Positions 1 to 64,000 of a stretch of 64,000 nt of DNA are shown one piece after another. The stretch is taken from positions 42,222,001-42,286,000 of the forward strand of contig OZ024753.1 of assembly GCA_964016885.1 (NCBI GenBank), read 5' to 3'. This DNA is from Eledone cirrhosa (lineage: Eukaryota). Within the stretch, counting starts at the first letter, position 1; every line of letters starts with the position of its first letter. The notes beneath the pieces were generated by a model. It was not told where the DNA came from. It saw only the letters and a program-made list of their open reading frames with translations, and ran no database searches. Position numbers and translations under genes: made by a program.

Positions 1-15160: not shown

Positions 15161-16201
15161 AATTTAAATGTTTATAGCATATTAACTTTTGAACAGATCA
15201 GAGCAAAGACTATAATTTAAAGAATTTTAATATGATGCACTCATAAGTTGTTTATTTTACTTTTCAAGAATGTCTTGGTAATGTGGTTTCATGTAGTTCA
15301 AGATGTTTAAAGTTAGATAATTTTGTGTGTGTGTGTGTGAATGGCAAGTTTTCTATGGCTGGATGCTCTTCCTAACACCAACCATTTTATAGCGTTTACT
15401 GGGTGTTTTTATTATGTAGATCACCAACACTACGGAGACTGTTATGTCCTTGACAAAACTGAACGATCCTCCCAACTCTTTGTTTGGCTAGCTTTCTATG
15501 GCTGGATGCCGTTCCTAACACCAACCACTTTACAGAGTGTACTGGGTGCTTTTATTGTGGAACAGGATATTAAGAGTTAATAATTTTGAGTGTGTGAGTT
15601 TGACTAACAAGTTTTGAAACTACCTACCATCTGTAAAAGTGGATCTAAATACAATGAAATAAAAACCGAAGAAGTGTTTTGTTGGGAACCAGAACACAAC
15701 AATCAGGTAGATGAGGTGTCAGGAACTTGAGGTCTTTTGTTAATTCCAAGTGGCTCTCAAGAACACTGAAGGTTTATATTGTATGTTTATTTTATGAAAT
15801 CTACAATATTATTATCATCATCGTGTAACATCCGCTTTCCCTGCTAGCAAGGGTTGGATAGGTCTTCACTGACCAAGTTAATACTGAAGCAGGTTTACTG
15901 ACCTCTCAGGCATGCTGAGGGTTCTACATCCTGCTTACATACAGTCATATTGAATACAGAGGAGAAGTTGTGTCTTTTGTCACAAACTGAAGGGTCCTCC
16001 CAACCACTTTACAGCATGTGCTGGGTGCTTTTATTGTGTAGATCACCATCACGAAGGAGGTTGTTATGTTCTTGACACAACTAAAGGGTCCTCCTATCAA
16101 AATAAAATGTCTCCCTAGTTATTTTAGCTACAAATGTCTCCTCAGACTAAAAAGGTTCCCCACATCTGATTATTAACATTTTAGAGACTGAATCTTATAT
16201 T

Positions 16202-16442
16202 GTCCCACATGTTTGTTAGAATGTAACATAGCAGATAGTGGGAATATGTTGAGACAAAGTCCCACATGTTTGTGAGAATGTAACACAACAGGTAGTGGGA
16301 ATATGTTGAGACAAAGTCCCACATGTTTGTTAGATTGTAATACAGCAGATAGTGGGAATATATTGAGACAAAGTCCCACATGTTTGTTAGATTGTAATAC
16401 AGCAGATAGTAGGAATATGTTGAGACAAAGTCCCACATGTTA
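16202..16442. repeat. 57-bp tandem repeat, about 4 copies
   Basis: gtcccacatg at 16202, 16259, 16316, 16373 and 16430. Confidence 0.92.
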
Positions 16443-16544
16443 GAGTGGCTTAAATATATTTTGAGATGTTCTTGTTGTGCTGAAGATCAAATATTATTTT
16501 TCAAAGAGTTGTATTGAAACAGACAGTTATGTTATATAGTAGTG

Positions 16545-16765
16545 TAGTGTGGACAGTAAGAGTTATTATAACAGTTCTGTTGTATAGTAGTGTGGACAGT
16601 AAGAGTTATTATAACAGTTCTGTTGTATAGTAGTGTGGACAGTAACAGTTATTATAACAGTTCTGTTGTATAGTAGTGTGGACAGTAACAGTTATTATAA
16701 CAGTTCTGTTGTATAGTAGTGTGGACTAACAGTTATAACAGATATAACAGTTCTATTGTATAGTA
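16545..16765. repeat. 43-bp tandem repeat, about 5 copies
   Basis: tagtgtggacagtaa.agttattataacagttctgttgtatag. Confidence 0.9.
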
Positions 16766-16824
16766 TGTGGGTGATGCAAAGGTGCAGTATGTAGCAAAAG
16801 CTCACAGTATATTAACTCCTTTAA

Positions 16825-17390
16825 ATGCCTAGAGGGATCTGTAGAAGTAGTTCATAGTTTCTGTTACCTGGGTGACCAAATTGGCAGTGGAGGTGGGTGT
16901 TCTGAAAATACAGTTGCCAGAGTGCGAATGGGATGGAGAAAGTTCAGAGAGCTACAAAATGTTTCCCCCTCATAATGAATGGCAGATTGTATGATGTGTG
17001 TATTTCAACAGCAGTGCTGCATGATAGTGAGATTGGAAAGAAAGGAAGCTTGCATGCTTCGATGGATGTGTAATATTAGTGAGCGTGAATGGCAAAGTGT
17101 GAATAAACTGAGAGAGAAACTGGGGATAAGAGGGACCACATGTAATGTGCAGGAGTGGAGACTGTAGGGGTATGGACAAGTGAAGCATATGAATGATGAC
17201 AGCTGTATAAATAGGTGCAGGGCACTCAAAGTTGATGGTAGCTATGGAGGAAGACTTAGGAAAGCTTGGAATGATGTGATAAAATCTGGCCTCACACAAT
17301 TGCTCCTCTCAGTGGTGATGACACAGGATTGTGATCACTGGTGTTATGCAGTAATACAGATGACCCGCCTTCCCATGTACACAGGATGAA
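16825..17390 (+). mobile_element. RTE-clade LINE fragment (end of RT and C-terminal region), decayed
   Basis: VEVVHSFCYLGDQIGSGGGCSENTVARVRMGWRKFREL; MLRWMCN; LREKLGI; GRLRKAWNDVI. Confidence 0.85.
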
Positions 17391-18211
17391 GCAACATCTA
17401 GTGGCCTCTAGAAAACACCACTTCTCCCCTTCCCACATCTTAATCAGTCCCCCCCCCCCATCCTAGACCTACCTCTCTAACCCTACATACATGTGCCTCC
17501 CTCACTTTCCACATCTGATGCACCTCTCTTGACAAACCCATGTATACAAAGTGGTCGAGCTGGTGACTTGACAAATAAGCACCCAGTTGACCCTGTGAAG
17601 TGGTCATGTTGGGGGCATGACAGGAGATACCCAGCCGACTCTGTAAAGTGGTTGTGTTGGTGATACAACAGAAGGCACCCAATCTGTCCTGTGGAGTGGT
17701 CGGCATGGTGACATGACAAAAGCACTCAATCTACTGTGTAGGTTGGTTGCATTATTGACGTGACACAACAATAACCACCCAGCCCAACTTATAAAGTGGT
17801 CATGTTGGAGACCTGACAAAAGTGCCCAGCCCAACCTGTAAAGTTGGCATGATGGCGATATGACAAAAGTGCCTAGTCCACACTGTAAAGTGGTTGTTTT
17901 GGTGTCACAATAAAAAGCATGCAGTCCACACTATAAGGTGGTTGGCATTAGGAAGTGCTTCCAGCCGTAGAAACCACGACTTGATTTGTCTCACAATGGT
18001 ACCATCTGTCTAACCCATGTTAGCATGGAAAATGGACATTAAACGCTTTAAACAGTGATTAATAGAACCAAGGATGGTTTCAGGTGGTTTTGTATCAAAA
18101 GAATTAAGTGTTGTATCATGATTTCCTCTTATTTTTTATTTTTTGTTTAGAAAATTCTAATTTTATTTAAATTCAGTGTAATAATGTCTCCCTAACCTTT
18201 GTATTTTTCAG

Positions 18212-18321
18212 GTTGGTGTCATGTTGTTTGTGCCCTATTTATTCCTGAGGCATGGTTTGCCAATGTCCAAACTATGGAACCAATTGTATTAAAGAATGTT
18301 CCTCAAGAAAGGTTCAATAAG
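18212..18321 (+). CDS. MLLT10: AF10 exon (GWCHVVCALFIPEAWFANVQTMEPIVLKNVPQERFNK)
   Basis: ttttcag|...AAG|gttaga; 110 bp, phase 1 to 0; conserved PZP sequence. Confidence 0.97.
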
Positions 18322-19540
18322 GTTAGAGACAAAGTAATAACTGTGTTTTTATTATCTTTCACTCATTATTTTATATTTTGTCCAATTTTGTTTTTATTTG
18401 AATTCTGTTTAACATGCTTTTATTTTAGATTTGACATTTTGTAAAATATAGTTTTTAGAAATTATATTGATTTAGCAATTTTAGCTGGGTTGCTAAAAGA
18501 TACGTTAGTTTGTTTTATACATCATTTAATATCAACATAGACAGTGTAATACTTTCAATATCAACACAGTGTAATAATATCAACTTAGACAGTATAATAC
18601 TTTCAATATCAATGTAGACAGTATAATATTTTCAATATCAACATAGACATAATCTAACTATTCGTCTAATTTCCTAAGGAAATGATGTATTCTGAAATTC
18701 ATATAAAAGAATACCAAGTTTATATAGCCCCCCAAAAAAGGGGTAATTGTTAAAAGTTAAAGTCTGTCTCAAGCCTAGGGGCTCATCAAACTGGAGCTTA
18801 TCTCAGTTTTATCAGTATTAAATGACTGGTTGTATAGAAGGCTAGGCTGACCAGTAGTATAGAAGGCCAGTTTGTCACAAAGTTACTTTGTCCCAAGCCC
18901 AGAATAACATCAGGCCGTGGCTTATCCCAGTTTTATTGGTGTTAAATGCCTGGTAGTATAGAAGGCCAGTTTGTCACAAAGTTTGTCCCAAGCCCGAAAG
19001 TACATCAGGTCAGAGCTTATCCTGGTTTCATTGGCATTAAGTGACCTAGAGTACAAGATGTCAGTCCACCACAGAGTTAACCCTCCAGCTGCTTCTGGTT
19101 CTTGGTTTCAGTTGAGTTGATTATAATATAAGCTGACCCCACTATTTTATGTCTGAGAAAAGGGCAAAAATCCCAACCTTATTTATGTAGAATTCGAAGT
19201 TGGTGAAAATCGTCAAAATATTGACCCGGATATAACTGACCCCCTTCTACCATTGATTTTTTTTATATTTGAATATATATGGTAGGTAGACAGGAACTGT
19301 TTGAAAACCCTGTCAGGTGGATTACACCTGTAATTCAAACAGCCAGCCCTTGTCACACTTTGTGTCATACACTGAATCTCCCTTAGAATTATATTAAGAA
19401 TACATGTATCTGTGGAATGCTTGGCCACTTACATGCTAATTTCATGGGCAGGTTTTTCTGTTGATTGAACACCTGCAACACTGTTGAAAGTGATAAAGAT
19501 CCACTCCTACCTGTAACATTAGAAGGTAATTTCATACGTA

Positions 19541-19802
19541 CAGGGTGAGTAAAAAATAACCGGGCAGTCACTGCAGTTTTATTGTAAGGTTCACAGATAA
19601 CTTTTTAAACATCTGCTTAATAAAATATATTGAAGAATGGGGTCGGATCAGCTTTTCGAACACTTTAATTATATATATTTTTTAAATTAGTTTTTTTGAT
19701 GTATTTATAATTTCATACTGTACCGGTATGACCAGAATTTTAGTAAATATTATCAAGTGAAATATAAATGTAGGACTGTCCAGATACTTATCACTCACCC
19801 TG
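19541..19802. mobile_element. Tc1/mariner-type MITE
   Basis: TIR cagggtgagtaaaaaataaccgggcagtc / gactgtccagatacttatcactcaccctg; TA TSD on both sides. Confidence 0.8.
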
Positions 19803-19935
19803 TACTTTGTGTTTACCGAGCTGTGTAAAATAGTGACAGAAAGTAGGTCAACCTTGGTCACATGCTGTATATATATTCATGTAAAAGTTGGATTCTGGAA
19901 ATTATTATTTTTTTTGGTGGGGTGGGGGTTGGTTG

Positions 19936-20256
19936 GGTTGAATAATGAAAACAAAGATGAGGTGCAGTGTTTAGGTTTAATTAGTTCATTGTTTAACGAT
20001 CCTTTCAATATGTTGATTGAACCATGACAATATCAATATATTGACTAATTCCATATGAGTTGTGTAACTCCCTCCATTCTTCAGAAATATGACCCCTAAT
20101 ATGGAGGTAGGGGGGGGGGGGGGCTTTACATAATTGCTATCATTTAGTCACAATATTGATATTGTCAGGGTTCACTCAACATTTTGAAACAATCGTTAAA
20201 ACAATGAACTAATTAAGCCATGAAATGTTGCCATCTTTGTTTTCATTATTCCAGCC
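19936..20256. mobile_element. Foldback-type element with about 115-bp imperfect inverted repeats
   Basis: gaataatgaaaacaaagatg...tgacaatatcaatat vs atattgatattgtca...catctttgttttcattattc. Confidence 0.7.
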
Positions 20257-20263
20257 ATATATA

Positions 20264-20362
20264 CGGGGTGTCCCCCAAAAATGTATACACACTTCAACAA
20301 CATTCTAATAAATATTACCTGCATAGGTAATCAAAGTGTGTATACATTTTTTGGACACCCTG
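20264..20362. mobile_element. Tiny Tc1/mariner-type MITE, same family as 6431-6507
   Basis: cggggtgtcccccaaaaatgtatacacac / gtgtgtatacattttttggacaccctg. Confidence 0.75.
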
Positions 20363-20422
20363 AATATATTACTCTTTTACATGTTCCAGCTGACTGGCTG
20401 AGGCCAGGCTGGGGCACCGCAT

Positions 20423-21100
<678 letters not shown>

Positions 21101-22401
21101 CATTTAGCCTTTATTTTCTATGTATTTAAATTCAGTTTACTGATATGTTTATTTACTTGTTAAATATTTGTACATTTCTGGGGGTCAATAAATGGTCAAA
21201 GATTCCATGAAGTGGGGCGGGGGACCTGTATTTATGTCTACAGGGTTAGCTATTTGGGTAGAATATTTTAAATTCTTATTAATACTGAAATGGATATGGT
21301 TTGGACTGTACCTGTAATTCAAGAGACTAGCTTTGTCACACACTGTCTCACCAAATCTCCCTGAGAATTACTGTGTTGTGGGTACAGGTTCCTGTGGAAT
21401 ACTGGACCATTTAAATGCTGTAATACAAGATGGACTGTGCCGGTAATTCAAAAGGCTAGCTTTGTCACACACATACACTGTCTCACTTTAATCTTTCTGA
21501 GAATTAACATTGAGGGTTCACGTGTTTGTGGAAATGATCACTTATACGCTATGATACAAGATGGATTGTGCCTGTAGATTCAAAAGATCCAGCCTTGTCG
21601 CAACACACACTGTTTCGCTGAATCTCCCTGAGAAATAATGTTAAGGGTACATGTATCTATTGAATACTCAGCTATATGCGTGTAAATTTCATGAGCGGGT
21701 TGTTCCACTTAACGAACAACTGGAATATTTCTCATCGGAAGTAACAGAGCTCTAATCCACGTAAGCTTTTCCACTCCATTCTGCTTGTTTCCTATGTTTT
21801 TAATAATTCTTAACTCTTTATTTTTTACTATAAAATCACATTTGATTGAATTAAATTATTCTTTCAAAATCTGCCATTTTATTGTGTAAATATTCTTCTA
21901 ATATATATAAATATATAATATATACCATTTCTATTGAATATGTCTGCTGAAAATTTATTTTAATTTTTGCATATATATAAGAATGGGTGTATGTGTTCAT
22001 ATAGACATGTATAAGAATATGTGTGTATGTGTTCATATATATATAAGAATGTGTATGTGTGTTCATATATACATATAAGATTGTGTGTTCATATATACAT
22101 ATAAGATTGTGTGTATATACATATATATATATATAAGAATATGTATCATATATACATGTATGTGTTCATATATATATATATAAATATGTGTATGTGTGTT
22201 CATAGATATATATTTAAGGATGAAATATGAGTAAAATAATAAATAATATTTAAGTTATGTACACCATTACAAGTGTTCAAAATAGTCTTCTAAGGAATAG
22301 CAAGTTAATTATAAGTTAATTATAATTAGGTTATAATTAAATATATATACACAAGCTATAATCTAGCCTTTGTACTAACATCATTATATATATATATACA
22401 C

Positions 22402-22454
<53 letters not shown>

Positions 22455-22542
22455 TTATATATATATATTATATATATTATATATATATAGGTGTGTATTT
22501 TTTGATCGTATTTACTAAACCATTTGTACATTTGTCCTTTAG

Positions 22543-22646
22543 GTGTGTTATATTTGTGAAGAACAAAGTCGTGAAAGTAGAGCTGCCACAGGGGCTTGTA
22601 TGCAATGCAACAAAAATGGATGTAAACAAAACTTCCATGTTACTTG
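22543..22646 (+). CDS. MLLT10: AF10 exon, PHD2 (VCYICEEQSRESRAATGACMQCNKNGCKQNFHVT)
   Basis: ctttag|...TG|gtaagg; 104 bp, phase 0 to 2. Confidence 0.97.
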
Positions 22647-22671
22647 GTAAGGTCATGTATGTATGTATGTA

Positions 22672-23142
22672 TGGCTGAAGGCCGTATATCATGGAGAGTG
22701 ATCATCAAGTATGGATGTGTTATCTTTGAGATAAAGAGAGTGGAGCATGCTGGTTTGAAGTGTTCACTCTGTAAGCAGGTCCCAGGTGCAAAGCCTGCAA
22801 AAATCCAGCAGGAATTGAGCTGCAATGCTTGTGGCTGATTTCTTCTAACAAGAGCTGGATTTGTCAACCATCTGAAGTCACAGGAGCCAAGGGAGATATC
22901 GACTCAACTGTGAGATGGTTCTATCACCACACAATCCACGATACATTTGCAGTGAGTGTGGCTTAATTTGCAAGACCAGACATGGTAGAATACAAGAAGA
23001 CATACCCCAGCTGGTATTGGCAGGAGACAGAAAGCTCAAGTGTCACATCTGTGAACATACCTGCAATACAAAAGTGGGTCTGAAAAGTCACCTACGTGCT
23101 TATGATCGTGCAGTGTTCAATGAAGGGTTGGCACTCTTCTGA
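22672..23142 (+). mobile_element. 3' end of an RTE-clade LINE ORF with three degenerate C2H2-like fingers
   Basis: AEGRISWRVIIKYG, CNACG*..AGFVNHLKS, CSECGLICKT, CHICEHTCNTKVGLKSHLRA; stops and frameshifts. Confidence 0.7.
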
Positions 23143-23775
23143 CAAGAAGTAACAATCAGCATTTGTGGTGTGTCTGTGTGTATTGATAGATTTATTTTTG
23201 TGTTTCTTCCATTATTTTTTTTACCAAAGAAGCAGTGTATTTTATTAGGAATATAGTCATCATTATTTCAGGCAGATGTTAGATGATGGGGGCAAGCATA
23301 TTTTTAATGAAATATACTGCCTGTATTTCAGTTAACCTTTTTGATACCGGACCAGCTGAAACTGTCACTGATTCTATGATATAAGACTATTTATTTTAAT
23401 GTGTTTATAAAAACTAAGTCTGAAATCTGTCTTGAGCCTAGAAGCTCATTAGACCGGTGTTTATCCCCGGTTTCCTTGGCATTAAGTGACAGAGTACAAA
23501 ACTCCTCTCTGGACAGGACGCTAGTCCATCACAGAGTTAAATTCGAACAAGAACTGATCTAGGTAGGTTGGCAACAAAAGATTTCATACATAGAATTTAA
23601 ATTTTTTTTATTCACCCTTTCATCACCATATTTCTAATGAAAGACACTTTTCAAATAATTTTGAAAATAATCAAGAATTTGGAAAGATTTAGTAATATAA
23701 CTTTCTCATTATTAAGTTGATGCTTGGAATATACCTTAAGAAAGGTTCTTAGATAAATAAATATAAATACTTTAA

Positions 23776-23963
23776 CCCTTTAGCATTTACATTACTTTAT
23801 ATATACTATTCTGGTAAAGGCTTTATCTCACATAATATCGAATCTATGAGATTTTGATGGTATTTATTTTGAGAACAATACCTTAACATCAGTATGAGTG
23901 GCCAGTTTGAACAGAAAGAGGTGAGAATTATTGCCGGATACGGCCAGTTTAAATGTTAAAGGG
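23776..23963. mobile_element. piggyBac-like TTAA MITE family A; other copies near 12025-12210, 26595-26797, 29110-29310, 42774-42970, 54330-54540, 56338-56546
   Basis: TTAA|CCCTTTAGCATTTA...TAAATGTTAAAGGG|TTAA. Confidence 0.8.
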
Positions 23964-24100
23964 TTAAAACAGTTTTGTATTGTAAAGCCATGTTTAGAAT
24001 AATGATTTTGCAGTGAAATTAGTTTTTTTTACAAATTGTGATATATATAAACATTTTGTTGCTGTTGTAGTTATTGTTGATAAACTTGTATTTGTTTCAG

Positions 24101-24194
24101 TGCCCAAGCACAAGGTCTTTTATGTGAAGAAGCTGGAAACTATGGTGACAATGTCAAGTATTGTGGATACTGTATGTATCATTATAAAAAATTG
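24101..24194 (+). CDS. MLLT10: AF10 exon, end of PHD2 (CAQAQGLLCEEAGNYGDNVKYCGYCMYHYKKL)
   Basis: tttcag|...TTG|gtgagt; 94 bp, phase 2 to 0. Confidence 0.97.
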
Positions 24195-24950
24195 GTGAGT
24201 CATTTCTATTGAACTATGTATACTTGTGTTAAAGTTGAATACTGGGGGTACTGTTTATATCACTATAAAGAATTATTACTGGCACCTCGCTGTAGAAACC
24301 ATGCCTAAAAGGGAGCCTTTAGTTGTGTCAAAAACACAACAATCTTTCTAGTGGCTTTTATTTTGATGAGAGGACTCTTTTAGTTGTGTCAAGGACATGG
24401 CAGCCTCCCTATTGCTGATGGTCTACACACTATAAAAGCACCCAGTACACACTGTAAAGGGGTTGGTGACAGGAAGGGCATCAAACCATAGCTTGCCAAA
24501 CAAGAGGTTCGGAAGACCCTTCAGTTTGTGTCAAAAGACACACCACCTTCTCCTCTGCACTTGATAATGACCATTCATAAGCAGGATACAGACCTCCTCG
24601 GCCTATTTAGGGGGTCAGTAACCCCACTTCAGTACTAACTTGGTCTGTGAAGACCCATCCAACTCTTGCTAAGCAGGGAGAACAGATGTTAAATGATGAT
24701 GATGATCTCTATTAAAATTTATGCCATGTATACTCATATAAAAGTCATATTTTTTAAACTATTATACTTAGATAAACTTTATGAGATTGACTTTTACGTG
24801 GATACTATTACGTGGATACTATTACGTGGATACTATTACGTGGATACTATTACGTGGATACTATTTTCAAGGAGTTGAAGTTCACAGCGCAATTTTTTTT
24901 TTTTGTGGAATTGTTATGGGACATAACTGTTGACATAGTCATCAGCTTGA

Positions 24951-25021
<71 letters not shown>

Positions 25022-25720
25022 CACACACACACAGATAACTACCAATGAGGGGCTCATTCTACTGACATGGCTTAAAAGAAGCTGTTTGCATAATTGCAAA
25101 CGAATCAAATATTATTATTTACGCTATGCTTTGACGCTTAGTTACGGCCCTTGCCATTCTGAGTTCAAATCCCGCCGAGGTTAACTTTGCCTTTCATCCT
25201 TACGGGGTCGATAAAGTAAAGTACCAGTAATGTACTGAGTAATTCCTGGCCTTGTGCCAATAGTAGAAACAATTATTAATATTCGAAAAACTCAGATTAC
25301 ATTTATATATAAAAGTGTCACGACAAGAAAAAAAAAACACACACAGTCCACGCTGTAATATGGCCGTGTGGGTAACATGGTAAAAAGCTCCCAGTCCACA
25401 CTGTAAATGTGGTTGGCGTTAGGAAGGTCATCCAGCCGTAGAAAACCTGCCAGATAGTCCTATATGAGCGAGACACAGTCACCCGACCAATCTTGCCTCA
25501 CGTGGGACAACTCCCGTCTAACCCATACTAGCGTGGAAGATAGATGTTAAACGAAGATGATGATATATATTCATTTGCTATGTGTGTATGTATCTGTGTG
25601 TATATCATGACTCATACACTGTTCACTTGCCTGACATTTCTACATTATTCTATGTACTATACATGCACCTTTGATGAGATGTAGTGCACCTGAACACTGT
25701 ACACTATAATTTTCATTATT

Positions 25721-25925
25721 AGTGGATTGGCCGTATTGGTAGAGGGTCGGACGCCATGCGTTGACGCATAGAGTTACGGCCCTTCTCCATTCTGAGTTCA
25801 AATCCTGCCACGGTTAACTTTGCCTTTCATCCTTACGGGGTCGATAAAATAAAGTACCAGTAATGCACTGGTAATTGCTGGCCTTGTGCCTAAAGTAGAA
25901 ACAATTATTATTATTATTATTATTA
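25721..25925 (+). mobile_element. tRNA-derived SINE, same family as 41636; further copies near 25120-25280, 37488-37712, 57317-57500 (-), 47760-47890 (-)
   Basis: A/B boxes, shared core, (ATT)n tail. Confidence 0.85.
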
Positions 25926-26030
25926 CCTGATATATTTGTAACTATGTCAATTTTTGCTGTATTTTTAACTTGATATATTTGTAACTATGTTAACTGTTGC
26001 TATATTTTTTAGGCCACTTTATCTTTTCAG

Positions 26031-26150
26031 AAGAAAGATGCCAACATCAAAACCATTCCAGCATTTAAACCGATTTCTTGTGAGACTAGCACTCCAGAAA
26101 CTACACCAGAAAAGAATTTTCCTTCTCGTTTGGAACGAGAAAAGGCTAAA
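26031..26150 (+). CDS. MLLT10: AF10 exon (KKDANIKTIPAFKPISCETSTPETTPEKNFPSRLEREKAK)
   Basis: ttttcag|...AAA|gtatgt; 120 bp, phase 0/0; KTIPxxKPI resembles the post-PZP motif recalled from invertebrate AF10. Confidence 0.9.
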
Positions 26151-26594
26151 GTATGTATAGTATATATATATATATTTTTATACACACACACACACACATC
26201 TCTCTCTCTATATATATATATAGACACACACACACACATACCTACCTACTCTGCAACTTAACATGTATTGAGTACAACCATTATTCTGTGTTCAACCCAG
26301 TCTCTGATCATATGTCTGAGGTTATATGTTGGGCCTCCTGCTCACCTGGAGGTCAGAGGCTCCACTAGAGTACAGTTTGATATATAGTATGTCCAACCTT
26401 TGCTAGCAAGGAAAACAGCCATTTGTGTGTGTTATCATTGTCACCATCTAACATCCACACACACACACACACACGCACATGATTTCACAACAAATTGAAG
26501 CAGTACTAATTATGTAAAATTTATATATATTTATTTATTATGGCTAAGTGGTCAGCCTTGTTACTTTAAAGTTTCACCTGTGCACTTACATTAA

Positions 26595-26797
26595 CCCTTT
26601 AGCATTTAAACAGGCCATATCCAGCCAGAATTCTCTCACCCTGTTCAAACAGGCCATAACTGACTGCTCATACTGATGTTAAAGTATTTTTCTCAAAATA
26701 AATAATACCGAATCTATGAGATTTTGATATTATGTGAGGTAAAGCCTTCAGTGTGAAAATATAATAGTATATATAGAGTAATGCAAAGGCTAAAGGG
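26595..26797. mobile_element. TTAA MITE family A copy, opposite orientation to 23776-23963
   Basis: TTAA|CCCTTTAGCATTT...GCTAAAGGG|TTAA. Confidence 0.8.
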
Positions 26798-26993
26798 TTA
26801 ATATTTAAACTCTATTCCAGTATTAAGTACTTTTTCTCATGTCTGTCAATAATATATTTGTATATAAATAGTGAGGGAAAATGAAGTTTCAGTGTGTTGT
26901 TAAACCTTTTGTTATATCTGGTTGTCTTTAAAAGCAACTGCTGCTATTTTGTCGTGGCTAAATACTGACTTTAATTTCCATTTTATCTTGCAG

Positions 26994-27622
26994 CTCCGTG
27001 ATATGAAAGCTGATGGCAGTTATTTTCACTCGAGTAATTTGTCTAATCATCCCAGCTCATTAACAAGTTCTGATCGTGAACGTCTTCTTCCTAGTATTGC
27101 TCATGATAGAAGCAGGCCTTCTAAATTATTGTCTACACCTCCCCAAGGCTCACATCAGACACAGTGTGAATCTTCCCTCACAACACCTGGTGAATTTGAT
27201 GGATTTAGTGAAGCTGACACTAAGAATCTTTCTGTTCCACCTCCCACCACATCATACGATAGCAGCTGTCGAAGTGATTCTTCGGTAACGTCTCAACATA
27301 GTTCCGATCTGCTTTCCAAAGGATCCGGATTGGCTTTGAATGCATCGGAAAACAAACTCATAATGGATGCCCGCTTTACAGTGTTACCGGAGGCGAGTCG
27401 TTTGCTGACATCGCCTTCCAACGGATCGTTTACAACTACTGTTACTACTGTTCAAAATAGCATGGTTTCCTCTCAACCTCAGACTACATTCTCCAGTAAC
27501 TATGATAGTTATCTCAGTGGTAACCATGTCACCACTTCAACCACAGGACTCAATGGTATAACTTTAACAACAGTTGTAAATAGTAACCTGGAACAGAGTC
27601 AAGGCAAACGACAGCGATCAAG
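26994..27622 (+). CDS. MLLT10: AF10 large Ser/Thr-rich exon (LRDMKADG...QGKRQRS)
   Basis: cttgcag|...AG|gtaaga; 629 bp open frame within ORF 26922-27626; phase 0 to 2. Confidence 0.92.
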
Positions 27623-29351
27623 GTAAGATAAATTATTATTTATTTTTTCTACAATATTCAGTCACTCCTTTTATACTTTTTCTACTGGTTTAGACTTAAG
27701 ACTCTGATCCTGCTGATACTGGAGTCCCATCTTAACCCTTTAGCATTAACATCAATATGAGCAGCAGGTTTTAAATGCTTAGGGGTTAAAGGAATTGAGT
27801 CAATCATATCGACCCCAGTGCTTATTTTATTGATTTCTCTTTTGTTGAACCTATAAGTTACAGGAAACACTCATATTTCTCTTTATTCTTTTACTGATTT
27901 CAATTATTAGACTGTGGCCATGCTGGGGTACTGCACTTGTTTTTTCTTTTTAAATCGATCATATTGACTACACTACTTATTCTATTTTATTATGTTTGAC
28001 ACTCGATAGAACATATGACTGTGTAAGATTACCTGTTATCTACAGTGTTGACACAGTTACATTACCAGAAGTACTTGTTATATAATGGATCACTTCCTAG
28101 TTAGATAATAAACTAAAATGTTAAACTATTTGCAGATCTTCCATTATTTAACACAGTTATTTACATCACTCCTCTCAAGAGAAGAAATATTTCCATGTTT
28201 TTCTTTGTTTCTATAACTTCAATGATTCTATCAATGTGTCACCATCAACAACACATTTAAAGCCATATTCTCTGCTAATGCAGGGGTTAATCTTGTGATC
28301 CCTCACTATTTTAAGACCATTTTCCTTTGTAAATCAGGGTTTAGCATTGTGGCAACCCCAATATTTTAAGGTCATTTTCCCTATTAAAGCAGGATTTATC
28401 CTTGTGCACCCTCAGCATTTTAAGGCCATTTTCCCTGCCAAAGCAAGGGTTATCTTTGTTGACCCCATGACAAGCGTCTCCATTTTACCCTATCCTCTGC
28501 ATCCCCCACACCCACAACACTTGACTTTCATTTCCTCTTTCATCATATTTTCTCATCATCGCCCCTTGTCATCTCATATCTGTACAACTGCAGTTATCTC
28601 CCTTAGTATTCCCACCTGATATTTCTAATTAACCAACCATTGAATCCACTCATTTGTGCTCTATCTACTATGAAGGTTAACATACTCCAACATATTGTAC
28701 TTGACTCATTTCTCTCCAGTTCTACAGATATAGTTACAGAGTAGTGAGACCTTTAACCATTGCCCCTGGTCCTGTGATTCAAAGCTGTATATTTTAATGT
28801 GTTTATATTTATCTAAAAACCTGTTGTAATGTAAAATCCTTTAAGTTATGTTCCAAACACCAGATAAGTAATGAAGAAGTTAGTTTAGAAGTTTTGTTTC
28901 ATCTAATGGGTCATCCTACTATTAAATTACTCTTGTGCACCAATCATTTTATGGCCATTTACTCTGCTAAAGTAGGGGATAGCTTTACAGATCCCATGCT
29001 GACAGGTTTCCTACTCATCATTTTTTGAAGCACTGTTCTATGGCCAGGTACCTTTTCTACTGCCACCATTTATAATCCCCTCTCACAACATTCAGGGGTA
29101 TGTTGCATCTATTTAAAACTGGCCATGTCTGGCCAGAATTCTCTCACCTCTTTCTTTTCAAACCGGCCTTAACTGGCCACTCATACTGACGTGAAGGTAT
29201 TCTTCAAAATAAATAATATCAAAATCTCATAAATTCGATATTATGTGAGGTAAAGCCTTTACTGTGAAAATATAATAGTATATACAGAGTTATGTAAATG
29301 CTAAATGGTTAAATATTTCTCTCTAACAAACTATTGCTGTTTGTTTTGAAG

Positions 29352-29555
29352 ATCTGCAGAGAAACAAGATAAGAAGAATAAGAAGAACAAATGCCAGCAG
29401 TCATCTAACAGCAACAACAACAACAGCAACAAAAATAAAAGTAATAAAGACATCTTGGCTACCACATCACCGTCTTCTTCCGACATGTCACCCTCTGACA
29501 AGAAAACTTTGGCACAAAAAAAATCAGATGCTCCCATTACATCTGGTCCCCTTGG
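29352..29555 (+). CDS. MLLT10: AF10 exon (RSAEKQDKKNKKNK...ITSGPLG); basic cluster, possible NLS
   Basis: ttttgaag|...GG|gtaaga; 204 bp, phase 2/2, open frame. Confidence 0.85.
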
Positions 29556-30079
29556 GTAAGATTGATTTATTGGTTTCAGTGGATGAAAGGGGTGTGATTA
29601 GAATGGGAGTCTGCAATAATGGGCATGTAGGACTTTGTGATTCAGGTCAACCTCCTTCAGGTACCATATGTCATACTCTGAGAGTTAGAGTTAGGATTAG
29701 GGGAGATTTTATGTCATACTGTGGGTATTAGATTTAGGATTAGGGGAGATCTTATGCCATACTGTGGGAGTTAGATTTAGGATTAGGGGAGATCTTATGC
29801 CATATTGTGGGTAATAGATTTAGGATTAGGGTAGATCACCCAAATTTTAAGTTAATTCTCTTATATTATGAATTACCTTTTTTTTCTAATGCTGATATAT
29901 CATTTAAAGAAAAGTGAGGAACTTTTGTTGTTTTAGATGAAAATAGAAAACAATTAGAAAGAGTAAAAAGAAAAACATAATATACATGTATATATATATG
30001 TATGTATGTATATATGTGTGTTTGGTGACAATCAGTAACAGCAATGATATATATTTATTTATTTTTTATTGTGTTACAG

Positions 30080-30171
30080 GAATCCTAATTATAATGTGTT
30101 TGGTGGTAGCCCTTATTTTCAAAGCTTAAGTGCATCTGGTCCTGTGTCAATTTCAGGTTTTAGCCAAACAA
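30080..30171 (+). CDS. MLLT10: AF10 exon (NPNYNVFGGSPYFQSLSASGPVSISGFSQT)
   Basis: ttacag|...A|gtaagt; 92 bp, phase 2 to 1. Confidence 0.85.
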
Positions 30172-30199
30172 GTAAGTCTATTTTAATACTGATGTTTTT

Positions 30200-30425
30200 A
30201 CTCTTTTACTGGTTTTAGTCATTAGACTGGGGCCATGCTGGGACACCACATTCTTTTACTGGCTTCAGTTGTTAGACTGGGGCCATGCTGGGACACCACA
30301 TTCTTTTACTGGCTTCAGTTGTTAGACTGGGGCCATGCTGGGACACTGCATTCTTTTACTGGTTTCAGTCATTAGACTGTTGCCATGCTGGGGCACCACA
30401 TTCTTTTACTGGCTTCAGACATTAG
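30200..30425. repeat. 50-bp tandem repeat, about 4.5 copies, SINE-derived
   Basis: tcttttactggcttcagttgttagactggggccatgctgggacaccacat. Confidence 0.9.
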
Positions 30426-30816
30426 AATGGCAACAGTGATGATGGTGATGACAGTATCAACAGCAGTTTTGTTTTGTGGGTTTTACGATGTAATCTTAAA
30501 ATTTGTTTCTGAACCTGAAACCTTAACTGTTCTTTGAGGTTCAACCATCATTATCATCAGCATCATTTTATGTCCACGTTCCAGGCTGGCGTGGGTTGGC
30601 TGGGTTGTCACAGTCTGCGACTGAGTGCATTTAATTATGGCACCAGCTCTAATTCTTTACAGAGTGTACTGGGTACATTACTAAAATAATTGTAAAAAAT
30701 ATGAAATGGAAAAAAAAAAATTACAAGCCACACCTAGGCAAGCTTAGTGTCATGTGATACAGGTCGTTAAGAGTTAATTAATTAATTAATTAATTATTCG
30801 TTATTTCTTTATTCAG

Positions 30817-30909
30817 ATCTGGAAAATAATGGTATTCTGGCAACATCGGTCATTACTGGTTCCCATTTAACTTCTACTTTAGAATCAAATACATCGCCAA
30901 ATCTCACTC
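30817..30909 (+). CDS. MLLT10: AF10 exon (NLENNGILATSVITGSHLTSTLESNTSPNLT)
   Basis: attcag|...C|gtaagt; 93 bp, phase 1/1. Confidence 0.85.
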
Positions 30910-31283
30910 GTAAGTAAAACTTTCTTCTTTCTTATACTTGATGAGATTTCATCTCAGAACAATAGCGTTCAATCACATCGTTTCTTTGGTCCAATTTGAC
31001 CAGTTTCCACTCCATTCTGTCAGCAAATGATGTCTGGGATCTTGTTGATCAATTCTTTTTGTAGTAATATAACTTTAAGAACCTTTAGGTTACAAATAAC
31101 TTAATAATACTTAATAATGAGAAAGTTTACTTTACTAAATCTTTCCAAATTCTTGATTATTTGAAGACCATAGGTTGTGCTTTTCCTTATAAATATGGTA
31201 ATGAAAAGGGTTAACTAAAATTTCCTTTTAATTTACTTATTCTTTCTCTAACTTAAAATGAATTTCTATTTTCTCTTCCACAG

Positions 31284-31395
31284 CTCCAACTTTAGCAAAT
31301 GAAGGGTCATCTCCTCTCAGCGTTGGCTGTCTTTTGGGACCACCTAAAATTTTCCCCTCAATTAACAATGAAAAATTAATAAATGAAAATGTAGG
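31284..31395 (+). CDS. MLLT10: AF10 exon (PPTLANEGSSPLSVGCLLGPPKIFPSINNEKLINENV)
   Basis: ccacag|...GG|gtaagt; 112 bp, phase 1 to 2. Confidence 0.87.
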
Positions 31396-31886
31396 GTAAG
31401 TAGCGATGTTTTACAATTCATCATCATTGTCATCGTCATCATCTGTTTTCCATATTGGCATGGGTTGGATGGGTTGTCACAGTCCAAGGTCAGACAGAGG
31501 GTAAGACCCATCTCATCTTGCTCATACGTTTAATATGGTTTCTACAACCAACCACTTTACAGAGTCTACTGGGTGTATTTTATTGTGACACCAGCACTAT
31601 CATTTCACAAAGTGTATTGTGTGTATTTTATTGTAGCACCAACACTACCACTTTACAGAGTGTATTGGGTGTATTTTATTGTAACACCAACACTACCACT
31701 TTACAGAGTGTACTGGGTGTATTTTATTGTGACACCAACATTAGAGTTTCTTTTAACTTGTTCACTGTTATTGATTAACATAAGTGGACATTAAACGATG
31801 ATGATGATATTTTTCTTCTGCTAATTTATATTTTGTATTAAAGTATTTATGAAATGCTCGGCTAATGTAGAGTTATTTCATTTCAG

Positions 31887-31978
31887 AAATGGACTTGTTC
31901 AGTCAATGGAACAGTTATTGGAGCACCAATGGGATTTGGGCTCTCAGTTTCTTATGGAACAGGGGCAACATTTTGACA
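31887..31978 (+). CDS. MLLT10: AF10 octapeptide-motif exon (NGLVQSMEQLLEHQWDLGSQFLMEQGQHFD)
   Basis: tttcag|...A|gtaagt; 92 bp, phase 2 to 1; matches AF10 OM (EQLLERQW..G.QFL.EQ). Confidence 0.95.
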
Positions 31979-32055
31979 GTAAGTCTTAATTTTTATCATC
32001 TTTTATTAAAGCTTTAAAGAAAAAATATTTAAATATATTTTTTTCTGTTAAGAAT

Positions 32056-32205
32056 GTTGTGAAAAGAAATGGAATAATGAGAGGGTTTGGTCATGTGTTA
32101 AGGAAGAATGAAAGTAATTGGGTGAAAGGAATGGTGCAAATAGAGCAAGTGATGGATGTTGTGAAAAGAAATGGAATAACGAGAGGGTTTGGTCATGTGT
32201 TGAGG
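32056..32205 (+). mobile_element. Short duplicated RTE-like LINE fragment in the OM/LZ intron
   Basis: two copies of gttgtgaaaagaaatggaataa.gagagggtttggtcatgtgtt, translating to MRGFGHVLR (cf. RLRWFGHVxR). Confidence 0.5.
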
Positions 32206-32297
32206 ATGACTGGAGCTTCTAAACTTGTGTAGGTATGAGTTGTAACAACAAATGTAACCATATAGTTGTTGTAAATTATATTCATTTTTCATTGCAG

Positions 32298-32533
32298 TTG
32301 CTTCTCTTCTGAGTTTCTTACATCAATTAAAAAGCGAAAACCAACGACTTGAAGACTGTATAAAATCATTAACAGCTCGCCGAGATCATCTACTTGCTTT
32401 AAATGCCCGCCTTGCATTACCATTAAATTCCCTCAATACAACACAGCTACTAGCAAAAGCTAGTGGCTCTCCCTCTGCTTTATTACAGCAACCTTATCAG
32501 AATCAAAGCTACACAGAATCAAACCTAGCTCAG
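32298..32533 (+). CDS. MLLT10: AF10 leucine-zipper exon (IASLLSFLHQLKSENQRLEDCIKSLTARRDHLLALNARL...), DOT1L-binding OM-LZ
   Basis: attgcag|...CAG|gtaatt; 236 bp, phase 1 to 0; heptad pattern matching AF10 LHQL..EN.RLE. Confidence 0.95.
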
Positions 32534-32564
32534 GTAATTGAAACCAGGTTCATTCTATTTTAAA

Positions 32565-32820
32565 CCCTTTTGATACAAAAAAACCTGGTGCTACCCCTGG
32601 TTCTACGACACAAAACTGTATACTTTAATGTGTTTGTATTTATTTGAAAACCTTCCGTCATAATTTATGTAAGAAGCTTTGTTAAGTTATGTTCCAAACA
32701 CCACCTAAATAATAAGAAAGGTGGTTATGTGACTAAATCCTTCCAAATTCTGAATTATTTAAAAAAATGGTTTGAAAATCATAGGCAGTGTGTTTCGTTA
32801 GAAATATAGTAACGAAAGGG
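32565..32820. mobile_element. piggyBac-like TTAA MITE family B; many decayed copies, e.g. near 9230-9465, 31060-31215, 34115-34385, 56650-57225
   Basis: CCCTTTTGATAC...GTAACGAAAGGG|TTAA; fills most of intron 32534-32904. Confidence 0.7.
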
Positions 32821-32904
32821 TTAAATATGATATTGTAATGTATCATAGATTTTACTTCCTTCTAAGTTTGTGTCAGTCTCTTGATTGTGAATTGTCTTTT
32901 CCAG

Positions 32905-32998
32905 GATAGCAGCAGCAACAGTCATACTCCATCACATCATAGCCCTGCTCAACAGCAATCATCTACTCCAGGACATACACATATATCAAGTCCAAATG
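32905..32998 (+). CDS. MLLT10: AF10 exon (DSSSNSHTPSHHSPAQQQSSTPGHTHISSPN)
   Basis: ttttccag|...G|gtaaac; 94 bp, phase 0 to 1. Confidence 0.85.
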
Positions 32999-33874
32999 GT
33001 AAACTAAGTCGTAACATGACTCGTACAGATTTATAGCAATATCTCTCTACTCCATCTTAACTTATTAAGTATTACATAGTCAAACTGCTGGGAAGGCATG
33101 TGGCTTAGAGATTAGGGTGATCAGATCCTAAATGTAAGGTCGTGAGTTCGATTGTCCCAAACTGGGCAGAGCCTTGTGTCCTTCAGTAAGACACTTTATT
33201 TCACATTGATCCAGTCCTCTTAGCTGGAAAAAAAAATGAGTTGCAACTACACTGACACCAAGCTGTATCAGCCTTTCACTTGGACATCATCATATATAGT
33301 GTGTATATATAGTGTATAGTGTGTATATATAATGTATAGTGTGTATATATGAGTTGCAACACCACTAGTGCCAAGCTTTATCAGCCTTTACGTTTCCCTT
33401 GGACATCATGTATAGTGGGTATAGTGTATAAATGAGCGGTGACTTCATTGGTGTCAAGCTGTATTGGCCTTTCTCTTGGACAACATTATATACGTAGTAT
33501 ATATACGCAGTGTATATATCAGTTACAATGACATTGGTGACCAGCTGTCTCGGTCTTTGCCATTTCCTTGGACAACACCATATATGGTGTATATATATAT
33601 ATATATATATTATGGATCTCTATATGTCGAATCGCTATGTTAGGAGACCTTACATAGCAGGATACAACATACACAATACCTAGGACAACACCATATATGG
33701 TATATATATATATATAAGCTGTGATGCCAAACTTTAACCAGTTCATATCTGTGTTATGATAATTCAAAATATACTTTATTTAAACAAGTTTAGTTAGAGT
33801 CAGTTTTTATCTGTTCTTCATTCTATATCGAAGCTATGTCATGTTTAACGAGCAAGATATTTTATACGTTGTAG

Positions 33875-34017
33875 GTTCATATCAAGGAGGAAGTAGCCAC
33901 AGTCTTCAACAGTCAGCTTGTAGCCCTGCACAAACCTCACGTAGTCGGTCTTCAAGTGTGCTAGTAGGATCAACATTGGACTCTTCTCGGCTTCAACGTG
34001 ACTTAGCTAATACTCCA
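33875..34017 (+). CDS. MLLT10: AF10 exon (GSYQGGSSHSLQQSACSP...RDLANTP)
   Basis: ttgtag|...CCA|gttagt; 143 bp, phase 1 to 0. Confidence 0.83.
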
Positions 34018-34663
34018 GTTAGTCATTTATATATATATATATATATAATTATAATTTTTATATTTGGTGTTTGTTTGGGCTTTTTTTTTTTATCAAGTTG
34101 GAACTGTTGTTTATAGTTTTTGTTACCGTATTTCTAATGAAAGACACTGCCTATGACTTTTCAAATGCATTTGAATATAAGAATTTGGACGGATTTAGTA
34201 AAATGAAAATTTGGAAGGATTGAGTATTGATATAACTTTCTTTTTATTAATCTGGTATTTAGAACATAAAGGTTCTTACATAAAATTATGATGGAAGGTT
34301 TTTAAATGTATATAAACTCTTTAAAAAAATGTATTGTATTGTAGAACCAGGACCTGTTTCAAGTGATTTGGTATCAAAAGGGTTAATCGTTTATTAACAT
34401 TCTAGATATTAGCAAACATCTCAACCCTTTTGATACCTACCCATCCAGGACCACCTCTAGTTCTATGAAACAAAATTTAATATATTGTTATAAAAAATTA
34501 TCTTGGAAGGTCTTAATTGATAAAAGAATCTTTTAAAATGGATGATTTTGTTTCATAGAACCCAAGCTGGTTTTGGTTGTGTTATTATCAGGAGTTAACA
34601 GTTATCCCTGTATTGATCTTATTGGTTATTTATTGATTAGTCCAACATTTTGAATTCCAATTG

Positions 34664-34854
34664 CCGTTTATACTTGAATATAAGCTGTTGACCCTCCTAT
34701 TTTATGTTGGAGATGGGCAAAAATTCAAACCCCGTTTATAAGCCAAGGCAGCTAATCAACACAGTGTTTAGATGGTGTATATAAGCCAACTTCTCATTTT
34801 ACCATCGATTTTTTTTTGGTCATATATTCCTCGGCTTATATTAGAGTATATACA
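34664..34854. mobile_element. Tc2/pogo-like MITE
   Basis: ccgtttatacttgaatataagc / gcttatattagagtatatacag termini. Confidence 0.6.
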
Positions 34855-34946
34855 GAAGATTTTCTTTCAATGAATTGTAAATCCAGAGCTATTTTTTGTA
34901 GATAATATTTTAATGATTTATAATTTTCTTTTTTTTGTTCGTCTAG

Positions 34947-35144
34947 GACCAGCATTCCCATCTAGTGTACCCCGGACTTCAACAGTCAACAGCATCACTC
35001 TCCCAGGGACCAATTCCAAGCTGTAAATCCACCAACTCTCCAGGCAGTCTAATATCAACTACATCATCTGCAGCATACAGTAGTTCAGAGGCACAGATTT
35101 CCAATAAAACAAGTCATGACACAAAAATCAAAGAAAAGTCCTGA
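34947..35144 (+). CDS. MLLT10: AF10 terminal coding exon (DQHSHLVYPGLQQ...DTKIKEKS*)
   Basis: long polypyrimidine tract + ctag|; 198 bp open to TGA 35142-35144; phase 0 fits the previous exon. Confidence 0.85.
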   Translation, partial: DQHSHLVYPGLQQSTASLSQGPIPSCKSTNSPGSLISTTSSAAYSSSEAQISNKTSHDTKIKEKS

Positions 35145-36042
35145 CATTATATATTTTAGGTCGATCTCGTTCCTATCTTAGTAAAACAACACAGCACCGA
35201 GTTTCATGGAGTTCTCCTGTTGCAGAACTCAGCTGGTTCCATTGGTTAACAATTATCACACCCTGGATTGGATTCTACTCTCAAAACTAATATATATTGT
35301 TTCTATTTTGAGCTGTATGCTGGACTGCTTTGTACCTTACAAAGCTCTGATGTTACCAACACTTCCTCAATAGGGGCCATACTAGTCAGTATCGTTGGTC
35401 TCTGTCAAAAGAAATAGAACAAGGTATTGTTTAGAATTCATTTACTGGACTTACTGGGAAAAAAAAAAATAATATATATTTTTTATCATATCAAAACTGT
35501 ACGATATGAGTTTCTACCTCCAACTTGGATTTTGTGAAATGGATATTTCTAACCTGGATCTCATACAATTTCTTTTTGTAGCCTGGCTCATTAGAGTAGA
35601 GCCTGTTACATTTATTTGCAACTGGTAGTTTTCTAGGAATGTGCATTATTTCAATCTACTGGTTGCTTTAAAAGGTATCTGTGCATGAAATAGTCAATTC
35701 CCCTGCATATTGTATATCTAACAACCATATCTTCTTTCTTGGTTGAAAAACAAAACTTCACCAAGTAGACTTATTGGCCAATTTTTTTTCTGTACAACAG
35801 GCAACTCAAATTGTTACGAGAATTTTATTAAGGAAAAAGAAAAAGAAAAATCATGATTAAATCTTTTAAGATTTAAAAAATTTTAAGTTTAAAAACTTGT
35901 GCAAAAATATTGATGTGGCTTGTTATAAAGTCTGAAAATTACAAAATTACTGTCATTTGCACATAAATTTCACAAGCAGGCTGTTCCATTGATTGTTGGT
36001 GAAAACAACTGGAACCCTCATTCTCAGAACCAACAGAGGTCC

Positions 36043-36085
<43 letters not shown>

Positions 36086-38766
36086 GAGTAGAAGAAAGAA
36101 TATTGGCCAAGATTCAGTGAATTTGTTTTGAACTATTGCTCTTCAGCTCATTCTGGATGTTTGTTACATCCATGTGGTTGATTCAACAGTGCACATTCTT
36201 CGTACAACCAAGTACCTCTTCTCAATAACTCCAGTGACATTATTAACAAGGACAGTTTCTCATTTATCTTTGTTTGTTATTCATCACATCATTATGAAAA
36301 TATCTGCTTCCTCATAACAGTCAGAATGCCAAAAATCTTCAGTGATATTGTTAATTACTATCAGAAGTAACAAAGCAATACCTCACCTAACTCAAATGGT
36401 GTGTATTATATTGTTAAACAGTACTTTATTTAACTGCTAGCTCTAAATCTCCTTCAGCTGTCAACATTAGTGGAATATATCCTATAATAACAGCAACAAT
36501 AACTATTTTTTTCTGCCACTAAAGCAGGAGATAGGCCACATAATAGGGTCTAGGGTCCTTTCTGAGCTGAGGCAATGTTTTACAGCTAGGGAGTATACCT
36601 GGTGGCAATCCATTTAATATATCCTATATACAGATATGGTGTTGAAGTGGCAGAGATGTTAAAACACTGGATATGATACATTATTTGTATTTGTTCTGTT
36701 TCTCTGTATTCTAAGTTCTAAATCTCACCGAGGTCAACTTTACCTTTCAGCCTTTTGAGGGTGATGAATAAATTACCAGCTCAATTCTGGAGTCGATACT
36801 TCTGTCTATTTCCTCTGGAAGAGATCAGCTTAGTTCTGATCTAGAGAGGGGATGGGCTCTGCCAAGTTTAAAAGGGCCAAGATATCGCCATGGTGTCCCT
36901 ACAACTTTGTGAACAAGAAGAGATATTTCAAACATGGGAAAATACACTGAAAATGGTCAGTTTTAGTTGAAATATTTAATCTTCTTGGTGTCACAGACAG
37001 GTAAATCCTGGAAGTTGATAATCACCACACCTGTAAAGATTGGACAGATACAAAGTAAAGTTAGTTATTGTTACAATATTACTGGTAATGGATTGGTAGA
37101 AACAGTAGTACACCAAACTAAAATACCTTCTGGTATTTACTTCCACCTCTCGACAGTCTGACAAGGTCAACTTTGCCTTTCGTCCATCTGGGGGTTCAAT
37201 AAAATAAAGTACCAGTGAGATAGTGGGGTTGATATAAATCGACTCCCCCTTCCCCTCTGACCCAGGTTTCTGGTTTTGTACTTAAATCAGGGATCATTCA
37301 CTTGGTATTTGTTCTGGCTCTTTACATTCTGAGTTCAGACCCATGTGGGGTTGATAAAACAGAGTACCAGTGGAATACTGGGGATTAAAATAATCGACCA
37401 TCACCCCACCACCCGTCTCCGAAAAAAATTGATGGCCTTGTGCCTAAGTCTGAAACCATTAATGTTGTTATTATTACTGAGAGATTTTGGGGTGATGGAT
37501 ATCGGTAGAGCGACGGGCAACGTGCTTTACAGCATAGTTACGGCCCTTTACGTTCTGAGTTCAAATCCCGTCTAGGTTAGCTTTGCCTTTCATCCTTATG
37601 GGGGGGGGGGTTGATAAAATAAAGTACCAGTAATACACTGGGGTCAATTTAATCGAATTCTCCCCCCCCCCTTCAAATTGCTGGCCTTGTGCCTAAAGTA
37701 GAAACAATTATTTTCTTTGTGGTTGATTGGCAGAATTGTTAGTGACATCATATGTCACTTCATATTCCGGGTTCAAATCCTACCAACCCTTTCATCTATC
37801 AGTGAATGGGGTGTGGGTGGTGGAGATAGCAATGTGTAGCAGTAATGTACTGAGGTCTCTAGAATTGACTGTTCTCTCGTTCTTCTGTCTCTAGCTAATC
37901 AATAACATTATCATTGTTATATGAAATACAACCCTTTCATCTATCAGTGAGTGGGGTGTGGGGGGTGGGTGGAGATAAACTAAGGTACCGGTAATGTACT
38001 GGGGGGGGTCACTGTAACATTATCATTGTTATGTGAAATGCAAATGTTCTCATCCATCCATGTCAATATTTTTATTTTATATTCCCTTCAACTATTTTAT
38101 GAATGCTTACTTTGTATATATATATATATATGTATATGTATACATGTATATATTTATATATATATGTATGCATGTATGTATATATGTATGTATACATCTA
38201 TATATATAGGTATGTATGTGTGTATATATATATGTATGGGTGTGTGTATATATGTATATATGTGTGAGTATGTATGTATGTCTGTATATATGTATATGTA
38301 TGTATGTATATATGTGTGTGTGAGTGTATATATGTATATATATATATATGTGTGTGAGTGTATATATGTATATATGTGTGTCTGTGATGAAACAAAATAT
38401 TGTTGATTTTTATGTTTTCTATTATGTATCCATTTGTGGGTGAAAGATTATGGTCATACAGTTTTTTGGGTGAAAGATTATGGTCATACAGTTTTTTGGG
38501 TGAAAGATTATGTTTATACACAGTTTTATGGGTGAAAGATGTTTCTACACATACCTTGCTTGAACTTCTGATTTTCGTCTGATATAAAGTGAGTCTCTAT
38601 TCTTTTCTTTTCCGCTAAAATCATGAAAAGAATTATAAAAAAATCATGAGAAGTTATGGCCTCGCCACACAACATAAATTCAACGTTCTCTAATGTTAAT
38701 GTCATTTAGACTTGTTCTTTCTTTAATCCTTGTTATATTGTAATATGATAGGACTGGGCCCTCTAA

Positions 38767-39252
38767 ACATCCAAGAAACCTCGTATGATATACAACCTTA
38801 TAGGAGGTCTGCTAAACCTATGTAGGTGTGAGATGTAACAACAACATCCAAGGAACCTCGTATGATATACAACCTTATAGGAGGTCTGCTAAACCTATGT
38901 AGGTGTGAGATGTAACAACAACATCCAAGGAACCTCGTATGATATACAACCTTATAGGAGGTCTGCTAAACCTATGTAGGTGTGAGATGTAACAACAACA
39001 TCCAAGGAACCTCGTATGATATACAACCTTATAGGAGGTCTGCTAAACCTATGTAGGTGTGAGATGTAACAACAACATCCAAGGAACCTCGTATGATATA
39101 CAACCTTATAGGAGGTCTGCTAAACCTATGTAGGTGTGAGATGTAACAACAACATGATAGGACTGGAGCCTCCATCATTAAAACATCCAAGGAACCTCGT
39201 ATGATATACAACCTTATAGGAGGTCAGCTAAACTTATGTAGGTGTGAGCTGT
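38767..39252. repeat. 77-bp tandem repeat, about 6 near-identical copies; monomer relatives near 12220-12300, 12570-12665 and 52070-52355
   Basis: catccaaggaacctcgtatgatatacaaccttataggagg... at 38845, 38922, 38999 and 39076. Confidence 0.93.
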
Positions 39253-41635
39253 AAATGTCACATTTTTCATTTCATATTGTAATACGTCAACAAAGAATGT
39301 TTTTAAATGTTTACCTACACTGATTAATTGATATCTAACTTATGTAAGAATGCTCTATTGTAGTTGTTTATATTACATGAGCTTAAATTGCTATCCAGTT
39401 CTCATCTTTTAGAATCAAGATGGAATACAGAATTTCTATGCAAAAAAAAAAAAAACAAACAAACAAAAAAGCCAAAGTTGTTGACACTGAGACCTGAAAA
39501 AAAAAAACAAATATAAATAAAGCTACTGAAATATTTTTAAATATTATAAAACAAACAAAGATTGCTATTTTAAAATTTGTGTTGCTTAGAGTTTTATGTT
39601 CCCAATATTTTTTTGTTGTAGCATCAATCAAATCCAGAAATGGTAGATTGCAATATTTTTATTTTTATTTATATTTTAATTTTTATTTTTATTTATTTCT
39701 TGTCAGGAAAATTAGCGGAGTTATTTGTTAGCAAGGGTCAGATTAAATACTGATGTGTTCTGACTGTACTTCGAGTTTAACCCCCCCCCCCCCACTTCTT
39801 TATGACAGAAGTCACGACCAGCAGAGATATCAGCAATGTAAAGACCAATGGAAATATTATATTATTTCCTTGGTCCAATCTGATCTGACGATTTCTTTCC
39901 GCTTTTTTTTCCATTCCCACCCCATATCAAAAACTGTTCTAGGGTACTAAGGGTCGAAAACAATTCTCAAAATTACTTTTCCTACAAATCCTGAAAGCAA
40001 CATTTTCAAATCTATATTACTTAGTAATTGGGGAACTGGCAGAGTCATTAGAACGGCAGAGAGAATGCTTTTTGGCATTGTGTTCCAGCTCTCTGCTCTC
40101 TGTGTTCAAATCTCGTGAAGATCAACTTTGCTTTTCAATCTTTTCAGTACTGGGGGCTGATTCTTCTACATATCTTCCTTTTACTTTCTCTGGAAGAAAT
40201 CAGCTGTATTCAGGCCTGGAGGGGGAGGATGTGCCCTGCAAAGTTTAAATGTCCCTATGACTTCATCTTGAGTTAAGGGTTTATGAAGATATTACTTTAG
40301 GGCTCAACAAGCAAAATGTACCTTTTATACTTGAAGAAAATATTTTCACACTAAAAACTGAGGATTTTATTTATGCACATAGATACATAGAAAAAAAAAA
40401 AATAACCCTAGAGGCTGTGTGACCTAGTAGTTAGGGTGTTGAACTTAGAATTGTATGATCAGGGGTTTTATTCCTGGAATGAGTGGCATGTTGTGTACTT
40501 GAGTAAAACATTTCAAGTTGCTCCTATCATCTCACCTGAAGATTAGTACCAGCTGTAAGCTGGGAGGTTAACCCCTTAATGACTTGCATCTCATCTCAGT
40601 TACTTTACACTAAAGAAACTGGGATAAACTCCAGCCTGGTGAGCTTCAGATAAACTTTAACCATAAAACCCTCAGCCCCATCCCTAAAAGAAATGTTTGG
40701 GAGCAGCTTAGTTTAGGGCCTCTACAGTGTATTTTAAAACCTACATGTTTACTGTTTTTTTTTACTGTATGGCTCATGATAAATTTGAAGATATTTATTT
40801 ATTAAAAATAACTTTTAAAATATGGTGAGGAAACAGAAAAGAAAACATTCTATATGTGAGTGTTAAATCAAAAATCTAATTCCTTTCTTTTCAGACTATT
40901 TAATGATTAATCAAAATTGAAACATTTTTAACGATTCATTTATTTTATAGGGAAACTTATGTGGCCTGTTTTATATTAAACCTTTTTTATACTAACCCTG
41001 TCAAAATCAGCCGTGGTTCTGTGAAACAAAAATTAATTTTAGTAAACCCCTTAAATGTTTTCACTAATTAATTAAAGAAGAGTGTATTTGATTAGAAATA
41101 CAGTAATGAAAGGGCTAAATTAATACAGTTCTTTCTGATCTGTACAGGCTTGGTTAAAATAAAAATATATATAAATATAATTTAGAAAGTACTAAATCAT
41201 AGACGTCACATTTAACTCTTAATATCTACATGTTAGCAAGACATTTTTGAAAAGTACAAAACAGCAATAACTGCCATCACATAAATCAAAGTCTTTAGCT
41301 TACTGCAAATTTTCACAACGATCTCTCCATTAGTAAATATACTATAAACATTCGAATTAACAAACCCGTTTTAAAATATTTTCTGCTCAATCATTACAGG
41401 ATTTTAAAGGTTTATTAACAACGACATATACATTATTATTTTTAGCATAAACGACTGCATCTCATTAAATATTACAGTCTTTACTCCAACGCACCAAATT
41501 TTTATAATGATCTGTCTACTAGTAAAGATACTGTAAACATTTAAATTAACAAACCCATTTTAGATATTTTCTACTAAAAGACTGCAGGAATGTTAAGATT
41601 TAACCGACAAGACAGTATTAATATAATAAGTAAAT

Positions 41636-41820
41636 AGGCGGTGGATTGGCAGTATCGGTAGAGGGTCGGACGCCATGCTTTCCAGCATAGTTACGTCCCT
41701 TTACGATCTGAGTTCAAATCCCGCCGAGGTTGACTTTGCCTTTCATCCTTACGGGGTCGATAAAATAAAGTACCAGTAATGCACTGGATAATTGCTGGCC
41801 TTGTGCCTAAAGTAGAAACA
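41636..41820 (+). mobile_element. Full-length tRNA-derived SINE with 19-bp TSD
   Basis: A box TGGCAGTATCGG, B box GAGTTCAAATCC, central gactttgcctttcatccttacggggtcgataaa; TSD attaatataataagtaaat at 41617-41635 and 41821-41839. Confidence 0.9.
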
Positions 41821-42436
41821 ATTAATATAATAAGTAAATTTCATCAACTTTCCCCTCCCCTTCAAATTTGTTAAGTTACTATGTTAGTAATGAAATAATT
41901 AATTTTAATCAATATCTCAACATTTTTCATTAATTAATTGAAAAGTGTATTTTATTAGAAATTAGTCACAAAAAGGTAAATGAAATAATTTTACTAAATC
42001 CTTTAAAATTCTTCATTAATTAATTACAATAAAGTGTATTTCATTAGAGATATGGTCACAAATTATTAATTTTACTAAATCCTTTAAATTTCTTCATTAA
42101 TTAATTAATTACAATAAAGTGTATTTCATTAGAGATATGGTCACAAATTATTAATTTTACTAAATCCTTTAAATTTTTTCATTAATTAATTACAATAAAG
42201 TGTATTTCATTAGAAATATGGGCACGAAAGGGTTAACTCGACTGTATCCTTCCTCCCCACCCAAAACGTTTTCTGGCCTTGTACCTGTGTTAGGAATTAT
42301 TATTTTTTATGTTTGTGTATGCCTCATAAAACTCAGTGCATGGTTCAGAATTACCATTTGTAAATAATCATTAAATCTAATCATATTCCATTTCTCTTGA
42401 CTCTCAGGTATATATTGTGATGTCTCTACCAATTGC

Positions 42437-42481
<45 letters not shown>

Positions 42482-42577
42482 CTATCTCTCTCTGTACATA
42501 GCACTTCTTTCCACAAACAGTCTGTTGAACATAAAGTATCTTACCTCTCTTACTGTTCTTCTCTTGTTTCTTTATTA

Positions 42578-43139
42578 CCGTGTTTTTCCCCCCCTATTAT
42601 AAGCCCTAGCCCCAAAAATAAACCCCTAGCAGGATTTTTATGTTGCTGTCCAATATAAGCCCTACCCTGAAAATAAACCCTAGTGCATTTTTGCAAGGAA
42701 ATTAATATAAAAAATAATATAAAACGCAGATTTCCAGAATCTTGCTGATTACTAATATAATAAATTATTTTAACCCTTTAGCATCTAAACTGGTTGTATC
42801 TGGCCAGAATTCTCTCACCTCTTTCTGTTCTAACCAGCTGTAACTGGTTGTTCATACTGACATTAAGATATTGTTCTCAAAATAAATATCATCAAAATCT
42901 TGTAGATTCGATATTATGTGAGATAAAGCCTTTACCGTGAAAAAATTAAGTAATGTAAATTCTAATGGGCTAAAGATATTGTTTTTAGCTCTATAATATA
43001 TATCCTTTATTTTTGACATTACTATAATGATACTTTTATCAAAACTCTTGTGCTGTTATTTTTTATGTGAAAATATTCCCTAGTGCCTTTTTTTAGGGGA
43101 AAATATTATTAGACCTATCTTATATTAGGGGAAACACGG
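42578..43139. mobile_element. Tc2/pogo-like MITE with a nested TTAA MITE (about 42774-42970)
   Basis: TA|ccgtgttttt...ataag and cttatattaggggaaacacgg|TA termini. Confidence 0.7.
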
Positions 43140-43639
43140 TATTAACTCTTAACCTCCTGCAATAGCAGGACATTGGCAAAAATTCCAAACCACTATGACT
43201 ACACCATATTAAATATTGAAGTCTTTAAATTAGTTTACTACAAATTTTCTCAACAATTTGTTCACTAGTAAAGATATCAACATTTGAGCTAACAAATTCG
43301 TTTTTAGATATTTTCTACTATATCATTACAGGATGTTAAGAGTCAGTCAATAACCTTGCATATGCAACATTGTTTTTATCATAATTGATGATGGAAATTT
43401 TCACAATCTGTCCACTAGTAAATATACTATAAACATTTGAATTAACAAACTGCATTAGCAAGGCATTAATAGAAAGTATAAAACAGCATTATGACTAAAA
43501 TGTCTTTTGCACATTCACTGAAATCTGTCCACTAGTAAAGATACTATAAACATTTGAATTAAACTACATTAGCAAAACAGTGCTGTTTTATACTTTTCAA
43601 AAATGATTACATTGCATGAATAATTGAAATAGTGTATAG

Positions 43640-44060
43640 CTCAGAACATCCGCGAATATTGGACGTGGTCCATAAAAAAAAAATGCTTATAAACGTCAAC
43701 ACAACATTAGATATAGGCCGCAACGTAAATACGGTATATTTTTATTAATAATTTAGCGTTAAAAATCGTGAGAAAATATGTATTGCCACGAAAAAAAAAC
43801 AAAAATTGGAAGATTCCGCGAATATGCGAGGGTTTCCACGAAAATTACTAGTTCTAAGGTGAATTCCGGGGTCCACTCATTTAGATGAGTTATTTCCCTT
43901 GGCAAGACTCACCTAGTACGTTCTACCACGCAGCCAGTACCAACGTTCAACGAGTTAGCCAGTGAAAACTTACCCATTAAATATCCCATGATGCAACAGT
44001 GTAGGTAAATTTGTTGACGCTTTAGCGACATCAGTTCCCTAAAATTTTCCAGGAGGAAAT
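43640..44060. promoter_or_regulatory. CpG-enriched unique region, candidate promoter / first exon of gene 2; ZNF143/Staf-like site TCCCATGATGCA at 43984-43995
   Basis: many CpGs relative to the surroundings; + strand donor AG|gtaaat after 44004. Confidence 0.4.
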
Positions 44061-44193
44061 CTCAAGAACGATAACTCTGTCTTTACTTAATCGCAAAAAT
44101 GGGTGAAGAAATTATTTGGAAAGTTTCTCACGCACACACATATATGTGTATTAAAGGATGAAAGTTTTATTAATTATAATATATATTGTATTA

Positions 44194-44226
<33 letters not shown>

Positions 44227-44407
44227 AAAGTGACAATAAGAATTGCAGCTTTTTGTAAACTTTATTTCATATTACAATGTGTATCGATCAGCTCGGGTTG
44301 ATCATACGATCGGATCCCGACTCCTAATCGACACTTCAGATATGAGAGTTTACATGGGTGGTCCATCCAAACTGTAAGTATACACCCGGCATTCGCCGTG
44401 TGTATAC

Positions 44408-44447
<40 letters not shown>

Positions 44448-46331
44448 TTTTCCTGGACCTTTCCGACGGAATTACTTCATATATATATATATATAGTCTT
44501 ATGCTGAATCTCCCTGAGAATTACGCTTAGGATTCACATGCCTAGAATTCTCAGCCACTTACTAATTACTCCCCTCCCGGTTATGTTTATAACATTTTTA
44601 TATATTTTAAACTGAAACTTAATGTTTAAAATATGCTGAGAGAAATTTCTTCTAAAATACGATACTACGATAGTGAAACCTTTTCAGCAGTTTACGGCAG
44701 CTGTTGGGTCTCTGGTTACATTTGAAGTCTTAAAAATCGATGAATCTGAATATTCAGAGTTTGATAATATCTGACGTAAACATGAATTTTTATTAAACCA
44801 AGGTGGTCGTGTGGTTAAGAAACTCGGTTTTGTAATCAACATATTTTCAGGTTCAATACCACTGCCTGGTTAGCATGGGGCAAAATATCTTCTACTATAA
44901 TCTCGGGTTGACCATTGCCTTGTGAGTGGAATTGGGTAAACTACAGGGATTATTAAATAACTATCGTTGGTGTATCATATAAATAATATCAAAATAAATA
45001 ATGAGATGTTGTCTAAGTTAGGGATCAAGTTTAAATATTTCGAGAAATATTTTAATAAATAAATAAATGGTTCTCTTCAAATATATTGAGAACGAAATAT
45101 TGGGTTATATTTCCAACCAATTTTAGCAAACAAACAAACGTGGTAAGGCCATTTTCCCAGCTTTAGCAGAGAAAATGTCCTTGTGGGTCCCAAACAAAAT
45201 TCTTCATTTGACCCTATCGTCTGCAATCGCTGACTTTCATCATCGATTTTAATCCACAATGAATTTCCATCAGATTGCATTAAACGTTAAATATTAAGAA
45301 ATGCTGATCACGGTGTCTGGTAATGCCATGAAAGTCTTAGCTTGCTTCATACATTATTAGAGGACACATTTCTCAATTTTTCCTTATCGTCTGCATCCAA
45401 CTTCTACAACATCCGACTTTAATTTCTTCCTCGATCATCAATTTAATATATTTTATGATATTAAAACTAAGATTTGATTGCTTTAAACGCAATAATCATT
45501 AAATAAATATTTATAATTAAATAAATAACTGTTCACCGAAAACACCAGGTGTAGATAGCAGCTAGGAATGGTTGGTGTTGTGGCTGCCGGTATCAAGAAA
45601 CTAAATAACTGACTGACTACCGGACATCAATAATGGCTTTGGCCGGCAGCAATAGCCAGTGTGTGTTACATTGTATAACATTCATTGGCTTGATAATGGA
45701 TATTTTCAGTGAAAAATTTCGTATTGAATAAACAGCAGAGTTGGCTGATGTGTGGCTGCTGGTATGAAGAAGCTGAATAAATGTCTACCGGACACCATAA
45801 TGGCTTTGTCCGGTGGCAGTAGCCAGTGTACATTGGTCAATGTTGGTAGTGAAGGGGACGACAAAGACGACCTGCGGCTAATGTAATTTAATATCAGGCT
45901 ATCAATAATTATTATTATATTACAATCGACAACAAACACTGATTAAAACTAAGATCAAACGTAATAATATATTTTTTTATAATTAAAATAACAACAATAA
46001 TAGAATTATAACTAATTTAAAATATGTAATTTCTAAAACTAAGTGCGCTGTGTCCGGAGCCGGAGGTGTAGTGAGAAATAATTTGGCTTTTGTCCGGCAT
46101 TTTGACACAGAAAGATACTTCAACATTATTTGCTCGCAGTTAACAAATATTTCATCAAGGAAGCAGAATTCTTCAGGTAGAATAAATATCAAATATCTTA
46201 TTAGAATTATCATTTATAATATTAGTTTCCTAGATGTAAATATTTACTTAAATCACATTATTTATCAGTGAAAAGACAGACAGAGAGAACCAACTGTATT
46301 ATTGTCTCTGGCATAATATATACAGTATATA

Positions 46332-46541
46332 GAAGGTGACCACAAAAACACTCCGAGGTTGATATCACATTGATGTTTGCCGAGCAACAAAAGGGCCATA
46401 CATCGAATGTCTTTGATATCAACCAATACCACAAGAAACTTTGTTAGTTTATAACTGTAGCCAACAATATTGTAAAAATATTCATTTAAGTTTTTATATT
46501 ATAAGTATTTGAAATCAAGGAGTGTTTTTGTAGTCACCACT
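46332..46541. mobile_element. Tc1-type MITE
   Basis: TIR ggtgaccacaaaaacactcc / ggagtgtttttgtagtcacc. Confidence 0.65.
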
Positions 46542-48188
46542 TCAGTTTCGGTTCACCTGGTTTAATTAACTCTTGGTTATATTAATTAATTATTTAACGT
46601 ATTTTTATTATATTATTTTATAAATTTCTTCTACCATTCTTCCCCTGGAATAGATTTTCAGACGAAAAATAAACTATATTCTTTATTCTAATATTTTTGG
46701 TAATTTAAACCACATATTTCTCAACCCATTTGTCATTTTATGAGGTGAGGGACAACTATAACAAGGTGCTTTATGAATTAACTGTCATCTTAATTAATTA
46801 ATTAATTAATGTCACCCTCATAAAAACAACTCCAGGTGGATCAATAATTAATTGTATATTTCTGTTTAATATTCATTCTGTTAGAATCATAAACAATGTT
46901 GTAATGTTATTAAAAGTATTTAATTATAAATTGTCTTAATTAACTCTTTTATGGTCGTAATTCTTATAAAATTAACACTTTATTTCTAATTAACGACTAT
47001 AACTTTATAGATAAGATTAAATAGAAATAAATATAATGAATTAATTATTGCTAGGAACCTTATAAATATAATATACAGTTTAATATATAATCAAAGCGAG
47101 AGAAAATATAAAAGTAATTATAATTCAATGTCTTAATTAACTCTTTGTAGTCCTATTTCTAATGAAATACTCTCTATTTCTAATTAGCAGTAATTAATTA
47201 ATTATATGTATATACTTATATATTTATATGATAAAAAAACAAGTAAATGGACGATAACACTTGAAAAACATTTTTTTTAATAAACACTTGAAAACAATTA
47301 ATTAACTAAAACTTCAGGTGTGGACAGGTGGGGTAAAGAATTAATTATTATTTAATTACTAAGATAATGGTAATTAAACATGTTGGACGATTAATTTTTT
47401 AAAATAAATACTAAAAACTTAATTAAGACATCGTTAGGGGTGGGGATTAATAAAATTAATTAAGACTTCGTTAGGGGGTGGGGTTAATAAAATTAATTAT
47501 GTTTTAATTACTAAGATAATTACTTAACATATTGTTCTTATATAAAATTATGTTGGAAGATTTTAATTATTTCTTATAATTAAATTTTTATTGAAACCTT
47601 TTGAAAGGGGATGGGTTCGTTAAATATAAACCAGAGATAAGTGATTTCTGTTATGGTTTGGTGTTAAAAGGGTTAATTATTAAATAATGTAGCACTCAAT
47701 ACTGTTTTTTTTTTGGTGTTTCTACTCCTGACAAAAGGTAAACAATAGGAACGTGGAACAACAATAATAATAATGATTGTTTCTACTTTAGGCACAAGGT
47801 CAGCCATTTAGGGGAGGGGAAAGTCAATTAAATCGATTCCAGTGCGTTACTGGTACTTTATTTTATCGTTAGAATAAAAGACAAAGTTGATCTCTATCAA
47901 ATAATTATTATTATTTCTTTATTGGCCACAAGGGCCGATTTAAGTAATACTAATTAATAAAGTACTTATATGGCGCCATAAACTTCGGAAAACGAAAGAT
48001 ACGTTGACAGGTGCCCCACTTGTCGTTCATTTTAATCAAATCTTCAGATTTTTTTAAATGAAAACCTACTCAAATTATACGGCAGTTGGTGTATTTTTAT
48101 TTTTATCCCTCTTTGTTATATATATATATATATATATATATATGTAAAATAATTAAGTCAAATGTTTAAAATTTAGCTTCGTTTATTC

Positions 48189-48241
48189 CTGCTATATATA
48201 TTTCAGTGACAGCCATCTTTGGCTGTGACCTCTTCAGGCAG
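48189..48241 (-). ncRNA. Second hammerhead copy, exact reverse complement of 48453-48505
   Basis: lies in the left arm of the 407-bp palindrome. Confidence 0.7.
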
Positions 48242-48452
48242 TCCGAATTAGTGTGGTATAGACAAGGTGTATAATTTTGTCAATACTCTGATATGCCCAG
48301 TTCCTGGTTGGGTTGTTATTTCACTGAGGAACTGGAATCATATGAAATTCATATGATTCCAGTTCCTCAGTGAAATAACAATCCAACCAGGAACTGGGCA
48401 TATCAGAGTATTGACAAAATTATACACCTTGTCTATACCACACTAATTCGGA

Positions 48453-48505
48453 CTGCCTGAAGAGGTCACAGCCAAAGATGGCTGTCACTGAAATATATAT
48501 AGCAG
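48453..48505 (+). ncRNA. Minimal type I hammerhead ribozyme motif (Penelope-like element type)
   Basis: CTGC-CTGAAGA-GGTCACAGCCA-AAGA-TGGCTGTCACT-GAAA-TATATATA-GCAG; stem I CTGC/GCAG; 11-position stem II with one C.C mismatch; 2-bp stem III with palindromic ATAT loop; predicted AUA cleavage after 48501. Confidence 0.72.
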
Positions 48506-49251
48506 GAATAAACAAAGCTAAATTTTAAACATTTGACTTAATTATTTTACTTTATTTTACATTACTCTGGAGAAACCAAACTAACCTGCGCACTTCGTCG
48601 AGTGCTCCAACCAACATATACTCAAAATCTCTCTCTCTCTCTATCACATTAAACATGGGACTGTTAATAATGTGTTAACGGAGCGGGAATCTAAAATATA
48701 ATTATTTCTTCCCTGTTAATATTTGAAATGTTAACGTAATTTCATCAATATTTTGTTGTTGATTCTATAAGTAATTCCCACAGGAAGAATTTTGTCATAG
48801 CTATTATGACAATTTCTTACTAAATAAGAGATAAATAAATGTTTTGTTCGGATACCTAACGGCCCCTTGTTCTACGATACTAAAAAAAAAGCTATCAAAA
48901 TTTTATATAAGAACTTTTGTTATGTACCATCTTAATATTGGTTCTGGTTTAGGCTCAAGGGCAGCAATTTTGGGAAAGGGGAAAGTCGATTAAATCGATA
49001 CCAGTATGTTACTGCTACTTTATTTTATCGACAGCAATGCTTGCATGGTCTTTTGTGTGGTGTACAGTAGCTGAGATGTACCATCCAGTCAAGGCTGTAG
49101 ATTAGCACTACCACTTTACAGCGTGGACTGGGTGCTTTTTATCATTGCACTAGCACTACCACCTTACTGGGTGGACTGGGTGCTTTCACAACACACTCAC
49201 TGTTTCAATAGAATTTTCCAGTATAATTTCTTGTTATTTCAGTGTGATCTG

Positions 49252-49550
49252 ATGCCTCAACATCGAGGACAATGTGGCCATCTGTTTGCAAGCTGGGACA
49301 ACCATAAACTGTGTGCATCTTGTCGGACTTGCAGTGAAGACAATGTCTGTAACATCTGTCAACATTGGAATGGTGACTTGTGGAAGAGACACAATAATCG
49401 AAGAATCTATAAAACAAAACGTAATAAATCTTTGAGTAAAACTCTACTAGCTTCCCAGTCACCTTATGACTGGACAGCTAACAAACCATTTGCTAAATTT
49501 CCATCAAATACTCAATGTGGGATGATACCTCAGGCTGGTGAGGTTATGAA
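49252..49550 (+). CDS. Gene 2 first certain coding exon: Cys/His-rich finger MPQHRGQCGHLFASWDNHKLCASCRTCSEDNVCNICQHW, resembling the N-terminal finger of DIRS-type Gag
   Basis: acceptor atttcag ends at 49242, ATG 49252, donor AA|gtaagt after 49550; pattern C-x-H-x7-H-x2-C-x2-C-x2-C-x5-C-x2-C. Confidence 0.75.
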
Positions 49551-49624
49551 GTAAGTATCTAGAGTAATATTCACTTTTAGGGTTTAACTTGAACCCTTTT
49601 GTAACTATATTTCTATATGCTTCA

Positions 49625-49880
49625 GCAAATAGACAATATGCCCACACCCCTCCCACTGCAAAGTGGTTGTGGAGGCACCACGGCAAAAAAGCTCCCAGCA
49701 CTCACTGTAAATGAGGTTGGTGTTAGGAAGGGCATCCAGCTGTAGAAATCAAGCTAGAATCAGGTCCTGTATGAGCAAGACGAGGTGCCGACTGGACACT
49801 GCCCACAACAGGGCAACCCGTCTAACCTATGTTAGCGTGGAAGAACGGACGTAAAAGGGCAATGATGATGATCATGATGA
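49625..49880 (+). mobile_element. SINE / LINE-tail repeat ending in (GAT)n; inverted copy at 56722-56965; others near 25345-25563 and 17880-18045
   Basis: gttaggaagggcatccagctgtagaaa...cccgtctaacc...agcgtggaagaacggacg...gatgatgat. Confidence 0.75.
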
Positions 49881-50241
49881 TTTCTAATGAAAGACAACCT
49901 GCTGAAGGGAATAATATTTACTTTTAGTGTTTAACTTGAAAAACCTTTTGTAACTATATTTTGATCACGAAGCAGATTGTACTGGGTCACATGGTACCAG
50001 TAGCAGGCATAAACCTGACCTGACCAGACCAGGGTCTGGTGGGGCAGCCTGTTTAGTTGCTGACCACTCTACTATAAAATAGGTTGTACTGTATTACATG
50101 GTACCATTAGCAGACAGAAGCCTGGTCTGACCAAGAGGCATGTTATAAATACAAATATTAATTCAACTCTTGCTAAAGGGGAAAACAGACGTATGATGAT
50201 GATGATTGTTGGTTGTGTTTTTTTTTGTTTCTTTTTTTCAG

Positions 50242-50323
50242 TTTCCCAATAAGTTATTCCAACACCAATTCCCACCCTGCAGAACCAATGAATGCCATCA
50301 ACATGCCAAGATCTCATATTATG
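50242..50323 (+). CDS. Gene 2 middle exon (NFPISYSNTNSHPAEPMNAINMPRSHIM)
   Basis: strong T-rich acceptor ttttttcag|, donor ATG|gtaaat; 82 bp, phase 2 to 0, bridges both neighbouring exons in frame. Confidence 0.72.
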
Positions 50324-50858
50324 GTAAATATTTCTTTCTACTTCATTCTATTAATATATTTTCTACTAAACAGTTAACCCTTTTGATAGCAAACCACCTG
50401 AAACTACTCCTGATTCTACAACACAAAACAGTAATATTCCATCATTAGAACATTTGTTAAATTATGTTCCAAACACCAGCTTCATCCTTTAGATTCCAAA
50501 GTGTCTGGAACCACCCCTGGTTCTATGATACAAAACTGTATATTTTGAAGTATTTATATTTATCTAAAATCTTTTTATAAAATTGTGATAGAAGGTTTTT
50601 AGATAAATATAAACACTTTAACTCTTTCATTACATTATTTTTATGAAAGACACTGCCTATAGTTTTCAAATAATTTTGAAAACAATTATGAATTTGCAGG
50701 GATTTCTCATTACTAAGATGGTGTTTGGAACATAACTTAACAAAGGTTCTTATATGAAACTTATGACGGAAGGTTTTTAGTTTAAAACCTCTGTGCTTCC
50801 TGAGATTCGCCAACACTATACCTGATATGCCCCCTCCATACACATGCACACATGTATA

Positions 50859-50973
50859 TCATGACTCGTACACTATTCACTTCCCTGACATTTGTACATT
50901 ATTCTATGTACTATACATACACTTTTGATGAGTTGTAGTGCACCTGAGCACTGTACACAATTTCATTATTATT
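50859..50973 (+). mobile_element. Retroposon 3'-tail fragment with (ATT)n end; copies at 25607-25720, 53010-53120 (-), 63460-63575 (-), 63590-63672 (-)
   Basis: recurrent tcatgactc...tgatgagttgtagtgcacctgagcactgtacac...attattatt. Confidence 0.7.
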
Positions 50974-51206
50974 ATAAATATAAACAGTTTAAAATAAACT
51001 ATTTTGTTTGATAGAACCTTGGTTGGATTTAGTTTGTTTGGTATCAAAAGGATTAAGTTAAAAATTGTACAGTTTGAGAATGTAAAGAAGATGATTAATT
51101 ATTTTTAAATCATTAAAAATAGAAAATCTAAATTCTTTTTTTTTTATTGTAAAGTTTAAACATTAACTTTCAGGAATCTCTAATTGATGTATCTTTTGTC
51201 TTCTAG

Positions 51207-51788
51207 CCTTCATTAAAACTGCTGGAGACATCATTTGATCCAAATAAACAAGCCAATTCTAGTTTTATGTCTCCTGTGTGGGTTAAACAGGAGCATTGTG
51301 AAGAGACAACCAAGTTACCAGAAACACTTACACCAAATCCTTATACAGCAGATGACCATTCCATTGCTGAGGCACCACTCACTGCATGTCTTGCAGCATC
51401 AACAGTTAGCACCAACCAAATACCTTCTCCATCATCTACTGGACTCACCACAAATCAGTACTCATCAATGTATTCGGGGTGTGAGTTGTCACAAAAAGAT
51501 TTTCCCAGTCATTCTACGAATCTGTCTTGTCTTGGAAGTGGAGGAAATAACATTAAAATCCAGAATAATTACTCAGTGCCACTAGATTTGCAGCCAACAA
51601 TGGTGGAAGATGACAGATATGTGAGAATCAGTCAGAAATGTTTGAAGACATTGATGTCTTTAGTGTCATGTCCAATGTGCCAAGCTCCGGTCAACCATCA
51701 AGAGACAATTCAAGGTTTTAAGGCTGGGACACTGTTTTGTTTGAATCTTTTCTGTTACAACGGTCACAATATACAACCACGTTGGTGA
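51207..51788 (+). CDS. Gene 2 last exon: low-complexity linker with VKQE SUMO consensus, then C-terminal CxxC-x24-C-x3-H zinc ribbon
   Basis: ttctag|CCT in frame with ORF 51267-51788; TGA ends at 51788; AATAAA at 52509-52514. Confidence 0.78.
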   Translation, partial: PSLKLLETSFDPNKQANSSFMSPVWVKQEHCEETTKLPETLTPNPYTADDHSIAEAPLTACLAASTVSTNQIPSPSSTGLTTNQYSSMYSGCELSQKDFPSHSTNLSCLGSGGNNIKIQNNYSVPLDLQPTMVEDDRYVRISQKCLKTLMSLVSCPMCQAPVNHQETIQGFKAGTLFCLNLFCYNGHNIQPRW

Positions 51789-53339
51789 TGGTCTCTCACA
51801 TATTTTATTACCAATAATGAAAACATGTGGTTTAGTGGTTAAGGTGTTGGACTCACAATCATAATATTGGGGGTTCAATTTCTGAACAAGGTGGCATTTT
51901 GTGTTCTCAAGCAAGACACTTCATTCCATTCTACGTTGTTTTTTTCCTGATAGAGCTGTGTGTCCATATCATTAATACACCTGAGAAACCTCCCATAAGA
52001 TGATACTGATTCCTGGACCAGCTGGCATGTTGTGTTCTTGAGCAAGACACTTCATTTCACATCGCTTTACATGATAGGACTGGAATCCCTATCATTAAAA
52101 CACCTAAAAAACCTCCTATGAGATACAACCTTGTAGGAGGCCAGCTAAACCTACAGAGATGTGAGCTGTAACAACTACATAGGAGGCCAGGTACACATAT
52201 GTAGGGTTGAGCTGTAACATTGACATAGGTCAGCTAAACCTATATTGGTGTGAACTGTAACAAGTGTTGGAGGCCAGCTAAACCTGTATTGGTGTGAACT
52301 GTAACCACAAGAACATATAAGGCCAGGTAAACCTACATAGGTGTGAACTGTAAAATTCAATCACCAACAGCTTAATCAATTGGAGATGGTTACTTCTGAC
52401 AGAACCTGCTGGAAGGAGTGTTTGAGGACTCTACGCACCATGACATTCTCAGGAATAAGTGGGCGAAGAAGAACAGCTTTATCTGTTTTTTATTATTTGT
52501 CAACAGAAAATAAAAAAGTTACAATTTAAAATAATATTTTATATTTTGATAAATAACTGTGATAAGTGAACTATATAGATTTATTGATTTCTATCTTTTC
52601 TGGATGAAAACTTTTGTTTGTTGGAATTATTGATGACATTATCTCAGATTATATATTGTCTTCATAAAATCTTGTCTTTTTGGGCTCATTTATTTCTTCC
52701 AGTAATTAACTAAGTTATTAACAGTGGCATTAACACGCTGTGTGAAAGCATATAAAATATGTGACATGACATAGAGCATCCAGTCCACACTGTAAGGTGG
52801 TTGTGCTGGTGACATGACAAAAAGCACCCAGTCCACCCTGTAAGGTTCAGTAATGCACCTCACTAAAGTCTGTGTCCCAAGTAGTTACTTATTTGACTGT
52901 AATGGTAACACTGGCCATTGTATAAGACTGTATGTACCTTACTGAGGTCTGTATCACAGGCCAATACTACCATTAAGGCCTAGGTGAACTTAAAAGAAAA
53001 TAATAATGAACATTATTGTTTACAGTGCTCAGGTGCACTACAACTCATCAAAGGTGCATGTATAGTACATAGAATAATATACAAATATTAGGAAAGTGAA
53101 CAGTGTATGAGTTATGATATACACACAGATAATAGCAGTACCAGCCCTGTAATGCAGCTATGGTATAGCACAACCATTTATATAACACTTGAGACAACCA
53201 CTAAAGCAAACCATATTTATTTATTTTATTGTTTCTTTTTATTATATTCAACAAACTTTTCACAAAAGTTTTTTTTTTGTTTTGTTCTCTTTTAAAACAC
53301 AAAATTACAATGTAAAACAATATAAACAAAATCTTTCAT

Positions 53340-55440
53340 AACAATAATATCCAACTGTTATTACATCTTTTAGTTTTTAAATAGATTTCTGTTTCATCTG
53401 CAGTTTTCATCCTTCTACTAGAATTCATAGTAAAACCTGTAATATATTGTTGATATGGCACCAGAGCTTCTGTTTCACACATTGGAATGTTATATTTTAA
53501 TGTCATTTACATATAACATGGCCTAGTGGTTAGATTGTTGGACTCACTGTGAGTTTGTTGTTCGATTCCTTGACCAGTCAGTATGTTGTGCACTTGAGTG
53601 AAATACTATATTTCATGTTGTGACCAACAGATAGTATCAACAATGGAAAACCTAATGGAAACGTTGTTTCCTTGGTCCAATCTAACAATCAGCTTCTTTC
53701 CTTTTGTTTTTTTTTTTACATATGAATTTAGTAATGAATAGAATTTCCAGTTTTTAAACGAATTAGAATTCAAGGGATATTAATCTTCTGTAAGGTGGTA
53801 GTGCTGGTGCCAGGGAAAATGCTGCCTGTTCACTCTGTAAGGTGGTTGTGCTGGTGTCATGGGAAATGCTCGCAGGACATGCTGTAAGGTGGTTGTGCTG
53901 GTGTCATGAAAAATGCTCCCAGTACATGCTGTAAGGTGGTTGTGTTGGTGTCATGAAAAATGCTCCCAGTACATGCTGTAAGGTGGTTGTGCTGGTGTCA
54001 TGAGAAATGCTCGCAGTACATGCTGTAAGGTGGTTATCATTAGGAAGGGCATCCAATTGTAGAAAGCAAGCCAAAATGAAATGTATAAGCAAGATAAAGT
54101 CATCTGATCTGTCTGCTGCTCTCAGAACATGACAACAACCCAATTAATCTATGCCAGCATGGATTAAATAGGTGTTAAATGATGATGATGGTGATGATAA
54201 GACAGAATTCTTTATTCCACTGTGACTTCCTATTTATTAATGTTTGTCCTATTTACAGTGTGTGGCATTTAGTATTTGATTTTAAGTATAATAGCCACCA
54301 GAGTCAGAAAGATGTGGGAGAAACATTAACTCTTTAACATTTACATTACTCCATATATACTATTGTATTTTCGTGGTAAAGGCTTTACCTCACATAATAA
54401 TGAATCTATGAGATTTTGATATTATTTATTTTGAGAACATTACCTTAACATCAGTATGAGTGGCTGATTACAGCTGTTTTTGAACAGAAAGAGGTGAGAG
54501 AATTCTGGCCAGATATGTCCGGTTCAAAGGCTAAAGGGTTAACATAATTATGAGCAGCTGGTTATAGCCAGTTTGAACAGAAAGGGGTGAGAGAATTCTG
54601 GCTGGATATGTCCGGTTTAAAGGGACTGCTACATCTTTTGATAATAAAGGGGGCTTTCTTTCCACATGACAAGCAGACTGTATAAAGAAGTAGATGCCAT
54701 AAAGTCTGGTGTTAAATGGCAGTGAAACATTGACATGGATTTTCCAAAGTGAAATGCCATACTTTGCATTTGTTTTAGCTGTTGTTTTTCTTGTAATTTC
54801 TAAAGCTTTTAACTATTTTCTGCAGCATCTTCTACACACTAGCTTGAGACGACTCTTCAGTTGTGTCGAGAGCATGATGCCCCCCCCCCCCCCCCCCACT
54901 ATTGCTGATGTCACAATAAAACACATCAAGTACACTGTCAAATGTAGGAATGTTTATAAGTGAGATGTGGCTCTTTAGCCCATCTGTGAGGAAAGTGGTT
55001 CCAGTTTAAGTGCTGACTTGGTCTGTGATGACCCATCCAACCTCTCACAGTGTAGAAAAGCAGACATTAAATAATTTTCTCTGTTTAAACTCTCACAGTT
55101 CATAGCTTTTCTATTTGAACTCTCATATTTCATATGTTCTCTGAACTCAAATCTGTATCTTCTTGTTTGGACTCTCATATTCCATATATTCCTTCTGCCA
55201 GTAACAGAGCATTTAATGGTATGTCTTCATGTAATTCACACTCATATTTGGAGAATATCTTCTGTTGCCTGCTTTATTATTCAAGTTTTCAAATTGCTTT
55301 CTTAGTTTGCTTCAGTAGATCATACTTAAAATTATCTCTAACAATTGCAGGTATGCTGTCATTCATCATTCTTTCTTATACATACAAATACTTCCACACA
55401 GAACTGGACTGGGTCTTAAAACTGTCTTGGGCATCTGGGT
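53340..55440 (-). pseudogene. Possible decayed coding sequence broken by repeats
   Basis: protein-like frames with scattered stops at about 55440-55130 and 54870-54625, and an open 50-codon stretch at about 53490-53337 (IPMCETEALVPYQQYITGFTMNSSRRMK...). Confidence 0.25.
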
Positions 55441-55759
55441 GACAAACTAACAGACTGATGACTGGTGAGGGGTCAGAGGTGTCTTTTCACTGCCCAGCAG
55501 AGGTGACACTGAATAACAGAATGTTGACCTCTGAGGACCAGAAGTTTGTTTTCACTGCTCACCTAAGGTGACACTAATTAACAGATTACTGAGGGCCCAA
55601 AGCTAATCTATGCATGCTGTGGTTGTGAAAGTAGGGGACCCAGTGCATTGTTTTGTATGAGGTGTGGGCCATTGGGTCTAGGGATCCAATGCTAATTTAT
55701 GCATGCTGTGTTTATATGTGTAGGGGCTCCAGTGCAATGTGTGCTATGGTATTTCGTAC

Positions 55760-56070
55760 CCTAAGTTAGCTCTACAATGTGTACCTATGCATTGAGCACC
55801 CTAGGCTTGGTCTACAATGTGTACCTGGGTATTTAGCACCCCTAGGCTTACTCTACAATGTATGGCTGGGTATTTAGCTCCCTAGGCTTGCTCTAGAATG
55901 TGTACCTGGGTATTGAGCACCCCTAGGCTTGCTCTACAATGTGTACCTGGGTATTGAGCACCCCTAGGCTTGCTCTACAATGTGTGGCTGGGTATTTAGC
56001 ACCCCTAGGCTTGCTCTAAAATGTGTACCTGGGTATTTAGCACCCTTAGGCTTGCTCTAAAATGTGTACC
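55760..56070. repeat. 40-41-bp tandem repeat, about 7 copies
   Basis: cccctaggcttgctctacaatgtgtacctgggtattgagca. Confidence 0.9.
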
Positions 56071-58685
56071 CCGTTCTCCCAAATAAAATAAAATAAATAC
56101 AACTTATATTTCGCTAAGCTGACAAACCTACTTTCTAATACTTCTTGCTTTCATTGGCTCAGTCTACCAAGATGTAAATGGCTATCATCAATAGGTGCAT
56201 TACATTATGAAAAACAGTCTACACTACATAAATACAATCTTCAGATAACAACCTTAGAATTCAGTAGTCCATCAAACTCACTTTTCATATTATTTTAATC
56301 ATTTAAACAACTCTCCCCCCAAAACTGCTTTTATTAACCCTTTAACCTTTACATTACTCCATATTTACTATTGTATTATAATGGAAAACATTTTATCTTA
56401 CATAATATCGAATCCTCGAGATTTAGATATTATTTATTTTGAGAACAATACCTTAACATCAGTATGAGCAGCCGATTACGGCTGGTTTAAACAGAAAGAG
56501 GTGAGATAATTCTGGCCAGATATGGCCCGTTTAAATGCTAAAAGGTTAAACTGTTGAAATTTAATTCCAAATCTTGGACTGAACTCTCATTGTTACATGG
56601 CAGATAATATTAGATTTCAGTACTTAAATATTTGTCTTTTATTGTTTAACCTTTTTGATACCAAACCTTTTGAACTCACCCCTGGTTCTTTGATACAAGA
56701 CTGTTTATTTTAATGTATTTATCATCATCATCACCGTTTTACGTCCATTCTTCCACGCTAGCATGGGTTAGACGGGTTGTCCTGTTGTGGGCAGTGTCTG
56801 GTCGGCTGACCATGCCTTGCTCATACAGGAACTGATTTGGCTTGATTTCTACAGCTGGATGCCCTTCCTAACACCAACCTCATTTACAGTGAGTACTGGG
56901 TGCTTTTTTGCCATGGCACCTCCACGACCACCTTGCAGTGGGGGGTGTGGGGGCATATTGTCTATATGCTTCAGCTTGTACCCATGGGAGGTCGGGTACT
57001 CTGTATTACTGCATGACGCCAGAGGTCACGGTCGTCTATATTTATCTAAAAACTTTCCATCATAGTATTATATACAAACTTTTGTTGAGTTATGTTCCAA
57101 GCACCAATTTAATGATGAGAAAGTTTGTTACATCACTAAAGTCCTCAAAATATTTTAATTATTCTCAAAATTAATTGAAAACTAAGGGTAATGTCTTTCA
57201 TTAGAAATATGGTAACGAAATGGTTAAATACTGACCCACCTGAATCCCCTCCATTAAATATTCAAATCTTGGATTGGAATCACATTATTCCATGACTGAT
57301 AATATTGTCTATCAAGTAATAATTGTTTCTACTATTGGCACAAGGCCAGCAATTACCCCAGTGTATTACTAGTACTATACTTTATCGACCTCATAAAGAT
57401 GAAAGGCAAAGTTAACTTCGGCGGGATTTGATCTCAGAACACAAAGGGCCATAACTCTATGCTGCAAAGCATGGCGTCTGACGCTCTACTGATACTGCCA
57501 CCCCCCACACACATATCTATCATGTAACAATGTAGTTAAACATTTGTTGAATAATGGTTGAAAGTTATTTCACAGAATATCTCATAATTCTCAATTAATT
57601 TCACAATTAAAACACAAAAGGCAGAATATTTTTGTTAGAAGTATGGTCTTGAAAGTGTTAACCTGGGATAGATGAAAGGAAAAAGTGGATCTAGGCAGAG
57701 TTTAAACCCAGAACTACAGTAAAACATATTTGTCTATTTATATCAGCCACCATCCTTGTTCTATCCTTTATAATTAACTTTAATTAGTATTAACCTTCAT
57801 AATTAGTCCCCATGTAAAACAAAAATACCAATAAACCGCTCATCAAATAAATATTAAAAACAAAGAAATATTAAAACTATAATTCTGTAAATTTGCAGAC
57901 CAATATTTAACTCTTACCATCCTATACTACATGAAACCATACTAGCAAGACATTCTTAGATATACAAACAGCATTATGATTGCACCACTTTAAGAATTAA
58001 ATTTTTTGCTCTAATACTGCAAATTTTTACAACGATATGTCCAGTAGTAAAGATACCATAAACATTTTGAATTAATAAATATGTTTTTAGGTATTTTCTG
58101 CTAAATCTTTACAGGATGTTAAGATTTAATTAACGACCACACATATGCAACATAACTTTTAGCAGAATTGAATGCATCACATTTAAAACTACTCTAACGC
58201 TGCAAATTTTCACAACAATCTGTCCATTAGTAAAGACCCTATAAACATTTATATGAAGAAACCTGTATTTAGATATTTTTCTGCTAGATCATTACAAGAT
58301 GTTAAGAGTTAAAGCAACATTAAAACAGTAATTTCAAGTTATTTCATCACATATTTATAATATTTTTGGCTTTTATTTTTTTGTTGTTTTTTTACAAATT
58401 TATCTTTCATTTAACCAATATTTTAAAACCAGACATACACGGGGGGAACAGTTAATTACACAGTTAAAAACAGCTCATTCCATTATAACCCCCAACTACA
58501 AGACAAGCCTATACACAATTTGTTAGTCAAACTAGTTTCTAGAATTTTTGGCACAAATGAGGACATTCAACATTTAGTTAGTTGTGGTGAAAATGTCTGA
58601 AGGGATAATAATTTGATTGTTAAATCAATAATAAATAATACCAGTTCAAAGAGAGATAATAATAAAGTAGTGGTTACTGGATATT

Positions 58686-59093
58686 CTAAAAAGATTTGAC
58701 ATCTTTTTTCGGTTCCATCCTTGGCCTTCTGCGCAAACATGAAATAAACAAACTACCGATGTATTCTCTAGCATTTGCTCTCCGGGAAGTAGTTATTTTT
58801 TGTCGTTTTCCGTCAATCATTGATGTTGTTGGCATCAATGGTTGATTACTTATTGTTATAGTTCTTAAGTAGTCAGGAGTAAGCTCGTTTAATTTATCCC
58901 AGAATTGTAAAAATCCCTCGTCGTCTTGTAATTGAAATCTGTTTAAGGCGACAGAAACTGTCTGTGAGTTGTGCATATTTGCCATTCTGTGGCTCAGCAG
59001 GGATCTATGGAGACCAATTAAAGCTCTTTGGCAAGACTCAATAATTATCTGAATGTCCAGAAAAGCATGCATTGTGTTCACTGATATCTCACT
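58686..59093 (-). CDS. Gene 3 terminal exon (SEISVNTMHAFLDIQ...CLRRRPRMEPKKDVKSF*); unknown protein
   Basis: minus strand ttttcag| phase 0; 408 bp open to TAG; candidate AATAAA on - strand at 58372-58377. Confidence 0.75.
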   Translation of the reverse strand, partial: SEISVNTMHAFLDIQIIIESCQRALIGLHRSLLSHRMANMHNSQTVSVALNRFQLQDDEGFLQFWDKLNELTPDYLRTITISNQPLMPTTSMIDGKRQKITTSRRANAREYIGSLFISCLRRRPRMEPKKDVKSF

Positions 59094-59210
59094 CTGAAAA
59101 ATATAAAAATATCATATCATCATCATCATCATCATATATAAATAGATATGAGAAGAGATAGTTTTAAAATGCTGTAATTTTCAGTGTAAATATTAAAATA
59201 TAAATTTTAC

Positions 59211-59302
59211 CCAATGGTTACTTTGCTCCTTTGGAATCCAATTTGATTCTGGGAAATGCGGGAACATTCCTTCAAAATCTAGTTTAGATTTCGCACTTGC
59301 TT
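59211..59302 (-). CDS. Gene 3 exon (EASAKSKLDFEGMFPHFPESNWIPKEQSNHW)
   Basis: minus strand ccttgcag|...TGG|gtaaaa; 92 bp, phase 1 to 0. Confidence 0.72.
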
Positions 59303-59603
59303 CTGCAAGGATAATAAAACAAAAGACATGTTCCAGAAAAATTAATTAGTGTACCTTAAAATTAATTAATAGATTAGTGTACCTTATAATTATTTATTAA
59401 TTAGTGTAGCTTTAAAATATGTGGAACCCCAGTAGCACAAAAAACAAAAGTGGTGATAGTGGTGGTGGTAATGGTGGCAGTGGTAGTGGTGGTGATGGTA
59501 GTGGTGGTGGTAGTGGTGGTGGTGATAGTGGTGGTGGTGATAGTGGTGGTGGTGATAGTGGTGGTGGTGATAGTGGTGGCGGTGGCAGAAGTGGTGGTGG
59601 TGG

Positions 59604-59868
59604 TGTTAAAGTTTGTCTCATGCCAGAAGACTCATCAGGTTGCTATTTACCCCAGTTTCCATGGCATTAAGTGACTGAGAGTACAAGACTCTCCCCTGGA
59701 CAGGACACCGATCTATCACAGAGGTTAAATTACTGGTACTCATCTTCAGCTGAGTATACTGGAGCAAAGTGAAATGAAGTGTTTTGCTCAAGAACACAAC
59801 ACACAACCTAGTCCAGGAATTGAACCCACAAGATTATGATTGTAGGTCCAACACCCTTACCACTAGGT
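59604..59868 (-). mobile_element. Second tRNA-derived SINE family with CORE-like and V-like segments; copies near 40410-40660, 33095-33240, 51825-52060, 23410-23540, 18760-19110
   Basis: cctagtggtaagggtgttgg...gggttcaattcctgg...gttcttgagcaaaacactt...cctgtccagggg. Confidence 0.7.
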
Positions 59869-60145
59869 AGCCACTCAGTAAAAATAGGACTTCACATTAT
59901 AGACACGGACTTTGTAAGCCTTAATGACGGATTCCCATCTAGGAGAGGAGTCACTCTGAATATAAACTGATACAGGGTAGAGAGGACATTCAAGTCCTGC
60001 CAGTCAACCTCTCTAGTACTGGAGGCAGAAATAATACACTTAGTTCACACTGTAAAGTGGTTGTCCAGTTAGAAAGCCGATCTAATGACTTGTATTTTTG
60101 TTAATATATATATATATATACAAGCAAATTATAAACGTAAACATG

Positions 60146-60662
60146 TAAGTATGTTTTTGAAACGGTGCGCAAGTTTGAAATTAGAAATTAGAAATTATAA
60201 GATTTCACCGTATTTTAGACTAAAGAAATTTCTAGCCTGATAGTGGGGTTTATAACCCTCGGAGAAATGGAAAAAGATGAGTGGGTCTATATATAACCAT
60301 GTCCATTACGAGCTGAGGATCTGCTTAGGTGAAACAATTGTTCTCGGTATGGTGAACTAACTGTTGTGTAACCACTTCTACCTAACTCGTCCCATGGACT
60401 GAGTGCTCTACCACTACGGATATTACCTTCCAGTGTTCTACCACTATATATATATATTTGCAAGCAGGGAAGAGCGGACGTAAAATGATGATGATGATAC
60501 ATATATATATGGGTTCGACTCCCATGTACATCAATACTCATCCTTTTTCCCTTTCTTAGAGGGTTCTAAACCCCACTATCAGGCTAAAATTTCTTTAGTA
60601 AAAAAAATACACCGAAAGCTTCTATTTCTAATTTCAAACTTGCTCGCTGTTTCAAAAACATA

Positions 60663-60666
<4 letters not shown>
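60146..60666. mobile_element. Foldback/MITE with about 135-bp imperfect terminal inverted repeats
   Basis: taagtatgtttttgaaac...tagcctgatagtggggttt...gatgagt vs actcatc...aaaccccactatcaggcta...gtttcaaaaacatactta. Confidence 0.75.
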
Positions 60667-60737
<71 letters not shown>

Positions 60738-60781
60738 TCACTCGTTCACATAGGTACAATCAAGTAGAAAAGCTGGTTTAC

Positions 60782-60799
60782 CTGGATTTTTGCTGGTTT
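60782..60799 (-). CDS. Gene 3 18-nt microexon (adds ETSKNP)
   Basis: minus strand ttctttcttgcag|AAACCAGCAAAAATCCAG|gtaaac; phase 1/1. Confidence 0.6.
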
Positions 60800-60892
60800 C
60801 TGCAAGAAAGAATTAAAATCATTTAAAAATAAATCTCACTCAACAAAGCTTGGTAGAGGTCAATGGGAAAATATTTATCCTTAATCAGTCCG

Positions 60893-61165
60893 TCAGTTGA
60901 TGATCTCATCACCAACAGCTCCACAACAGCATTTGTGTGGCTCACACACGCAAAGGGTCGAGCTGCTGGGCAACTCTAAGGCAAAGGTACTCAGCATCAA
61001 AAAAGGGTACCGTTTGATGAGGAAGGCATCAAACTGAGCCACACTCTGCTGTTTGGTTGTGAGGCAGGTGAGACAGTGTTAATCCAAGGAAGACTCAATC
61101 TGCGTGACGGTAGACCGGCTCTTGATGTCAACCCAGTTACATTGGATGCTGAGTACAGTGTCTTG
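60893..61165 (-). mobile_element. Decayed fragment of a CRE-like / RLE-encoding non-LTR retrotransposon
   Basis: nearly open frame ending CVCEPHKCCCGAVGD, resembling the CxPHxCxCGxxVD knuckle that precedes the RLE domain. Confidence 0.45.
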
Positions 61166-62521
61166 AAAATAGCACTGGGTCAATATGATCAATTAAATCA
61201 AGGCAGTGCTCCAGCATGGCTACAGTCTAATGTGAGACAACTAGTAAAATAGTACTGGGTTAATATGATCAATTCAATCAAAGCATTGCTCCAGCACGGC
61301 CACAGTCTAATGTGTGACAACTAGTAAAATAGTACTGGGTTAATATGATCAATTATATCAAAGCATTGTTCCAGCATGCCCACAGTCTAATGTATGACAA
61401 CTAGTAAAATAGTACTGGGTTAATATGATCAATTATATCAAAGCATTGTTCCAGCATGCCCACAGTCTAATGTATGACAACTAGTAAAATAGTACTGGGT
61501 TAATATGATCAATTATATCAAAGCATTGTTCCAGCATGCCCACAGTCTAATGTATGACAACTAGTAAAATAGTACTGGGTTAATATGATCAATTATATCA
61601 AAGCATTGTTCCAGCATGCCCACAGTCTAATGTATGACAACTAGTAAAATAGTACTGGGTTAATATGATCAATTATATCAAAGCATTGTTCCAGCATGCC
61701 CACAGTCTAATGTATGACAACTAGTAAAATAGTACTGGGTTAATATGATCAATTATATCAAAGCATTGTTCCAGCATGCCCACAGTCTAATGTATGACAA
61801 CTAGTAAAATAGTACTGGGTTAATATGATCAATTATATCAAAGCATTGTTCCAGCATGCCCACAGTCTAATGTATGACAACTAGTAAAATAGTACTGGGT
61901 TAATATGATCAATTATATCAAAGCATTGTTCCAGCATGCCCACAGTCTAATGTATGACAACTAGTAAAATAGTACTGGGTTAATATGATCAATTATATCA
62001 AAGCATTGTTCCAGCATGCCCACAGTCTAATGTATGACAACTAGTAAAATAGTACTGGGTTAATATGATCAATTATATCAAAGCATTGTTCCAGCATGCC
62101 CACAGTCTAATGTATGACAACTAGTAAAATAGTACTGGGTTAATATGATCAATTCAATCAAAGCATTGCTCCAGCATGCCCACAGTCTAATGTATGACAA
62201 CTAGTAAAATAGTACTGGGTTAATATGATCAATTATATCAAAGCATTGTTCCAGCATGCCCACAGTCTAATGTATGACAACTAGTAAAATAGTACTGGGT
62301 TAATATGATCAATTATATCAAAGCATTGTTCCAGCACGGCCACAGTCTAATGTATGACAACTAGTAAAATAGTACTGGGTTAATATGATCAATTATATCA
62401 AAGCATTGTTCCAGCACGGTCACAGTCTAATGTATGACAACTAGTAAAATAGTACTGGGTTAATATGATCAATTCAATCAAAGCATTGCTCCAGCACGGC
62501 CACAGTCTAATGTGTGACAAC
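61166..62521. repeat. 80-bp tandem array, about 17 copies, identical in the core
   Basis: ctagtaaaatagtactgggttaatatgatc... every 80 bp. Confidence 0.97.
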
Positions 62522-62567
62522 TTATGAGAGTGAGAGCAAGAAGATATTATAAGATGGTGTTACTGAC

Positions 62568-62684
62568 CTGCCTCATTTGAGATACTGGACAGTTTTTCTC
62601 TGATTTCCACCAGAACATATCGTTGGACAGCTTGGAGGACCACACAAGACACAAACGCTGTACAGTAATCTTCCAGGCTTTCAA
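62568..62684 (-). CDS. Gene 3 internal exon (ESLEDYCTAFVSCVVLQAVQRYVLVEIREKLSSISNEA); AKAP-like amphipathic helix
   Basis: minus strand tatttcag|...G|gtcagt; 117 bp, phase 1/1. Confidence 0.75.
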
Positions 62685-62691
62685 CTGAAAT

Positions 62692-63267
62692 ATACACACA
62701 CACAAGAAATATTATATATGTATATATACACACACACACACATATATATTTATATACACACACACACACACACACACATAAATATATATATATATATATA
62801 TACACACACATATATATATATATAAACGCACACACATATATATATGTATATATACACACACACACACATATATTTATATACACACACACACACATAAATA
62901 TATATATATATATATATATGCACACACATATATATATATATAAACGCACACACATATATATATATGTATATACACACACACACACATATATATACACACA
63001 CACACACACATATATACACACACACACATATATATACACACACACATATATATATACACACACACACATATATATATATACACACACACATATATTTATA
63101 TACACACACACATACATATATTTATATACACACACACACATATATATTTATATACACACACATATTTATATACACACACACATATTTATATACACACACA
63201 TATATATATATACACACACACATATTTATATACACACACGCATATATATATATATATACACACACGC

Positions 63268-63300
<33 letters not shown>

Positions 63301-63416
63301 TATATATATACACACACACATATATATATATACACACACACACACATATATATATACACACACATATATATATATATATACACACACATATACACACACA
63401 CATATATATACACACA

Positions 63417-63458
<42 letters not shown>

Positions 63459-63465
63459 TAATAAT
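62692..63465. repeat. (TA)/(CA) compound microsatellite ending in (AAT)n
   Basis: direct inspection. Confidence 0.95.
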
Positions 63466-63813
63466 GAAATTATTGTGTACAGTGCTCAGGTGCACTACAA
63501 CTCATCAAAGGTGTATGTATGGTACATAGAATAATGTACAAATGTCAGGAAAATGAATAGTGTATGAGTCATGATATAATAATAATAATAATAATGAAAT
63601 ATTGTGTACAGTGCCCAAGTGCACCACAACTCATCAAAAAGTGCATGTACAGTACATAGGGCAATGCACAAACATCATATATATATATATATACATACAT
63701 GTGTGTGTTCCCTCATATTTATATTACATATTTGCACTTTATAATCTATATTCTATTTACCCATGCATTCACATAAACTATAGATGGACACATCCCTACT
63801 TATTACAATTAGT

Positions 63814-63880
<67 letters not shown>

Positions 63881-63889
63881 GAGATAGAG

Positions 63890-63936
<47 letters not shown>

Positions 63937-64000
63937 AAGACCATTAGTAATCTGGTAAAAGTCAACCATTGAACCAACTGTGAAAGGAAGGAGCTGATAC

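Follow-up and report, generated by a model that had tools for sequence, protein, structure and literature searches.

How does a palindrome with a hammerhead ribozyme motif on each strand come to lie in an animal genome, and do its ribozymes act there? The question is raised by a locus of Eledone cirrhosa, which we considered both within the window, that is, the whole stretch of 64,000 nucleotides of contig OZ024753.1 that was analysed, and in comparison with its relatives in the assembly. The reading that we favour, with a probability of roughly 0.7, is that a Hydra-type Penelope-like element (PLE) was inserted here head to head and with 5' truncation, twin-primed at a cut in a (TA)n microsatellite, and that its hammerheads would be silent passengers. 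The locus by itself is ordinary, a single decayed stub among thousands; the family to which it belongs gives numbers for an open question, namely by what route PLE insertions come to be head to head and to carry a tail on one side.

The palindrome and its hammerhead motifs

The features of the locus are collected in Table 1. The palindrome (48144-48550) is centred on A48347, and re-checking returned exactly the two 203-bp arms, the 1-nt spacer and the two mismatches (48312/48382 and 48180/48514) of the preliminary description. Pairing of the arms ends at offset 204, where the flanks are unrelated, and the window contains no other long, near-perfect inverted repeat outside simple sequence. The bounds given earlier hold for the symmetric part but are too narrow for the element, whose right side extends as far as 48628, with (CT)7 after it. 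The right arm has the 93-nt tail of the family and the left arm lacks it, so that the locus carries a short 3' end (S) on the left and a long one (L) on the right. The insert is flanked by (TA)n on the left and, on the right, by the (CT)7 and then by unique DNA.

Table 1. Features of the palindrome locus and of the neighbouring gene, in window positions
Feature	Position	Strand	Basis
(TA)n target microsatellite, touching the 3' end of the left arm	48117..48143	.	sequence; family S ends on (TA)n
Left arm: inverted 5'-truncated pLTR end, short (S, tail-less) type	48144..48346	-	symmetry, end typing (L001: -327..-106)
Mirror minimal type I hammerhead: core start 48237, predicted cut 48193/48192	48189..48241	-	positions by mirror symmetry
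Apex: junction of the arms within GAATTC/TCATATGA, a self-complementary part of the pLTR, plus extra A 48347	48341..48353	.	
Right arm: 5'-truncated pLTR end	48348..48550	+	
Minimal type I hammerhead: core 48457-48463, stem II 48464-48489, GAAA 48490-48493, predicted cut after 48501	48453..48505	+	
Remainder of T-rich unit, then family tail as far as its long (L) 3' end	48551..48628	+	
(CT)7 run at the L junction	48629..48642	+	at least 2 CT units at 15/48 genomic L ends
Neighbouring host gene: initial coding exon with ATG 49252; a polypyrimidine-AG acceptor directly precedes 49243	49243..49551	+	

On the + strand, stem I is formed by CUGC (48453-48456) and GCAG (48502-48505), the core reads CUGAAGA with its GAAA counterpart, and the 11 positions of stem II comprise a G·U, a G-C, a U-A, a C·C mismatch and seven further pairs, closed by a 4-nt loop. 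Stem III has 2 bp with a self-complementary AUAU loop, the cleavage triplet is AUA, and AATAAA begins one base past stem I. Judged by sequence, CUGANGA, GAAA, NUH and the three helices of a type I hammerhead are all in place, and where a G10.1-C11.1 pair is looked for the locus copy has G·U. One such motif had been described on each strand, and a descriptor scan of the window recovered these two alone. The proposed Rfam check, in contrast, came out negative: the hammerhead models gave no match at E<=10 with the region, the arm or the isolated motif. As far as PMC4209133 describes them, published PLE hammerhead motifs were detected by descriptors rather than by Rfam. A miRNA precursor was rejected, since all Rfam miRNA matches stay under the gathering score and are generic to a hairpin.

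Exact matches to the 36-nt ribozyme core number 5,615 in the genome (2829+2786) against 0 for the reversed control, so the motif is not a product of chance. Among 112 parsed arms of the family the usual stem I has 5 bp (101 arms), and the 4-bp stem I of the locus copy is a variant, seen in 4. The G·U closing stem II had been pointed out before; it is indeed present, but it is not peculiar to this copy, since position 11.1 is T in 68 and C in 44 of the 112 parsed arms (138 aligned), and T in 55/55 arms of the haplotype to which the youngest inserts belong. It is a family trait and not decay of the locus copy, and U at 11.1 in the haplotype of the youngest inserts is compatible with mobility. 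Compared for signs of purifying selection on the fold, substitutions amount to 9/531 (1.7%) in the core and 167/6100 (2.7%) in the flanks (p=0.20), in copies that are very alike and in an alignment partly picked by the core itself.

The parent element and its clade

The genome measures 3.0 Gb, and the named protein homologues come from Octopus and Argonauta. A search of it with the arm returned 685 candidate places, and the 40 that were scored gave 54 dispersed matches at 87-91% identity. The parent element was reached by walking upstream from two copies. Three loci (L032, L105 and L106) are pLTR-ORF-pLTR units, with arm sequence at both ends and with a reverse transcriptase (RT; DIASYY, YRDD) plus a C-terminal GIY-YIG domain between them; relatives of the arm therefore do adjoin RT/GIY-YIG ORFs, as had been anticipated. 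The view of the locus as a PLE remnant with an inverted pLTR was sustained as well, the arm being the 3' terminal part of an element that measures 4.1-4.2 kb, has RT and GIY-YIG and is inserted in (TA)n. In L105 and L106 an inverted arm is followed by a direct pLTR with tail, the ORF region and a second pLTR, and the same-strand tandem hammerheads of L105 are spaced 4,097 nt apart. All the full-length ORFs seen in the family are broken by frameshifts or stops.

The clade was assigned by motifs. RMRWKA and HADKTNNLY in the RT region (L105, L032) correspond to the RWK and DKT of the Hydra clade; the linker has CNCRNPESC (CxCX5C), LVY..YIG is without an internal cysteine pair and CCHH is absent; the C-terminal endonuclease (EN) has CKLCLNE (CxxC before E) and N..CRH (CxH after N); from the linker onwards these features are invariant in 10 aligned sequences. 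Both S and L ends adjoin (TA)n at nearly all loci inspected, and the marks of EN+ PLEs, namely partial tandems, an inverted 5'-truncated copy and a tail at one end, are all present. Going by these motifs, the locus is almost certainly an insertion of a Hydra-type PLE. Pfam matched no relevant model to the family's own RT and EN fragments and gave a sub-threshold GIY-YIG match for the homologue P0009 (E=0.0019); weak matches to Dam, T-antigen, glypican and methyltransferase models, among family fragments and the neighbour gene, were rejected. In the supplement of PMC8557442, which describes the Hydra clade, CNCRNP, HADKTNN, KVPPDKGG, GTCRH and a 17-nt ribozyme stretch were all unmatched, and two 9-nt stem motifs matched 3 and 5 times, those listed (1 and 3) lying in unrelated coding sequence. 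The family was not found in that supplement, and may already bear a name elsewhere.

Two other identities were rejected: a non-LTR retrozyme, because there is one hammerhead per strand, head to head, and the sequence belongs to the end of an element with an ORF, and a MITE, because the ends are asymmetric (L and S) and the apices variable.

Two 3' ends and their pairing

For the typing of ends the core pattern supplied 61 loci and similarity 27, after duplicate views and the segmental duplicate L084 had been dropped. The 3' ends of the family cluster at two sites 93 nt apart, L at -1 and S at -94, with scatter of the latter to -101. Among head-to-head inserts with both ends typed, L is paired with S in 33/34 pattern-picked and 16/18 similarity-picked cases (49/52 in total), a clear excess over coin-flip pairing (p=2e-9 for the pattern-picked inserts, 5e-12 for the pooled set). 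The pattern-picked exception, L095, typed as LL, ends in S on further reading (L106), and the similarity-picked exceptions are one S+S insert and one composite. The other loci are single arms (19 pattern-picked and 9 similarity-picked), with 8 pattern-picked loci untyped. At the locus under study, the 3' end of the left arm falls about 10 nt short of the modal S end, within the first of two T-rich repeat units, and the L junction has (CT)7 where the tandem template has one CT only.

The two arms of an insert differ in how far they extend. In 6 inserts (L049, L076, L098, L103, L013 and L025) the L arm is the tail alone and has nothing in common with the S arm. Of the 33 pattern-picked L+S inserts, at least 10 have an S arm that extends beyond the L arm on the 5' side by 8 nt or more, and in 4 of these, as in L013 and L025, the arms do not overlap. 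At subfamily-diagnostic cells the arms of one insert were discordant at 9/483 (44 pairs), whereas 1,000 shuffles of the arm pairs gave a mean of 36% discordant cells and a minimum of 19%, so that the arms of one insert agree far better than arms paired at random.

In a completely sampled stretch of C1, 76 matches correspond to 57 inserts (L084 dropped), among which a hand count gave 30 L+S inserts and 17 tight palindromes with at least 100 bp of paired arm. Extrapolating from this one stretch, the genome would contain roughly 4,000 inserts and more than 1,000 tight palindromes. Opposite-strand hammerhead pairs and the one-sided tail are already published; for strict L+S pairing or initiation stutter in PLEs, a search of openly accessible literature found no paper stating either.

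Apices and 5' breakpoints

The 5' breakpoints concentrate at -318 to -328 of the pLTR, where the overlapping self-complementary words TGAATTCA and TCATATGA are found. Exact TCATATGA apices number 475 in the family, in two subfamily versions, and 48 of the 50 listed match on both sides; a further 260 junctions join the same ATATG to (TA)n. The locus apex lies in the AATT adjoining this TCATATGA join and has one extra A. An overlap of 1-11 nt between arms was seen at 21 of 25 apices inspected, a BLAST-derived count that is partly due to chance. A transcription start at -322 is unlikely to be the cause of the hotspot, since full tandem copies begin at -617 and -630, though it may apply to RNAs derived from stubs. 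Termination of the template at AATAAA was rejected, because copies run 50-150 nt past AATAAA and onward into the ORF.

Ribozyme activity and the RNA template

Folding predictions for read-through RNA give every hammerhead helix a probability of 0.000, at -377 kcal/mol, and thus bear out, as a prediction, the earlier suggestion that the duplex of the arms masks the ribozyme. Its companion, that transcripts begun inside the palindrome could cleave themselves, fared less well: predictions for RNA begun at the apex put the probability of stem I at 0.001 for the locus copy, against 0.12-0.14 for a young copy, so self-cleavage is unlikely. Transcripts of either strand reach the antisense arm first. 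As for cleavage as a dimer, two motifs do exist, but they lie on opposite strands and a tandem same-strand dimer is therefore impossible; the descriptor scan found no same-strand partner within the window. Taken together, these predictions indicate that the hammerheads at the locus are very probably inactive, silent passengers of the insertion.

The family bears almost no trace of RNA ends cut by the ribozyme. None of the 3' ends at the family loci typed falls at the cut site, and family inserts extend across it. Junctions of 5' ends at the cut site amount to 18 pattern matches, true in 11 of 15 inspected, versus 260 at the -320 site, and for this rarity ribozyme cleavage was rejected as the main maker of 5' ends. 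The scarcity of junctions at the cut site suggests that the template was mostly uncut or re-ligated RNA.

It should be noted that the 5' junctions at the cut site are rare despite a favourable TA microhomology.

A model of the insertion

We consider it probable that the insertion proceeded by twin priming, in which two strand ends are primed at two sites of the element RNA. The GIY-YIG nuclease would cut both strands of (TA)n, and one 3'-OH would use the L site and its counterpart the S site, either of one RNA or of RNAs made by a single source copy, the template being uncut or re-ligated. Both cDNAs would stop early; since they have the same sequence, annealing of one to the other is expected mainly at a palindrome, here GAATTC/TCATATGA, and repair would fill the rest. 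In each arm the 3' end points outward onto the target, as expected under TPRT for priming from each end of the cut. A Poseidon PLE assayed in vitro cuts and extends both strands and starts at two RNA sites bounding the tail; the enzyme is predicted to be a dimer, ribozyme cleavage is unnecessary and uncut RNA is used (PMC11167929). The outward 3' ends, together with this two-strand, two-site behaviour, favour twin priming.

Two points count against twin priming: the start sites in PMC11167929 do not differ between the two strands, whereas the genomic L+S arrangement is strictly asymmetric, and asymmetric arms could also result if an insert later lost sequence across its palindrome centre.

A more specific version of the model is put forward tentatively. 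PLE insertion might be an asymmetric twin priming by an enzyme dimer, with always one L and one S, at two fixed sites of one uncut RNA, and the runs of (CT)n at L and (TTTTA)n at S might be an initiation stutter, telomerase-like, from single templated units; the resulting near-perfect palindromes of 100-300 bp, about a thousand, would possibly be a major source of octopus A-to-I hyper-editing.

The history of the locus copy bears on what may have happened besides. The copy is a member of the older haplotype, and four derived changes are common to both arms: C>T at 11.1, the stem I change, T>A at -115 and a 16-bp deletion, with its junction near 48429, which is present in the right arm and the left arm alike and absent elsewhere in the assembly. 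Two further changes are found in the right arm, while three substitutions and, with its junction near 48609, a 25-nt deletion affect the tail, which is unpaired. Exact-pattern searches of the assembly found no source or sister copy, the arm deletion occurring in the two arms alone and the tail deletion once; the stem I change was met at two other loci, both of another subfamily. A lost or idiosyncratic source, a fold-back and a local conversion would each fit the shared changes.

The last of these is conceivable, if rather doubtful, as a process by which the arms were homogenised after insertion through template switching in a hairpin or cruciform; it would add to the insertion model and not replace it. 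At the locus the four shared derived changes, one of them of the CpG-decay type, stand against two private ones, with no sister copy to account for them, and L019 has 7 shared unique changes against 1 private. However, 43 two-armed inserts have 18 shared-unique and 85 private-unique changes, and shared-unique changes occur in 7/26 tight and 5/17 spaced palindromes (p=1.0), so that arm-to-arm conversion is unsupported as a general process.

According to the second possibility, a fold-back, one cDNA or antisense RNA template folds at a short palindrome and is copied back, and the arms are copies of each other. Such self-priming on an antisense template is in print for head-to-head PLE palindromes (PMC3846280), and it directly accounts for a deletion shared by the arms and unique in the assembly, as well as for the matching subfamily letters and for apices at palindromes. 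S, however, also terminates single arms and copies longer than 4 kb on the 3' side, and it sits on (TA)n like a priming site. The L+S inserts with a longer S arm, including the 4 without common sequence, are a further difficulty, since a cDNA primed at L and folded once cannot produce an S arm longer at the 5' side than the L arm, and the tail cannot be obtained from an S-primed stub. A central deletion after insertion could mimic the longer S arms, and on this account fold-back is retained, as unlikely but arguable, beside the twin priming that we prefer.

The host gene and RNA editing

The neighbouring host gene is conserved and single-copy, has further exons at about 50240-50332 and 51207-51785, and gave nothing meaningful with Pfam. 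Its ATG lies 702 bp downstream of the palindrome, in agreement with the distance of about 700 bp upstream of the first certain coding exon that was estimated before. An acceptor-like AG just before ATG 49252 implies an upstream non-coding exon, so the insert is likely to lie within a 5'-UTR intron of this gene.

Octopus has exceptionally abundant near-perfect dsRNA loci together with hyper-editing, and Penelope in lizard is heavily edited (PMC5625713), which makes editing of the locus hairpin plausible if the region is transcribed; under that condition the predicted 203-bp duplex is likely to be an ADAR substrate. The whole family is a supply of candidate dsRNA substrates for cephalopod hyper-editing. 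The same abundance of dsRNA loci in Octopus (PMC5625713), and the short distance to the ATG of a conserved single-copy gene, might suggest that the palindrome was co-opted as a regulatory switch of the neighbour gene, acting from the 5'-UTR intron through ribozyme cleavage, editing or small RNAs. We hold this to be very improbable: the palindrome is one among thousands, it has decayed in the ordinary way, with two deletions, CpG changes and a stem I that is shortened, and its ribozyme, which lacks a partner on the same strand within the window, is masked or misfolded according to the predictions. That the palindrome is a fold-back artefact of sequencing or assembly, as its near-perfect symmetry and shared private deletion could suggest, is scarcely credible, given that the symmetry ends at the element's own S end between unrelated flanks, that the insert follows the L+S rule of the family with a one-sided tail, that the arms differ twice, and that hundreds of equivalent inserts have varied apices.

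Comparison with known systems

The value of the family lies in its regularities, which are two fixed starts, a near-strict pairing of one of each, arms of the same source and a dominant self-complementary join, besides the near absence of ribozyme-cut RNA ends described above; they are open to test in the existing in vitro PLE assay. The Hydra clade includes Hydra-1_Obim of Octopus bimaculoides, the sole octopus member in the supplement of Craig et al. 2021 (PMC8557442). With the Hydra-clade PLEs described there the Eledone family has in common the C-terminal GIY-YIG, RWK, DKT, CxCX5C, the CxxC before E and the CxH after N, the absence of CCHH, a canonical hammerhead, insertion into (TA)n, partial tandems together with an inverted 5'-truncated copy, and a tail at one end only. 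It differs from Hydra-1_Obim in the sequence of its hammerhead and protein, compared by eye, which points to a separate family, and it has clear pLTRs whereas Hydra-1_Obim is listed without them (PMC8557442). Its unit of 4.1-4.2 kb departs from the 'generally <3 kb' of the Hydra clade, which is a tendency and not a rule, and its tail, at 93 nt, exceeds the 30-40 bp given for PLEs (PMC8557442).

With the type I hammerheads of metazoan PLEs (PMC4209133) the motif shares a long helix II, a helix I of 4-5 bp and a short palindromic helix III. Opposite-strand pairs are 100-700 bp apart in those elements, and the cores of the locus are 220 nt apart. Where the published motifs have a conserved G-C (PMC4209133), the locus copy and most family arms have G10.1·U11.1; a C·C mismatch in helix II is a further difference. 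Tested in vitro, metazoan PLE hammerheads were inactive as monomers and weak as dimers (PMC4209133).

Animal non-LTR retrozymes, like our family, have short hammerhead repeats tied to PLE pLTRs (PMC7229834; bioRxiv 10.64898/2026.07.22.740005). They are, however, head-to-tail tandem monomers without an ORF, while the locus is a head-to-head stub of an ORF-bearing element.

A parallel in mechanism is offered by Poseidon PAc of Anolis (Frangieh et al. 2024, PMC11167929), which has two RT starts bounding the tail and an AT-rich target, as does the Eledone family. Both strands are cut and extended and the RNA template is uncut, in vitro in the one case and by what the genome suggests in the other. 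The clade differs, the starts lie inside the ORF start in PAc and upstream of the ATG in the Eledone family, and the strand asymmetry that is absent in vitro (PMC11167929) takes in the Eledone genome the form of a strict L+S.

Subfamily and 3' junctions of the element

A young subfamily of the Hydra-type Penelope-like family that supplied the palindromic insert, with U at hammerhead position 11.1 (the closing position of stem II), is formed by the inserts at the genomic loci L050, L063, L067, L068, L071, L073 and others, in which the arms of each insert show zero differences and up to 12 subfamily letters are held in common. Concerning the two fixed 3' ends of the family, at least two CT units follow the longer one (L) in 15 of the 48 genomic L ends, with a maximum above 20; the copy in the window has its own CT run at this junction (48629-48642), and the tandem template has one CT unit there. 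Additional TTTTA units were found at several of the shorter (S) ends. These extra units may reflect stutter at reverse transcriptase initiation or later microsatellite growth.

Surroundings of the insert

Read by eye, the first of the two CpG-bearing stretches (see table) resembles a first exon or a promoter and has a candidate splice donor at about 46177; on this reading, the palindrome would sit inside a 5'-UTR intron. The two related fragments flanking the insert appear to belong to a common octopus SINE. The product of the downstream host gene is Cys-rich at both ends and no Pfam family was found for it; one homologue, P0031 (346 aa, 64% across the first exon), shares the start Met with it. 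A descriptor scan of the window found no hammerhead motif in the four tandem arrays.

Features in the window around the palindromic insert
Feature	Position	Description
CpG stretch	45500-46180	upstream of insert
CpG stretch	47960-48090	upstream of insert
Related fragments	47780-47900; 48945-49030	one each side of insert
Host gene	49243-51785	at least 3 coding exons, single copy
Tandem array	61166-62522	period 80, 17 copies, 97%
Tandem array	38766-39155	period 77, 5 copies, 99%
Tandem array	55748-56070	period 41
Tandem array	53788-54035	period 47
Fold-back stretches	19934-20369; 50545-50621	degenerate, older, arm identity 73-80%

Elements beside other family copies

Some 1 Mb separates two composite inserts on the genomic sequence C1, L081 and L084 (the same as L107 and L108), which are almost identical and probably reflect a segmental duplication. 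Further hammerhead families are present in L007, L017, L063, L117 and L120. A few kb from a family copy, L031:4260-6228 holds a second, broken Penelope-like ORF of a different type, with a PCxxxRCxxC linker and YIGQTG, which from these motifs we take to be Neptune-like. Retrozyme-like hammerhead tandem repeats, with repeat lengths near 310 bp and 468 bp, adjoin family copies at L027:1-1309, L041:1921-2859 and L079:267-735 (the motif of the L027 repeat was read by eye).

What the first reader, a model, noticed from the sequence alone, without database searches (positions are those of the whole stretch)
49252..51788. Candidate chimeric gene built from two transposon-type zinc domains
Seen: three exons with canonical splice sites and matching phases give an intact 320-aa ORF with a downstream AATAAA. 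It has an N-terminal 8-ligand Cys/His finger, a S/T/P-rich linker with a VKQE SUMO consensus, and a C-terminal ISQKCLKTLMSLVSCPMC...GTLFCLNLFCYNGH ribbon. Recalled: MP..RG.CGH..A.WDNH..C..C..C.....C..C..W fits the N-terminal finger of molluscan DIRS retrotransposon Gag. The C-terminal motif resembles the 'CL..LF..CP.C...GT.......C..GH...W' region of Mutator-like transposase-associated proteins. No RT, tyrosine recombinase or DDE ORF is nearby. Inference: a lineage-specific nuclear protein assembled by exon shuffling from class I and class II elements, possibly a transcription regulator or TE repressor.
Basis: partly seen in the sequence, partly recalled or inferred. Interest (0 to 1): 0.8.

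Follow-up and report, generated by a model that had tools for sequence, protein, structure and literature searches.

The report
Retrotransposon finger on swappable cephalopod module
A spliced, conserved cephalopod gene joins a cysteine-rich finger taken from a DIRS retrotransposon to a terminal exon that sister genes attach to THAP or BEN-like domains instead, so it is likely a transposon-built gene regulator whose borrowed finger is predicted to bind DNA.

Summary
The gene is real. Three exons give an intact 320-aa ORF, and spliced contigs show both joints, one just under the tool's bridging threshold. A 346-aa relative keeps both domains at 87-91% identity but the linkers at about 40%.

The N-terminal finger is homologous to the start of DIRS ORF1. 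It scores 76.9 bits against at most 35.7 for 5,000 motif-fixed shuffles. A DIRS finger used as query hits only this exon in the 3-Gb genome (E 5e-11).

The C-terminal ribbon resembles the pre-catalytic ribbon of one broken THAP-bearing DDE-type transposon (20.3 bits against at most 16.0). The label 'Mutator' is not confirmed.

The ribbon is therefore a shared coleoid host module with exchangeable N-termini, and the finger occupies the DNA-binding slot.

Best reading: a SUMO-linked transcription regulator (about 0.5; function untested). A TE-repressor role is weak, because no matching DIRS was found in the genome. This is a new variant of transposon domestication.

The parts
49252..49550 (+). 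First coding exon (ATG; preceded by a splice acceptor at 49241-49242)
   Evidence: 3' part (49432-49550) and donor seen in an X4 contig
49252..49404 (+). DIRS ORF1-derived Cys/His finger with W39, W44, R50, R51 (residues 1-51)
   Evidence: alignment; shuffle test; reciprocal genome search; BLASTP 28/54 identical
49384..49437 (+). Basic stretch (8 K/R, no acidic residue in 18), predicted helix, candidate nucleic-acid contact and NLS
   Evidence: charge; helix 41-62 in a low-confidence model of P0001; role inferred
50242..50323 (+). Second coding exon (linker); weakly matched by Octopus THAP proteins just upstream of their exon-3 match
   Evidence: 46% over 24 aa, E 0.16-0.65
51207..51788 (+). 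Terminal coding exon after a phase-0 intron, shared with THAP-ribbon and BEN-like-ribbon genes
51282..51293 (+). VKQE SUMO consensus; IKQE in Octopus THAP proteins, IKEE/VKEE in BEN-like proteins
   Evidence: SUMOylation untested
51621..51785 (+). C-terminal ribbon CL..L...V.CP.C...V...ETIQGFK.G.L..L.LFC.NGH (residues 266-320)
   Evidence: 50/55 identical to P0001; 27 invariant columns in 13 rows; similarity to transposon L094
51789..52054 (+). 3' UTR, at least this long
   Evidence: X4 contig 51604-52054
43501..49000 (.). CpG-retaining upstream region, candidate promoter and first exon; CpG o/e falls to 0.06-0.36 over the gene
   Evidence: reading as promoter and gene-body methylation is inference (PMC9476566, abstract)

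Best explanation
This is a spliced, single-copy cephalopod gene whose first coding exon comes from the N-terminal finger of a DIRS retrotransposon ORF1 and whose last exon is shared with THAP and BEN-like genes, and it likely works as a nuclear transcription regulator in which the finger and its basic helix are predicted to bind DNA. Shown: splicing, conservation, DIRS homology, and the shared terminal exon. Inferred: (1) a coleoid ancestor kept the zinc ribbon of a THAP-bearing DDE transposase, cut off where the catalytic core begins; (2) copies of that exon were joined through a phase-0 intron to different N-terminal domains (BEN-like, DIRS finger, THAP); (3) the finger therefore fills the same DNA-targeting slot as THAP and BEN; (4) the linker's psi-K-x-E site is SUMOylated, and the ribbon serves as a dimerisation or cofactor surface, most likely for repression.
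For: Both joints seen in X4 contigs. Finger 34/39 and ribbon 50/55 identical to P0001, against 16/40 and 36/89 in the linkers. Against the own-genome paralogue over 45 ribbon codons, pN is 0.21 and pS 0.77, i.e. saturated. 9 of 12 metagenome motif hits carry the full finger spacing; 3 of the 12 show a downstream RT. Shuffle test 76.9 bits against at most 35.7; reciprocal E 5e-11. The ribbon occurs on THAP proteins (Pfam E 1e-15 to 1e-19) that match exon 3 from its first codon (E 8e-51), and on a second family whose N-terminus resembles genome BEN candidates (E 1.7e-6 to L057). A psi-K-x-E site lies 11-26 residues into the terminal exon in the finger, Octopus-THAP and BEN-like proteins. THAP and BEN are established DNA-binding domains (own knowledge; THAP also PMC1702500, passages).
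Against: No call tests DNA binding, zinc binding, localisation or SUMOylation. The structure models are poor (pLDDT 56 and 42). No function is known for the DIRS ORF1 finger, and PMC4495291 (parts 1-2 of 3) says ORF1 has no clear homology to retroviral Gag; it could bind RNA or protein instead. The BEN label has no Pfam hit, and L057 itself is under the BEN cut-off (19.2 against 23.2 bits). The transposon link of the ribbon rests on one element found with a recalled motif. The order finger/THAP is unresolved in both trees. Argonauta P0012 shares only the last ~75 residues and lacks the KQE segment.
Confidence: 0.5

Rival explanations
1. Adaptor or chromatin cofactor: the finger is a protein-interaction module, as the DIRS-derived LAP2alpha domain is, and the protein is recruited to THAP or BEN-like partners through the shared ribbon and modulates them without binding DNA.
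For: The known DIRS ORF1 co-option, LAP2alpha, acts through protein partners lamin A and Rb (PMC4495291). The ribbon is shared among family members and is the most conserved part. A BEN-like-ribbon paralogue exists in the same genome.
Against: The basic helix after the finger is conserved from DIRS (R51 invariant, R50 nearly so), which suits nucleic-acid contact. LAP2alpha is a different part of ORF1: no Pfam family matches any of 10 finger rows.
Confidence: 0.22
2. RNA-binding regulator: the finger keeps a nucleocapsid-like role from the retrotransposon and binds host transcripts.
For: ORF1 is the gag-position ORF (10.1101/2021.08.05.455354, passages; PMC4495291). Cys/His fingers with basic tails bind RNA in retroviral Gag (own knowledge).
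Against: The spacing is not the CX2CX4HX4C knuckle (sequence). The other two N-termini on this exon are DNA-binding types.
Confidence: 0.14
3. Restriction factor against DIRS elements: a truncated ORF1 that poisons or marks the element's particles or DNA.
For: The finger is 52% identical to an extant DIRS ORF1. Truncated Gag restriction factors are known (own knowledge).
Against: No target was found in this genome. The DIRS finger query hits only the gene (8 of 8 candidates scored). The finger pattern gives 3 hits against 3 in the control. The 150 best-scored of 1,897 RT candidates are 26-32% identical, and the three inspected are Gypsy-like, against 47% and 71% between DIRS. These searches score only part of the candidates.
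Confidence: 0.1
4. Non-functional relic or chance ORF.
For: Low depth in X4 (2-6). No finger-ribbon protein from the annotated Octopus or Argonauta proteomes among the hits.
Against: Intact, spliced, and conserved domain by domain with the same stop position in a distant relative.
Confidence: 0.04

Closest known systems
LAP2alpha domain of TMPO and ZNF451, from DIRS1-like ORF1 (PMC4495291; parts 1-2 of 3 read)
   Same: A piece of DIRS ORF1 captured as an exon and fused to other domains, under purifying selection.
   Different: Different part of ORF1 (N-terminal Cys/His finger; no Pfam match). It is the first coding exon, not an alternative last exon. It is in cephalopods, and the partner exon is itself probably transposon-derived.
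Transposon-derived transcription factors: THAP, ZBED, CENPB, HTH-Psq, FHY3, FLYWCH (PMC10027918, passages; includes Octopus THAPs)
   Same: Transposon domains reused in lineage-specific nuclear regulators. The sister genes here are THAP proteins with an HCF-1-type DHSY motif (motif name recalled).
   Different: All of those come from DNA transposons; that paper has 0 mentions of DIRS. Here a retrotransposon ORF1 finger sits in the DNA-binding slot.
Host-transposase fusions such as SETMAR (cited in PMC4495291) and modular families such as MADF-BESS, ZAD- or KRAB-zinc fingers (recalled)
   Same: Exon shuffling joins a targeting domain to a reusable effector domain.
   Different: The reusable C-terminal part is an unclassified coleoid ribbon (5 clusters in 1.84 billion representatives, all of this family) that appears to be a transposase fragment rather than a host effector.
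THAP-bearing DDE-type transposon represented by L094 (Mutator-like by recall and an Atlas lead only)
   Same: Ribbon pattern C..TL...C..C.A.V...E...G..L.L.L.C.NGH.I, with THAP upstream as in the Octopus and Argonauta sister genes.
   Different: The gene stops where the transposase core would begin. No DDE region and no terminal repeats lie near it.

Membership tests
DIRS retrotransposon (element) | ORF1 followed by RT/RNase H and tyrosine recombinase ORFs | tested here: not met
   No such ORF among ORFs of 70 aa or more in 44000-58000 or 100 aa or more in the window
DIRS retrotransposon (element) | Multiple copies, terminal repeats | tested here: not met
   Single copy; self-BLAST of 45000-56000 shows only short interspersed and tandem repeats, no long terminal repeat pair around the gene
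DIRS ORF1-derived domain | Homology to ORF1 of elements that carry RT downstream | tested here: met
   RT in L024, L025, L026
DIRS ORF1-derived domain | Donor elements carry a tyrosine recombinase (order DIRS rather than LTR) | tested here: inconclusive
   L025 has an overlapping third ORF with recalled YR motifs; Pfam gives only Phage_int_SAM_4 at E 0.061
LAP2alpha domain (PF11560) | Pfam match | tested here: not met
Mutator-like transposase (PF20700) | Pfam match of the ribbon or of its donor element | tested here: not met
   No hit for the ribbon proteins or for L094, which is broken and frameshifted; Atlas lead only
DNA-transposase-derived ribbon | Homology to the ribbon upstream of a DDE-like core | tested here: inconclusive
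   One element: 20.3 bits against at most 16.0 in 5,000 shuffles and at most 7.4 for the other 10 pattern hits; hhalign probability 81%; not found at E 0.001 or better among 1.84 billion representatives
DNA-transposase-derived ribbon | Catalytic DDE core | tested here: not met
   Stop codon directly after the ribbon in the window and in P0001; spliced contigs continue as UTR
THAP protein | THAP domain PF05485 | tested here: not met
   Absent from the protein and from the window by tblastn; present in sister proteins P0012 and P0013
BEN protein (own-genome paralogue) | BEN domain PF10523 | tested here: inconclusive
   No Pfam hit; 32% over 69 aa to the sub-threshold candidate L057, E 0.07 to over-threshold L056
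Domesticated host gene | Spliced, single copy, conserved orthologue, constraint | tested here: met
   orthologue dN/dS could not be computed (no DNA for P0001)
Sequence-specific transcription factor | DNA binding, nuclear localisation, effect on transcription | not testable with these tools
   Needs bench work

The most novel reading that the evidence does not exclude
The N-terminal finger of DIRS ORF1 is an unrecognised sequence-specific DNA-binding domain. Coleoid cephalopods built a private transcription-factor family by plugging three such domains (DIRS finger, THAP, BEN-like) onto one transposase-derived ribbon exon. Octopod lineages then kept either the finger or the THAP version: this genome has the finger and only a decayed THAP exon, while Octopus and Argonauta yielded only the THAP version.
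Probability: 0.3. Interest if true: 0.82.

Novelty: new variant of a known kind. Interest (0 to 1): 0.68.

Why it matters
Co-option of DIRS ORF1 is documented for the mammalian LAP2alpha domain (PMC4495291). My searches found no report for the N-terminal finger or for cephalopods (open-access library only, mostly listings). The gene gives a soluble, single-copy handle on what the DIRS ORF1 finger does, which I found described nowhere. It also defines a small coleoid family in which one effector exon is reused with three different N-termini, a natural domain-swap experiment relevant to how cephalopods gained lineage-specific regulators.

Tried and rejected
No RNA holder was listed for exon 3; this is no evidence either way.

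Searches that found little or nothing:
- Word-index search with the finger found only P0001, 1 candidate. Full-length P0001 found only itself, among the 7,993 candidates scored.
- The 1.84-billion-protein search used a profile that began at P0001 residue 103, so it did not test the finger.
- The Atlas gave no usable hit for the finger.
- Pfam and PDB sequence searches gave only chance-level hits for finger, ribbon and BEN-like domain.
- AlphaFold models were low-confidence; the fold search gave no match at Z 2 or more, which is uninformative.
- Complex prediction for a ribbon dimer was not available, so dimerisation is untested.

Mutator-type searches:
- PF20700 found nothing in the own genome, nor in its controls.
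- A recalled transposase motif gave 6 own-genome hits, none with a ribbon.
- Viral-contig pattern scans gave 0, 3, 0 and 11 loci, none relevant.
- 10 of 11 GTDB pattern hits were chance.
- The L094 ribbon ORF found only a tandem repeat in the own genome.

Other points:
- Of the 12 finger-pattern loci, L033 (different spacing), L034 (phage-like, chance) and L035 (contig end) were left out of the alignment.
- No finger exon lies in the 80 kb around the BEN-like paralogue.
- No ribbon lies within 20 kb upstream or 60 kb downstream of the decayed THAP exon on C3.
- Rejected: that the ORF continues into a transposase through a further exon (same stop in P0001, and X4 contigs read through it); that the locus is an autonomous element; that THAP is an alternative first exon here.
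- No supplementary files were read.

Full report
Observation. Contigs of run X4 skip both introns. The exon 2/3 joint has 81 letters on its short side; the exon 1/2 joint has 30, one below the tool's bridging rule. Runs X1-X3 cross the exon-3 acceptor unbroken. X4 is not labelled RNA, all four runs are one study, and the finger-coding bases were not covered. Independent support comes from P0001, a 346-aa protein on 46 short Logan contigs that holds all three exon products in one chain and ends in the same QPRW. Its cluster mates P0002, P0003 and P0005 begin with intron-like sequence at the same exon-3 boundary. The first AATAAA is 721 nt past the stop. The neighbour upstream is AF10.

Constraint. 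Against P0001 the finger is 34/39 identical and the ribbon 50/55, while the linkers are 16/40 and 36/89. The host is an octopod by similarity: its BEN-like last exon is 84% identical to O. bimaculoides, 71% to Argonauta and 60% to a cluster holding a Sepia protein. Exon 3 is 62% identical to P0001, which suggests, by inference only, a squid or cuttlefish source and a gene older than that split. CpG o/e is mostly 0.7-1.3 at 43.5-49 kb (one 500-base window at 0.41) and 0.06-0.36 over the gene. That fits gene-body methylation of a broadly expressed gene (PMC9476566, abstract).

The finger comes from DIRS ORF1. A motif scan of metagenome contigs gave 12 loci. Nine share further spacing that the motif did not impose (C27, C33, W39, W44, R51), and all nine sit near the start of a long or contig-cut ORF. 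Three show a downstream RT. L025 also has weak RNase H hits and an overlapping ORF with recalled tyrosine-recombinase motifs, weak in Pfam. A profile of the nine elements alone scores the window finger 76.9 bits; 0 of 5,000 shuffles that keep the eight motif residues exceed 35.7 (the alignment was made with the window row present but is nearly gapless). The L026 finger searched against the 3-Gb genome hits only this exon, E 5e-11, and is 28/54 identical to it. Similarity ends after the basic stretch. C36 is Ser in 5 of 9 elements, so the ligand count is open. No donor family was found in the genome, within the limit that only part of the candidates is scored.

The terminal exon is a shared module. 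The ribbon has one other copy in the genome, 29 Mb away on the same contig. Its upstream exons encode a different, 97%-conserved domain that resembles BEN candidates but has no Pfam hit. A search with the two ribbons returned 10 proteins of 63 candidates: six of the BEN-like type, P0001, two THAP proteins from Argonauta and O. sinensis (Pfam-confirmed), and a fragment like the latter. The Octopus THAP proteins match exon 3 from its first codon (E 8e-51) and weakly match exon 2. The Argonauta one matches only the last 75 residues. The last intron is phase 0 in the finger and BEN-like genes. A psi-K-x-E site lies early in the terminal exon of the finger, Octopus-THAP and BEN-like proteins. Trees separate BEN-like from finger+THAP ribbons at 100/100 but leave finger versus THAP open. 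A profile of exons 2-3 found 5 clusters among 1.84 billion representatives, all of this family.

Distribution. No finger-ribbon protein from the annotated Octopus or Argonauta proteomes appeared. No THAP-ribbon gene was found in this genome, only a THAP exon with stops, 42% identical to P0013 and with no ribbon nearby. In Octopus the THAP and BEN-like genes lie on contigs of different length, whereas here the finger and BEN-like genes share one. This suggests duplication with reciprocal retention rather than an in-place swap, but absence from word-indexed searches is weak evidence.

Origin of the ribbon. Pfam never gave Mutator. The Atlas listed a cluster with PF20700 on 10% of its members at 0.90, with 157 shared features, which is a lead only. 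A recalled motif found 11 GTDB loci. One, L094, is a broken element, probably host DNA in a bin, with THAP (E 4e-15), then a ribbon, then a frameshifted region with DDE-like motifs that I recognise from memory and Pfam does not name. The family profile scores its ribbon 20.3 bits, against at most 16.0 in 5,000 shuffles and 7.4 for the other ten loci; hhalign gives probability 81%. The window protein ends where that element's core would begin. This is moderate, single-element support for a DNA-transposase origin, with the superfamily unfixed. It also leaves open that THAP-ribbon is the ancestral form and that the finger replaced THAP.

Mechanism. Shown: a spliced, constrained gene with a DIRS-derived first exon and a shared last exon. 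Inferred: because the other two N-termini are DNA-binding types, the finger with its basic helix (8 K/R in 18 residues) probably targets DNA, while the SUMO site and the ribbon provide the effector side (0.5). Rivals: adaptor (0.22), RNA binder (0.14), anti-DIRS factor (0.10), relic (0.04). Structure models were too poor to help, and dimerisation is untested.

Comparison and novelty. It works like a transposon-derived modular regulator. It is not a DIRS element, a THAP protein, a LAP2alpha protein or a demonstrated Mutator derivative. The closest precedent is LAP2alpha/ZNF451 from DIRS ORF1 (PMC4495291, parts 1-2 of 3 read), which uses another part of the ORF. PMC10027918 (passages) lists cephalopod transposon-derived factors without DIRS. 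Ten literature searches were run; the eight aimed at this question showed no report of this gene or family in their listings. Subscription journals and supplements were not seen. Verdict: real, a new variant of transposon domestication, interest 0.68.

Noticed in passing
window 58689-59093, minus strand: Last coding exon of a convergent gene; an X4 contig leaves the genome at 59093 as if spliced, and X4 covers much of 54006-59093. No Pfam hit.
   Followed up: partly
window about 790-890, 12400-12450, 26990-27620 and 32318-32464: Exons of AF10/MLLT10 upstream on the same strand; the OM-LZ exon was confirmed against PDB, the others are recognised from recall.
   Followed up: partly
window 45571-45662 and 45740-45829: 81%-identical direct repeat inside the CpG-retaining upstream region; candidate promoter element.
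   Followed up: no
G000:C13:13439252-13447956, minus strand (L003, L005, L006): Four-exon BEN-like-ribbon gene, 97% conserved in its N-terminal domain and annotated only as uncharacterised in Octopus.
   Followed up: partly
L019 (G000:C3:245016997-245017305): THAP exon with stops, 42% identical to O. sinensis P0013; possible decayed remnant of the THAP-ribbon gene.
   Followed up: partly
P0015 (O. vulgaris): Its THAP-ribbon protein changes frame before the last C..GH ligands; assembly error or decay.
   Followed up: no
L094:1436-3480: Broken THAP-bearing transposon of animal type on a contig of a Dehalococcoidia bin in GTDB, probably host contamination.
   Followed up: partly
G000:C3:346967459-347036961: 14 RT matches spaced about 5.3 kb apart, i.e. 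a tandem array of probably Gypsy-like units, most with about 1,061-aa open frames.
   Followed up: no
L033:68-118: A related ORF1 finger with different cysteine spacing after the shared CGH..WD.H core.
   Followed up: no
L056, L057, L058: Further BEN candidates in the own genome, one over the Pfam cut-off.
   Followed up: partly
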